The position numbers were made by a program, and so were the translations under genes. The notes beneath the pieces were generated by a model, which ran no database searches, was not told the DNA's origin, and worked only from the letters and a program-made list of their open reading frames with translations. Below are positions 1-64,000 of a stretch of DNA of 64,000 nucleotides, in pieces (position 1 is the first letter of the stretch; each line of letters opens with the position of its first letter). Source of the stretch: an uncultured Nitrososphaeraceae archaeon (GTDB lineage: Archaea > Thermoproteota > Nitrososphaeria > Nitrososphaerales > Nitrososphaeraceae); NCBI GenBank assembly GCA_963825865.1, contig CAWGVG010000021.1, positions 160,001 to 224,000 on the forward strand. Direction: 5' to 3'.

Positions 1-249
1 GGAGAAGATATCCTAACTACAGAGATTGAATCATGGAAAGGTTTTGAATATGCTCTGAGAGAAGAAAATAGAATTCTCTTTGACAAAATGCTTTCTGAAT
101 GTCAAGAAAATCAAGATTATGTCAGAGCGGCAAACTCTAAAGGAGAGTCATACACAGCCGAATCATTGTTTATGGCTTTGATATTTCAACAGCAAAAAAT
201 GATTAGTCAGTTAATTGCAAAACTATCTTCTTTAGACTATAAAAAATAG
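1..249 (+). CDS. 5'-truncated small helical protein, arCOG07300-like (family usually linked to PolB2 operons); paralog of 6525-6779
   Basis: Frame +1 reads GEDILTTEIESWKGFEYALREENRILFDKML...ESLFMALIFQQQKMI to TAG at 247-249; it aligns by eye with ORF 6525-6779 (LTKEIESWRGFADSL...LFNKML...EPLIMALLFSQHKMI). Confidence 0.6.
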   Translation, partial: GEDILTTEIESWKGFEYALREENRILFDKMLSECQENQDYVRAANSKGESYTAESLFMALIFQQQKMISQLIAKLSSLDYKK

Positions 250-288
250 ATAAATGAAATGCTATTATTATTATTATTAGGATAAGAA

Positions 289-1173
289 ATGGTTGACGAA
301 CTTCTACTAGGCTGTTCAGGATGGAATTATGCGGATACTGCTGACAAAGGAGGATGGACTGGAGTATTCTATCCAGATAGCAATACAAAAAGACTCAGGT
401 ACTATTCCCAGTTCTTCAATACTGCAGAGATGGATTCTACTTTTTATGAGAAATTCTACACTAATATGACTAAAGGTACATTCATTGGAATGGCTAAAGC
501 TACGCCAGAGACATTCCAGTTCTCTATTAAGGTTCCAGAGACTATCACACATAAGAAAAGGTTGAATGTCAAACAAGGTGCTATGACAGATTTTGAAGAG
601 TTTCTTGACAAGATATCTCCCTTGAAAAATTCAAACAAATTGGGTGCTGTACTAATACAACTTCCACCCAGTTTTACCGTTAATGATTTTAGGAATATAG
701 AAGGCTTCCTTGATAGATTGCCATCATCAGGATGTGATTATGCCGTTGAATTCAGACATCCTTCATGGAAGACTGAAGGTCCATGGGATATGTTAAAGCA
801 TTACAATATAGCAGCTGTAATGACAGATTCTCCTTCACAGGAAAATCTGCAATTTTTATCTGATGTTACCATAACTACTGCTAGCCATTCTTTCATTAGA
901 TTTCATGGAAGAAATACTACACAAGGTCATTATTGGTATAATTACCTGTATACAAAAGAGGAGCTAAAGCCATGGGTTGAAAAAGTAGAGCAGGTCAAAA
1001 AAGAGACCAAAGTTCTAAGAGTGTATTTTAATAACCACTATGGTGGAAAAGCTCTTGTTAATGCGCTACAGTTCAAAGAGATGACTTGTGGTACATCATT
1101 ATCAGAGAATGAAAGCAGAGCTTTGGAACATGCGCAGACATATTTAGATAGAGCGCAGATAAAAGACTCATGA
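289..1173 (+). CDS. DUF72 (YecE-like) family protein
   Basis: Motifs GCSGWNY, YYSQFFNTAEMDSTFY, FSIKVP, QLPPSF, AVEFRHPSW, IRFHGRN, YFNNHYGG. Confidence 0.92.
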   Translation: MVDELLLGCSGWNYADTADKGGWTGVFYPDSNTKRLRYYSQFFNTAEMDSTFYEKFYTNMTKGTFIGMAKATPETFQFSIKVPETITHKKRLNVKQGAMTDFEEFLDKISPLKNSNKLGAVLIQLPPSFTVNDFRNIEGFLDRLPSSGCDYAVEFRHPSWKTEGPWDMLKHYNIAAVMTDSPSQENLQFLSDVTITTASHSFIRFHGRNTTQGHYWYNYLYTKEELKPWVEKVEQVKKETKVLRVYFNNHYGGKALVNALQFKEMTCGTSLSENESRALEHAQTYLDRAQIKDS

Positions 1174-1284
1174 ATCAAGCTTGACATGATTTTTAGGGCT
1201 CTGAAAATTAGACGTTAAGATTGTGGTATAATAATCAACTCTAGCTATTAATAATCATTAATTGTTATTAGGCTAAGGAAACGT

Positions 1285-1551
1285 ATGCTAGACATAGACT
1301 ATGAACTTGTAAGACGGCATTTAAACATGAGATAACTTCTTCATGCTTATGACGCTGGATTTACAGTACTATGCCTATTTTGCAATAGGCCATTTACAGT
1401 CTATTCTCCAACTCCTGAATATATCAGAATAATTCACCATCCTTGTGAAAGAGAAGATAGCATTACAAGAGACCAAAACTGTCCTACATGTAGCCAATTA
1501 AATAAAATTATTTGGGATAAAGACCATAATCTGTCATTTAATAGAGTCTGA
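1285..1551 (+). pseudogene. small Zn-ribbon protein interrupted by an in-frame TAA
   Basis: MLDIDYELVRRHLNMR*LLHAYDAGFTVLCLFC...CPTC...WDKDHNLSFNRV*; two CxxC pairs; stop at 1333-1335. Confidence 0.45.
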
Positions 1552-1990
1552 AGATCTCCTCTCAAAATATCTTGCCATGATTGATCTATGAGTAAAATCT
1601 TTCTTGCATTGCAACGCTTTAACTGTTGTTGGACCCTGTTAATGTTGCGTCAGCAGAATCAAATAAATTGTAAAACTTAACTACTTCATCTTGTATAGCA
1701 TTACCATAAGGAAATTTTATTGAGAAGGTACCATTGAAGTTTGTGAGGAATCAACGGCCGGCGACATGGCTGTGGCACATTAGTAATATTAAAAAGTAAA
1801 TGATAGTGTGAAGATCAATCATTAAGGTATTGGATTAAACCAAAACTGTATCTCTATATATATATATATAATATAGTTGATTACTGGATTTATTATATTC
1901 CCAATCTATTACTTGAAGTAGGCCTCTTTTTTCTATAATCTATAAGTTGAGATTATAGAGAAACATATTTTAAAACTCATATATCCCACT

Positions 1991-2670
1991 ATGCAATATG
2001 ATGTTATTTCTTCATTATCTAATAAATCCAGAATAAATGTTAGAAGAGGAAGAGGGAACGAAAGAGCATATAGTCCAAGACTTCAGGACTTTAAAAGAAG
2101 AAGCAGTAGTAGTAGCAATAGTAGTATTAACAGTGTTAATGATGCAGAAAGGGAAATAGAACCTCAAAGAAGCTTTGCAGAGCAGACGTATGGATGATAT
2201 TTTTGATACTTTTAGAAATGATATAGAGCATATGATGGATCCCTTGTCGTCATCATCTATATGGGATTGGCGGTTTCCATCTGTGTTTAGGGGAAGAGAC
2301 CAAGAAGAAGAAGCAGACGACATGATGGTGAGAATGCCAATTTTTGATATGGTTGATAAAGGAGATAGATATGAGTTAAAAGTAGAAATACCCGGAATTG
2401 AAAAAGAAAAGATAAAAGTTAAAGCAACAAAAGACTCAGTTGAAATTTCTGGCGAACAATCAGAAGAAGAAAAATCAGAAGACAAAAGAAAGAGATATGT
2501 TTACATTGAAGTTATACAGCTCATTCTACCGTAATATTCCAGTTCCAGAGGAGATTGTATCTTCAAAGGTTAGCGCTAAAATGAGTAACGGAATATTACA
2601 TGTTGACATTCCAAAAAAGAACCCTACAAAAACAGAACAAGAGGAAGCAACAACTGTAGAGATTAAATGA
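1991..2670 (+). CDS. Hsp20/alpha-crystallin small heat-shock protein (frameshifted)
   Basis: MPIFDMVDKGDRYELKVEIPGIEKEKIKV in one frame and YSSFYRNIPVPEEI...AKMSNGILHVDIPK in the next; start uncertain (1991 or 2190). Confidence 0.85.
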
Positions 2671-2869
2671 TATGGTCTGCTCTGACGTAAAACTACGAAC
2701 AGAACATTCAAACAGTAATTCACCACACCCTAGACATGCCAAAAATGTAGTCCAAGTATACAACATGTATAGTGTTGGATAGATAGAACAAAATAATGAA
2801 AAATTAATATTTTCAATAGCTGATAAGTTAGTAATAAGTTGATAGGAAATTATTATTTCTATTGGGCTA

Positions 2870-3151
2870 TTGAGCAGTTGTTATCACTATTATTATTATA
2901 GCTTATTCATTAGGTTTAATATTTGGAGCAGAATTAGGAATCATCATCAGTCTGCAAGTGCTATCAACAAACCAGAATATAATTCGACGTCAACAATATG
3001 TATAAATGATAAACCTTGTGTTACAACAATTTGTATAAATAATGATCCATGTCATACTGTTACATCAAATTCTACAAATACAGATAACTTAACTAATAAT
3101 AATAAGAAGAAGCATACCCTAGTTTCACCTTTTCCTCAGGAAAGCATTTGA
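2870..3151 (+). CDS. small Cys-repeat, probably secreted protein
   Basis: Tandem TICINDKPC / TICINNDPC motifs; a hydrophobic signal-like segment lies in an adjacent frame. Confidence 0.45.
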   Translation: MSSCYHYYYYSLFIRFNIWSRIRNHHQSASAINKPEYNSTSTICINDKPCVTTICINNDPCHTVTSNSTNTDNLTNNNKKKHTLVSPFPQESI

Positions 3152-3207
3152 TATCGAAAGAAGTAATGAGGTAATAATATGGGTAATATGAGGTGGCTAT
3201 TTGATAG

Positions 3208-3402
3208 TTAGATATAATTATCAGTATCACCAAAGATATTTTGCAGTACCTTTGTAAACATCTGCTGCTGGTAGCATTTCCAATGTTCATATTCTTTTAC
3301 TCCACCTGAGAAGGCTGTAATAATATAGCGCTCTCCTGCTTTGTTAACTTCTATAATGTCTTTACAAAATCTGCATCTAATTGGAGCCTCTTCAATACTC
3401 AT
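3208..3402 (-). CDS. small Zn-finger-like protein
   Basis: CRFC ... HWKC motif, 64 aa, ATG start. Confidence 0.5.
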   Translation of the reverse strand: MSIEEAPIRCRFCKDIIEVNKAGERYIITAFSGGVKEYEHWKCYQQQMFTKVLQNIFGDTDNYI

Positions 3403-3426
3403 GTGCTTTTATGTTATGACCCTATA

Positions 3427-3671
3427 CTATATTTCCCATCTCTTTCCCTGTCTGTGTAGTCCTAGCCTCTCTAAATTACCTTGCTAGGATAAGTGGCTTT
3501 GAGGAGGGGTAAGAATAACATGTCTTTCGTAGCTTTTTCCAGGTCAGTTTGATAAGTATTACAATAATAGCAAGAATGCATAGAACTGTGTTCTTTTCCT
3601 GCCAGATATACTTGTTTGCTAAAACTACTAGAATACTGATCAGCAATAGAATAGCAGTTAAAGTATGTCAT
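3427..3671 (-). pseudogene. C2H2-type Zn-finger protein fragment
   Basis: Across frames: HSCYYCNTYQT / YERHVIL / YPSK / LERLGLHRQGKRWEI*. Confidence 0.45.
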
Positions 3672-3823
3672 TTTTGTATAGATTCGAAATTATTCTTTTT
3701 AATTATAATTGGCGCTATTAGTAATTTGTAATTATTTATGCATAATAATAGGATTGTCAGTAGTGGACAGATAGACAAGACATTATTACTACTACTCTCT
3801 GCATAATCATGATTTTATTGTTA

Positions 3824-4452
<629 letters not shown>

Positions 4453-4649
4453 GAGACTATTTTATTGGTCAGCAATAGAAAAATGAAAAATTGCCAAATT
4501 GTATTCTTAACGTTTAACGTATAGAAATATTTAGAATAGTTACCATTACAAACTTATACAGGTCAAAGAATATAGAGTCTTAATTAATAATACTTTTATC
4601 TGTGATTATTTTTCACACTATTTGCAAAAGAAGGTAGAATAAAAGAAAG

Positions 4650-5066
4650 ATGCTACCAGATACTAACCAAGGAAATAATAATAGTAATAATAATAGATCT
4701 ATCCTTGTACCTGATGACGAACCTGACATTGCAACAATAGTTAAACAGTCTCTGCAAGGTCTTGGATTCAGAGTATCTGCTTTTACAGATCCAATTGTAG
4801 CATTAGAATATTTCAAGTCAAATTTTGAAGATTGTTGCAGCATAATTATCTCTGATATCAGAATGCCAGGTATGAATGGTTATGAGTTTGTGAGAAAAGT
4901 AAAAGCAATCAATCCAGAAGGCAGAATAATACTAATGAGTTCTTTTGAGATTAATGACATAGAATTCTCAAAGGTTTTACCAGATATTAAGATAGACGCG
5001 TTTTTGCAAAAGCCATTCTCTATAAGAAAGTTAAAAGGTCTAATAATTGAAAAGTATTCTAATTAA
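4650..5066 (+). CDS. single-domain response regulator (CheY-like receiver)
   Basis: DDEPDI, phosphoacceptor SDIRMPGMNG, conserved Lys in QKPF. Confidence 0.92.
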   Translation: MLPDTNQGNNNSNNNRSILVPDDEPDIATIVKQSLQGLGFRVSAFTDPIVALEYFKSNFEDCCSIIISDIRMPGMNGYEFVRKVKAINPEGRIILMSSFEINDIEFSKVLPDIKIDAFLQKPFSIRKLKGLIIEKYSN

Positions 5067-5145
5067 ATGCAACAGAAAAACATTTGAACTAGCGCACTAT
5101 AATGCTTATAATATTTGTTTATCAAGCCATGTTGTGTATCAAGAT

Positions 5146-5814
5146 ATGAAAGAAAATCTAATAACAACTGGATCTAATAATGAGATTTTAGAGCATCTCA
5201 ATAAAGCAGAATATGGCACTCATTCTATTCTTGTCTATCCTAATATAGAAACATTAAGAGAGACTTATTCAAGGTATGTGAAAAGCCAATTAGAAGACAA
5301 TAATGAAATTGTTCTTATTCTTCCGTATTATGAGACTGCCAATAAGGTTAGAAAGACTTTGTCTGAGGGTTTTGCCAACAATATAGCAGATGGTAATGGT
5401 AATGATGCTAATTCTAATGACACCAATGGCAACAGCATTATTGATATGGGAAAATATGAGAAGGAAGGTTCTCTTATAATTATGGATTCTGTAAAAGGAT
5501 ATTTTGGTTCAGATAATAATTATAATAATACTGATTTAACAGAATTTGTTAAACAATTAGTTAAAAAGGCGGAAAGTACGGGTAAGAATGGTGTTTCTGT
5601 AATTGCTGATTTAGGTTCATTTTATCATTACTACCATAGTAAAACAGCAGATAAACTTGTTGAATATGAATTATCCCTGCCATCAAAATTTGATGGTATG
5701 AAATTAAAAGCATTTTGCATTTATCATAAAGAAGACATTAATAAAAGATTTACAGAAGAGCAAAAACAAAAGTTACTGGACCATCATGCAAAAGCATTAA
5801 TGATAGCTAACTGA
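5146..5814 (+). CDS. MEDS (DcmR-like sensory) domain protein
   Basis: HSILVY...ETYSRY, GSLIIMDS, GVSVIADLG, LVEYE, AFCIYH, LLDHH pattern; likely start MKEN near 5146. Confidence 0.7.
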   Translation: MKENLITTGSNNEILEHLNKAEYGTHSILVYPNIETLRETYSRYVKSQLEDNNEIVLILPYYETANKVRKTLSEGFANNIADGNGNDANSNDTNGNSIIDMGKYEKEGSLIIMDSVKGYFGSDNNYNNTDLTEFVKQLVKKAESTGKNGVSVIADLGSFYHYYHSKTADKLVEYELSLPSKFDGMKLKAFCIYHKEDINKRFTEEQKQKLLDHHAKALMIAN

Positions 5815-5819
5815 ACGTT

Positions 5820-5919
5820 GCCAACGAACTGGCCAAACTTGCTAAACTTAAGGAACAAGGAGTAATATCAGAATCTGAATTTCAGCAAATGAAGCAAGAT
5901 CTAATTAGGCGGAAGTAGA
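5820..5919 (+). pseudogene. orphan SHOCT-domain fragment
   Basis: ANELAKLAKLKEQGVISESEFQQMKQDLIRRK*, with no N-terminal part. Confidence 0.6.
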
Positions 5920-6059
5920 TGGGCAATAGATGTAGTTTGGAAATTGATTTACAAAGCAATTTTAAACTTCCAATAACTATAACTCATACTTGAAATTCTC
6001 TATAATTATATTTGCAAACAAAACATCTATCTGTCTTTTACACAAGTTTGTCATTTGTT

Positions 6060-6512
6060 AAGAAACAAATGCTATATTATAATCCTAAATATATGCAAGC
6101 TCTGCATGGTTTTGATGTTTTACTATGGCATATTTTCCTTCCCCTACAGGTCTGGCTGGATCACATTTTCTAAATTCATCTGACAAGATCTCTTTTGTAA
6201 GCTCATTAGGATCTCTGAAGATACCACCTACTCTAGCCCAATACCGCTCAGAGGCTCTGGCTTCACTCTTTCTGATCTCTGGAAGTGATTTTTTACCTAT
6301 AACAAATAGCCTATAAAACTGATTTTTGTCAGTCGTTTATTTTCTGATTTTTCAGGGGCAGTAACCATGAAAAAGCGTTTAACATCCTCAATACCTTTTA
6401 CCTCTTCAGCATTTTTCTTGGGCCTATAAAAGAAATAGATATCACCTTGTTCTAAAACCTCAGGAGCAGGATTATTTTTATTATCTCTGGTTTGGTTTTG
6501 TTCTTGAATCAT
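6060..6512 (-). pseudogene. conserved hypothetical protein, frameshifted and 3'-truncated
   Basis: EVLEQGDIYFFYRPK...KRFFMV continues in another frame as IGKKSLPE...ERYWARV...PARPVGEGKYAIVKHQNHAELAY. Confidence 0.6.
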
Positions 6513-6524
6513 AGCAAAAATCCC

Positions 6525-6779
6525 TCATTTTTGAGGCATCTTGATTTGATCAGTTAACCAATCAATCATTTTATGCTGAGAGAATAGTAAAGCCATGATT
6601 AATGGTTCTGTTGAAAATGGCTGTATTTTTGTATTAATAGCTGTCTCATATTTGTAGCAATCATTTAGCATTTTATTGAATAGTTCCGTGTATTCTTGAG
6701 AATTCAAACTATCTGCAAAACCTCTCCATGACTCTATTTCTTTAGTTAGGAAATTATCTTCATTTGGAAATAGGCTCAT
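6525..6779 (-). CDS. small helical protein, arCOG07300-like; paralog of 1-249
   Basis: EIESWRGFADSL...LFNKML...EPLIMALLFSQHKMI. Confidence 0.6.
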   Translation of the reverse strand: MSLFPNEDNFLTKEIESWRGFADSLNSQEYTELFNKMLNDCYKYETAINTKIQPFSTEPLIMALLFSQHKMIDWLTDQIKMPQK

Positions 6780-6992
6780 TGTCTTTCTTTCTTTGAGCTA
6801 TTACCGCTCTTTTTAAGAATTGGAGCTACAAAAGGGGAGGGGGGATTCTATTTTATATGGCGCTTAATTCTTTCTTCCAACAGGGAAAGTTAGTTGACAG
6901 ACTAGTTCCCCTACCCCAAATACTGATATTAAAACCCTGTTTTTGTTCTAGGGGGGAGGTTAGAGATGCTCTCTCTTGTAATAGTACTTTGA

Positions 6993-7579
6993 TTATAGCC
7001 TTGAAATTCTGTGTCTTATCGCTTCAGTAATTAGTCTGATTGCATTACTTCCTTTTTTTGCCTTTACAAATAATGAGTGTGCCGGTAATTTTCCATATAG
7101 ACCTTTGTCTGAAGTCAAAATAATAGCAGGAATATTTAAATAGGAATTAAATACTTTGATTACATCATTATCAGAAGTCCCTGTAGGAATTATATCAACA
7201 TAACAATTCATTTCTGGACTTACCAATTTTTGGATTAGCTCTAAAATATGCAACTTTCCTAATTTGCGCCTTACTGATTCATCTATTACTATTACAGCAC
7301 TACTCTTTTCAAGATCAGGAGATGTTGTTGTTAGTGTAGTAGAAGAAACAAGATCATTATATGAATCCCAGTTCTGAACGTTCTTCTTTTCGTTCTTACA
7401 TGGTGATTGTAGCGGTTTTGTTGTTGTTGTTGTTCTTGCTCGTAGTTGTAATCTTTATTATCTGCGTCATAGTGAACACAAGAAAAAAAATCTCTGCAAT
7501 AATAGCAGAAGCCGCACTCTTGACATAAGGGTTTTGATAGCGTAGGTATAAATTCAGAATAGCAGTTAAAACACTTCAT
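6993..7579 (-). CDS. Cys-rich Zn-finger plus PIN-like (Mut7-C/DUF5615-like) domain protein, probably one frameshifted gene
   Basis: N-part CFNC...CQECGFCYYC...CVH; the second frame is open from ~7455 and reads VIVIDESV...GTSDNDVI...IILTSDKGL. Confidence 0.55.
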
Positions 7580-7822
7580 TGCCCTTATGCCTATTTTTAA
7601 GAAATGTTATAACAGCAATTTATTGTTAATCTGGTAAAGTCAAAGTTATGTGATTTTGAGTAATTTGTTTAACGTGAGTATTGCTATAATTAACAATGTA
7701 TTTTGCAGACTGTATCAACTATACATAATAAAGAATATACTAAATTTTTGAATATACTATATTATCTGTCATTTTATACGCCAGCTTAGATACATACACT
7801 CAGAGAGTACAAAATAGAGGTT

Positions 7823-7966
7823 ATGATTACAAAGATGAAAGTTCGTTTTAATGAGTTTGATAAAATTAAGAATGTTTTTGCGGATAGAGCCAACATTCAA
7901 GAAATAACTATGGATACTGAAGGTAAAATTGAACATGCTGTAGTTGAGGAAATAAAGACGTCTTAA
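7823..7966 (+). CDS. 47-aa hypothetical protein
   Basis: GAGGT just upstream of ATG; MITKMKVRFNEFDKIKNVFADRANIQEITMDTEGKIEHAVVEEIKTS*. Confidence 0.4.
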   Translation: MITKMKVRFNEFDKIKNVFADRANIQEITMDTEGKIEHAVVEEIKTS

Positions 7967-8390
7967 TTATTGAGACATTAACATTCATAACTAGAAACTT
8001 CCTTTCATTAATATAAATACTAACTGACATCTGCTTGTTAAAATATTTGCTTAAGTGTTAGTCAAGTCTCAATTGCCTGGAAACTCACTCTTTCTATTTC
8101 TATCAAACTAATATTCCTAGATTATTTCGAATACATCTAGACCATGATCTTGCCAGTCAAGTTAGATTGTTTAATTGATGGTACTTTAGACAATTTAACT
8201 TGATATTGCTTACATTGAATTAAGTTAATTGATTCAAAATTATCAGAAGGATTAAAATCATATTCCCAGAACAAATATGTCAATTTGTTATTGAAGCAAC
8301 CAGACGTTATTTAGAACATTTAGAGAATAAGAGGGCTTTTTCAATTAGGCTTAACCATTTCCCTTAAGTAAGGCATATGCCAAACAACCG

Positions 8391-8663
8391 TTGTACATCC
8401 TTGATGATTTAGTTATCTCTGAATTGAATGATGTCTTCTCTAAATTGTATCCTAATCTAAGTCACCAGTTAGAAAAGACAAGGCTGGAATTACCAAGCTT
8501 GATTGTAAAGGAGATGGAACGTATTGCATATGATACATACAAGCATAATCAGCAACAACTTTGTAAGCATGATTATAAACCACCTGCAAATAATAGATAT
8601 AAGTCTAGTAATGTTGTACATTGTCGCAAATGCCATAGCACACTACGAAAAGATGAGAAGTAA
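8391..8663 (+). CDS. hypothetical protein with C-terminal CxH...CxxC motif
   Basis: LCKHDY...VHCRKCH. Confidence 0.4.
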   Translation: MYILDDLVISELNDVFSKLYPNLSHQLEKTRLELPSLIVKEMERIAYDTYKHNQQQLCKHDYKPPANNRYKSSNVVHCRKCHSTLRKDEK

Positions 8664-8685
8664 TACTCAAAAATATTAAGTACCG

Positions 8686-9886
8686 TTACTTATTTGTAAC
8701 ATCAGCATCAGACCTTATTGGTTGGTTTTGTCCTTTTAATTCCTGTACTTCTACCCTCAACTTCATTACTTGATCTGACAATGTTGCTATGGCATCTGTA
8801 TTCATAGAATCACGTTGTCTTAGTAACTGCATCTCTTTTTCTTTCTCAGATAGCTTAGCCTCAATGCTTTTACCTGTAGCTTCCAGCAGGGTTGAATAGT
8901 CTAAGAATGTAAGATACTTATCATTTAGTAGCATAGATTTCCCTTCTTTCAGATTCTTTTATTGTGTAATAAGGACTCTTATTATGACCCAAGAACCATT
9001 CAGAATAATCCTGCCCGACTTGATTACCAATTACACTCTTTACAAACCTTCTCAAAGAATGTAATGTTATTTTTCTTTTTTTCATTCCTTCTTTTCTTTC
9101 ATCAAGTTTGGCAGCTTGGAGGACTTTGTTGAACTCAGCATTTACCTTCACATATAGAGTCTGTGGATGTGATTTTACTCTAAATACATTGAATACTAGG
9201 TCGTCAGGATTTGGCAACTGTGTAGGATTACAATCTCTTTTACGACATCTCCAATCCAACCACTGCGTTAGATACTTCTTCATCTGAGATATAGATATTT
9301 CTTGAAACTCTAGTCTTGGAATACTCTTTACGAACATGAATTCTGGTAGTATTAACAGAAAATCTATATCTTTAAAACGGATGGCTAATGCTTCGACTGC
9401 GCGCATTCCACCACTGGCCAGAACTAGGAGATATGCTTTAAGTCTGCGGTTATTTCAAGACAACAATATCTTTCTAACATCTTCAACATCTATTGATTCT
9501 TCATCTTCCTTTCCAATTTTTGGAACTTTGACTATTCGCTTAAATTTCGATGGTATGATGTCAATGTCGTAATATGCTAAATACGATCTCATACCAATTA
9601 AAATGGCCCTTATTGTCATAGGTGCAAGCTTTTCATCTTTTGTTGTTTCGTATGTAATAAAACTATCAATTAATTCAGACATCAATTTGTTTATCCAGTA
9701 TTAGTTTTAGTATACTCTCTACAGTATAACCACCATTAAATTTGCCATCCAAGAATCTTTGAAAATGAACTAATGCAGTTTCGTAGTTCTTTTTGTCTTT
9801 AGACTATTTCTCCCCACGCTATCTAAAAATGTTCTAACTTTTGGAAGGTTGTTAATTACTGTACGTGTGGAGATAGTTACCGACAT
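8686..9886 (-). pseudogene. tyrosine recombinase/integrase (XerC/D-like), several frameshifts
   Basis: Starts MSVTISTRT...; LASGGMRAVEAL (catalytic R), TLHSLRRF (HxxR), EWFLGH...YY; C-terminal coiled coil; spread over ORFs 9455-9685, 8921-9406 and 8686-8934. Confidence 0.85.
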
Positions 9887-9921
9887 TCCTAGTATTATCA
9901 ACTAAAATTTAATATATACTT

Positions 9922-10320
9922 TTAAAGTGTATGCTTTTTTGCATGTATCAATTTTTGCAGTTCTTTAACACAAGAACCCAACTCTTGCTTTGCCTCTTGT
10001 TCGTTTCCTTTGTTAATTATGATTTCTCCCGGCCCAAATTTTGAACCATTGATTGTAAGTGGTATATCAAGATGTAGCATTTCAGCTATAAATTCAAAAA
10101 GATTTGGGTAAGTTAAATTGTTTATATAAACATATGTGGTCGTTCCGTTGCTAACAACTCCTTCTTTCTTTAATGGAAACACAAAATCTGGCGAAGATAT
10201 AGAATCAACGATGCTGATTGCTGCATTTTTTGATTCATACCATAATTTCTTATGTTGTTTTTTTAACTCTACGTATTTCTTTGCTGTATATTCTAGTTCA
10301 TCTAAATTAATCATTACCAC
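9922..10320 (-). CDS. conserved hypothetical protein
   Basis: Intact 132-aa ORF divergent from rnp4. Confidence 0.6.
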   Translation of the reverse strand: MVMINLDELEYTAKKYVELKKQHKKLWYESKNAAISIVDSISSPDFVFPLKKEGVVSNGTTTYVYINNLTYPNLFEFIAEMLHLDIPLTINGSKFGPGEIIINKGNEQEAKQELGSCVKELQKLIHAKKHTL

Positions 10321-10452
10321 CTAAAGATAATCACACTACAGGTTAATTACAGTATTTACTCGAAAACGAGTAACTAATGATGGGCCAATCAAAAACATAA
10401 AATAAATACTTATGTTTTAATTCGTATTTCGTATTATTGGGTATAATATTAG

Positions 10453-10767
10453 ATGAGAAAACAACAGATTGCAAAGGAGATTGCAAAGGAAAGGATTTAC
10501 ATTTTGATAACAAATGCTTTATATGAATTAAAAGAAGAAGATAAAGATAATCTTGTAAATGCTTATGCAAGGCTCGCTAAAAAAATTGCAATGCGTCTGC
10601 GCTTAAAGCTTCCTTACGAAATTCGGCAGTTATATTGTAAAGGCTGTAAACAATTTATTTCTCCAGGAAAGAGTGCTAGAGTAAGAATAGGAAGATCAAA
10701 TACAAAGGCCATAAGAATTACTTGCTTAAAATGTGGGCATGTTTATCGCAAAGTCTTAAATCACTAA
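10453..10767 (+). CDS. rnp4: ribonuclease P protein component 4 (Rpp21/Rpr2)
   Basis: IAKERI, YCKGC...PG...RVRI...TCLKCG Zn ribbon. Confidence 0.9.
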   Translation: MRKQQIAKEIAKERIYILITNALYELKEEDKDNLVNAYARLAKKIAMRLRLKLPYEIRQLYCKGCKQFISPGKSARVRIGRSNTKAIRITCLKCGHVYRKVLNH

Positions 10768-10847
10768 GGATTGATTACTTCAAAGTAATTCCTATAAATT
10801 AAGAATAAGGATTTATAAGGGATCTACCGCGTGATTATTTAGTAATT

Positions 10848-11300
10848 ATGGCCAAAGCTTATGATATTCCTTCTGATGATCTCATTGCAGTGTTATCTGA
10901 ACAGCTAAAAAAAGACAAGAAAATTGAACCTCCAAGCTGGGCAGCATTTGTCAAGACCGGTGCTCATGTTGAAAAAATTCCCCAAAACAGGGACTGGTGG
11001 TATACAAGATGCGCTTCTCTTTTGAGAAAAGTTTACATCCACGGTCCTATCGGTATTTCGGATCTAAAAAGTAAATATGGTGGCAGAAAACAAATTGGAT
11101 ACAACCTATCTCACCATAAGGACGCAGGTGGAGCAATTATTCGTAAGGCATTACACCAACTGGAGGCAGCTGGTTATATCGTCAAAAAAAGCAAAGGTAG
11201 ATTGATCTCAGATGAGGGAATGAAAAAAATCGATAGATTAGCCACCGAATCTTATAAAGAGATTATCAAGTCTTCGCCAGAGTTACAACGATACGCCTAG
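10848..11300 (+). CDS. rps19e: 30S ribosomal protein S19e
   Basis: PSWAAFVKTG, DWWYTRCASLLRKVY, GAIIRKALHQLE. Confidence 0.97.
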   Translation: MAKAYDIPSDDLIAVLSEQLKKDKKIEPPSWAAFVKTGAHVEKIPQNRDWWYTRCASLLRKVYIHGPIGISDLKSKYGGRKQIGYNLSHHKDAGGAIIRKALHQLEAAGYIVKKSKGRLISDEGMKKIDRLATESYKEIIKSSPELQRYA

Positions 11301-11329
11301 GTTTTTCCTGTGAGGAGAGATGAAGAGGC

Positions 11330-11617
11330 ATGTCGATTCCTCAACCACAAGAACCAAGTGATGAAGACAAGAAGCGGGAAGCTGAAGCAGTGGCTATGCG
11401 GCAACGTGCTCTAATGGTTCTTTTAGAGCCTTCCGCACGTCAAAGGTTGATGAATGTTAGAATGGTCAAACCAGAACTGGCTACAGCAGTTGAAAATTAT
11501 TTAATAAATGCAGCTTCAACAGGAAAACTGAATAAATCACTGACGGATGAAGAATTGAAACAAATCTTACTTAGCATACAGCAACCAAAAAAAGATTTCA
11601 AAATAAACAGACGCTAA
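11330..11617 (+). CDS. PDCD5/TFAR19-like DNA-binding protein
   Basis: LEPSARQRLMNVRMVKPELATAVENYLI...DEELKQIL...KINRR; conserved position after S19e. Confidence 0.92.
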   Translation: MSIPQPQEPSDEDKKREAEAVAMRQRALMVLLEPSARQRLMNVRMVKPELATAVENYLINAASTGKLNKSLTDEELKQILLSIQQPKKDFKINRR

Positions 11618-11623
11618 CTAAAA

Positions 11624-11798
11624 TTAATGTAGTTATGGACTTGCTTTAATAGCAGTTTTCTGATATTGATACCAACAACCGATGTCACAGAAAATCAAAA
11701 TCAAAATCAATCAAATTTCTGGGTATAATTCAAACGAATATTATAGGAATTTCATCAATTCATGTAAATCTGAAGCCACAAGCGTGATTATCGCAAGG
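11624..11798 (+). repeat. left terminal inverted repeat
   Basis: TTAATGTAGTTATGGAC...GATTATCGCAAGG. Confidence 0.95.
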
Positions 11799-12268
11799 GC
11801 TTAGGCTATTTCATGGACTATATGAGCATTGAACCTGAAAAAGAAGATTATGCCAAGTTGATTGAAGGTAGAGATGTCAGGATTATTCAATCCGACATAA
11901 TCAATTGGATCACACATATGAAAGACACAGCAGGATTATCTCCTGCTTCAATCAAGCTTTACACTGCTGGCGTATATCATTTTTACAAAATGAATGATAT
12001 AGTGCTAAACAAAGATAAAGTCAATGCCTTCAAGCCTGAATTTCACAACGTTGTTGAAGACCAGCCATATACAAGGCAACAGATCAAGACAATGTTGGAT
12101 AAAGCAGAACCTAGAAATCGTGCTATAATTCTGTTACTAAGTTCATCAGGTATGCGTGTTGGTGCATTACCGAATTTAAAGGTAGGTGACTTGACGTCTA
12201 TAGACAAATACAACATATATCAGATACAAGTCTACAAACGTTCAAAATCCAAGTATATCACATATTAG
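11682..12268 (+). pseudogene. tyrosine recombinase N-terminal half, truncated
   Basis: MSQKIKI...YRNFINSCKSEAT / KRDYRKGLGYFMDY...LSPASIKLY...RNRAIILLLSSSGMRVGAL; ends before the HxxR and Tyr motifs. Confidence 0.85.
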
Positions 12269-12269
12269 T

Positions 12270-12685
12270 ATGGAGCAACAGATTCGAGAAATTCTTAGTT
12301 CAATTCAACGGTCCATCTGCATCCTTCCGTATTAACGAACCCATTGTAAGACACAACGATCCAAGTTCGCTCAAAGACATTCTTGAGCAATTTATGCTAG
12401 GCATTAGTGTTCCAAATCTCAAATCCGTTGAAGATATCAGATGCGACAAGTATGTTATGAATGGCAATGATGAAACATGTAGCACTGGTTTTTACTAGGA
12501 CTGTGAGTTATCTTGATACAAATAAAATCGTCACATTGATGGTAATTTCAGAGCATGAGGGAGTTATGTATTATTTTACATATGAAGCACTTCCAGACAA
12601 TTTTGATGCTATACTGCCAACCGTAGAAAAAATGATTAACTCTTTTAAAATATTGGCAAATACGACTCAGACTCTGTCCTCATAA
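12270..12685 (+). pseudogene. PsbP-like domain protein fragment
   Basis: YYFTYEALPDNFDAILPTVEKMINSFKI C-terminal motif. Confidence 0.6.
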
Positions 12686-13214
12686 CGTCGTCGCTATCCA
12701 ACTCAAGAAGACTTTGAATACCGTTTGGAGAAATAGAGATGGATTATAAAATATGTAATTGGCACTGATTGAGGATTAATTCTCCAAGTTAAAGACAGAT
12801 GATCAGAAATACGACAGAATAAAAGGCATGATAACAGGATAGAAACTAAAACAGACCCACCTTTTAAAATCTGTGATCCCTGTGTTTATGGTGAATATAA
12901 GAGGCTTGAAAGACTATATTAGAAGACCTTATAGACCAGAAAAAGGTATGGTAAACCCTACCGATGGCAATATCTATGAATACGGGTAGGAAGAGTTGAC
13001 GAACAAATAGGCAAACGCTTAGGAATATCGTATGAAACTTAAATTATCCATCATGTTTGTTCATTTGAAAAACGTACGGCATTACAACCGTTCAATTTTG
13101 GAAAGTTTTACAGACCTATGATTAAGATGCTTTTCAAGTATAGGTTATAACTTACGTTATGTTTTGTTAGCTGAAGTAACGCCTCGCCATTACAGGCCTT
13201 TTGAGTTCAAATGT

Positions 13215-13292
13215 GCTATTTGACGGATTTGACGGCGTATTTGACGCGCTATTTGACCGCTCATTGACACATTTGACGCGCTATTTGACGGA
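13215..13292. repeat. array of seven (T)TTGAC units
   Basis: TTGAC at 13220, 13229, 13241, 13253, 13264, 13273 and 13285; TTTGACGCGCTATTTGAC occurs twice. Confidence 0.85.
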
Positions 13293-13393
13293 CATATGAT
13301 AAATATATAAACTGATGTCACTATTTCTTAAGTAAGTAAATAAGAATATGCCTGAGCGATTCCAGAAACTATAAAATCACGAGTTATAATACA

Positions 13394-14619
13394 ATGGCTC
13401 CAAGGCCTTATTAGTAAGGTATGAAAAAATCAGAGAACTATCTTGCACTGGTTTGCTTAGCTTGTTGTATTATTGTCTATAGGAGGATAATTTTGGGATA
13501 GGCTCTTCCCTGTCTTTTCTTATATGTTGAAAAATTCTATGGAGCTTAATCCAATATGACCCTACTATATTTTCGTTCTGTGATATGATATGTAGACATA
13601 TGGATTATATTGTTCAGACTGGATGCTGGTAATAGCTCTAATACTTGCCATAGTAACACTTGCAGGTTTTATTTCTCCAGCAATCCTTTTAGGACTAATT
13701 TTTCTACTTGGGCTAGAGAGCAATAAGTACGCCTGCATTTTCTCCATTTTTGCTTGGAACAGTTCCTCGTAGCGAGATTAGAAGTGCTATAACATTAAAT
13801 GGTGTAGCATTAAACATTGGTCGAGGAATAGGACCTGCAATTGGTGGTATTATAGTATAGCGATATAGGACCTGCGAGCAGTCTTTCTAATCAACTCCTT
13901 GTCATTTACTGGAATTGTAATAGTTCTTCTGCGGTACTAAGAACATGAACAGCACAGGGCAGCAAACAGACAGAAGAAATTAGTCGCCTTCCTGCAGAAA
14001 GAATGTTTGGTGCTATTCGGGGCTGGCTTGAGATATGTCAGAAATAGCCCTTCAATAAATAGTGTATTTGTTAGATATACTGCTTTTGCAGTATCATCAA
14101 ATGCACTTCCAGCATTACTTCCATCATTATCGCGTTTTGCATTAAGATTAGACTCTACTGGCTATGGAATTTTGTTTGGTCTTTTTGGTGTGGGGGCAAT
14201 CATAGGTGGAATTAAAATGTAACCAAGAGCAATTAAGAAAACATCTCCTGATAATTTGGTAGTTATTGCAAAAGCTTATTTTCTCAGTTTCATACATCAT
14301 ACTTGGATTGATACATAATCTAGTTGTATTATATGCTCAAATGGTACATAGCTGGAATTGCACAGCTTATGGCATTTTCTACGTTGGTACTTATGTTCTA
14401 TATCGTGGTTTGCCAAACTGGGTGATGTCCCGAGTTGCTTCTGTATATCAGTCGAGTTTTGCAAGTACCATAGTGGGTGGAACTTACTTTGGGTGTAAAA
14501 CTGCTGACAAATTAGGAATTAGGATTACGTTACTAATAACAGGTATTGCAATAGTATCAGCAGGATTAATCACAAAGTTAAAGTTCCCTCTCCTGCATGT
14601 AGAGGGAGAAGTCTCTTAA
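13394..14619 (+). pseudogene. decayed MFS transporter (MFS_3/DUF894-like)
   Basis: Fragments NIGRGIGPAIGGI, GLRYVRNSP, ALPALLPSLSRF, GYGILFGLFGVGAIIG, LPNWVMSRVASVY; many stops and frameshifts. Confidence 0.7.
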
Positions 14620-14967
14620 GACATTTAGTAATACTGTCTAAGACTTTATCTGTCTTCTATGGGTGCTATTTAAAGAACCAAAACGTTAGGCTGACTGAGT
14701 TAGGCAGAAAAAATTGTGATAAAGGAATATCTATTCCACCATCAACTCATCAGGCACGTTAACCTATGATAAGACTGACTAGTGAATAATCGGACCAACT
14801 ACCATGGATGGATGGATGATAATGCGGGCAATTGCAGATTTGGACATCTTGACCAAATTAAACAGATAAACAAACATGGATTTAATTTTTGAATTACAAA
14901 CAGATCGTTACTGATGATCAGAAACACTATGTCCGAAAAATAGATAAATGGAATTCTTCCTTGTTAA

Positions 14968-15416
14968 CTAATTTATCAAAGGATCAATGCTATACCTGGT
15001 TTTGATGTCCGATCCTTTTCTAGTTACATGCAATCACGAAGTAACCTTTTTCTATCCACTTTAGCATTTCTGCCGCTTACAGTTTCAGATGAAGTCCATT
15101 CCATCTCCTCTTCAGTCGCAGACTTAGAACTTCTAAGCTCATGCACACAAAACTTGTATCTGTTAACTGGTTTGTCTGGTTGGCTTTCATATGTAACTAT
15201 CTCTTCGGTGGTTTTTTTGGGACAAATTGCAGTAACTTATGATCTCCATCTTTGAACTTGATGAATTTCGTGTTCCTTGAAGATGCTTTCTGGTCTCCAA
15301 TTGTAACCTCATATCTGCTGCCTTACGTTTGGTTTCCTCACTTAGGACTTGTTTGCCTGTATTCTTTGTACTTGTTTTTTATTTACATTTACACTTGCAG
15401 TTTGATTTGCTGACAT
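14968..15416 (-). pseudogene. virus/plasmid-like protein, possibly a phage-type ssDNA-binding OB fold; frameshifted
   Basis: Across frames: MSANQT...KFIKFKDGDHKLLQFVP...PVNRYKFCVHE...EMEWTSSETV...HVTRKGSDIKTRYSIDPL*. Confidence 0.4.
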
Positions 15417-15550
15417 TTTACTATCAAGCAAGCATACAACGTTTACCAATATGGCTTTTTTCATCTTACATTGTTATCTAGATCATCATACTCTGTTGAT
15501 TCTTTACATACTCTATATGGCTTGAATTCTTTGCATTTACATTCAAACAA

Positions 15551-15721
15551 CCTTGCGATAATCACGCTTGTGGCTTCAGATTTACATGAATTGATGAAAT
15601 TCCTATAATATTCGTTTGAATTATACCCAGAAATTTGATTGATTTTGATTTTGATTTTCTGTGACATCGGTTGTTGGTATCAGTATCAGAAAACTGCTAT
15701 TAAAGTCCATAACTACATTAA
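15551..15721 (-). repeat. right terminal inverted repeat (second copy of the integrase 5' end)
   Basis: Encodes MSQKIKIKINQISGYNSNEYYRNFINSCKSEATSVIIAR, as in the left copy; fused to a CKCKEF Zn-finger tail. Confidence 0.95.
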
Positions 15722-15865
15722 CTAAAATAGTTGTTTTATATATAATTTTTTGCACATATATATATATATATATGCTATCTCAGCTAACTTGACAAGGCAT
15801 ATCTCGTTAAAATTAGCGATTTGGGTTTAGTTAACTATATTAAGTCTTGACATCGTTTCAATTTT

Positions 15866-16916
15866 ATGAAGGCAGCCGTATTTCGGGAATATAATAAAGA
15901 TCCTACAAAAGTTGTGAAGATTGAAGATATTGACATGCCAAAATTGAAACCTAACGAAGTTATGATGAAGGTAGAATCAGCATCATACAATTATAATGAC
16001 CTTTGGGCTATTTGGGGAGACCCGCTTAAAGTTCCAATACCACATATTTCTGGCAGCGATGTGGCAGGTACCTATAGTAGAGGCTGGCGAAGATGTTACA
16101 AAATTCAAGGTCGGAGACAGGGTTGTCTCACATTCTAACTTAAGCTGCAGAGTTTGTAATATGTGTACATCTGGGAGAGAGTATGACTGCAATGATAGAT
16201 TAGTCTGGGGATTCCAGACGGGTCCACTGTGGGGCGGTTTTGTTCAATATACACATCTACCAGAAGTAAACGTTGCCAAAATACCGGACAATATATCATT
16301 TGATGACGCAGCCGCAATCTCAATGGTTGGAATGACTGCATGGCACATGTTAGTAGGCAGAGCCAAGATAAAGCCTGGTCAAACAGTCCTGATCATGGGT
16401 GGGACCAGTGGAGTAGGCATGGCAGGAATTCAGATTGCAAAATTATACAACTGCACCGTCATTGCTACTGCAGGTAATAAAGAAAAAATGGACAAATGTT
16501 CAGAGATAGGCGCAGACTATGTAGTTAACCACAGAGAAGCAGATTGGCATAAGAAGGTAAGAGAGATTACAAAGAAACAGGGCGTAGATGTTATCTTTGA
16601 ACATATCGGCAAAGCAGCATTTGCACAAGAAGTTGCCCTTTTGAAGATGGCTGGAACTCTTGTAGCGACAGGTGCAACTACTGGTTACGATTCAACTATT
16701 GACTTGAGATATCTCTTCTTCAAAGGAACAAACTTGCTCGGCTCCACTCAGGGAACTAAAGCTGAACTAGAAGAGGTAATTTATTGGACGGGCAAGGGCA
16801 AGATAAAGCCCATTATTCATACAATTCTACCCTTTAGTGACATGGTAAAAGGCCATATAATGATGGCTAATGCTGAACAGATTGGAAAAATTCTAACTAC
16901 ACCACAGAAACTCTAA
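15866..16916 (+). CDS. zinc-binding MDR-family oxidoreductase; one frameshift near 16070
   Basis: MKAAVF...PHISGSDVAG, KVGDRV, CRVCNMC...C, GGTSGVG, GVDVIFEHIG. Confidence 0.9.
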
Positions 16917-16952
16917 TCTTCATCCTCCTTCTCTTGTCTTTCATACATACAG

Positions 16953-17873
16953 ATGATGTTCAGAAGTCTGATATTTGTTCCTAGCAACATCAAGCGTTTT
17001 ATTAATAAAGTTAAGGTAGTAAATGCGGATATTATATGCTTTGATCTAGAAGATTCTGTCCCTGTAAATGAAAAAGCTGTCGCGAGGCAGACGATCATGG
17101 AGGCGCTGACACAAAGGACGGAATATAAATCAAATGTCTATATCAGGATAAATTCCTTTGAATCTGGTCTAGCACTTCTAGACCTAAACGCAATAATTCG
17201 CAAGGGAATTGATGGAATTGTCATACCAAAGGTAAATGACGAAATGGAATTTTCCAATCTAGTAGATCTTATTTCTACTCTTGAGCAGAAGAGGGGAATT
17301 GAAAAGAACAGTATCAAATTGATGCCATCTATTGAAACTGCAAAAGGTGTGGTTAATGCTTATTCCATAGCAAAGACAGTTCAAAGAGTAAATGCGTTAG
17401 TTTTTGGAGTTTTTGATTTCCTTTATGATATGCGTCTTGATTATGATGAAAATGATGGAATTGAATATGCATATGCTCGCGCCAAAGTCTCTGTTGATGC
17501 AAGAGCTGCAGGAGTTGCCGCTATTGACGGCATCTGGCAAAAAGTCGACGATATTGATGGGTTAAGAAAAGATGCTATAATTGCAAAGCGATTAGGATAT
17601 TCAGGAAAGAGTATAATTCATCCTAATCATATAGAAACAGTTCACAAAATTTTTGTCCCAAACAGAAAAGAAATTGAATGGGCAAAGAAAGTATTGGAAG
17701 CGCTGGGTGAAGCAATGGAAAAAGGAGCCAACAGAGGTACAGTTAAGCTTGAAGGAAAAATGATTGATGCTGTACATTACAAACAGGCAAAGGCAATTTT
17801 GGATGCTATAAATAATAATAAAAATAAAAATAATAATAAAAATAAAAATTTGAATTTAGAAAATCCAAAATAA
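16953..17873 (+). CDS. CitE/HpcH-family CoA-ester lyase
   Basis: RSLIFVP, FDLEDSV, IRIN, VIPKV, IETAKG, GYSGKSIIHP, GKMID. Confidence 0.92.
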   Translation: MMFRSLIFVPSNIKRFINKVKVVNADIICFDLEDSVPVNEKAVARQTIMEALTQRTEYKSNVYIRINSFESGLALLDLNAIIRKGIDGIVIPKVNDEMEFSNLVDLISTLEQKRGIEKNSIKLMPSIETAKGVVNAYSIAKTVQRVNALVFGVFDFLYDMRLDYDENDGIEYAYARAKVSVDARAAGVAAIDGIWQKVDDIDGLRKDAIIAKRLGYSGKSIIHPNHIETVHKIFVPNRKEIEWAKKVLEALGEAMEKGANRGTVKLEGKMIDAVHYKQAKAILDAINNNKNKNNNKNKNLNLENPK

Positions 17874-17884
17874 CGTCATAAAGA

Positions 17885-19118
17885 TTGTCGGGAAGGAAAC
17901 CCACATTTCTTTAGAAGTGGGAGGAATTCCCGACTATGATAAAAGCTAAATACTGGGTTATTGATAGATATTTCCAATATTCTTGCTTCAATCCCTAACG
18001 ATCAGGCTTGAAACTTCAGAAGAAGATAAAATCACTTTGCTAGAGACTATGAGAAAATACAATGAAGCATGCAATTTTGTTGCTGAAAAAGCATTTTTCT
18101 TAAAGTTAACTAACAAATACAAACTGCATAAGGAAGTATATAGAGAGATAAGAGAGAAGTTTAACCAAAGTTCTCAGTTCGCTGTTAGGATAATAGGGAA
18201 GGTTGTAGAGGCATACAAAAGAGATAAAACAACCAAGCCCAAGTTTAGAGAACTTGGAGCAATCCAATACGATCAGCGCAATTCCAAAATAGGAATTGAC
18301 AAAGTATCAATAATGACATTAAACGGAAGGATCAAACTTGCAACCAGGATAGGCGAAGTACCAGAAATCAAGGTTTGACAGGGTAAAAGGGCAATCTGAT
18401 TTAATTTATAGAAATGGAATTTTCTACCTAATTGTAGTTGTTGATGCATCTGAGAAATCAAATGAATACGATCCAGTAGGTGCTTTAGGCGTTGATCTAG
18501 GAATTGAGAATATAGCAGTAGATTCAGATCGGCAGGTATTTGAAAGCAAGAAAGTTGAGAAATCAAGGAAAAGGTACTCTGGATTACGAAAGGAATTGCA
18601 GAAGGTAGGGACTAAATCAGCAAAGAGAAAGTTAAAGAAATTATCAGGTAAGGAACGAAGATTCAAGAAGGATGCTAACCACGTTATATCAAAGGCCATT
18701 GTCTCAAAGGCTAAAGGCACAGCTAGGGCTATAGGGATGGAAGACTTGACAAATATATGCACAAGCTCTAGGGCAACTGTTAACTTCAAAGGTAGCAAAA
18801 GAGACAGGCATTCAAAATGGAGCTTTGGAGAATTGAGGAACTTTGTAACGTACAAGGCAAAGAATGAAGGTGTCCCATTGAAGATTGTAAGTTCTAAGAA
18901 CACTTCAAGGCAATGCCCTGAATGCGAATACATAGATCAGAGAAACAGAAAATCAAGGAATGAATTTGAATGCCTTCAATGTGGCTATAATGAAATGGCG
19001 GACTATGTTGCAGCAAAGAATATTGCTGCCAAGGCTAGGGCTGCAGTCAATCAGCCTATTGTAGCACCTCTTTTTTCGGTAGTTACAAGCCCACATACTT
19101 TAGTGGTGGGTAGTTGAC
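17885..19118 (+). mobile_element. IS200/IS605-family TnpB-only (IS1341-like) element
   Basis: Left hairpin GTCGGGAA..CCCAC..TTTAG..GTGGG..TTCCCGAC (17887-17934); right hairpin CCCAC..TTTAG..GTGGG followed by TAGTTGAC; no tnpA. Confidence 0.85.
17983..19117 (+). CDS. tnpB: TnpB RNA-guided nuclease (frameshifted near 18360-18430)
   Basis: RuvC-I GVDLG, RuvC-II IGMEDL, Zn finger CPEC/CLQCG, RuvC-III ADYVAAKNI. Confidence 0.9.
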
Positions 19119-19238
19119 ATAAAATTATAGGATACAATATACCCAGCCCTCTAGTGCAATGTAATTTTATACTTGCTTGTTTATTTTAAATTGTTGATTA
19201 ATTAATTGATTAATCGGTATCTAATACTGGTTTATTAG

Positions 19239-19850
19239 ATGGATGATGACATTATTTTTCATATATCTATGAAAAAAGATGCACCTTCTTTTTATCATCA
19301 TCAAACAACGGATACCTCTTCTTCTTCTTCCATTACTGCTGATTATAAATCGATTGAAAGTAATTCAGAACTGTTATTTGATCGAAAGGTTGATCAAGCT
19401 ACGGCAGGCTTAGATTCACACTATCGTGAGAGCCTAAAAAACAAAGTATCAAAGGAAAATGCTCTTGCAATATCAAATTTCGTCCTTGCAATGAAGTCTG
19501 AAATCAATCTTTCAGATCATTATAGAAGGCTAATTATTACAGTGCTATGCAAATTCTCTTGCTTCCACAACAACAATCAGAAACCCTTTAGTGAAATATC
19601 TAGAGACGATGTACTATCTTATCTGGACAGCCTTCGCAAACCAGAAGTGATAGATCCGTTGCATAAATGGTTAGGCACGTACAACCTTTACAGAATGTTA
19701 TTAATGAGATTTTTCAGATGGTTTTATTACCAAGATATAGAGCCAAACAAAAGACCAAAACCGAAGGCAGTTGAAAACATCGCCCAATTGAAAAGGAAAG
19801 AGCAGTCAATATACAAACCTACTGACTTATGGAGCAAAGAAGATGACATC
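19239..19850 (+). pseudogene. integrase N-terminal (SAM-like) fragment
   Basis: SKENALAISNF...EINLSDHYR...DDVLSYLDSLRKPE..DPLHKWLGTYN...FFRWFY...KRKEQSIYKPTDLW; catalytic domain absent. Confidence 0.75.
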
Positions 19851-20081
19851 TTCGTCATGAATATATCTAGGTGTAGCCGCCATAATCAGACAATCATATT
19901 TTTTAATTTCTTCTTCAATGTCCTCTAATAAATTTGACGGTGACTGCGTATATTTTCCTACTGTCCCTCCGGTAGAAAATCCTTTTGATTGCGCTAAATT
20001 TATAACATTTTCTACAAAAGGTTTATCCTCTTCTCTCGAACTACAACTTAAGAAAGCTTTTATATTTTGATCGTCTGCCAT
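19847..20081 (-). pseudogene. TIR-like/DUF4062-like domain fragment, 3'-truncated
   Basis: KAFLSCSSREEDKPFV...LEDIEEEIKKYDCLIMAATPRY. Confidence 0.55.
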
Positions 20082-20806
20082 TAATTGCTTAACAGAATAT
20101 TATCAAATTATTGTATTTTTAGGTTACTTGTTGTTTATTTCAACTTTTACTATTTTATGATTCATAAGGACCATTTATTGCTAATTAGCTAACTATCAGA
20201 TTTTTGTAGTCAAATTTTTTAGCAATTCCTACGCCTGCATTCTATAACTATAGCGCTGTTACTACTGCTATCTTCGTCTTCTTTTCCGACGCATTGCAGG
20301 TTGTAGTTATATGCATCTTTGTTGAATGCCTCTCATTGTAATTCTTCTTGTACACGTTCATTCGTTTAATTGCTGATTGAAGCTTGTGACAGAAACCATT
20401 TTTGATTATATGTAGATTGGTCTGAACTAAGCTGACTCTGTGTTAGTTCAAGATGAGCCCTTTCATACTGCAAGTCTTTTATTCCATCCTTCGCATTGTG
20501 CATTTACTTGTGATGCTCTACTATCTAGAGCTATAAACACTAAAACTAACAATATTCCAACTATTGTGCTTGCTGTAGTCAAATACCCTAGCTGTTTTAA
20601 GCTGCCCTTTTTGATGTTATTTTAGCTGCAAAATTTTGTCAATAGCGTGTGTATACCATGCCACATAGAATTTCTTTGTTTATAAAATTTTTCATTGAAA
20701 TCAACTAAAATTCAGTTTGTTTTAGAACAATTTTAAATGACTTTATATAATATTATTCATCCTTCGCTTAAGAGTATCGATGTGGTGCATTTTGTTACCT
20801 TAAATA

Positions 20807-22138
20807 GTGGGCTGTGAATAATTAGCCCTGGAAGCATTTCACACACCTTGTAAGGTCGGGTCTCCCTGTTTCTACAGCTGTCTTTGTCACCAGTAACATC
20901 ACCATACTGATACACATTGAATGTAATGTAGCCCATTCTGTTCCTCTATGTTTTAACGAATCAAGGTTTAGCGAACCTTTTCCAATGGAGAATCCTTGTT
21001 CCGATAGTGTCCTTGCATCAAATTCCTTATCGAATTCTTCTGAGCCTGGGTCTACCCAGTAATTCTTGATAAAATTTCTGGCATAGAATCGATAACACAG
21101 TACCTTCCTTCTGGCCTTCTTCTCTTCTGGTGTGGAACCTTTAGATCTTCTTGTATTGAGCGGTATGAATGGTACTGCCTTCAGCCTTTTGACTATCTGT
21201 AGCCTAGTTTTATAGCCATCATATTCAGCATCTGCTAGGAATTTCCTGATTTTGATGAGAGGTAGATTCAGCAATACCATTTTGATAAACCATGAAACAG
21301 TTCTATTCTCTCCGTAACCTGCTTTTGTTATAGTAAGCATCACTGGAAGTCCAGAATCAGAATCAATCGCTACATGAACTTTGTATCCATAGACGTACTT
21401 TTCCCTGTGATGGTCCCATGTCCATGAAGCATCTCTATCTCTGCTCCTGTTACGCCTGCATTCCTTCTTATCGTGTCTAGGATTGTTACTCCATCTGCAG
21501 CCCTTGAACCAAGCCCATATTATAGAACAGTCAAGGCTTACCTTCTCTCCTTTGATTATACCGAGGTTTATCAGCTGAATTACTACCTGTATAAATATTT
21601 CCAGCATCTTCTCCTGTCCAAGCATTCCAGCAAACTTGTAAAAGGTACTCCTGTCAGGCACCTTGTACTTTGTCTCTCTATGTACCGTCTTATTCAAGTT
21701 AAGTGTTACGAGCCATTGATTATGAGCATTTAGAAAACGTATTAGATCCAGTATGCTCTCCATACTTTGTAGATACATCAGCAACAATGCCATGAATATA
21801 GAACTAGGACGATATCCCTTGGGTCCTGACCTTTCCTTCCTGCCAGGGTCTACTATCTTGTCCACAAACGCGAAATCTGTTTTTGCAAAAATCAGTTCTG
21901 AAGGAAATGAATCCTCTCTTACTGGTTTAGGTTGTTGTTTCCTATGCTTGCCGTCTTTATCTGCCTGTTGTTTGTATCTGCTATTCCCACAGGAGCCATT
22001 ATCATCATGGATAAGAGCTCTATCACAGCCATTGCTTCGGATCTATTATCACCAAAATCAATCCTTTGGGACGGTTCATAGCTTTACCGAATGAATCTGA
22101 TTGACAAAACGGTAAGATGCTAATTATTCACAGCCCTC
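20807..22138 (-). mobile_element. IS element (IS5/IS1182-like DDE) with 20-bp IRs and 6-bp TSD TAAATA
   Basis: GTGGGCTGTGAATAATTAGC (20807-20826) and GCTAATTATTCACAGCCCTC (22119-22138); TAAATA at 20801-20806 and 22139-22144. Confidence 0.9.
20822..21865 (-). CDS. DDE transposase
   Basis: GPKGY, VPDRSTF, SLDCS, DRDASW, YGYKVH, LADAEYD, RTLSEQGFS. Confidence 0.9.
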   Translation of the reverse strand: MDKIVDPGRKERSGPKGYRPSSIFMALLLMYLQSMESILDLIRFLNAHNQWLVTLNLNKTVHRETKYKVPDRSTFYKFAGMLGQEKMLEIFIQVVIQLINLGIIKGEKVSLDCSIIWAWFKGCRWSNNPRHDKKECRRNRSRDRDASWTWDHHREKYVYGYKVHVAIDSDSGLPVMLTITKAGYGENRTVSWFIKMVLLNLPLIKIRKFLADAEYDGYKTRLQIVKRLKAVPFIPLNTRRSKGSTPEEKKARRKVLCYRFYARNFIKNYWVDPGSEEFDKEFDARTLSEQGFSIGKGSLNLDSLKHRGTEWATLHSMCISMVMLLVTKTAVETGRPDLTRCVKCFQG

Positions 22139-22344
22139 TAAATAAAATGAATATCAATATTTGTACAAGAATCGTGCTCTGATGGTGATAGTTGGAAATG
22201 AGTACAATTTCTGATCTTCACAAAATGCTAAGAGAATACAAAGGCAGTAATCCTTATGGTTATTCGAATCTAAGAAAGAAATATACAAGACGTGATAGAG
22301 TTGTATTAAAATCAGGATATTTTCTTGGATAAGCTTATGGTAAT

Positions 22345-22710
22345 TTGCGCAAATGTTGGCGTGGCTATAAAATTGCAAAGAATGATGGAGATGAAGAGAA
22401 TATGATTTATTATGCAAAAGGAATTCAAAAATATCAAGTACCGTCAAAAGTCCCACTAATTAGTTTTCCAATGAGTATTGTAATGCGAGAACTTCATATT
22501 CCTATACCTATTCCTGGAGTTCCCTGACCATTTGCTATTGCTGATACTGCTGTTCTCGAAAGCGCTATGTCAAAAACAGGATTCAGAAACATACATATTG
22601 AAAGACTTACTGTAGCTTTTGAATTTGCTACAGTAGAAGATTATATTAGTTATACCAAAGCGACTGCTGCTCCAATTAAGAGCATATTAAATAAAGAACC
22701 TGTAAAGGTG
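22345..22710 (+). pseudogene. chimeric relic: hypothetical-protein fragment fused to a probable SAM-methyltransferase C-terminus
   Basis: RKCWRGYKIAK...YYAKGIQKYQ joined to VPLISFPMSIV...PGVP*PFAIAD...GFRNIHIERLTVAFEFATVEDY. Confidence 0.5.
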
Positions 22711-22814
22711 AGTCTTAGTATTCCAAAAGAGTAAATTGTTCTGCTCATACAGCGTAGAACACCTTCTTTTACTTATTTTTGTTGGCCTTTATTAAGACCA
22801 TAATGTGAATGTTA

Positions 22815-23389
22815 TTATAATGATATGAGTTCCTTATACCGAAAGCAACAGATAGTATGATCATTTACCATTCCAACAGCCTGCATCATAGAATAACAAA
22901 TAGTAGATCCTACAAAAATAAAACCTCTTTTCTTCAGATCATTGCTCAATACATCAGAAATTTGTGTCCTCGAAGGAACGTCGGTCCAGCTTTTCCAATG
23001 ATTTTGTTTTGGTTTTCCATCAACGAAGCTCCACAGATATGAGTCGAAGCTCCCAAATTCTTTCTGTACCTATTATGAAAGCCCTTGCATTTTTTACAAC
23101 GGATTGAATTTTTAATCTATTTCTTATTATAGATGGATTTATAAGCAGTCTGTTGAAACTTTCCTTTATCATAATTGGCAATCTTCTGAACATCAAAATT
23201 GTCAAATGCTTTTCTGTATCCTTCTCTTTTTTTAAGTATTGTAGCCCAACTTAGACCTGCCTGTGCTGATTCTAGTAACAAGAATTCAAATAGCTTATTG
23301 TCGTTATGAACTGGAACAGCCCATTCATTATCATGATATTCAACATCAATTAGACTGCCATTCTCGGCCCATTTACAACGAACTTTCAT
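22815..23389 (-). CDS. tag: DNA-3-methyladenine glycosylase I (frameshifted)
   Basis: RCKWA...YHDNEW...LFEFLLLESAQAGLSWATILKKREGY; IIRNRLKI; GMVNDHTICCFR. Confidence 0.9.
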
Positions 23390-23694
23390 TTGCTTATGAT
23401 TTATAGATCAATGATTCTGTGGATATATACTGATATATCTAATTTGTTTCTGTTTTTCTAAGTGTTTCATAAGATGAAATACGAGAACATTATGGACCGA
23501 TGAAAGTGGAATAGCTGGATGTATTGGATTCAATTAAAGCAGCAAATTATATGAAATGACGTGAAGCTTTTTCAAAATATGACTCCGATAACATCTGCTA
23601 AGCAAGAAACTTACTTTAGCCTACCATTAAGTACATAGATATCACATGTAATAATTAAAGCATGCTTTTTTGTTCTATGATTCAAATTATTAAT

Positions 23695-24722
23695 TGTTGG
23701 TACTTACAGTGATAGGTTACACTTTCGATTACCTACATAGGTTACACTTTCTTGCTTCTTCATTCTGCATACAGTCGAATTATTGAATCTTTGTATAAAC
23801 ATCTCAGATGGAGTCATACCGTTTATTCCACCATGTTCTCTAGTTTCATTATATGCTTTGACAAACATATCATACCTTAGTTTTCCATCATCAATACTTG
23901 CTATATCTTCAATTTTCAGGAACTCATTCTTTACAATCTTGTTATATGCTTCTATCTTTCCTTGTAACTGTGGATAGGAATTTGGAATTGGTTTATCCTT
24001 TATATCATTCCTATGCAGAAAGTGTTTGAATATTTTAGATGTAAACTGCTTACCGTTGTCATGCATAGTCTTTTTGGGCTTTCCGTTATCCATAATCCAC
24101 TCCTCTAGTACATTCAAAACATCAATGCTCCTCTTTCTTTCAGACCACTTGCTAGCAACTTTTCTTGAACAGTCATCTATACAGTTTATCATGTAATTTC
24201 GTGTGTTGGAATAACGCAGATAAAAAGGTCCAAGAATATCCATTTGTACCATATCATTTGGATGTCTCATTTCAAATCTCTTGTACTTTCTATTATTCTT
24301 TATCTTACACTTGAGGATGTTGAGATCATGTTTCCTTAATGTCTTGTATATGGTTCTGCTACTCAATGATATTCCGATTCTCTTTAGTCTGAACCTGATC
24401 CTGTTACAGCCAAATCTCTTTAGCCGCAAATCTAGTATTGCTTCTTCCATCTTCTTGGTTGTCTTGTACTTGATATTATGAGGTGTCCTAGACAGGTCAG
24501 CGAGACCTTCTATTCCTTGTATTTTATATCTATTCTTCCACTTGTAGTACGTCTTTCTGGATACACCATATTTCCTACAAATACTATTTACGGTGTTACC
24601 AGTCCATTCATATTCATGAATGAGATTGAATTTTGTTCTAATTTCTATAGATATCCACTTCCTAGCAGAAGTGTTACCTATGTTTGTAGGTGATATTGTC
24701 ACCTATCTCTGTAAGTACAACA
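23695..24722 (-). mobile_element. IS481-family element, TSD ATTAAT
   Basis: TGT...ACA ends (TGTTGGTACTTACAG / CTGTAAGTACAACA); ATTAAT at 23689-23694 and 24723-24728. Confidence 0.92.
23704..24702 (-). CDS. IS481 transposase (HTH + rve integrase core)
   Basis: CRKYGVSRKTYYKW, QMDI, IDDCSR, HDNGKQF, GKIEAYNK. Confidence 0.92.
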   Translation of the reverse strand: MTISPTNIGNTSARKWISIEIRTKFNLIHEYEWTGNTVNSICRKYGVSRKTYYKWKNRYKIQGIEGLADLSRTPHNIKYKTTKKMEEAILDLRLKRFGCNRIRFRLKRIGISLSSRTIYKTLRKHDLNILKCKIKNNRKYKRFEMRHPNDMVQMDILGPFYLRYSNTRNYMINCIDDCSRKVASKWSERKRSIDVLNVLEEWIMDNGKPKKTMHDNGKQFTSKIFKHFLHRNDIKDKPIPNSYPQLQGKIEAYNKIVKNEFLKIEDIASIDDGKLRYDMFVKAYNETREHGGINGMTPSEMFIQRFNNSTVCRMKKQESVTYVGNRKCNLSL

Positions 24723-24895
24723 ATTAATAACGAGTGATAAAATCGAGTGCACTCCTCTAGTGACAATGTAATTTTATACTTGCTTGTTTATTTTAAATTG
24801 TTGATAAATTAATTGATAAACAAGCTTTAATTTTCGATACCACGGTCTATATATGTTTTTTATAGAGTCGAAATTAATGATAAACAAGAATAGAG

Positions 24896-25507
24896 ATGTT
24901 TACTGGCATCATCGAAGGAATTGGTGAAGTAAAATCAGCATCTAAATTTAAAGACAAGAACAAAGCAGCAAGTATGAGACTAAGCATATATCTTGGGAAG
25001 ATCTATAAGGGTTTAAAGGTTGGCAATAGCGTAAGCATCAATGGGACTTGTCTTACAATTACAAAACTATGCAAACGAAGAACAGCGGATTTTGAGATTG
25101 TAGGAGAAACTATCAAGCGCACCTGCCTAGGTTTAGTAAGACCAGGCGATAAAGTCAATATTGAGAGAAGTTTACGAGTGGGCGAGAGGTTAGAAGGGCA
25201 TATCGTTCTTGGTCATGTAGATGCGACAGGGACAATAAAAGAGATTATTACATCCACAATAGAGACAAAAATATGGATAAAAATTGAGAAGAGAGAGGTC
25301 TTACGTTCAATTGTCTCCAAGGGATCAATAGCAATAGATGGAGTAAGTCTGACGGTTGTAGATATAAAAGATGATAAGGTTTCTATTTCTTTAATACCCC
25401 ATACTTTAGCCAATACTACACTCGGATTGAAATCAAATGGCGACAAGGTTAATGTCGAGATAGACATAATTGGTAAATACATCATTAACAACTTACCAAA
25501 AAGTTAG
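24896..25507 (+). CDS. ribE: riboflavin synthase (bacterial-type alpha chain)
   Basis: MFTGII, SINGTCLT, VNIERSL, GHIVLGHVD, KGSIAIDGVSLTV. Confidence 0.95.
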   Translation: MFTGIIEGIGEVKSASKFKDKNKAASMRLSIYLGKIYKGLKVGNSVSINGTCLTITKLCKRRTADFEIVGETIKRTCLGLVRPGDKVNIERSLRVGERLEGHIVLGHVDATGTIKEIITSTIETKIWIKIEKREVLRSIVSKGSIAIDGVSLTVVDIKDDKVSISLIPHTLANTTLGLKSNGDKVNVEIDIIGKYIINNLPKS

Positions 25508-25562
25508 TAATTACTCGAATTTTAGTAAACTATATAATGAATTTCTGTTGCAAACTACTTAT

Positions 25563-26247
25563 TTGTCTCAAATTGAAGAAGCAATAGCCGCGTTACGAGA
25601 CGGTAAATTCGTTCTTGTCCATGATGATAAAGGTCGTGAAGATGAGGTTGATATGGTAATTGCTGCAGAACATGTTAGACCACAGCATATTGCAACAATG
25701 AGAAACGATGCAGGAGGATTACTTTGTCTAGCTATTGCAAATGAAATTACAGTAAAATTGGGTCTAGTATATATGCACGACATAATACAGAGCCTATCAA
25801 ACATCAATCCAATATTTTCGAAATTAACTAGTGGCAAATCACCATATGGCGACAAACCATCTTTTTCAATTTCTGTAAACCATCGCGATACATATACTGG
25901 AATAACAGATGTAGATAGAGCGTTGACAATTTTTAAAATGGCAGAAGTATGTAAGGAAATTGACTCCAGCGGAATAGATGAATTTGCAAAGGATTTCCGA
26001 GCACCAGGCCATATCCCAATTTTAATTGCATCAAAAGGCCTTCTTCAAGAGAGAATGGGACATACTGAACTTTGTATATATCTGACTCAGCTGAGCTAGA
26101 TTGATTCCTGCAGCAGCGATTTGTGAAATGCTGGATTCTACTACGCACAGAGCATTGTCAGAGAGCCAGGCAAAAAAATATGCAGACAAAGCTGGCATTC
26201 CATTAATAGAAGCAAGCCAGATAAAGACGTATACCAAGGCGGCTTGA
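25563..26247 (+). CDS. ribB: 3,4-dihydroxy-2-butanone-4-phosphate synthase (frameshift near 26095)
   Basis: DDKGREDEVD, TGITDVDRALT, FRAPGH, RMGHTE, ICEMLD. Confidence 0.92.
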
Positions 26248-26254
26248 TTGATAA

Positions 26255-26720
26255 TTGAATAAAATCAAGATAGCAATAGTAGTCTCCGAGTTTAACAGTA
26301 GCATTACTTTTCAAATGTTGGATAAAGCAAAAAACCAGGCCCAAAAAGTCAAAGCAGATATCAAATATGTATGCTATGTACCAGGTTCATTTGATATGCC
26401 ATTGGTAATTGAAGAACTTTTGAAAAAGAAGGATGTAGACGCTGCAGTAACATTGGGCGCGGTAATCAAAGGTGAAACATGTCATGATGACATTGTTGCA
26501 GAAAATGCTGCTAGGCTGATTGCGGATCTTTCTCTGAAACATGGCAAGCCAGTCGCACTTGGAATTACTGGTCCAAATATGACTATGGAACAAGCAAGAG
26601 ATAGGATCACTTTTGTGCCGCTGCGTGCAGTAAATGGCAGCGGTTAATATGGCAATTAGAATTAAAAAATTAAAAAAAGAAAAACCGATCTCAGGAAGGA
26701 CAGTGACAATAATAGATTGA
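26255..26720 (+). CDS. ribH: 6,7-dimethyl-8-ribityllumazine synthase (frameshift near 3' end)
   Basis: IAIVVSEFN, VPGSFDMP, LGAVIKGET.H, KPVALGITGP. Confidence 0.95.
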
Positions 26721-27496
26721 CAATACAAATCACAATTATCAGAATTGAAGGATATGGCCCATGGACGCTTAGACTGGGTAGCGATAGAGAAGCGCAGCTG
26801 CAAATGCTGCAGGCAAGGATCTATTATGATATACAACGGTTGTTTTCAGAAAAAGAATGTCTTGTATATTCAAACCGATTTGATGAGTATTTTGCAATAA
26901 CTAACGGTCTTTCAGTCCAAGACCATATAGTCATCCAGAAAGAGCTTGCAAATCTATACAAGGACCTCGAAATATCAATGACAATTGGAAAGGGCATAAC
27001 ACCGTTTGAAGCCAATTTGAATGCTTACAATGCAAGGAAAGCAAAACAGCTTGATAGAAAAAGGAATTTTTTTGCAAAAACAATATCATCCTCTATATCT
27101 TCAAATTCAATATCCTCTCAGGAATTTGTCCAAATTATGCACATTGACATTGATGATTCTACGAAAGTTAGTTCCAAATTATCACCATATGAAATTACGT
27201 CTCTAGTAATCAAGATCTATTCTAGATTGTCAGAAGAATTTCTTGGAAAAGGTTCGCTAACATTTTTCATTGGCGGAGACAATTTCATGGTTATATCAAA
27301 CGGAACTACAAAAGAGGATGCAGAGGAGATTATCAAGATAGTTACCACAGCTATTAATATTAAATTAAATTGTGGAATCGGTATTGGAAGAACTGGAAGA
27401 AAAGCCGCTCAGGCTGCAACCAAAGCACTTGATACCATCCGGGATTTAAGAGATGAAGGGAAAATTCAGTCAGTTTATGAAATGAAATGTCTCTAG
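26717..27496 (+). CDS. gch3: GTP cyclohydrolase III/IIa (ArfA)
   Basis: IEGYGPWT...DREAQLQ, RFDE, HIDID, FIGGDNFM. Confidence 0.92.
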   Translation: MTIQITIIRIEGYGPWTLRLGSDREAQLQMLQARIYYDIQRLFSEKECLVYSNRFDEYFAITNGLSVQDHIVIQKELANLYKDLEISMTIGKGITPFEANLNAYNARKAKQLDRKRNFFAKTISSSISSNSISSQEFVQIMHIDIDDSTKVSSKLSPYEITSLVIKIYSRLSEEFLGKGSLTFFIGGDNFMVISNGTTKEDAEEIIKIVTTAINIKLNCGIGIGRTGRKAAQAATKALDTIRDLRDEGKIQSVYEMKCL

Positions 27497-28774
27497 TAAT
27501 CAAGAATGCAAGCCTATTACTTGGAAAAGATTTAACCTTTGTTAACTCTGGGTTTATTGAAATTGGAAAAAATGGAATAATAAAGAAAGCAGGATCTGGA
27601 AGTCATTATAATAATATAGATGAAAATAATAGTGATAATGTAATAGATGCAGAAGGATTTCTAATAATTCCTGGATTCATCAATGCTCATACGCATGTAG
27701 GAGATTCAATTGGAAAAGATATCGCAGTTGATTCCGGACTTGAGGCAAGAGTCCACCCTGTTTTTGGAGCAAAAAAGAAGATTTTACAAAAAAGTAAACC
27801 AGATCACCTCAAGATATTCATGAGAAGTTCTGCGATATCTATGATGAAAAAAGGGATTGTTGCTTTTGCAGATTTTAGAGAAGGTGGTCCTGAGGGTGTA
27901 AAACTATTGAAGGATGCAATTTCCGATCTACCTATCAAGTGCATGATATTTGGTCGAGTTGAATATTATCTTGATCCCTCAAAAAAAGGAAGAGGAAGAA
28001 GAAGTAATATAGGAGAAATGAAAAATGGCAGAAAACTTCCGCCATACGCATTACAAATGGCTTCGGATGTTTTGAAAATTGCTGATGGATTGGGAATTAG
28101 CAGTGCAAATGAAAATACTACTGAATCACTTCAACAGTATCATAAATTATTGCATGAGAACAATAAGAATAAAACAAACAAGGAATTGCTAATAGCAATT
28201 CATGCCGCTGAGTCAAAAAATACTAATGAGTTTTCAAAATTAAAAACAGGTAAAACTGAAGTAGATATAATAATGCACTATTTGAAACCAGACATTATTG
28301 TTCATATGACCAATGCAACTGACAACGATATTTCCATGGTGGCAGAAAAAAGAACTGCAGTAATAGTCTGTCCAAGAGCAAATGGAATACTTGGTGCTGG
28401 TATTCCAAAAGTTGCAAAAATGTTAAAACGTGGATGTACTATTGGGATAGGAACAGATAATGTGATGTTGAATTCTCCTGACATTTTCCGGGAATTGGAC
28501 TATCTGTGGAAAGTATCAAGGGCAACAGAACCAGAATTGATTGATGCTAAAAACATACTAAAGATGGCAACAGTAAATGCGGCGAAAATTCTTAGGCTGA
28601 ATTCCGGGCTGTATAGAAGCTGGACGGTCAGCTGACCTGCTATTTATAGATAAAAACCACATTGATTTGTACCCGATCCATAATCCCTATGCTTCAGTAG
28701 TTCAAAGAGCAAACCAAGATTCAATCAGAGCTGTGATGATCAATGGAGAATTCATAGATGAAGCATTACTCTGA
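27487..28774 (+). CDS. metal-dependent amidohydrolase/deaminase (COG0402-like), frameshift near 3' end
   Basis: PGFINAHTHVGD, IHAAE, IVHMT, CPRAN, GTDNVM. Confidence 0.88.
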
Positions 28775-29426
28775 TTTGCGAGTTACAATTAATACAGCAA
28801 TGACAATTGACGGCAAAATTGTGACTATCCATGGAGACTCTGCAATTTCTTCAAAACAGGATCTAAAAAGGATTCATAAATTGCGATCCTCGGTTGATGC
28901 AATTATTGTTGGAATATCGACTGTCATTGCAGATAATCCAAGGCTCACTGTAAGACTAGTTAAAAAGAAAAGAAAAGAAGATCCTGCCAGAATCATAATA
29001 GACAGCACAGGCAGAATACCACTTAGTTCGAAGCTTTTGCAAACTGCATATAAGATCAAAACGATAGTAGCAGTAACAAAACGTGCACCGGATTATAAAA
29101 TTCGCGAAATCAGGAATACTGGTGCAACAGTAATTATCGCAGGAACAAAAATAGTTGATCTGAAAGAATTATTTTTGAATCTGAAAGAGATTGGAGTTAG
29201 AAAAATTCTCGTTGAAGGTGGTGGAGAGTTGAATTGGTCTCTTCTTAGATTAGGAATTGTGGACGAATTAATTGTAACAATCGCACCAAGAATAGTAGGT
29301 GGTAGAACGGCAGCTACATTAGTAGAAGGTGAGGGATATACAAAAATTTCAAAAGGCATAAAAATGAAGTTAAAGAACGTGTTGAGGCAAAATGATGGTG
29401 AGATCGTTTTGTATTACAAAATCTAG
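28758..29426 (+). CDS. arfC: 2,5-diamino-6-ribosylamino-4(3H)-pyrimidinone 5'-phosphate reductase (RibD C-terminal/Rib7/ArfC)
   Basis: AMTIDGKI, LRSSVDAIIVG..TV.ADNPRL, LVEGGGELN, DELIVTIAP. Confidence 0.9.
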   Translation: MKHYSDLRVTINTAMTIDGKIVTIHGDSAISSKQDLKRIHKLRSSVDAIIVGISTVIADNPRLTVRLVKKKRKEDPARIIIDSTGRIPLSSKLLQTAYKIKTIVAVTKRAPDYKIREIRNTGATVIIAGTKIVDLKELFLNLKEIGVRKILVEGGGELNWSLLRLGIVDELIVTIAPRIVGGRTAATLVEGEGYTKISKGIKMKLKNVLRQNDGEIVLYYKI

Positions 29427-29690
29427 TCCTGTAGAATAGATTTTAAGTATGGGATCCTATCAAACACCCATATACTAACCAATGGTATTATTATTATTAC
29501 TTGACAAGAGGAAGAAAATGAAAAGCGATGGCAGATTACTACAGAACCAGAAGATTCAGATTGGATGTACCAAATATCTGTTAAGGAGTATAAAAGAATT
29601 GATTGTAGTGATGACATAAGATTAGAAGTCATCAGAAATAAGAGCAATAAAATTCCTGTAATGAATATAGTAACACTGCCAGGTAAATGA

Positions 29691-30663
29691 TCAAGAGTTC
29701 CCCGTAATCCCCTGCGCAACAAGTATTGAATAACAACCAAGACCGCACTCTTCACAAATTGGTTTTAACGCTTTACTGTCTGCACTTCCTATACAACATG
29801 GCTCGCTTTACTCTTCCCATATGATCTAGTGAAAGTATGGCCCATGAAGGACATTGTATTGGTGTTGTACCAACTCCTCCCCAATTGCCTTTCATCAACG
29901 ATAATTGCTTCTCGCTATTGATTACAAAATTTGGATATTTCTTTCTTAAAGAAACAAGATTATCAACCACTTCATTACGCCCTTTCCCAAATGGTATCCA
30001 TAATGGGTCACCTTTTATAAATGGTGTATGGAACTGAAATCCTATTTTGTTCACATGTCCTTTCCATTCTTCTACTAAATCTTCAATTGTATTATAATTT
30101 AAAGAATTAATTGTCATTGTAATCCAGATATCTTTCCAAGCAGGTTTGCCATGACGATCTGGACCTTTTGTATACTCGAAAATATTTTGCTTAGTTTTTG
30201 CATATGAACCTTCTCCTCTGATGCTATCATGTACTATTTCTGTACCATCTAAGGATATCCAGTAAAAATATAGATTTTCAAATCGGTTTAAAGGATATGT
30301 TCCATTTGTAACAACACATACTCTTCTGGGCATTTCTTCGCAGAAAACTTGAATTATGTCTGGCCGCATTGTTGGTTCGCCACCCACCAAAGTTACGATA
30401 TAGATCTGCTGTTTTTTGAAAGTCTTTTTAATAATTTCTCTCCATCCTTCTGCATCTAGATCTTTTTCTTCATTTTTTCTGTTCAACCACCAATAACAGT
30501 GAGTGCAATGTAAGTTGCAGACATTGTTAACATCTACAGATCCATATAGCGCTGGTTTTGCGTGTAAGAGTTTGATGCTAGTATATTTTTTAAATATACT
30601 AACAAAAAAAGGCATTTCGCGAATAAGATCCGTTATACCCCTACCGTAAACTAAGTCTGCCAT
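29691..30663 (-). CDS. radical SAM protein with Cys-rich (SPASM/twitch-like) tail, frameshift near 29795
   Basis: CNLHCTHC, GGEP, VTNG, ISLDG; tail CPSW...PCCIG...CEECGLGC. Confidence 0.88.
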
Positions 30664-31022
30664 ATATAATAATGCTGTAAAACTTCTGGAGTAAATAAGT
30701 TTATAGAGGCTGCCACTTTAGGTATTTTTGTTATGTCATTCTACTATTATGGGTTATTAATCTCTTACTCATAAAAGACGTTAGTAGAGAATTTATGCAA
30801 AGTGGTAGTATAATTTGACTCAATATAATGTGCGTAGTAGGTAAATCGGAAAAGTGTATCCAAAATAAACATCATTTATGTGAATGCGATACAATAAGTT
30901 ATTAATGGTTCAAAAACAACAAAAATTTGTTCATGTCAATGTCATAACAATATTTATCAACTAATCCGAAGGATTCAGGCTGTAAATAGTCAGTAATAAT
31001 TCATATAATTATAATAGTATCA

Positions 31023-31562
31023 TTATTTCCTTGAAGACATATCTGCTGTTATTTGTTCAATCTTATAGCGCAATGCTTCCTTTACATTATTATTATCTAC
31101 CATATTAAGCGATCGTTTGCAATTTGGACATTTGAAAAATACTTCAACAGCAGAGTCGAATTTTACACGAGGACAATCCTTATTTCCACAGTGATAAAAC
31201 TCAGAAGACTCTTCATATTCTAACCGCTTTTGCAACCTATCGAGAATCTTTTTCTTTTGATTATCAATAAAATTATCAACCTGATCCTGTTTTGCACGCC
31301 ATCTATATACAAACCAGCCTTTCTTCTCATCTTTTACTCTTATACCGGTAATTAGAGCTTTGCCGAACATATCATAGAGAACTTTTCTTATGATGTTAAT
31401 TCTCAAACCAGTAGCACTGGCAATTTCTTCATCAGTTGCATCTTCAGCATTTAAAAGAGCTCGGGCAACCTTGAGATACTCTTCTCCTCCAATTAGACCT
31501 GCAATTTTAACGAAAGAATCTTCGTAACCCAACTGAGCGCATCTAATTGATTGAATCACCAT
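31023..31562 (-). CDS. tfe: transcription factor E (TFIIE alpha)
   Basis: ATDEEIASATGLRINIIRKVLY, GWFVYRW, CGNKDC...FKCPNC. Confidence 0.95.
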   Translation of the reverse strand: MVIQSIRCAQLGYEDSFVKIAGLIGGEEYLKVARALLNAEDATDEEIASATGLRINIIRKVLYDMFGKALITGIRVKDEKKGWFVYRWRAKQDQVDNFIDNQKKKILDRLQKRLEYEESSEFYHCGNKDCPRVKFDSAVEVFFKCPNCKRSLNMVDNNNVKEALRYKIEQITADMSSRK

Positions 31563-32121
31563 TTTTAGATATATAGTTTTGTTATAGTTGCTATAAATTG
31601 ACAGCATCTGAATAGCAAACTTGACAATATGAGAATATGAAGAACATTTAAGTAAGTTCTGTTGATTCTTCAGGTGTTTGAAGCCGTTGTTGGAGAACGT
31701 TGGCAGTAAAGGAATTTCCCTATCTTTACCATTAGTTGACAGAAATAGCTTGTTCTTCCTTAGTATTAAAATGCAAGTGATAATACTCCTTTAATTGTTA
31801 TTAAGAGTTAGAAAACGCTTTATTGCATACCAGAATTTACACATTTGTATCTCGGATTGTCTGAGGATGATTATGTGAACTGATTTCTTCAGGCGGATAA
31901 TCTTCCAGAAGGAGTTGAAACGTCAGGCAGATCTATATAAGCAGCAGAATTACTTTACAGAAGAAGGATAGGACTAATCCCAAATGTACAGGAAGTTTAT
32001 GCTAGAAGGGAGATCTTGTCCGTTGCGAATGACTTCTAGAACTTTTTTGTTCTTTAAGAGATAGCATAAGCATATCATTATAAGCAAATGAAAGAAGATA
32101 AGATAAGCAATTTTCTATTAC

Positions 32122-32382
32122 TTATCTTCTTATACTCTCGATAAAGAGCATTTCATCGAATTGGTTATACATCTGCAAAAAACGTATACCTTTTTCTGTT
32201 GTTCTCAAGAATTGTCTTCCTTCTTCATATTCCAATAGATCGTTTTCTAATAGGACTGTTAGGTATTCTTTTAGCTGAGCATAGGACAGAAAGGCCTTAT
32301 ACATTATTTTTGTCTTGGTAGCTCCACCGTTAGCGGCTTCTAGAATCAACCCAACTATATCAGTTCTGCTTCTATATTTCAT
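32122..32382 (-). CDS. winged-HTH transcriptional regulator (HTH_45/COG3432)
   Basis: MKYRSRTDIV..ILEAA.GGATKTKIMYKAFLSYAQLKEYL...TTEKG. Confidence 0.88.
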   Translation of the reverse strand: MKYRSRTDIVGLILEAANGGATKTKIMYKAFLSYAQLKEYLTVLLENDLLEYEEGRQFLRTTEKGIRFLQMYNQFDEMLFIESIRR

Positions 32383-32724
32383 AACAATGTTGTAATAAAA
32401 GATCAAGTATTTATGAGAAGCCGTACTATTGATCATAGTATTCGATCGATGAAGTGATCATTCTACTAGATTAAATATGCTCTCATTATAAAATCACTAT
32501 TTGATGAGCAAAGGCAAATTGTTAAAAAGTAATCATGGTTCAAAACATAGCATATGTATCCCAATAAACGCTTTTCACCAGTCGAATTTTTAAGAAAAGC
32601 AGATTCGTATGCTAACATATCTTTTTTGGAACATCTGTCTTTAGGAATTCGTCCTATCGAATCTGAATATATACCCTGACTACAATAAAATATGCTAAGA
32701 TGTAGTACCAACCAGCAAACTAAG

Positions 32725-34002
32725 TTGGAAAGGTTGGATAAAGTCAATTGTGCTGGTGTTTTGACTTTGCTATTTGCTAGGATAATATATGCAATAATTT
32801 GGTTTAATATTGCCTCTATATTCTCGCATATAGCATCAGACTTCAAAGAGGATGTTTCTATGCTTGGATTAATTACTGCAAGCTTCTTTGTAGGTATAGG
32901 TATATTTCAAGTGCCTGGTGGAATTCTTGCTGCAAAAACAGGGTTCTAAGAAAACTGCAACATATGGAATGACAATAGCTTCATCTGCAGCACTACTTTG
33001 TGGTCTATCTTCACAGTTACAACAGATAGAAGTATTAAGGTTTGTAGTTGGTCTTGGAATGGCATTTTTCTTTGGTCCCAGCGTTACTTTGATTACACGA
33101 TACCTGGGAAGAAGGTCTGAAGGATTAGCAGTCGGACTACTCAATTCAGCTCATTCTATAGGTGGTATCATAGGGCTATTTGGATGGGTAATCATTGCAG
33201 AAAGTATAGGATGGAGGCAAAGCTTACTGGTAAGCGGAGGATTAGGATTGATCAGCAGTCTACTATTAATTGTATTATTGTCAAGAAAAGAACAACAGGA
33301 ACAACAAGAATCAGGCAGAGGCTTTGAAATTAAGGTGTCTGATGTTCGCAGAGTGTTATTTGACAAATCTCTCTTTGGATTTGGATTAGTGTTGCTTGGA
33401 GCACAGATAGCATGGGGTCTAACTTTGACATTTGTTGTGTTTTATTTGGAAGATTATTTGAAGATAAATTCATCAATGGCTGGTTTAGTTGGAAGTTTAA
33501 GTCTGATATTTGCTCTTGTAGCAGCTCCTGTATTTGGAAGAATCTATGATAGAATTAGAAATATCCAGAAACTTTTGTTTGTCTGCGGCCTGGCAATGTC
33601 AATCAGCATAGCGGCAATTTCTTCTGCAAATACAAATACATCATCAGCATTGTATATGGTTGTAATTTCAACTGTTCTGGTAGGAATCTTTTCAGCTGGA
33701 GTCTTTACTATAGCATACGCTTCAGCAAAAGAAGCATATAGAATAGAAGAAGAAATGAAGCAAATGTAGAAAAAAGAAGAACAATAACTCCCCTGCAGCC
33801 CGAATACGATACCCTTGCCATAAGCTGGGTTAATGGCTTATCGTTGTTTGGTGCTTTTTGGGTTCCAATTATATTTTCATTTATTGTACACCATCTAGGT
33901 TATCCTATTGCATGGCTACTAGGAGGTATTTTCAGTCTTTTGTTCATATTACCAACACTTGGAATCAAATCATTCAAAGACAAAGACAAAAATGCTGACT
34001 AA
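32725..34002 (+). CDS. MFS transporter (two frameshifts)
   Basis: Multiple hydrophobic helices, QVPGGILA, LRFVVGLG, FGRIYDR. Confidence 0.85.
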
Positions 34003-34766
34003 ATTCACACCGACATTTATTTCATAAGCAATAAAAATAATTCTATGTGTTTATAGGTGGATATTTGGTTGTCTTGTAAAATATTCATTTTAAGCCTTTG
34101 ACTGTTAACCTCTTCTATATCCAAAACAGATTAGATTTTCTAATACAAACTTCATCAAGTCTAGCCAGATCTGCTTTAGATTGATAAGCAAGATGGTATT
34201 GCCGAGGTAGCTCAAAATTACTCCTGACGTTGTAAGCTTTTGACTAATGTTTGAGCCTGTAATAGCACAAGGTTGATTATCTATGGTTACATTTTAGCAA
34301 TCATTCTCTTTTGCGAAGTTTCTTGTTTGATAAGATAGATTGTAGCTTCTTTATCATATAGGCCAGCTCAAATCGCAAATCGGATGAACTTCTACCTTTC
34401 AGACATGGATCGTTTATTTGCAAATTGCCATAAGTCACCATTTTTAGACATATAGTTACAAACTTAATTTTTTTCTCACTCAACCTCAAATTTGTAATGA
34501 ATAAATAAAAAATTAAGGGTTTTTTCGTAAGTCATTAATATATATCCTATGAGCCCTATAATAATAACTAAGATAATATAATAAAAAATAGTTCGAGTTA
34601 TGTATGGCGTTCTATCTTTCTATTAGGATAAGTATTACTTCATTCATATCACTCTAAAATAAAATAAAATATGAAGTGCCTCCTAAGTGCAATTTAAATA
34701 ATAAAGCAACTAACCATGCTTTTTGGAGTCACTTTCAGTTATATTATCAATGTCTTCAACAGTGAA

Positions 34767-36186
34767 TTAAAATACCTGTCTTGCTTTTGTAGGTAATCTC
34801 AGTTCTATTGAATCATTGTAATTGTAATTAATAATGGTAGCGATTTCGCACGTTACCACCTTGTCTTTGGCTTTGGCTATAGTTATAGCGTCTTCCCGAC
34901 TACCATCGCCATATCTGGTTCCTCCTCCATAACTCTGCCTGCCTCTGTTATCATTACTATACCTACCTCTGCCTCGGTAAGTGTTGCCACCACCACCACC
35001 ATAATTACGTCTTTGTTGATATCCACCATACAAGCGTTGCCGAACTATAGGCACTTCGATTCCCATTTCTTCATTTAGCTTGCGAATAGGGTGTTCTGTC
35101 TGTCTCAAGACTCTTCCAAAATCTTCAACCCTATCTTGTGAAACCAATGAGATTGCTATACCAGTTCCTCCGGCCCTAGCAGTTCTTCCAATTCTGTGAA
35201 AATAAATCAATGGATCTTCAGGAATGTCATAGTTGATTACATGCCCTACTGCTGGAACATCTATTCCCCTCGCTGCAATGTCAGTAGCTACAAGAATGTC
35301 TTCACTTCCCTTTTTGAATCTATACATTGAGTTGTCTCGCTGCTTTTTGTGAAAGGTCTCCATGAATTGTAATTGCTTTAAATCCTTCCTGTTTCAGTTC
35401 GACAGCGAGTCTCTGCGTTCTTTGTTTGGTGGCTGCGAAAACAATCGTCTGCTTCTTATCTCTGTTCTTGATAAAGTGGCACAGGTACTTGAATTTTTCT
35501 CGCTCATGTATAACCAAGTATGACTGTTGTATAGTGTCAAGACCCACTTCTTCTTTGTTGAGTCTAATTTCCTCAATATTCTTCATATACTCCTGTGCTA
35601 ACCTCAATATCGCTGGTGGCATAGTCGCGGAGAATAGACATGTTTGTCTGTCTTCATTTATATAGAACAATATGAACTTTATATCGTCAATAAAGCCCAT
35701 ATCGAGCATTCTGTCTGCCTCATCAAGAACGACAAAATTTACATCGTCGAGCTGGATTGAACCCTGCTTGACATGATCAATCAACCTGCCAGGAGTTGCA
35801 ACTACTATTTGCACCCCTTTTTTCAGTTGATCGTGTTGAATGTTAATACTCTGTCCTCCATATATGGATACTGTTCTGATTCCAGTATATTTTGCTAATT
35901 TATTGATTTCAGTTGTTACCTGTACTGCTAGTTCCCTTGTTGGCACTAGTATCAGTGCCTGTATTGGGCCATTGCGCTTTACCTTTGTTAGTATAGGTAG
36001 CGAAAAAGCCGCTGTCTTGCCAGTTCCTGTATGCGCCTGGCCTATTACATCTACACCTTTTAAAATAAATGGTATAGCCTCCTCTTGAATAGGAAAAGGC
36101 GCTTCAAATCCATTTTCTTTGAGTGCTTTGATAATTTCAGCACTCAATCCTAATTGTTGAAATGTTGTTGTTGTTGTTGTTGTCAT
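34767..36186 (-). CDS. DEAD-box RNA helicase with RG-rich tail (frameshifted near 35340)
   Basis: Q motif, [38 protein letters not shown]. Confidence 0.95.
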
Positions 36187-36544
36187 TTTACCTTCTCACT
36201 TTGGAGAAATTATACAAAAGCCACGGAAGATATGAGAAGCATTCTACTTAACAGATCCGCCGTAAACCTTTTGCTTGCTTAATCTGCAAATTACAAGCAT
36301 ATAAGGTATGCGGACTGTGAAAGACGTTTTCTGTAGAATCAAGTTTATCATGTTCTAAAACTGCCTTTTTTACCAACGTGTATTCTTCATCAATAGCAAT
36401 TGTAAGTATCATAGAATTAATCTACTTTTCATAGAAAAGTATAAAGAAATAACAAGTATTTAACAATCTATACATATAATATCTTGATAGAAAAATAGAA
36501 TGTTTTAAATAACTTGAACAAACCAAATAGTATATACAAGTTCC

Positions 36545-37420
36545 ATGATGACTGAAGGAGATGATCTTCGCGAAAAGAAATTGCGTGGTTCTGGTGGATA
36601 CGTTTTTGCAAAAATAACAGAAGAGGAACAGAAAAAAGGAAACCTTGGAGGGCCTGAACTGTTTATAGCAGGAGTAGGTAGATTGGATGAGGATCGATTT
36701 TCAAAGTATTATTGTAGCAAATGTGAAAGAGAATATGAAGGCTCACCAGCAATTAATTATGAAAACCCAAATGAAGAGCTCGGAGAAGGAGTTACTCTGA
36801 TGGAAAAAGGTGAATATAAATGCAGAACCTGCAATAACACATTAGCACAATATCGCAAATTCGATTCCCCTACTACTAATCCTACAACGGTGGTGAAGGA
36901 GGAGGAAGAGGATGATCAGCAGCCTTCCGCATCTGTGCAAGTGCGATCGCCTGAAGTTAATAATAAAAGTGAAGCACCTTCTGGTACTCTTTCCCAACAT
37001 TCTATTTCTAGCACTACTTCTGCTACTAAAACAACTACAACATTGACAACTGAAGCAGGCTTTGTTCCGATTCAGTCACTTATTGGTATGCTTGCCTACG
37101 ATAGTGAAGCACTACTGGTTGGCAGAGTTCAGGAAATTGGATTACGCAAGTCCTCAGAAGGAAATGCGCAGATCAGTATCAAAATTGTAAATGACGATAA
37201 TAATAGTAGTGGTAGTAGTAGTGTTACACAAGCCAACGAAGTTTTTTGGAATAATATTTCAAAAATTGGAGACATTGTTCTTATTGGTAGCAGGACAAAA
37301 GTAGGAGCAACAAATCCTGCCTTTCCTAAGATAAAGGGATTGGGCAAATGTCTCTCATGTGGCTATCAAAATGAAGAAGATGCCATTTTCTGTGAAGAAT
37401 GTGGAACCAAGTTAACTTGA
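36545..37420 (+). CDS. Zn-ribbon / PRC-barrel / double Zn-ribbon protein
   Basis: CSKC, CRTC, YDSEALLVGRV...ISKIGDIVLI, CLSCG...FCEECG. Confidence 0.75.
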   Translation: MMTEGDDLREKKLRGSGGYVFAKITEEEQKKGNLGGPELFIAGVGRLDEDRFSKYYCSKCEREYEGSPAINYENPNEELGEGVTLMEKGEYKCRTCNNTLAQYRKFDSPTTNPTTVVKEEEEDDQQPSASVQVRSPEVNNKSEAPSGTLSQHSISSTTSATKTTTTLTTEAGFVPIQSLIGMLAYDSEALLVGRVQEIGLRKSSEGNAQISIKIVNDDNNSSGSSSVTQANEVFWNNISKIGDIVLIGSRTKVGATNPAFPKIKGLGKCLSCGYQNEEDAIFCEECGTKLT

Positions 37421-37422
37421 CC

Positions 37423-39552
37423 TCACCTGAGATTAGTTCTTCTCAAACCTATTCTAACATCCACTACACGTGCTCCTTTTCCTTCTTCTAGCACCAGCAA
37501 CGGATTGATATCAAATTCTTCGATTTCAGGAAACTCCGTAACTAACTGCGAAAGTCGCAGGAGGCTATCTACCACAGCTTTCAAATCGGATGATTTTTCT
37601 CCCCTGACACCTTTCAGCAGTTTAATAGTCTTTATTGATTCGACCATTCTTGCTGCCTCCTGCTCGTCAATAGGAGCGAGCCTGAACACAACATCTTTGA
37701 GAACTTCAACATAGATACCACCAAGACCGAACATGACAAGTGGGCCGAATAGTGGATCCCGTTTTGCGCCAAGAATTGTTTCCTTTGCAGATTTTACCAT
37801 CTCTTGTATAAGTACTCCTTTGATCTTTGCATCAGTATTGTATCTCTTGGCATTGTCCATTATTGTTTTAAATGCCATTCTGACTTCATCATCACTTTTC
37901 AATCCAACTTTAACTCCTCCTATATCAGACTTGTGGACAATATCCGGCGACACAATCTTCATTACAACTGGAAGGCCAATTTCTTTGGCAGCCTTTACGC
38001 ACTGCTCTTCACTGGTTCCAAGAATACTTTTTGGAGTAGGAAAGCCATAGGCAGTAAGAACCTCATAACCTTCTTCCTCTAATAGATTTGTTCTTCCCTG
38101 TTTTTTCACATTATCAAAAACTGCTTTTACATTTTCCTTGTTGACCGTTAACCTTTTTATCTCTTCTTTTGGTCTTGATAGCCAATTTACGAAGCGATAC
38201 ATTGCGTCCAGAGTTTGGATCGCAGGTTCTGCATACATGAAGTGTGGTATTCCACCATCTGACAGAATCTGCTTATTCTCAGTACCTTCTGCAAGTCCCA
38301 TCAACGCAGCAAGCGTTGTCTTGCCTATACCCTTTGATATTTTAACAATCGTTCTTGCCAGTTCATTGTAATCCAAGGTAGCGGACGGAGTACACATGGT
38401 AACTACCGAGCTGACATCTGGATTTGATAATACTTCAACAAGAACTTTTTCAAAGCGGTTAAAGTCAGCATCACCTACTATATCTACAGGATTTCTTGCC
38501 GAGCCATGGGACGGTATTATTCTGGCAATTACTTCTCTTGATGCCGATAGATCAGCCATTTTTAATCCAAATTTTGAGCAAGCATCAGTTGAAATAATAG
38601 CAGGTCCTCCAGCATTTGACACTATTGCAACTCCCCCATTACCTAGAGGTATAGGTTGTTTTGAGAAGGCAGTGGAAAGTTCGAATAGCTCTTGCATTGT
38701 ATCTACTCTAATTACTCCAGATTGAGAAAACAGAGCGTCGTAAATTTCATCAGCTCCCATTAATGCTCCTGTATGGGACATTGCAGCCTTTGCACCTTCA
38801 GGAGTTCTGCCCGCTTTCTGTACTATAATCGGTTTCTTCTTTTCCTTTGTAATCTTTTTAGCAATTTCCATAAACTGTCTGCCGTCATGAATATCTTCAA
38901 GATACATCACGATAACTTTTGTTTCTTGATCCTCGGCTAACAATTCAAGAATATCATTTTCATCCATATCCACCTTGTTACCCATGCTAATTACTTTTGA
39001 AAAACCTATTCCCTGAGCCATTGCGTCTTCTACAGTGGCCGCGCAAATTGCACCGCTCTGAGATACCAGTGCGATGTTACCATGTTTTGGGGTAACTTTT
39101 AAAAAAGTTGCATTCATCATGTTGTGTTCTGATAGACTCATAATACCAAGACAGTTTGGACCTATGATCCTCGTGCCATACTTTTTACCGATTTCTCCTA
39201 CTTCTTTTTCGAGTTTTGCACCTTCTTCACCAACTTCTTTAAATCCAGCCGAAACGATAATTGTGCCTTTGATTTTTTTCTTACCGACTTCTTCTATTAC
39301 TGCAGGCATAATCCTGTTTGGAGTTGCAACTACAGCGAGATCAATATTTTCGGGAACATCAAGAACGCTCTTATAAGCATTAATACCGAAAACAGTAGGA
39401 TTAGACGGAGTAATTGGATAAATTTTTCCTTTGTATCCATTTATGATGTTAGAGAAGATTGCCTTACCGACACCCGGTTTTTCAGAAGCGCCTATAACAG
39501 CAATAGATTGCGGATAAAGAAAGATGCTTTTTGAATCAGCGGACGATGGCAT
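37423..39552 (-). CDS. 4-hydroxybutyrate-CoA ligase (ADP-forming), 3HP/4HB carbon-fixation cycle
   Basis: ACD-family motifs IAVIGAS, GPNCLG, SQSGAI, SHTGAL, NPVDIVGDA, HKSD.GGV; closely resembles the recalled N. maritimus Nmar_0206 sequence. Confidence 0.85.
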   Translation of the reverse strand: MPSSADSKSIFLYPQSIAVIGASEKPGVGKAIFSNIINGYKGKIYPITPSNPTVFGINAYKSVLDVPENIDLAVVATPNRIMPAVIEEVGKKKIKGTIIVSAGFKEVGEEGAKLEKEVGEIGKKYGTRIIGPNCLGIMSLSEHNMMNATFLKVTPKHGNIALVSQSGAICAATVEDAMAQGIGFSKVISMGNKVDMDENDILELLAEDQETKVIVMYLEDIHDGRQFMEIAKKITKEKKKPIIVQKAGRTPEGAKAAMSHTGALMGADEIYDALFSQSGVIRVDTMQELFELSTAFSKQPIPLGNGGVAIVSNAGGPAIISTDACSKFGLKMADLSASREVIARIIPSHGSARNPVDIVGDADFNRFEKVLVEVLSNPDVSSVVTMCTPSATLDYNELARTIVKISKGIGKTTLAALMGLAEGTENKQILSDGGIPHFMYAEPAIQTLDAMYRFVNWLSRPKEEIKRLTVNKENVKAVFDNVKKQGRTNLLEEEGYEVLTAYGFPTPKSILGTSEEQCVKAAKEIGLPVVMKIVSPDIVHKSDIGGVKVGLKSDDEVRMAFKTIMDNAKRYNTDAKIKGVLIQEMVKSAKETILGAKRDPLFGPLVMFGLGGIYVEVLKDVVFRLAPIDEQEAARMVESIKTIKLLKGVRGEKSSDLKAVVDSLLRLSQLVTEFPEIEEFDINPLLVLEEGKGARVVDVRIGLRRTNLR

Positions 39553-39618
39553 ATTGAAAGATAAAATCACGAAAGGAAGGTTATAAATGCATGCTGTTTT
39601 TGCTACTCATATTCAATA

Positions 39619-40666
39619 GACCTCTTGCGTAATTGAAAGCTTAGAGCTTTATTCTCCATTGATCCGTTCATATTACATACTCAGTTGATGTCTTACGCTC
39701 GCCTATCAAGAAGGCCGTTGTTATTTAAATCGTTTACTGGACTGGCTGTATCAGAATTTGATGTCATTGCTAAAGAAATAGAATCGAAATATGATGAGCA
39801 TGAAAGAAAGCGTCTTTCCAATAGGAAAAGAAAAAGAGATATTGGTGCTGGTAGACCATTCAAGCTGAAAGCCAAAGAAAGATTCTTGATGCTTCTACTA
39901 GTCTATTACAGACTGTACATTACCTTTACATTATCAGGATTTCTATTTGATCTTGACCAGAGTAATATCTGCAGAGATATATCCATTATAGAACCACTTA
40001 TCAAGCAGTGTATCCCGCTGCCAAAGAAGTTGTATAAACGTACAAGAAGGCTTAGAACCATAGATGAAGTTGAGGAGTACTTTCCAGGCTTCAAGGCTTT
40101 CATAGATTCTTCCGAACAGGAGATACCAAGGCCAAAGAACAAAAGGAGAAGGAAGAGCTACTACTCTGGCAAAAAGAGGAAGCATACTATCAAGACACAA
40201 TATATGGTAAACAATGAGGGTACCATACTACACAAAACAGGTCATGATGGGGAAGAATACATGATTATGAGATTTTCAAAAATAAACATCCTATAACTCC
40301 GCTGCAAGTTGAAAATGTCCTTGACCTTGGCTACTTGGGGAGTTAAGAATGACTTTCCCACTGTAAAGTATGTACTGCCATTTAGAAAAAAAAGGAAAAG
40401 TGAACTCTCAGATGGAGAAAAGAGATACAATAGAAAGTATTCCAAACTAAGGATAATAGTCGAGCACACGGTAAGCAGAATTAAAAAGTTCGGAATAATG
40501 GGTACTAAATTTAGAAACAGGCTTGGAAGATATGATCATGCTTCTGACATTGTTTCAGGATTGGTAAATTTCAGAATAATACGAACTAATGGTGGGATGT
40601 CACTCTAAAAAAAGAGCAAAACTGACCATCATGAAGAGATTTTCTTTCGTAATTACGCAATAGATC
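39619..40666 (+). mobile_element. IS5-family (ISL2-like) element flanked by TA
   Basis: TAGACCTCTTGCGTAATT (39617-39634) vs AATTACGCAATAGATCTA (40651-40668). Confidence 0.85.
39685..40608 (+). CDS. transposase (HTH_Tnp_4 + DDE_Tnp_4), frameshifted
   Basis: FKSFTGL, GAGRPFKL, IDSSEQEIPRP, YYSGKKRKHTIK, DLGY, RIIVEHTVSRIK. Confidence 0.9.
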
Positions 40667-41042
40667 TATGGTTCTACTGCTCAATGATACTCCAAGTCTT
40701 TTTAATCTGAACCTGATTCTACTAGTACCAAAGGTCTTTAATCTTAAATCAAGTATTGTTTCTTCTATTTCTTTAGATACTTTGGTTTTGATGCTATGAG
40801 GCCTTCTAGATAGGTCTTTCAACCCGTCTATTCCGTGCTCTATGTATCTATTTTTCCACTTGTAATATGTCTTCCTAGATATTTCGTATTTATTGCAAAT
40901 ATCGCTAATACTATTACCAGTCCATTCATGTTCATGAATGAGATTGAATTTTGTTCTAATTTCTATAGAGATTTCCACTTCCTAGCAGAAGTGTTACCTA
41001 TGTCTGTAAGCTATATTGTTACCTATGTTAGTAAGTACAACA
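40667..41042 (-). mobile_element. truncated IS481 (5' third only)
   Basis: Near-identical to 54556-54931; ends GTAAGTACAACA at 41042; cut at a TA by the IS5-like element. Confidence 0.9.
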
Positions 41043-41074
41043 GCTAAGGAAGCAGTACTATATGCATTTGAAAG

Positions 41075-41462
41075 TATGATAATCGACAAGATAAAGAACT
41101 TTAAAGGAATAGACGACTTAACAAGTTATACAAAAACAAGCACTAGATTTACTAATCTAGTCGATAACAAACTTGTATCTTTTGCCAAAGTAATAACAGA
41201 CAAGGCTCACGAGCCGACGGACCGTATTGCTATTAACACGGGGATTATCAAGGAATTATATGAATATGGGATAACCAAGGAGCAATTATCTAATCTCAAA
41301 GCATTAGCTGACTACATGAGTGCAAAACATCGTAAGTCTGATGGTAAAAATGTTATAGAAATATCACAGAAACAGCTAGAAATTTACTTTGGAGAACGGG
41401 AAGATGGAGAGCACAGGGAGCAGAGAGCACAGGGAGTGGTCATATACAAAGAGGTAGGATAG
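41075..41462 (+). CDS. hypothetical protein (5' end possibly cut by IS481)
   Basis: Open frame running out of the IS end; no motif recognised. Confidence 0.4.
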
Positions 41463-41466
41463 AAAA

Positions 41467-41664
41467 ATGTCAGAATATCTATGGACTGGTGAAAGTGCTT
41501 TCTGTCATTGTGGTCATCATGTAAAGGATCATATGACTTGGCATCTTGTACTGGATCCTATATTTGTCTGTAATGGCGAAGACTGCGAAGGACTACAGCG
41601 TTGTGGATGCAAGGAATTTGTAGCGTATAAAAGAAGAAATAGAGTTAGTTCGACCCGATCCTGA
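41467..41664 (+). CDS. small Cys/His Zn-finger protein
   Basis: CHCGH..DH...C...C...CGCKEF. Confidence 0.6.
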   Translation: MSEYLWTGESAFCHCGHHVKDHMTWHLVLDPIFVCNGEDCEGLQRCGCKEFVAYKRRNRVSSTRS

Positions 41665-42088
41665 ATACCTTGATACCTTCCGCTGCAAGTAGGTCATCAT
41701 AGGAGCCTGTCCCTTCAAATGTAATTATGACGGAGTGGACTGGCTGCAACATCCTTCTGGTTAGGATCTCTTTGTATATCTTGATCTGACCCATTGCAGC
41801 CGAGATAGAATTCAGCTTGGGCTTGAACTCGCAGAGGATATACCGCTTTTCTCCTTCGTATCCTACTTCTATAAGACAGTCAACTATCGCTAGCAGGTAG
41901 GAGCAATTGTCGGAGTATAATGGAAATTCGATATCCTTTTTCAGAATTCTAAAATCGTCTGAGCCTAGGGCAAACTTGACAACCTCCCTCTGATTGCCTG
42001 GTTCAAATATGAATAGATGTATCTGGTCATACTGTACAGTCCTCGTACCACTATTCTTGAGTAACTTGGGTCTTCTGCTAGTAGCCAA
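41645..42088 (-). CDS. PD-(D/E)xK-superfamily nuclease
   Basis: IEFPL...IVDCLIE...LCEFKP...AMGQIKIY (E..D..ExK..QxxxY). Confidence 0.7.
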   Translation of the reverse strand: MATSRRPKLLKNSGTRTVQYDQIHLFIFEPGNQREVVKFALGSDDFRILKKDIEFPLYSDNCSYLLAIVDCLIEVGYEGEKRYILCEFKPKLNSISAAMGQIKIYKEILTRRMLQPVHSVIITFEGTGSYDDLLAAEGIKVFRIGSN

Positions 42089-42114
42089 TAATATTCCACA
42101 AAAATGTTAGGTAA

Positions 42115-42303
42115 CTACCTAACCGAGCGGATGAAGTATCTCGTGTCTTTCGCTGACCCGCTACGGCTCACCTCTAAAATCGTCTTACCGTTTTTGAGTT
42201 CTTCATATATCTTTTGTATATGTAAACGACTAAGTTCTAGCGTTTTTTCCTTTCTGTTGGCATCATTAACTTCTATGACTGTGAACTGTGCTCGTTTGGC
42301 CAT
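42115..42303 (-). CDS. hypothetical protein
   Basis: 62-aa ORF co-directional with its neighbours; ends RSGSAKDTRY. Confidence 0.45.
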   Translation of the reverse strand: MAKRAQFTVIEVNDANRKEKTLELSRLHIQKIYEELKNGKTILEVSRSGSAKDTRYFIRSVR

Positions 42304-42428
42304 CTTACCATTGAAGTCGGGCTTTTCGACTATGCGTGTGAGGTTAGGCAGAAACTCCTACTAATTTGGTACTTATGGCATAGGCCGTGACAACTCAACT
42401 TAATTCACTTACTCTACTGCTACTATTA

Positions 42429-42794
42429 CTATTTGATAATAATCTCTTTTTCCTTACCATCTTCATCAACTGTGAATACTTTGAGACTTACAGAGGACTT
42501 GTGCCTCCCATACCTATCCAATATGCGGTCATTCATCCGCTTCTTGTATGACTCTATGTATTTCTGTGCCTCTTCCTTTGATTCAAATAATGCCTCTCCT
42601 CGGAAGTTATTATTCTGATCATAAAGCGCTACCGTGTCCCATTTCTTGCCGTTAGTATTTCGGATTAGTTTCTTTACCGCATATCTTTTAGGGTTTTGTT
42701 TAATAATGATGGTTGGAGTTGTTGTTGTTCGAGCTGTTGTAGATGTGATTGTTGTAGAAGTTGTTGTACCTGTAGCTGTAGTTGTACCATTCAC
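42429..42794 (-). CDS. hypothetical protein with Thr-rich N-terminus
   Basis: 121-aa ORF; LFESKEEAQKYIE motif. Confidence 0.5.
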   Translation of the reverse strand: MNGTTTATGTTTSTTITSTTARTTTTPTIIIKQNPKRYAVKKLIRNTNGKKWDTVALYDQNNNFRGEALFESKEEAQKYIESYKKRMNDRILDRYGRHKSSVSLKVFTVDEDGKEKEIIIK

Positions 42795-43499
42795 TCTGAT
42801 TTAGAAAAGGGTTCGGTTTCCAAATTTAGACGTTTCTTCTTCCTACTACTATTTGGCCATGTTGTCCAAATCAACATCATCACCAATTACTACAACTGCT
42901 GTTGCATTAGCTGAAAGGTTGTAAAGACTTACGATGAATGATATGTTATTCAACTTAGAAGGAAGGAAGGTACAATTGCCGATTTGAATAGCATAATCAA
43001 ATGTAATACTACTTTCTGAAATCATATTCTCTTCAATCTATCCTATAGTGGTAAGAGATTACTTCTATAAAGGAGCCCTGAAAGTCTAAGGGTAGCTTAT
43101 GATGATTAATATAATAAAAACAATTGATTGATGTCACTTTATCTATAATTTAGTTATAACTGAATCTTACTATTAACAGGTAAATAAGTAATCTAACGAT
43201 ATTTCATAAATCAGCAGTAACTTACTCAAGTCAAATATATAGTATGATAGTGATACCTGGTAACATATGAACAACACAAAAAGCAAACATCCAAGCCTAA
43301 CTCAGACCTTACCTTTCTTTCCTTAATATATAATCTAGTTATAATTGAATGCTACTAATAATAGTTAAATCAATAATTTCACCTCATTTGATAGTATCAA
43401 TAGTTATAGCCAATTTGTTAACATTAAATCATACTAGATAAATCAGTATTAACTTCCTCAAGTCAAATATACAGATAACATTGTATAAGAATAGTAATA

Positions 43500-44111
43500 A
43501 TGAACAACACAACTACAAAACGAAATCTAGCGTTAGCAGCTGTCTTTATGGCAGCAACACTACTAGTAGGAACAGTAGCAGTAACAACCACAATAGCAAC
43601 AAGAGAACAATCAACAGCATTTGCTTATTCAAAGAAAGGTGCAGACAAGAAAGATGGTGGTGGAAACGGTAACGGTAACACAGTTACCATCGAAGACTGC
43701 AAAAACAAAGGTTCTGCAAGCGGATTTGATACAGCAGTAAACCAAGAATGCGAAAACCTGATATGTACTCACCCAGGCGGGAATGCAACCTGTGTACAAG
43801 AAGGAGCAGTAGCAACAACATCAACACCAACAACACCAGTAAAACTAACTTGCGAACAATGCTTGACAAAGTTCCTTAACGCTGACCAAATATCCTTCCT
43901 AACCAGGGAGACGAATGACTTGGCGTTCTTCTGTGCACGACTATCTGGAACATCAACAGATGAATTGCATGCTATTCTAATAAGAATAGGAGTTTCCGAG
44001 ACAGGCAGCAGCTCAGCTAATTCAATGTCTAATAGATGCTGGATAACCGTTTGGTACTGGTTCTGGATAAGTAGTAGTCTAATAAAAGTAGTAGTGGTAA
44101 CCGTACAATAG
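43500..44111 (+). CDS. secreted Cys-rich protein (Nitrososphaeraceae-expanded type), 3' frameshift likely
   Basis: Signal-like N-terminus, NQECENLICTHP, TCEQCLTKFL. Confidence 0.6.
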   Translation: MNNTTTKRNLALAAVFMAATLLVGTVAVTTTIATREQSTAFAYSKKGADKKDGGGNGNGNTVTIEDCKNKGSASGFDTAVNQECENLICTHPGGNATCVQEGAVATTSTPTTPVKLTCEQCLTKFLNADQISFLTRETNDLAFFCARLSGTSTDELHAILIRIGVSETGSSSANSMSNRCWITVWYWFWISSSLIKVVVVTVQ

Positions 44112-45581
44112 AAAAAACGTCCTTCCCTTCTATTTTTTATATTGATTATTCCAGTCAAAAGAAACTTTTGATTACTCATAGCTAATCTATGCCTGGTTGT
44201 AAGCTACCTGTTTGAACACGGAAATCATGAATCTCCATCTGTAGTAGATTCATTACAAGAATCACATACTGCCACCAATCTTTCCAAGGCGTCTGCTATT
44301 CTCCCCAATTCATGCAGTAAGTCAGACTTGAATTTACGTTGCTGGATGTCTGTGTTTATATTATTACGCATCACTATTTCAAATCCTCTGTTTTCAATCT
44401 ATGGAAAGGATCGTATATCTCATAACATCTTTTGCACAGGTGCAGAATATTTCCAAAATCTGTATAGACTTTTAGTTAAGCTTTACGGTTACAAAGCCAG
44501 TAACAAGAAATAGAAGAAACAGGAGGAGGAGTACTACTAGTATCATTATCATCAAGGACATTAGATTGGTTACCGCCGGATGACGACCATTGGATTAGAA
44601 GAGTTAATCATGTAACACTCTTAAAGTGATTATGGTCTCATTGAGTAACGTTTCACTATTTTCAACATTGTAGTCATATCAGGGATTTCGTTTGTCTGAT
44701 GCTGGTCCTTGTTGAGATTCTTGGCTCATTTATCAAATCAAAACTCCCATTCTAAGGTAGCCAGTTTCCCTCAACTTTTGCCTGTTGAATTCCCGTTCTT
44801 CCTCTTGCATTAACACCACTTGAAATTTGAATTCGTCTTTCTCTTCTTGTTCTGTCATTTTAATAGTCATGTTGTCAGTTCACCACCTTTTTTGTAACGA
44901 GTATCTGCAAAGTGTCTACATGAACGATATCATATTCCGCTGACACAGATTGAAACGCAGATACAACAACAACAACAACAGGCCCAACTGCAGGGAAAAA
45001 ATGTAAGAGGCATAGCAATATGATAGCTTTTACGTTTTGTTTCATTCTTATACTGATATCTCCGATAGCTGTCAATATCCATATGTCTACCTCTGTATCA
45101 GCCCAGGCAGCAAATTGTAAAAGATAATTCGTCCATTTTAATTCAGAAAGGTGTTGATCTTCTCTATAATCAAGGCAACAATACAGAAGCCATCAAATAT
45201 TTTGATAACATTCTAGCATTGCATTTTAACAATTGGTGAGGATCATTCGGGTTTATCTACTCTTCCAACGAATCCATAGGTAAATATTCCAAATCCTGCT
45301 AACATGACGACAACAAAGACTATTTCTAAGTCGATAGGTGATATGTTTTTGATTTGAGATTGCTTTTTGGAAATCCAAACGAGAGATCAAATATTAACCT
45401 TTTTAGAGGGAAAGATCAAAAGCGCTGAAGAAGATTGCGATGGACTATGGATTACTACTTGGAATCATTATTTGAGCCATTTAAACAACATTGTATTCAC
45501 GTGAGAATTTCGGGTATTCCTTGTAAACTGATGTGTCGAATAACTACGACTGGAAATAATAGCCGATTGATCTTTGTCTTG

Positions 45582-45715
45582 TTACTTCATCTTGTTGATG
45601 AACATATTATAGAGGGACGCTTTTAGAAAGAGTTCGTTTATTATGTTCTCCCATTTCAATGATATAACATATTCACCAAACGTTCTCTTTATAGAGGAAA
45701 ATGTCGATTCAGCTA
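45582..45715 (-). mobile_element. IS5-type (IS903/ISH1-like) transposase C-terminal relic
   Basis: AESTFSSIKRTFGEYVISLKWENIINELFLKASLYNMF. Confidence 0.6.
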
Positions 45716-45834
45716 TTATATTTTTTGTGAAAACAAACAGAGAGAGAGACTACCCACCATATAATATTATTTGATTTGGCGGACCAATCATTTGGCCATA
45801 ATGGCCAATTGCGCTTTAATGACTGATTCAGCTT

Positions 45835-46152
45835 TCAGACTCCTATATGTTTTCTAAGCACGTCTTCATCTGATGATGATGCTCCACTACCGCCGCCGCC
45901 ATCATCTGATTCTAATAATAATAATTGTTTTTCACTAATTTCGAAATGCTTTTCACATAACCAAATCATAGAAACAGATGGCTCATTACCTATGCACATT
46001 TTTCCATCTTTATTCAGAAAAACTCCATATTTACCACGCTCTTTGTTTTTATTGCTACAAATATCGCAGTATACGGGATCAGCGATCTTACAATCAGGTC
46101 TATTTTCTACTTCTTTTTTTAGATCTTCTCCACCAAAGTCAGGACATACCAA
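45835..46152 (-). CDS. hypothetical Zn-binding protein
   Basis: YCDIC...WLCEKHF. Confidence 0.5.
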   Translation of the reverse strand: MVCPDFGGEDLKKEVENRPDCKIADPVYCDICSNKNKERGKYGVFLNKDGKMCIGNEPSVSMIWLCEKHFEISEKQLLLLESDDGGGGSGASSSDEDVLRKHIGV

Positions 46153-46226
46153 TTCAACAAAAAGTTATCAATTTATGGTAAACATTATCTTGGATTGCCT
46201 AGTTAGTCTAGGAGCGGGTCTCAATA

Positions 46227-46409
46227 TCATACATTGTCTTCAGCTGTAGGTGCGTCTGCAGTAGTAGTAGGAGAAGTTAGCCTTACGATCTCTGCCTTAT
46301 GGAGTTCAGGATCCTTGAACTTGCAGTGCTGCTCTACGGAACTTAGATCGATGAGTGGCCGATCCTTTGGATGCATCTTGCAGTAATACCATACTAGGCC
46401 ATATTCCAC
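46227..46409 (-). pseudogene. Zn-finger C-terminal fragment
   Basis: YYCKMHP...SSVEQHCKFKDPELHKAEI. Confidence 0.45.
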
Positions 46410-46438
46410 CTTCGAACCAAGTTGTCAAATTGTAAATC

Positions 46439-46756
46439 TCAGAATTTTTGAATGATTTGATGTCTAAAGTATAACATATTACACATATTATACATTAATC
46501 GTTCATAGTCAAGGTTTTTCGATTCGGCTAATGCTTCAGAGAAATTCCAAGAATTCATTGCTAATTGATTATAATATGGCGTAGCTTTCGATGTAGCATC
46601 AATTTTCTGCTTTGATTGTTCGACAAATTCTTCCCTCCTTTTGAAAACCCAATCGCGAAATGATTCAATCAAAACCACAGCAAGACCTGTTGATGCAATA
46701 GCTCCTAGAACTCCTACAAATAATTGCCAAGCAGTGATTACACCCGATTCTGCCAT
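46439..46756 (-). CDS. membrane-anchored hypothetical protein, probably truncated
   Basis: N-terminal TM helix WQLFVGVLGAIASTGLAVVLI. Confidence 0.45.
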   Translation of the reverse strand: MAESGVITAWQLFVGVLGAIASTGLAVVLIESFRDWVFKRREEFVEQSKQKIDATSKATPYYNQLAMNSWNFSEALAESKNLDYERLMYNMCNMLYFRHQIIQKF

Positions 46757-48088
46757 CTGGCCTGATGAACATTACTGTCAGAGATTTATAGACATCTTCA
46801 GCTATAGCTTTTCGTCCGACGATATGATACAGTTTAGAAAATTACTTTATCAGACGTTAATGCGACAGAACCTCAAATAATAATAATAATAATGATAATA
46901 GTGGCCTTGTTGTTCTTCCATCATCAAATGATCGTAAAGAGATCTATGATGCAGAAAATCCACCACTAGATGACATTGATAAAAGCAGTTATGTATATGG
47001 TCTATGGTGTATGAAATACAACCCGCTACATAATCACGGGTGTGAATGTGAATTTAAGTTTTAGTCTGCAGTTATATTATTACCATTGTCATAGTTAAGT
47101 ATGAACCATTCTCTAGTTTGTACATTACAAGATACATCACCCCATTTTTTAAGCGATTAAGTTGATTATCTAGTAGAGATACAAACTATACTGAGGATAT
47201 TTTTCTTTAGCACGTTGTGTTATATCCGCAATCCTTCCATGTCCACCTATATCTTTCATAACCTGCAAAACTTTCGATTGTGACATTTATTATATTATTA
47301 TTCAGGATATATTATAAAAAAAGCTATATCCATCTTGTTTTGATACAGAATTATTTGGCTTTAATCGAGCAAGATCAGCCTAAACAAGAACAGACACAAC
47401 AACAAGAACAGATAAAACCAAAAGAGAATAGTAAACCAGAGCAACCTTTTATCGTGGCCTAGCATGTTTCGATACATTGTGGGAAGCGGTGCAGTACCAA
47501 AGGAAGTATGAAGATAGATTAATTAAAAGTCATCTGCGAGAGAATAAAGGTCATCATAATAATAATAAAAGTGGCCGTGCGCATAATGAGGTGAAGCTTT
47601 TTGTGGAACATTCGATTCCTTCCATGTATCAATACAAGTCATTAGGTGGATAAATAGATAATTATATAAATATCCAACTCTTTGTTAAGCATACTTTTTG
47701 AATAGGCTTAACTCCAGCTAACCAAATTTGATCACAAATATAATAACTCAATATCTATTCAACTTATATAGTACACAAGTCTGAGCACACAGTTTTGGTA
47801 TGACCGGCGAATGCATCTGCACCATTGTTCGTTTCATTCAGATTATAAAATTTCATATTCCTGGTTGATATCAGTATAACAGTGCTTACCAAATAATTTA
47901 CTACAACACATATCCAGAGATTATCACTAACGTGGGAATGTTACAGCTTCTTTAGAATGGTAGGTGTGGCTGGATAGTTTCTTTTTTAGTGGTAATAATG
48001 ATATTAACAATAATGGGTATATATTATGGAGGCAGACTCTTTGCATTGTCAATGTTTTTAGGGTACGTCGTATATCAGATATTTTACT

Positions 48089-49204
48089 ATGACCATGCCC
48101 AAAGGTTTCAAGCCAAAAGTTAACAAAAAAGAAAAAGGAGAAAAGTCTAAAAGTGTTACAGCTAAAGAAGATAATAATAACAATATAGATTCAAATGACA
48201 TTAAAGTCACCGCAGCAACAGCTGATGATTTTATGAATAAACAAGAAAATAAAATAATAACTGATAATATCTCTCCCAATCAAGAAGTAACTGTAGACGA
48301 TATAAGAGTCGATGAAGATGCCGCTATTATTACTGCTGTTACCACTACCCCTACACAGGAAGGAGAAGTTCAATCAGAAACTGAATTAAAAGTACCGCTA
48401 CAAGAAAAAGAAAAAGAAGTTCAATCAGAAACTGAATTAAAAGTAATGTCTTCTCCCTCATCCTCCGCTTTTGCAGAAGCAACTGATCCACCTACGATGT
48501 CATCATCAACAAAACCGATAGAAGATTATCCAGAGAACAAAGAGGAAAAGGAGAAAGAACAAATGCAAAATATAACAGCTAATAGAGTATTAGATGAGGC
48601 GAAAGATAACCTTAGAAGGTGTATAGATGAAGCAAGAAAAGAGGTTCCACGATATACCCAAGCAGTTAATGACTATCAAGAACAAACAATTCAAGCTGTT
48701 AATGAAATAGCAGACAATTATATAGAATCACAAAAGGAGATTATTAATTCACTTCAATCAACCTGGTGGATCCCATATGTAGAAAACATATATGAAGTAT
48801 ATAGCAATTGGCTGGCTCCGAGAAGAGTGGCTGAAATGTATATTAATACGGTTAGCAACTTCGCTGGCAATATAATCGCAGTAACTAGATTAGCAAATAA
48901 TATGATGTTTGCAAACATGGAAGCATTTAAGACTTCAATGCAGCAAGCAAAAGACAATGCAAAGGAATTGTCTAGAATAGGTGTAAATGCTGCAAGATCC
49001 TTTGAACAAACATCATCATCATCATCATCAACACATCAAGAGATACTACTATTACAACAACAACTAACTCCCCACCATAGAAGAAGAATAGAAGTAATTG
49101 CAATTGCAAGAGAAATCACAATGATATTCATGCACTGGTCAGCTCAAGGCGATCTCAATACTATAATAAACAAGATTAAGGCTGTGTTAGCACAGGCTAA
49201 ATGA
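48089..49204 (+). CDS. low-complexity N-terminus plus amphipathic helical (phasin-like) domain
   Basis: LDEAKDNLRRCIDEARKEVPRYTQAVNDYQEQTIQ...NNMMFANMEAFK; internal repeat EVQSETELKV twice. Confidence 0.6.
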   Translation: MTMPKGFKPKVNKKEKGEKSKSVTAKEDNNNNIDSNDIKVTAATADDFMNKQENKIITDNISPNQEVTVDDIRVDEDAAIITAVTTTPTQEGEVQSETELKVPLQEKEKEVQSETELKVMSSPSSSAFAEATDPPTMSSSTKPIEDYPENKEEKEKEQMQNITANRVLDEAKDNLRRCIDEARKEVPRYTQAVNDYQEQTIQAVNEIADNYIESQKEIINSLQSTWWIPYVENIYEVYSNWLAPRRVAEMYINTVSNFAGNIIAVTRLANNMMFANMEAFKTSMQQAKDNAKELSRIGVNAARSFEQTSSSSSSTHQEILLLQQQLTPHHRRRIEVIAIAREITMIFMHWSAQGDLNTIINKIKAVLAQAK

Positions 49205-49342
49205 GAATATAATGTGTATAAAAAAACTACAAATTGCAATTTTCTCTTCCCCATTCTTTTTCTACCAATCCGTGATCATAGTTTTTTTCATATAATCATA
49301 AAAGTTCAAAACCTATTAAAGCAATAAAGACTCTCTACAGCA

Positions 49343-49489
49343 ATGTCATATCAGTGTCCTGTCTGCGGCGATGATTTAATGGAATACGCAGTTTTTAGCG
49401 AGTTTCGTGATAGTAATGGGTGGTATTGTAATCGTTGTAGGAAATTCTATAGTACAAAAAAAATTAAGAGAATAATATCCAGTGTTTAA
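49343..49489 (+). CDS. 48-aa Zn-ribbon microprotein
   Basis: MSYQCPVCGDDL...GWYCNRCRKFY; below the ORF-track length cutoff. Confidence 0.6.
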   Translation: MSYQCPVCGDDLMEYAVFSEFRDSNGWYCNRCRKFYSTKKIKRIISSV

Positions 49490-50258
49490 AATGTTAGTAT
49501 TAATATTCGCTTTCTTCATTTCTAGCAGGTAATATAAGACCTACTTAGAAATGGAAAGTCGTTTGAAGAAAGATCTGCGGTAACAGCAATAACTCATTCA
49601 AAAGGCCCTTTGTTAAATAATAGCTCTGCTTCCATTTCCATTTCTTTTAATAGAAATAACAGTCTAATGGTTGGAACAACAATATATCACTTTAAAGAAA
49701 TTGTGGTCAAGTATATCCATGAGCATAATACTACGAAAAAATTATTAACAAAAGAAATTGGTAAAATTTAATATATTACCGATAAAGTAACTAATTTCCA
49801 AGACACTATACACTATATATAACCTGCAAACCTAATAGCATTATCAACCACTGTAACATTTGTAAGAAAATTAACTTCATTGAATAACATTCTGTAGATA
49901 ATGGCAAGGCTTGTTTCTCTTCTCTTTTTATCTTCAGTGGTTTTGTGCAATAGTCCATGCTTCTTTCAGTATTCTATGAAAAAACTAACCAAAACATTTC
50001 TCAACTTCAAATACATCAGAAACATCAAACAACTAATTTCACCATTTTATTGTTTGATTCGGTGATCTTTAATTTTTGAAACTAAAAAAAAGCGTGATAT
50101 TATCATAGGGTTTTCTTATTTACATTTTCATTATCCTTATTCTGTATTGATTACACAAGATCATCATTAGATTAACTAATTTGGCTAGAGCCAGGAGTAT
50201 CAGCACCATCACAAAGTTGTAAATAGATTCAAGTCAGTAAAATGTACATATATCAAGA

Positions 50259-50519
50259 TTATGTTAACTTCTTCCGCTCAATGATGTTTCTAGTCAAATC
50301 TCTTGCACTTAGCAACCTTTTAGACTCGAAACCGCAAAAGCAACAGAAATAATAGACCGAGCAATGCATGAAATCAATTTCAGAAGCACAGGATGTTAAA
50401 TCTGGAACAAGCGCGGCCTGTTTTATACTGTGCTTTTTGCAGTGCGGACAAACAAAGCCGTGTCTTACAATCAATCTGCTCATTTTAGCAAATATGTCAT
50501 AGTCCTTGTTCGAAAACAT
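50259..50519 (-). CDS. small Zn-ribbon protein
   Basis: CPHC...CCFCG. Confidence 0.5.
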   Translation of the reverse strand: MFSNKDYDIFAKMSRLIVRHGFVCPHCKKHSIKQAALVPDLTSCASEIDFMHCSVYYFCCFCGFESKRLLSARDLTRNIIERKKLT

Positions 50520-50859
50520 TAGGTTACATTCCCATCTTCAAAACCAGCAGAATATACTATTATTACTTTGTTGTAGATAATATACAGTTCTTAATCTATT
50601 ATAATATACGTTGTCTACAATTATAGTATAAAAAAAGGAAACGATATCACTGCTAAGAGCATAATTTCAAAGCTTATGAAGTTGCAGAGATGAACAAGAC
50701 GTAGACACGAAAATTCAGACTTTTATATCATACAAATTCAATACTTCCAATACTTCCTAAATCGCAAAAGCTAAAGATACCATCATTACTTACGGATGGT
50801 GTTATTACACTTCTTTTTCTTCTTATCCTGTTTTTATTGAGATTAGGGTTAGACCTTCT

Positions 50860-51216
50860 TCATGCTTTAATATCAGTAGTAGCTATCGTAATTTCTAAAG
50901 TAACCTTATTTCCTATTTTTATACCAAGTTCTTCATATTCTCTTGTATTCATCTTAAAGGTGGTTGATTCTGGTGATACATTATTCCTACTGCCACCAAA
51001 CGCACGTTCTATTGCATCAGATATTTTCTTTGGTAAATTCTTCAAATCGTCTAATGAAGTAATAGGTATGGATGCTACTCCAAAAGGATTTTCTGGGAAT
51101 CCTTGTTGCCTTCTAGTGGGAGTAAAATTACCTCTAGTATCAGTCAATACAACATAAACATAAGGACTGCCATCTTGAGAAGTATCAATTTTCGAGACGA
51201 TAAACTCTTTTTTCAT
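50860..51216 (-). CDS. conserved thaumarchaeal hypothetical protein
   Basis: EFIVSKID..DGSPYVYV...FKMNTREYEELGIKIGNKV. Confidence 0.65.
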   Translation of the reverse strand: MKKEFIVSKIDTSQDGSPYVYVVLTDTRGNFTPTRRQQGFPENPFGVASIPITSLDDLKNLPKKISDAIERAFGGSRNNVSPESTTFKMNTREYEELGIKIGNKVTLEITIATTDIKA

Positions 51217-51928
51217 AATATACGATGATTTACTCAGTTACACAAATATAGACCTAGTCCTTCTATTTATTTGATCTTTAAGCCTCTTCCAGCATCTACT
51301 TCTTTAGAAAAGATTCTCATAACCATTGTTGCTGATTAATTTGTATATCTTCAAATATTGTTTGCATATTTCATTCATTCATTTTCTCTTTACTTTTAAT
51401 AAACTCCTTGTATACCACATTCATCCTTTCGGTGATTTTACTAGATCATTGTATAACCCGTTATACCTTTGTATATTTTAAATATAATCTCGGCATAGAT
51501 GGATTAATCCTTTCAAAATATGCTTAAAAATTCACGATATATGTCACAAATCCATGTTATTTGACAATAATGTAATGCCAATGGCTACACTTGTGGATTA
51601 GGTCTATTAGATTGGACTGAGATGGTTTCGTAGAACAAATCCAGAACAACAACAACGTCGTGATGCAATAAATCGGACGTTCAGAAATATCTAATCCTAT
51701 TGCTTCCAATTCTGTTCCTTTGTAGTATCGTTACCAATAGTCGGTGGCATCACCCAATGGTCTATTATTTTTTGAATTTGATTTCTGTTGTATTTGTAGA
51801 AAATAGATAATAAAATATATACAATATCCATATTACCTTCTATCAAATAAATAAATTTTATTTAAAATAAGTTAGTTCAAATCTTAAATAGTATGGTACG
51901 TAATAACTCTTTTGTATATCAATAAAAA

Positions 51929-52966
51929 TTGGACGATTCTAATACCTCAAAAGAGGCTACTAATAACAATGAGGATTTAAAGCATTCAACACGAGCTAAA
52001 TCTTATGCTAATTTAATAAATGAAGGCATACTGGAAGGTCAAAAGATTGCCAAAGTTTCTATTGTAACTCTAATAAGTATAGGTATTGTGGAACTTCTAA
52101 TTGGACATGTAAGTGGTAGTGTGGTTGCTACTGCAGATGGAATAGATTCATTATCTGACGCCATGATATCGTTTATCGTATTATTAGGACTGCGAATTGC
52201 ACACAGACCCGCCGATAAGACATTCCATTTTGGTTACCATAAAGTAGAGAGCTTTGCAGCATTGATGGCTGCTATAGGGATGGTGATAATAGGATCTGTT
52301 ATCCTTTATCATTCTTACCAGGTATTAACACATCCAAGGGAAATTCAGCAGCCAATTTTAACTATGATAGTATTAGCGGCTGCTGGTGCAGTATCATTAC
52401 ATAGAGCATTTCAGATGAGAAAAATTGCAAATAAATACGATATACTTTCACTAAAGACAGATGCCAAGAACTCAATAAAAGATGGTTCAGCTTCAGTTAT
52501 TGGTTTCTTTAGTGTATTAGTCGCTTCACAATTTGGCTTTCTACAAGCTGATGCTATAGGTGGTATTATAATTGCGGGATATATTTTCTCAGTCTCATAT
52601 GTTTCACTTAAACGATCTTCTCTTATCCTAGTAGATTCTTGGCAAAATCCAGAAGCTACAGATATTGTTAGGAAAAGCATTGAGGGGAAGTTTGGCTATG
52701 TACAGATTAAAGTTAGATCAGTCCTATTACGTCCTACAGGGATAGTATCTCAAGCGGAAGTCCATATAGAAGTAGATGGTAGCAAACCATTAACAGATGT
52801 AGAATTGTTGTCTTCAGAGATAGAGATGGAAATTCGCTCTAAGATTCCAACCATACAGAGAGTTTCAGTTGTTCCTCACTCCCTCAAAACATCATCATTA
52901 CCATCATCATTACCAAAATCTACCCCATGGAGAAAGTGGAGCGGTATCTTTATTAATAAAAAATAA
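51929..52966 (+). CDS. cation diffusion facilitator (FieF-like) transporter
   Basis: SVVATADGIDSLSD, RPADKTFHFGYHKVES, AEVHIEVD. Confidence 0.93.
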   Translation: MDDSNTSKEATNNNEDLKHSTRAKSYANLINEGILEGQKIAKVSIVTLISIGIVELLIGHVSGSVVATADGIDSLSDAMISFIVLLGLRIAHRPADKTFHFGYHKVESFAALMAAIGMVIIGSVILYHSYQVLTHPREIQQPILTMIVLAAAGAVSLHRAFQMRKIANKYDILSLKTDAKNSIKDGSASVIGFFSVLVASQFGFLQADAIGGIIIAGYIFSVSYVSLKRSSLILVDSWQNPEATDIVRKSIEGKFGYVQIKVRSVLLRPTGIVSQAEVHIEVDGSKPLTDVELLSSEIEMEIRSKIPTIQRVSVVPHSLKTSSLPSSLPKSTPWRKWSGIFINKK

Positions 52967-53388
52967 GAAACATGTTAGAACGGTGTTGTTATTAGAACCA
53001 TTATTTTCCTTTGTATTATTGTCATCATCTTGTCAGTTCTTATAACCAAAGTCATAATTAGTATTTTGATATAAATGGTAAGAAATGGAGTATACAGGAA
53101 GAGCAACCTTTGAACCAGGATGGAGTTGGTAAAAATGTGTAAAGCCAGTAGTCAAAACCAATAGATGCAATGCTCCAGCAGATAGACATTATCTTACACA
53201 TTATAATCAAAGCTGCTCAAATGTAAAGTTGCTCGTCAGGTCAAATGGACGAAAGATTGGGTTCGTTATGGCATATACTGGTTATTTAAAGACAAATCAA
53301 CTAACAATTCTTACTTAATCCTCAACGCATTGAGCTTGATAATGATTATCCTGAGAAATTTATTAAATATAGTAGATGTATAATAATA

Positions 53389-53772
53389 ATGATGGATTTC
53401 AAAAAAATAGATTACAAAAAGCTGTATGATGATATTATTAATGCCGATCCAAAGATTAGGTTAATTACTATATGCGATTTGAATGGTAGAGTGATGTACT
53501 CAGAACACCGAGAAGGTGTAACAAATCTACTGACACCAGAAGAAAGCAAACAGTCACTTGAACTAGCTGTAAATTCATGGAAAATACGCAGCAAACTTGC
53601 ACCAAAGATTGGAAAAGGAAAATATGTTTTGGTAGAATATGAAAAGATTAAACGTATCACTATGCCCTTAAAAGATGACCATCTCCTCTATATAACTACA
53701 GAAGTAGAAGCTGATCATTCAAATATTATTCATAGGATTGATGAGCTAGTAATACGAAAGTTGCTGCTTTGA
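53389..53772 (+). CDS. DUF6659-like (roadblock/longin-like) thaumarchaeal protein
   Basis: DPKIRLITICDLNG...REGVTNLL...IGKGKYVLVEYEKIKRITMP. Confidence 0.7.
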   Translation: MMDFKKIDYKKLYDDIINADPKIRLITICDLNGRVMYSEHREGVTNLLTPEESKQSLELAVNSWKIRSKLAPKIGKGKYVLVEYEKIKRITMPLKDDHLLYITTEVEADHSNIIHRIDELVIRKLLL

Positions 53773-53949
53773 AACTTGCAAATATGTTTAAACAAAAGTT
53801 AAGGTGAGATTCTGTTGCTAACAACATTATAGATTATATAAGAATATAACAGGTGATCCTAAAATGGTCTTCGCTGATTAGTAAAATGTGATTTAACTCC
53901 ACCGTAACAAGGTCTATTTTATCAAAAATAGAATCACTTGGTTATATCA

Positions 53950-54258
53950 TTAACCAAGTCCCTTTAGGTACCCATCTTGTTCTAACTTATCTGCATGAGC
54001 TGCAATATATCGCCATACAATATCGGCCTTATCAGACTGGAAGTCCCATGGAGCAATTAATACTAAATCGTTATCTCTGATCCACATTCTTCGTTTAATC
54101 TTTCCACGAATGCGGCATGTCCTTATCTTACCATCGGTACACTTTACAATTATATTATCACCCCCTACGAGTTTGATAACACGGCCAAGCAATTCGCCTT
54201 TCTGTGGCATGACCAATTCTTTTAGTGCCACTTCGCTCAATACTTTTCTTTTGCCTAA
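53950..54258 (-). CDS. eif1a: translation initiation factor aIF-1A
   Basis: GRVIKLVGG..VKCTDG..CRIRGKIKRRMWIR..DLVLIAPWDFQ; frame open to (L)GKRKVLSE at 54258. Confidence 0.95.
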   Translation of the reverse strand, partial: LGKRKVLSEVALKELVMPQKGELLGRVIKLVGGDNIIVKCTDGKIRTCRIRGKIKRRMWIRDNDLVLIAPWDFQSDKADIVWRYIAAHADKLEQDGYLKGLG

Positions 54259-54555
54259 ATTTAAAACCTATGACGTTATCATTCATACAGAGATAAAAAT
54301 GTAAGGAATTCTAGATAAAGAAAGTCAAAATAATATAGACTATATGACAAACATTGAGAAATTAAGATGTAAAAGATACATAGCATCATCATTGAATTAG
54401 TCCTAACATCAGGCATGTTATAAAAATGGAGAGGAGAACATCTATTACAGAAGTAACAGTTTTCCAAGTCATAAACTAGTCTGTAATGAAATTTGATTCA
54501 ACAGATAGATCCATCCATAATTGCATTGATTATTCTATATCCGCTAATTATTAGA

Positions 54556-55586
54556 TGTTGTATTTACAAACATAGGTAACAATATAGCTTACAGACATAG
54601 GTAACACTTCTGCTAGGAAGTGGAAATCTCTATAGAAATTAGAACAAAATTCAATCTCATTCATGAACATGAATGGACTGGTAATAGTATTAGCGATATT
54701 TGCAATAAATACGAAATATCTAGGAAGACATATTACAAGTGGAAAAATAGATACATAGAGCACGGAATAGACGGGTTGAAAGACCTATCTAGAAGGCCTC
54801 ATAGCATCAAAACCAAAGTATCTAAAGAAATAGAAGAAACAATACTTGATTTAAGATTAAAGACCTTTGGTACTAGTAGAATCAGGTTCAGATTAAAAAG
54901 ACTTGGAGTATCATTGAGCAGTAGAACCATATACAAGACATTGAAAAAACATACTCTCAACGTTCTAAACTGTAAGGTAAAGAATAATAGAAAGTATAAG
55001 CGATTTGCAATGAAACATCCAAATGACATGCTTCAAATGGATATACTTGGACCATTTTACGTACGCTGTTCTAGCACAAGAAATTACATGATAAGACTGT
55101 ATAGATGACTGTTCAAGAAAAGTTGCTAGCAAGTGGTCTGAAAGAAAGAGGAGCATTGATGTTTTGAATGTACCTAGAGGAGTGGATTATGGATAACGGA
55201 AAGCCCAGGAAAGTTATGCATGACAACGGTAAGCAGTTTACATCTAAACTATTCAAACACTTTCTATATAAGAATAACATAAAGGATAAACCAATTCCAA
55301 ATTCATATCCACAGTTACAAGGAAAGATAGAAGCATATAACAAGATTGTAAAGAATGAGTTCTTGACAGTTGAAGAAATAACAAGTATTGATGATGGAAA
55401 ACTAAGGTATGATATGTTTGTCAAAGCATATAATGAAACTAGGGAACATGGTGGAATAAATGGTCTTACTCCTTCTGAAAGGTTTGTACAAAGGTTAATT
55501 AAATCTAAGACATATACAAAAAGGAAGCAAGAAAGTGTAACCTATGTAGGTAATCAAAATTGTTACCCATCTGTGTAAGTACAACA
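54556..55586 (+). mobile_element. IS481-family element, TSD ATTAGA; transposase frameshifted
   Basis: TGTTGTATTTACA...TGTAAGTACAACA; ATTAGA at 54550-54555 and 55587-55592; ORFs 54620-55108 and 55168-55578. Confidence 0.92.
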
Positions 55587-55666
55587 ATTAGATACAAAAA
55601 AAGCAATACAATACTTACAAGAATATATTATTATTATTATTATCAATTCCCAGAAACAAATAAAAA

Positions 55667-55939
55667 TTATTTTTGTTGTTTAGTTTCTTTTTTGGCCTTT
55701 CTTGAACTTTCTTTTGATTTTGTTCTTGTCTCTAGTGTTTTTGCAATTGGTTTTAATTGTTCAATGTTTTCAGAGTAGGAGGTTTTTCTCAATACATCAA
55801 CTTGTATTCCATGGGTTCTTGCAAGGTCAATGTTATCGAATCCTGCCTGTTTTAATTCGCCTTTTGAATAGCCTCTACCATTTCTGATTAATTCCCTACC
55901 TCTACGCTGTTGTTTTACAATCGGTTTCTTTACATTCAT
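55667..55939 (-). CDS. rpl13e: 50S ribosomal protein L13e
   Basis: PIVK...RNGRGYSKGELKQAG...ARTHGIQVDVLRKT..ENIEQL. Confidence 0.88.
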   Translation of the reverse strand: MNVKKPIVKQQRRGRELIRNGRGYSKGELKQAGFDNIDLARTHGIQVDVLRKTSYSENIEQLKPIAKTLETRTKSKESSRKAKKETKQQK

Positions 55940-56133
55940 TTATGAATCATAAATATGATCTGCCGTTAAAAATGTTTTATCAGCTAAAAACTAGGTGACA
56001 CCATGTTACATGGTCCCAAGGTATAATATTTATCATCTTTCTGTTAGCAAAAAGATCCTTTTGAGAAACTACCTTTCTGTGAAAGAATCCTTTTATATAA
56101 TAACCCATACAATTTATACTGGCAGCAATTAGA

Positions 56134-56553
56134 ATGCTATTACCTTCCGAAATTGAGGCTAAATCGTTAATTCCAGCCATTAGAGCGATTCTAGCAAGAA
56201 AACTTATCAACGAATACGATCTCAAGGAAGAAGTTGTAGCCAAAGTACTTGGTATTACTCAAGCAGCTGTAAGCAACTACATAAGAGGCACCAGGGGTGA
56301 CATCGAACTGATCTCAAAGCTTGGCTCGATATATGAAGTAATGCGCATGATTGATGACATTGCAACAGATCTTGCCTCAAACAAAGCATACACACCAAGC
56401 ACCATGGCCAAGTTTTTCCAGTTGTGTAACTATATGCGCTATACATTCATTATCTGTGACGTTCATCGTAGTATAGAATCCCATATAGACGAAAAGGTAT
56501 GTGAACAATGTGAAGTCATTTTAAAGGATGGGCGATATAAACTGCAATTTTAA
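56134..56553 (+). CDS. HTH transcriptional regulator (COG2522-like)
   Basis: PSEIEAKSLIPAIRAILA...VAKVLGITQAAVSNYIRGTRG; C-terminal C/H residues. Confidence 0.88.
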   Translation: MLLPSEIEAKSLIPAIRAILARKLINEYDLKEEVVAKVLGITQAAVSNYIRGTRGDIELISKLGSIYEVMRMIDDIATDLASNKAYTPSTMAKFFQLCNYMRYTFIICDVHRSIESHIDEKVCEQCEVILKDGRYKLQF

Positions 56554-56854
56554 AGATAACAGTTACCTCTATATATATGTATATACTATTTATCAGAGTA
56601 TTGTGACAGCAGTTCTATTATTAATAGGGCCAAATGTTTCACTCCAGAAAATTTGATTCAATTTTACTATCAAACAACCAGATCTTATGTTTTAATAAAT
56701 TGACTGAGATGTTGTTCTCTAAAATATTCTTAAATAAAATATGCTAATGCTCTTTTTTTCAATCTTTATTTTAGGTCTAAGTTGGAATGTAAAATCTGTG
56801 AACAAAAACTATATGGACTACATACCCTATAATATTCATAGCATATATGTATCT

Positions 56855-57781
56855 ATGAGTATATGGAATCACCATAGTCCTGATTATTTATTAGTGGAAC
56901 GGCTACTCTTAAGATTGGCCAAAAAATGGGCTGCAGGTGATGATATGGAAGACGCACTTATGGCGGCTAAAAGTTGCAATATGAAAGGGCAAAAAGCAAT
57001 TTTGAATTGTCTTGGTGAAGATTATACCGAGGAAGAAAGGATAAATCAAACTATCAAAGAATATTCCATGCTATTAGAAAGATTATATTTGAGGAAAGTT
57101 GAAGGATGCATATCCATTAAACCTTCACAACTTGGGATTATCCATTAGCTATGATTTATGTTTGAAAAACTTGAAAGCTCTTGCTCAAAAGAGCAAGAGA
57201 GTTTCGCAGGTTCATCTGGATCGATATGGAATCTTCCAAATACACTGATGATACATTAGTAATTTATCTTGAACTTATCAATTATCACCAGGAATATAGG
57301 AGTGGTTCTTCAATCTACACTCAGACGTAGTGCAAGTGATCTTTTACATTTGGTTGAAGTAGGAGGTAAAGTAAGGTTAGTCAAAGGAGCATACCAAGAA
57401 AATGAACAAATTGCATTTCATTCCAATGACAAGATTAATGCAAATTACATAAAATTATTAGAAATGCTATTTACGCATCATCATTTAAAGAATAAAGAAG
57501 TTGATAATAATACCCTTATGTTTGCTATTGCAACGCATGATTCCCAACTAATTGAATATACAATCGAATTATGGAAAAACTCCAAAATTGGTATAAAAAA
57601 TTTTGAATTTCAATTTCTAAGAGGTATTCGTGATGAATTGAGGAAGGATTTAGTTGAAAAGGGATTTAGAATTGCAGAATATATACCCTATGGCAGTGAA
57701 TGGCTCCATTATTCAATTAGGAGATTAAGAGAAAGAAAGAGAAACATATTCTTATTGGCTCGCTCCTTAGTTCAATCATGA
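56855..57781 (+). CDS. proline dehydrogenase (frameshifted)
   Basis: WAAG, LGED, ISIKPSQLG, WIDME, VRLVKGAY, IATHD, EFQFLRGIR, YIPYG..W..YSIRRLRE. Confidence 0.9.
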
Positions 57782-58902
57782 GCATCCAATAATAATCACC
57801 GCCTAAACAAACACTATCACCTTTTGGTTAATCGAGAAAAAATGCCGTAGCAGGGGAGTCAGATAGTAAAAGAGTAAAAGCACACAGGGTTTCATATATA
57901 AGCCGTTGCTAATATTATATGCAGCTCATTTTTGTTGTTTAAGTTGAATTGTGATATGTCAAGTGAAAACATATAATTAAATTCATTTCAGCACAGATTT
58001 GGATTAAATGTATCATTCTTCTACAAGGGCTAAATGAAGACAAAATTCCTTGGCCATTTGAACTTCCCACTTATCTCATGACCTATATTTTCTGCTATGC
58101 GTAATGAATATTAGCACTGGGAGCTTTTTTGAATAAATTGACAAGCATTATGTTCTCTTTTAGGAATATCGGTTCGTTTCCTCCAGAAAATATGAAGGCA
58201 TGAACAGGTTTACGGCTTAACAAACACAACAAAATTACAGACATAGCTAATAAAGGAAAACAAACTTGCAGCCGCTCCGATGACGATGTGAATGTCAATG
58301 TTGTTAACGACAATAACATTTTGATGTTGTGAGTCATAAGTACTTAACAAACATAATAGTAGTGTCTATATAGACAGCATTACATAACGAGCAGTTTTTG
58401 TTGCTAAGCATCACTACTTCTATGCGTTTGGTCAATATGTACGCTCAATTCATGAATGTCATCAAATTCTTTTCCGCAAACCTCACATACAGGGTGGTGA
58501 GGATGCTCATCAGTGTTTGTTTTCATGACATAACATTAACAAAACAGAATAAAAAAGTTACGAGGCTTGATTCCTCATTGATAGAACGTTGTGGATTAGA
58601 AAGAGTTGAGGAAAGATGGATTTATTATATTACTTTTTATAATATACTTTATATCTTAATACTGCCGTCAACTTGGCTTTTTTGTACATATTGGGGCCAA
58701 AGTTAGATTCCAAAGGAAATCATTGAAGTTGATTTTATCTAAATCACTATTACTATCTTTTCATATTACATGAAACAGATATCAGCATATTTTCAAGCGA
58801 ACTCATATACATATCTTACAATAATACACAGGACAGAAATTGGTCTGCTGCTGCTGTCGTTATTCATCTAGTATTATATATATTACAGCTTGTTTATTTG
58901 TT

Positions 58903-59880
58903 GTGCTGGCTATCAAAGCAGCGGAAATTACCAAGGTATACAAAGGCTCTAGAGATATTGCTTTAAACAGCGTTTCGTTGAATATAGAATCTGGTAAAAT
59001 CTTTACACTGTTAGGTAGAAATGGTGCTGGCAAAACCACTTTCGTAAGAATCTGTGCTACCCAGTTAATGCCAACTACCGGATCTATACACGTTCTAGGA
59101 TATGATATTTTGAAGGAGCCAGGAAAGATAAGGAACCTTATTTCTATAGTGCCTCAGGAGGGTCGGCCGTTAAGAGCACTGACACCTTGGGACCATGTTT
59201 ATAACTGGCTACAAATTAGGGGTGAAAACAAAGATGAAGCGAAAGAAAAGACCGAAAATATTTTACATAAACTAGAAATTTATGAAGCGAAAGATACGCC
59301 TGCAATGAACCTTTCAGGAGGCATGAAACAAAAAGTTCTACTCGCAATGTCAATGGCTATAGACACTCAATTACTATTTCTTGATGAGCCTACGATAGGA
59401 CTTGACCCTATCTCTAGACGTCAGGTCTGGTCAGCTATCAAGGATTGGAAAAAGGATGGCCGGTCGATCCTTTTGACAACCCATTACATGGATGAAGCTG
59501 AGATGCTTTCAGATAATATTGTGATAATAGATAAAGGTAAAATAACTGCGCAGGGGAGAATGCAAGACTTGCGAAAGATAATACCGCAGAATATAAGAAT
59601 AGATATTGCAAAGAACGGAATTGATACGGATCTACTAAAGTCTTTTGGATCCGTGGTAGACACTGGATCAGGCACTATGAGAGTGTTCACTTACGAATCA
59701 GCTATCAAAGAATTATCCGAACTAGCTATGAAAATGAAACTTTCCTTTACAATTTCACCGATAACATTAGATGATGTATTTGTTTCAATTGTAGGGGGAG
59801 ATGAAAAAGGTGGTAACAATTGGGAATCCCACTCCATTGATGGCAGACAAAAAAATAATAATAATAATACTAACGATTGA
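58903..59880 (+). CDS. ABC transporter ATP-binding protein (DrrA/CcmA type)
   Basis: GRNGAGKT, LSGGMKQ, LFLDEPT, TTHYMDEAE. Confidence 0.93.
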   Translation: MLAIKAAEITKVYKGSRDIALNSVSLNIESGKIFTLLGRNGAGKTTFVRICATQLMPTTGSIHVLGYDILKEPGKIRNLISIVPQEGRPLRALTPWDHVYNWLQIRGENKDEAKEKTENILHKLEIYEAKDTPAMNLSGGMKQKVLLAMSMAIDTQLLFLDEPTIGLDPISRRQVWSAIKDWKKDGRSILLTTHYMDEAEMLSDNIVIIDKGKITAQGRMQDLRKIIPQNIRIDIAKNGIDTDLLKSFGSVVDTGSGTMRVFTYESAIKELSELAMKMKLSFTISPITLDDVFVSIVGGDEKGGNNWESHSIDGRQKNNNNNTND

Positions 59881-60093
59881 GAGATATCCAACTGGAATTG
59901 GGCATTTGTCTAAATCCCTCCCAGATTTAGGAACTACTCTAAGAATATGAACAGATAGCGGGGTGGGGAGACATTTCTTTCCTGTTTCCACACATTAGTA
60001 GTGTACTACACCACTATTACCTAACGGCCGGGGTTTTTTAGCATCATATATATTATGAAATGTTAGCGATCCGAATTCTAATATGATTTTTAA

Positions 60094-60441
60094 TCAGAAT
60101 TTACGCATCTTAAGAAGGTTACCTCTAATAATATCGAAGCCAGGAGAACTATAAGTTCCTGGATTCAAATATCTGCTTGAAAGGTATTTGGTAATGTCTC
60201 CTCCAGATAACATATCATGTTTGCTCCACGCCGTAAAGTTGGTCGAAAGGTCTGATAACCCCGTATCGTCCCTTGTATCACCCACAATATTGCAATAGGT
60301 GCTTGTAGGAGAACATACTGCTTGAATATTGGTTCCTTTTTTAATCCATTTTAGGTAAAGACTCTGGTTAGAGTCAGTTAATTTTTCCCAACAAGGGTCA
60401 GTTTCAACTGCCCATCTAAGAATTTTCTGTGCATCTTGCAT
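60094..60441 (-). CDS. hypothetical protein
   Basis: 115-aa ORF, no motif recognised. Confidence 0.4.
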   Translation of the reverse strand: MQDAQKILRWAVETDPCWEKLTDSNQSLYLKWIKKGTNIQAVCSPTSTYCNIVGDTRDDTGLSDLSTNFTAWSKHDMLSGGDITKYLSSRYLNPGTYSSPGFDIIRGNLLKMRKF

Positions 60442-61021
60442 TCACTTTTTTTAGTGTTAGCTATTAATTAATTTTTTGAATCCAATATTTTCATTTTTTG
60501 CTCAGTTATATATTGGGGGTTGTAGGCATACAAGAATAAACTTGAATCTGAATATATCGCAAGTTTACAGTCGCAAGTTGCGTTTATCGACAGAAAAATG
60601 AAATTATCAGAAATATATCCAAATCATTCATAAAAAGATATGGTCAGTGTTATAAGAAGCAAAACCTATGCTTTTAACTTGTTTAAGTAATTATAAAGAA
60701 TATTTACTAATAAAAATATAACAAAAATATGGAGATAAATTGAAAGAAGGCATAAAAATCTACTTTAATGAATTTACTGTCTCCTCCGAGATAATAACGG
60801 TCAAATTAGTAAAATGAGAATACGTCTTTAAATCTTATTGTTCTCTTTCTCTTTTCTATCAATAATCTATAAATAATACAGATAATATCTAATATTTTAG
60901 CTTAAAAAGATGGAAATCAGCTAAATCTATCAAAGTGATGCTAAAACAAACGTCATTAATCATAATGTTTATATATTAAAATAAAATATTTATAAAAGAT
61001 GGCGACTGCCGTCAAGATTTT

Positions 61022-61952
61022 GTGGAGAAAAAATTGGTAAGAGATATATCAATGTTTAGCGGTAATAGATGTCCCCGCTGTGGAAAGGGCCCAATGGTTA
61101 CTGATAACTCTAGCGGAGAGATGTTCTGTGGTAACTGTGGATTTGTGGTTACTGAGAGAATAGAAGAAACAGGGCCTGAATGGCGTGCATTTTCTAAAGA
61201 AGAACATGAGGACAGAAGCCGTGCAGGTATTCCTACGTCACTTGCTATGCACGACATGGGTCTTGCAACCATTATCGGACCTGTCGACAAAGATGCTTCT
61301 GGAAAACCATTGTCTGCATCAATGAAAAGTACAATTGAAAGGTTAAGAACATGGGACAGCAGAAGTCAGGTTCACGAGCCTGTCGATCGTAATTTTAGAC
61401 AAGCATTTAGTGAATTAGATAGATTAAAGGATAAACTAGCAGTAGGCGATGCTGTAATTGAAAAGGCTGCTTATGTATATAGAAAAGCTCTTGAAAAAGG
61501 ACTGGTAAGAGGACGATCAATTTCTGCTTTGGTAGCAGCTGCGCTTTATGCTGCCTGTCGAGACACAGAAACACCAAGAACACTAAAAGACATTGCTAAT
61601 GCAAGTAACATCAAGAAAAAAGATGTTGCAAGATGCTATAGATTACTTATCAGAGAACTTGATCTCAAAATGCCAGTAGTAGATCCAGTCAAATGTGTTG
61701 CAAGGATTGCAAGCAAAGCTGGGCTTTCAGAAAAAACAAAACGCAAAGCACTTGAAATATTAAAGAAGGCGGAAGAAGGCAAGATTTCAGCTGGCAAAGA
61801 CCCAATGGGTCTTGCTGCAGCGAGCGTTATATGTTGCCTGTGTAATGAATGGAGAGAATAAGACACAAAAAGATGTTGCAGAAGCAGCAGGTGTAACTGA
61901 AGTTACTATCAGAAATCGATACAAAGGCCTAAAGCTCCACCTCAAGCTTTAA
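61022..61952 (+). CDS. tfb: transcription initiation factor IIB (frameshift near 61825)
   Basis: CPRCG...[34 protein letters not shown], then [21 protein letters not shown]. Confidence 0.96.
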
Positions 61953-62394
61953 TGGCATCCACTAACTTTCTTCTTTTATTTAATAATTCTCTCAAAATAG
62001 CTAAATCTTCATCAATTCCTGAGGAATTGTTGTTGTTAGACTTTAACACCTCTTCAATTGTGAGAAGGAGCATAGCAATATCCGAATCTGCAGACAAAAG
62101 CCTATCTAACTCATTTACCTTGACAATTCCATTTGGTGTCAAGGTAAATTCATAACCACTTGACACTACAGTCGAAATAGATAATAATTCCTGGTAATTG
62201 CTATTACTTATAAGTGGTTTTATCGAATTTATCCTCGATTTTGTATTATACGCAACCAATCTACTCACAGCACGCATCTCCACATAACTTGAACGTCCCG
62301 TAGCCATGCTTTTTTGTGTAATTGCTGCAATTCTAATTGTTCCATTTAAATTCGATGCTTGTCTATTCTTTTGAGGCCTTATGGATTTATGCAT
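61942..62394 (-). CDS. hypothetical protein
   Basis: 150-aa ORF convergent with tfb. Confidence 0.45.
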
Positions 62395-62540
62395 TAAGCG
62401 GGATTTTACCCGGCCGGCTTAAATGCCTTCGGTTAACGGTAAATAAGGAAGTTTAGCATACATAGATAAATAGATATACTACCGCTAATGTGACAGGTGT
62501 GTAGATTATATTTTTTTGTAGTATGTAATTTAGAATTATT

Positions 62541-62849
62541 CTACTGCACTTCTATTGCAGATTCGTTAAAGCCCATCTTGACAAGATATCCTTTGACATC
62601 CTCCTTATGATCACCTTGCAGCATAATGAAACCGTCCTTTGCAGTTCCACCACATGCAAGCCTGCTCTTTAATTCTTTGACAATATGTTGAATATCACTC
62701 AACTTGGGATCTATACCTTCAATCATTGTAGTTGTTTTTGAAAAACGTCTTTTTTCCAGGCGGACTACAATTCGAGTATCTTCTTTATCGAGTTCTCCAC
62801 AAGCACACAAATCATCTGGCAGACCACATTTTTTGCATATAACCGCCAT
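62541..62849 (-). CDS. translation initiation factor aIF1/SUI1
   Basis: CKKCGLPDDLCAC, RRFSK..TMIEG, LKSRLACGGT, LQGDH. Confidence 0.95.
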   Translation of the reverse strand: MAVICKKCGLPDDLCACGELDKEDTRIVVRLEKRRFSKTTTMIEGIDPKLSDIQHIVKELKSRLACGGTAKDGFIMLQGDHKEDVKGYLVKMGFNESAIEVQ

Positions 62850-63126
62850 CTTTTAGTAACCTATGTTCTCGTTTCCTATTATTAAGCCTTGCCCGATTAA
62901 TTTTCAACATTTTATTGTAATCACTTATAACAGAAAGCAAAATGTATGAACTTTTAAATTGATCTTCTCTCTCTCTGTCTCTAAAAATAGATCTTCTTCC
63001 ATAATCCATACTATCAAAAAATTGGAATCTAATCTGTAAAATAATATAGTAGATCTAAATCGTTAACAGGCACTCAAATTATTCGAACGGAATGTATTTA
63101 AAGCCTGCAAATAACCTTGATTTATA

Positions 63127-63294
63127 ATGAGTAGCAAGAAGAAGAATGCTCCTTTGCCTGCTTCAAGCGCTGGCCTATTGAGATTCTTTGAAGATGAGAC
63201 AAGAGGAGTGAAGGTGAAGCCTGAAGTTGTATTGGGTATCACTGGAGGGCTCATTGGTATATCTCTCTTGATAAGAGTCATATTTCCAGTGTGA
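63127..63294 (+). CDS. secG: preprotein translocase Sec61-beta (SecG)
   Basis: MSSKKKNAPLPASSAGLLRFFEDETRGVKVKPEVV plus TM helix; 55 aa. Confidence 0.9.
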   Translation: MSSKKKNAPLPASSAGLLRFFEDETRGVKVKPEVVLGITGGLIGISLLIRVIFPV

Positions 63295-63326
63295 GAATGA
63301 GAATGACCTGAATGTTTAATTCCAGA

Positions 63327-64000
63327 ATGGATAGTGTATCCAACATTCATAGAAGATGGTCTCTAACAAGGCTAAATCCCTCTTCCTATAAAATCTCTTA
63401 CATCATATCGGTTCTAAGTGCAACAATCCTCATCTTTATCTTTCATATGTATTACACTAAAACAGATCAAATCAACTTGGTAATTTCACTACCTCTAGGA
63501 ATAACTGCATTAACAGGTGCAAATTTTCTAGATTTTTTTGCTCTTCGTGGAACCCCTATAAACAAAATTTCGAAAATTGTTCATGTTTCCGCATTTGCCA
63601 ATTTTCTTTGGGTTTCCACCGTGTCGTTTGGAATTGCTTCAGACGCATTATTCTCAAAAACTGGAAGTTCAGTCAATTACGTTATTGAAGGAATGTTGCT
63701 AGCTGTTGGCTTACGTATAGGCATACTCTCCTCAGTTTTTGGTGCAAGTCTTCGCAGAGCTATACCAGTATCCTTCATTCAGCCATTAATTTTTCTATTT
63801 ACTATTGTAAATTCTTTTGTCTTTTATCATGATGCTTTAATGTATCCAATTGGCCTTGGTTTTGGTTTTACTCTTGTAATGCTCGCTATTATATGGTCCA
63901 TTATCGCAGATAGGGCTGGAAGACCAGCTATTAGAAGTACATTTGGAATTTTACAAGCATTTCTTGCGGCATGGACCGACAATAAAGCAGACAAGATGGA
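63327..64000 (+). CDS. DUF2070-like membrane protein (runs off the window)
   Basis: MDSVSNIHRRW..., multiple TM helices, DRAGRP..STF.ILQAFLAAW; follows Sec61-beta. Confidence 0.7.
   Translation, partial: MDSVSNIHRRWSLTRLNPSSYKISYIISVLSATILIFIFHMYYTKTDQINLVISLPLGITALTGANFLDFFALRGTPINKISKIVHVSAFANFLWVSTVSFGIASDALFSKTGSSVNYVIEGMLLAVGLRIGILSSVFGASLRRAIPVSFIQPLIFLFTIVNSFVFYHDALMYPIGLGFGFTLVMLAIIWSIIADRAGRPAIRSTFGILQAFLAAWTDNKADKM

Follow-up and report, generated by a model that had tools for sequence, protein, structure and literature searches.

A probable integrative-element remnant ending in two inverted integrase starts beside a PDCD5-like gene of a Nitrososphaeraceae archaeon

The stretch of DNA analysed here (the window, 64,000 nucleotides from an uncultured Nitrososphaeraceae archaeon) holds a 4.1-kb unit lodged between a PDCD5-like gene and a zinc-type alcohol dehydrogenase gene (ADH, MDR). 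The unit is composed of two inverted arms, a truncated tyrosine integrase gene and a series of gene fragments, with the following features in window coordinates:

11330-11617, plus strand: PDCD5-like dsDNA-binding gene (PF01984, E = 6.6e-25), the left host flank, its stop codon inside the putative att core
11615-11628, plus strand: candidate attL core, with host half-site TAA, 6-bp overlap CTAAAA, then TTAAT opening the integrase-binding arm (read from the direct repeat, the layout of related elements on contigs C27 and C29, and the empty-site contigs)
11624-11798, plus strand: left inverted-repeat arm, with core-type site TTAATGTAGTT, integrase promoter region (CTTTAATAGCAGTTTT), ATG at 11682 and codons 1-39
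11682-12265, plus strand: tyrosine integrase, N-terminal ~190 codons only, with a frame break near 11801 and the catalytic His/Arg/Tyr part missing
12266-13077, no strand: filler, holding ORF 12461-12685 and the segment 12695-12762
13078-13410, plus strand: upstream region and opening 21 codons of an HTH/coiled-coil gene (446 aa, multi-copy), with TATTTGACG repeats at 13215-13290; cut at 13410
13409-13507, plus strand: 3' fragment (~100 nt) of an IS5-type (DDE_Tnp_1) transposase gene, 77-89% identical to 8 other places in the genome; intact gene in L067
13717-14601, plus strand: MFS_3 transporter pseudogene, 5'-truncated, PF05977 in three frames with in-frame stops
14672-14774, no strand: segment shared at 84% with C28:14811-14915, a stretch about 5 kb downstream of a minus-strand integrase
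14968-15416, minus strand: homologue, in three frames here, of p139, a 139-aa gene found in integrase-MCM elements
15459-15550, minus strand: unique 92-nt linker separating the truncated integrase start from the p139 upstream region, within a chimeric 68-aa ORF (15461-15667)
15551-15721, minus strand: right inverted-repeat arm, a truncated inverted copy of the integrase-proximal end
15718-15728, plus strand: candidate attR core TTAA-CTAAAA-T; the host-side TTAA half-site of the empty allele appears to be lost or changed at this end
15866-16916, plus strand: zinc-type alcohol dehydrogenase gene, the right host flank, with a frame break at about 16071-16073 that is absent from soil contigs

The initial annotation described inverted integrase 5' ends bracketed by a direct repeat, an architecture confirmed by repeat search, pairwise alignment and blastn. 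The arms, of 175 and 171 nt, differ by one 4-nt indel and one mismatch in the pairwise alignment; the repeat search recovered an inner part of 155 nt (11644-11798/15551-15705, 99%) and an outer part of 19 nt (11624-11642/15703-15721, 100%), and blastn gave 97.1% identity over 175 columns. Each arm carries the integrase promoter region, the ATG and codons 1-39, and the first 39 residues (MSQKIKIKINQISGYNSNEYYRNFINSCKSEATSVIIAR), held in the ORFs 11682-11804 (plus strand) and 15461-15667 (minus strand), are identical. These residues are a true integrase N-terminus, as indicated by a Y-R-x-F-I...K-S stretch matched in the unsplit L010 and L104 homologues and in the C27 paralog. The direct repeat TAACTAAAAT brackets the unit at 11615-11624 and 15719-15728, and its left copy opens, as had been proposed, with the TAA stop codon of the PDCD5-like gene. 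The chance of an 8-nt flank identity at fixed positions in the window is about 3e-5 to 5e-5.

The gene order S19e-PDCD5-ADH-HpcH is kept in relatives, with ADH found downstream of PDCD5 in 16 of the 29 relatives' loci, at a gap of 45-250 nt in 15 of them and 1059 nt in one. The corresponding gap is 4248 nt in the window, and 144 nt once the unit is taken out. An empty site between the PDCD5 and MDR genes, which had been suggested as a check, was found in two soil runs, X2 and X5, each with one contig that covers 10800-11628 and then 15783 onward, leaving 50 nt (X2) and 47 nt (X5) between the two flanks. The discrete insertion postulated earlier thus holds: the 4.1-kb unit is a true insertion with an empty allele in soil populations, across which it shows a presence/absence polymorphism. 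Inverted arms could also arise if error-prone metagenome assembly had made a chimeric or fold-back join, and the many 1-nt indels relative to short-read contigs (e.g., at ADH 16071-16073), the C57 MFS gene split over three frames and the lack of a contig bridging the outer junctions among the matches listed would agree with it. Such an artefact has nevertheless a very slim chance, as the inner junctions are bridged by contigs from runs of two studies, the break at 12265 by an independent X1 contig covering 12112-12520 and the 15550/15551 junction by contigs of runs X1 and X2. Moreover, the X1 depth over the arm is 15.2 versus 6.9 in the neighbouring bin, about twofold, as two arms predict, and the arms stop exactly at the direct-repeated core, flanked by the halves of a conserved gene pair.

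The integrase gene adjoins one boundary of the unit. Its product is 66% identical to the C27 paralog and 88% to L107, whose homology stops at about 12265, and PF00589 positions 4-70 match at 12071-12262. No match to the C-terminal catalytic half (Arg-His-Arg-Tyr) was found in any frame of 11000-16500 and, since the integrase ends at about residue 190, the unit cannot move alone, in agreement with the non-autonomous character first attributed to it. It therefore counts as a relic of the thaumarchaeal iMGE/CIE class and not as one of its active members. An intact cognate integrase was not found in this assembly. A longer form of the same integrase, extending past 12263, occurs in soil run X5, where the unit's cargo is absent. 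In the C29, C27, L104 and L010 homologues the first 39 codons run on without a break into the remainder of the gene. Homology to the C29 copy passes 11798/11799 unbroken in the left arm only, so that the left arm is the native integrase start, and the right arm, a truncated inverted copy joined to p139, is derived from it. The arms are alike at 97-99%, and the nearest other copy (C29) at about 74-86%; therefore, either the duplication is recent or the arms have been kept alike. Their near-identity would be equally expected of a long repeat with a function and of an accident that happened recently.

With regard to the direct repeat, the sequence layout reads best as a tyrosine-recombinase crossover core rather than a DDE target duplication, because a TAA-N6-TTAA motif recurs in related elements and the C27 element carries a 14-bp repeat there. 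The motif is common to three related elements of this genome at their integrase-proximal boundary (window, GCTAA-CTAAAA-TTAATGTAG; C27, ATTAA-TCATTC-TTAATGTAG; C29, GTTAA-TATTGA-TTAACATAC), and the 11-mer TTAATGTAGTT also lies upstream of the integrase of the closest paralog (the one with 66% identity), at C27:171183. This C27 element, of 12.5 kb, with a primpol-helicase and no inverted ends, has at its bounds a 14-bp direct repeat, AATCATTCTTAATG, ending in the TTAATGTAGTT motif. Upstream of more distant homologues TTAATGTAG is not conserved (2 matches in 49 loci versus 2.3 expected). The alignment of the empty-site contigs continues through TAACTAAAAT to 11628, that is, 4 letters past the 8-bp repeat. 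The 8-10-bp direct repeat would then be the crossover core, TAA-CTAAAA-TTAAT, and the outermost ~17 bp of each arm (TTAATGTAGTTATGGAC) a core-type binding site of the integrase. With binding sites at the tips around the core, the joined ends would form a lox/FRT-like 17-6-17 site. Both the length of the core, either 10 or 14 bp, and the condition of attR, which may be damaged, are read from alignment ends only. The cited sections of a survey of thaumarchaeal elements describe att repeats of down to 8 bp and place 14 of 68 at the 3' ends of genes and 15 of the 68 between genes (PMC6563490), and short inverted ends flanking a 6-bp spacer are normal for tyrosine-recombinase elements, according to the sections of PMC10214605 drawn on here.

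The initial annotation had also considered that the repeat could call for a DDE- or casposon-type target duplication, a need that disappears because the repeat fits an att core, as seen in the C27 element and the published 8-bp thaumarchaeal repeats. A DDE-transposon-, MITE- or casposon-like element, in which the 8-bp ACTAAAAT would be a staggered-cut target-site duplication and the integrase starts would lie incidentally inside the ends, gains something from the fact that the 8-bp direct repeat directly abuts the terminal inverted repeats and from the IS5-type gene scrap inside the unit. This origin is still very improbable: the terminal motif and the position of the repeat are those of the att boundary of the C27 element, and the 4 extra letters that the empty-site contigs share with the left end are expected of an att core and not of a target duplication. 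The unit has neither a transposase nor a Cas1 gene. As had been noted from the outset, it contains no DDE transposase gene; the ~100-nt IS5-type 3' fragment is all that is present of one. The 16-nt terminus occurs at the unit's two ends and nowhere else in the genome, which also tells against a DDE transposon or MITE. Against a casposon, no PF01867 (Cas1) match was obtained in the 81.8%-complete assembly (the control was positive in 7 of 14 control genomes).

The interior of the unit had been taken for arbitrary transported cargo, and it turned out to be debris of other mobile elements. The start of the 446-aa gene (13078-13410) is 88% identical to C26:200583-200932, with more copies in C2 and C22. 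The read depth over the IS5-type fragment exceeds 100 in three of the four soil runs and is 40 in the remaining one. The MFS relic, a label that the PF05977 match across three frames corroborates, has two TAA and one TAG in frame and lacks profile positions 1-116. Within the filler, the ORF 12461-12685, previously named a PsbP fragment, matches the C-terminus of a PsbP_2 protein by BLASTP at E = 0.062, with no Pfam or PHROG match, and possibly is a C-terminal scrap of a PsbP_2-type protein. The SSB-like label given to another cargo gene is a weak lead, coming from one Atlas cluster at rank 8, 17% of whose members carry Phi29_Phage_SSB; no Pfam, PHROG or PDB sequence match was obtained for this gene. 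No replication gene is left in the unit. The p139 homologue matches at 71-73% in three of four tblastn pieces, and elsewhere p139 lies downstream of and co-oriented with the integrase in 3/3 other loci having one within 12 kb. The filler segment 12695-12762 is 83% identical to C6:57931-57999.

Integrase-MCM cryptic integrated elements are common in soil Nitrososphaeraceae, and the unit is probably (at odds of about two to one) a decayed remnant of this kind of tyrosine-integrase integrative element, one end of which is an inverted copy. The remnant would occupy its own attachment site, where the PDCD5-like gene has its stop codon, and consist of two partial element copies placed tail to tail, the remaining ~155 bp of each arm being inverted solely for that reason. 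Two observations point to this arrangement: p139 and the integrase start of the right arm point the same way, an orientation shared by the 3/3 other loci, and the segment 12695-12762 and the p139 region are mutually inverted when judged against contig C6. Aberrant head-to-head joining at the att site, or the inversion of one of two tandem copies, followed in either case by deletions, may have produced it; tandem integrations appear among the thaumarchaeal elements in the cited sections of Krupovic et al. 2019 (PMC6563490). Beyond the arms, the tail-to-tail evidence consists of short matches of 68 and 103 nt plus p139, and the mid-unit content (MFS relic, 446-aa gene start, IS scrap) is not known from integrase-MCM elements and counts against a remnant of this kind. 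Excision or integration would be possible only with a cognate integrase supplied in trans.

The initial annotation had raised an undescribed, non-autonomous tyrosine-recombinase family, which would use integrase 5' modules as long ends to move arbitrary cargo with an integrase acting in trans. An intact core-type site beside the same 6-8-bp direct core at both ends makes excision to a circle with a perfectly palindromic att site formally possible, and the near-identical arms, the polymorphism among soil populations and the longer, cargo-free integrase of X5 are all compatible with such a family. We nonetheless regard it as unlikely, since the search for arm copies with different cargo in the genome and in relatives gave no further paired copies and leaves a one-off inverted duplication. 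Inverted integrase-5' ends were found at this locus only among the genome's integrase loci (1/18, that is, none of the 17 paralog loci), at 0 of 40 loci in family genomes and at none of 73 public homologous loci, 17 of them with enough flank, the negatives from public contigs being weak because short-read assemblies break at 170-bp repeats. DNA relatives of the arm in 200 other family genomes did not go beyond low-complexity matches. The absence of the 16-nt terminus elsewhere in the genome, the debris nature of the cargo and the inner end of the right arm, a plain deletion joint to p139, also argue against a family, and recombination would need only about 17 bp per tip. Quite improbable, too, is a miniature working integrative element, the tyrosine-recombinase counterpart of a foldback element or MITE, which on excision would form a circle with a near-perfect palindrome of ~350 bp centred on the 6-bp core. 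It would have come about if the core recognised by this lineage's integrases is a symmetric TTAA-N6-TTAA and these enzymes are able to fuse two sites head to head. Were it true, head-to-head joining would be a general route from integrase elements to inverted-repeat-ended, trans-mobilised cargo carriers in soil archaea.

The resemblance to a new transposon is thus probably deceptive. Through decay, an ordinary integrative element can come to imitate a transposon, long terminal inverted repeats and flanking direct repeat included, a reason for caution in the automated calling of mobile elements. The boundaries also suggest a core site, open to testing, for one lineage of soil-archaeal integrases: TAA-N6-TTAA with the arm TTAATGTAGTT. 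Should its ends prove able to recombine, the unit would offer a naturally occurring substrate on which to study trans-mobilisation in ammonia-oxidising archaea, for which we know of no genetic tools.

In yeast, the 2-micron plasmid has 599-bp inverted repeats with an FRT site in each, and the unit shares with it long inverted repeats containing a tyrosine-recombinase site; in the plasmid these sites lie inside the repeats and drive inversion, whereas in the unit they would lie at the outer tips of an integrated relic without enzyme. A programmed invertible or amplification module of this type, or like invertible promoters, where recombination between the arms flips the 3.75-kb interior, would suit the two near-identical inverted arms with an inward-facing promoter-like region in each, and archaeal integrases do cause inversions, as stated in the cited part of PMC8371274. 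It is extremely improbable, however, for a unit with no intact recombinase and no intact interior gene whose expression could be switched. Strand-changing joints were absent from the contigs of four soil runs, which drop rare forms, and no other example occurs among the genome, public and family loci searched.

In SSV-type elements with 'suicidal' integrases, attP lies inside the integrase gene, which is split upon integration, and an integrase fragment of a few dozen codons at the element border is what the unit has in common with them. This type was rejected given the contiguity of the 39 codons with the rest of the gene in homologues; besides, the fragment faces inward and includes the promoter, with the border upstream of the promoter region and not inside the gene. 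The inverted binding arms of loxP, FRT and dif flank a 6-8-bp spacer, and joining the ends of the unit would similarly place inverted arms on either side of an asymmetric spacer of 6 bp (or 8 bp). Among the SE, RIT and Tn554 elements, SEs have 13-19-bp imperfect terminal inverted repeats with a 6-bp spacer and RITs have 34-bp repeats, and all three types carry a fixed operon of two or three recombinase genes between short inverted ends, according to the same sections of PMC10214605, whereas the unit has arms of 171-175 bp that include coding sequence, an archaeal host and one truncated integrase plus its 39-codon copy. A tyrosine transposon of this type was rejected because the unit does not have such an operon.

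CIME-type elements of streptococcal ICEs keep their recombination sites, have lost their recombination and replication genes and need a related element to move. The unit resembles such remnants in its retained sites, lost genes and would-be dependence on a helper; a CIME, though, has the attL and attR of one element in normal order, while both ends of the unit come from the integrase-proximal side. With the thaumarchaeal cryptic integrated elements, as described in the cited sections of Krupovic et al. 2019 (PMC6563490), the unit shares an integrase at one end and a short flanking direct repeat, located where a protein gene ends (3') or between genes. With respect to these, the unit keeps only about 190 integrase codons and no replication gene, and its integrase-distal end is replaced by an inverted integrase-proximal copy, a case not noted in those sections. 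Elements related to it elsewhere in this genome possess genes for MCM or a primpol-helicase.

The 4.1-kb insertion at about 11615-15728, located between a PDCD5-like gene and a zinc-type dehydrogenase gene, is with a probability of roughly two in three the decayed, non-autonomous remnant of a tyrosine-integrase element that resides in its att site and whose integrase-proximal end has undergone a one-off duplication in inverted orientation. Its recognisable parts are the following:

11624-11798 (+), left arm: 58 nt of upstream sequence, ATG and 39 codons of an integrase gene
15551-15721 (-), right arm: inverted copy of the left arm with the same 58 nt, ATG and identical 39 codons, differing by one 4-nt indel and one mismatch
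13078-13410, beginning of a multi-copy 446-aa HTH/coiled-coil gene: its upstream region, which holds TATTTGACG repeats, and 21 codons
13409-13507, 3' scrap of an IS5-type transposase gene
13717-14601, relic of an MFS_3 gene, with profile positions 1-116 absent and two TAA and one TAG in frame

The arms and the MFS relic described in the initial annotation were thus recovered, as was the direct repeat TAACTAAAAT found outside both arms in the same orientation, the left copy of which opens with the PDCD5-like gene's stop codon. An 8-nt identity at these fixed positions would be expected by chance with a probability of about 3e-5 to 5e-5. The right junction in the window reads CATTAA-CTAAAA-TAGTTG, and the inverted copy ends exactly at the core, the core itself being in direct orientation. 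Neither tRNA genes nor Rfam families were found in 9000-19000.

The assembly of this soil archaeon is metagenome-derived (62 contigs, 4.98 Mb, 81.8% complete; the window lies in contig C21), and an assembly artefact had to be considered. Contigs from four public soil runs of four studies (X1, X2, X4 and X5) were aligned to 10800-16800 with the (TA)n stretch at 15744-15782 masked, and parts of the unit lacking cover in X4 and X5 were not counted as evidence. The empty allele suggested as a check in the initial annotation does exist: one contig each in X2 and X5 spans 10800-11628 and then resumes at 15783, with 50 and 47 letters in between. In X1 the interior of the unit is covered and the flank contigs end at 11618 and 15726. 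The latter end would fit an allele reading ...CTAAAATTAATAGTTG..., the former fits no model, and both were set aside as evidence for the empty allele. Depth in X1 is 15.2 over the arm and 6.9 in the next bin, about the twofold ratio expected for two collapsed arms. The internal joints are spanned by independent contigs, the one at about 12265 in X1 and the one at 15550/15551 in both X1 and X2. Moreover, the gene row S19e, PDCD5-like, zinc-type dehydrogenase and HpcH-type lyase is common to relatives. The dehydrogenase gene follows the PDCD5-like gene in 16 of 29 related loci, with gaps of 45-250 nt in 15 and 1059 nt in one, the remaining 13 having no dehydrogenase gene inside the fetched flank; the corresponding gap in the window is 4248 nt, or 144 nt after removal of the unit and one repeat copy. 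Contig bridging, arm depth and the gene spacing of relatives make an artefact unlikely, with bridging of both outer junctions absent from the contig alignments shown. No stretch matching a 26-mer from the left flank turned up in JGI metagenome contigs. No back-joining or strand-changing joints, as circular or inverted forms would give, occur among those shown for the four runs, an uninformative result since contigs drop rare forms. The single 1059-nt gap (L087, a locus of one relative, G017:C6, 442-1501) might reflect a further insertion at this position.

The 39 codons are a true tyrosine integrase start, as the matching stretch lies within one gene in the unsplit homologue L010 (345 aa), in locus L104 and in a paralog on contig C27 of the same genome. 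In the left arm the gene can be followed to about codon 190, across a frame break of one base near 11801, with 66% identity to the C27 paralog and 88% to the metagenome contig L107. The homology is cut off abruptly at about 12265, where L107 and C27 continue into the catalytic part and the window into unrelated sequence. The C-terminal half found no match in any frame of 11000-16500, and the Pfam integrase profile was matched at positions 4-70 only. A longer integrase is present in run X5, where a contig continues past 12263. This frame break possibly stems from an error of the assembly, which shows many single-base indels with respect to short-read contigs; an X5 contig over 11662-11896 has one gap relative to the window. 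Frame breaks in this genome are not to be taken as pseudogenes unless reads support them. The dehydrogenase gene is frame-broken at 16071-16073 in the window only, being intact in soil contigs and relatives, and an MFS_3 gene elsewhere in the genome (C57:8005-9584) is spread over three frames without stops. An SSV-type split integrase was considered since the inner end of the repeat falls at codon 39, near the frame break and the start of the first ORF of the C27 paralog. It was ruled out by a third copy on contig C29, the homology of which crosses 11798/11799, the window lacking one base a few positions further, and it is also contradicted by C27 and L104, where the N-terminal stretch lies upstream within the same gene.

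The initial annotation had also parsed the ends with an 8-bp duplication, and had called long terminal inverted repeats plus a target duplication typical of DDE transposons and casposons. An att core and a DDE target duplication predict different empty sites: an att site would read ...GACGCTAA CTAAAA TTAAT..., with one core, and a DDE site would carry a single ACTAAAAT directly before AGTTG. In the empty-allele contigs the match to the left junction extends to 11628 and so takes in TAAT, the four letters beyond the repeat. One relative has TAGCTAAAAATTATTG at the corresponding place, and the host site therefore likely reads TAA-CTAAAA-TTAAT. Such a site would point to an att core shared by host and element rather than to a target duplication, and the host-side TTAA seems to have been lost or changed at the right junction of the window. 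Paralogous elements point in the same direction. The 11-mer TTAATGTAGTT, which occurs seven times in the genome, two of them at the tips of the unit, lies upstream of the integrase of the closest paralog (C27, 66%). A search from that motif revealed a 14-bp direct repeat, AATCATTCTTAATG, at C27:171193 and 158643, bounding a 12.5-kb block between host genes (C27:158643-171206, fetched as L177, 5643-18206). This element encodes the integrase, a primpol-D5_N-DUF5906 helicase, a PsbP_2 protein, an HTH protein and small ORFs, and its neighbours are an Lrp/AsnC-type gene and a PP-loop ATPase gene.

Layouts at the shared motif in three related elements of the genome (host arm; 6-bp spacer; integrase-side arm)
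Window: GCTAA; CTAAAA; TTAATGTAG
C27: ATTAA; TCATTC; TTAATGTAG
C29: GTTAA; TATTGA; TTAACATAC

All three follow TAA-N6-TTAA, that is, inverted half-sites around a 6-bp spacer that varies by element. Inverted half-sites around a spacer are the form described for tyrosine-recombinase core sites (PMC8371274), and bacterial tyrosine transposons are described as having, as a rule, short inverted ends separated by a 6-bp spacer (PMC10214605). Thaumarchaeal att repeats are reported to go down to 8 bp (median 17) and to lie in intergenic regions in 15 of 68 cases and at gene 3' ends in 14 of 68 (PMC6563490). Upstream of 49 more distant homologues, TTAATGTAG gave two matches against 2.3 expected; the motif is specific to the closest relatives.

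Between the C29 copy, more distant than the two arms, and the left arm the homology continues without a break past the point where the repeat ends on its inner side. The C29 copy has 86% identity over 11706-11932 and is joined to the middle of an MCM gene via an internal deletion. This continuity indicates that the left arm is the native integrase start. The right arm is cut after codon 39 and followed by 92 unique nt and then by the upstream region and body of p139, a 139-aa gene. In each of the three other loci of the genome that have an integrase gene no more than 12 kb from p139, p139 lies downstream of that gene and co-oriented with it:

C21:132-137 kb, with MCM in between
C33
C27:70-77 kb

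On the minus strand, the right end therefore resembles an ordinary element of this kind that has lost the interval from codon 39 to p139. Two further short matches agree with two oppositely oriented partial copies: 12695-12762 and the p139 region are mutually inverted when compared with contig C6, and 14672-14774 matches a C28 site about 5 kb downstream of a minus-strand integrase. Nothing convincing came up as the far end of the C29 remnant. The unit holds no internal att relics, the counts in the window being no higher than expected from shuffled sequence. Copies of p139 were located at L067 (7779-8198 and 12281-12571), C27:70607-71047 and C33:127512-127717. This small gene is conserved in the integrase-MCM elements, and sequence searches of Pfam, PHROG and PDB gave no match for it. 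In the Atlas it resembles hypothetical proteins of viruses, with Phi29_Phage_SSB in 17% of the members of one cluster, and the previous SSB-like label is a weak lead.

About 17 bp per tip would suffice as a binding arm, and the remainder of the repeat is inverted since the right end is a second, inverted copy of the integrase-proximal end. That this copy stops exactly at a core in direct orientation argues for a joint made at the recombination site. An attL (or attP) could have been joined head-to-head with attR and then trimmed by deletions, or two tandemly integrated copies, one of them inverted, could have suffered deletions; tandem integration is reported for this phylum (PMC6563490). Any particular route is nevertheless doubtful. 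The transposon-like look would come from a symmetric recombinase core site plus an inverted duplication, an unusual rearrangement. It seems improbable that the unit is a functional miniature integrative element of the foldback type, generated when two symmetric cores were joined head-to-head.

The cargo reads as debris, and the PsbP fragment reported in it is possible but unproven. The IS5-type scrap accounts for the very high depth at 13409-13507 in all four soil runs. The TATTTGACG array lies at 13215-13290, and copies of the 446-aa gene, which has an N-terminal HTH (weak HTH_23 and HTH_Tnp_ISL3 matches) and a coiled coil, occur at C26:200583-200932, C2:48442-48678 and on C22. The gene could belong to a mobile element or encode a regulator, in either case unrecognised so far, and the array could be its operator.

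The initial proposal of an undescribed composite element, with paired integrase ends moved by an enzyme supplied in trans, called for further paired copies. Only one of the 18 integrase loci in the genome, that of the window, carries an inverted copy of the 5' end, and the 16-nt tip occurs nowhere else in this genome. At the DNA level, 200 other genomes of the family gave nothing but short low-complexity matches to the arm. An inverted repeat that reaches the integrase start is absent from all 73 homologous loci (2 from GTDB contigs and 71 from JGI metagenomes), of which 17 extend 300 nt or more upstream and 4 kb or more downstream. The integrase family itself is common, with matches at E <= 1e-20 in 80 of 238 family genomes (a tally including the unpublished G034 and G076, neither of which was drawn on further), and 40 loci fetched with about 10-kb flanks lack the paired-end pattern. 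These negatives are not strong, as short-read assemblies tend to break at such repeats; as far as testable, the unit is a one-off inverted duplication, and a family of such elements is improbable. Two whole inverted copies of an integrase element of about 9.2 kb, separated by 3.9 kb of other DNA and with integrase starts facing the centre, were found in another family genome (G054:C73:77196-102006, loci L180 and L218-L220; 8.55 kb at 98.6% plus 0.64 kb at 99.2%), one of them interrupted by a 2.6-kb IS-like insertion. They were rejected as a second example, having a different topology and no direct repeats at their four boundaries. Five IMG/VR contigs with the 17-nt terminus were attributed to chance, as they lack integrase, MCM or p139 matches and their similarity ends after 17-30 nt; a 29-mer from the arm had no match there.

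Integrated elements may accumulate preferentially around the unit. At 8921-9900 (-), 2 kb to its left, there is a further tyrosine integrase, which belongs to a different lineage and is in two frames with one in-frame TGA (ORFs 9455-9685 and 8921-9406; PF00589 positions 4-158 at 8978-9490). Directly after the HpcH gene, 17983-19928 (+) looks like a TnpB-type element, with ORFs split over frames, a Cas12f1-like TNB domain (18596-19117, 5.7e-19) and a weak OrfB_IS605 match; the ORF at 19239-19928 (+) that follows the Cas12f1-like ORFs has a weak match to an integrase SAM-like domain. Elsewhere on C21, two direct copies of an IS5-type element (130941-131364 and 147608-148030, L067; 98% over 424 nt) bracket an integrase-MCM element at a distance of 16.7 kb, and may represent a composite arrangement or two independent insertions.
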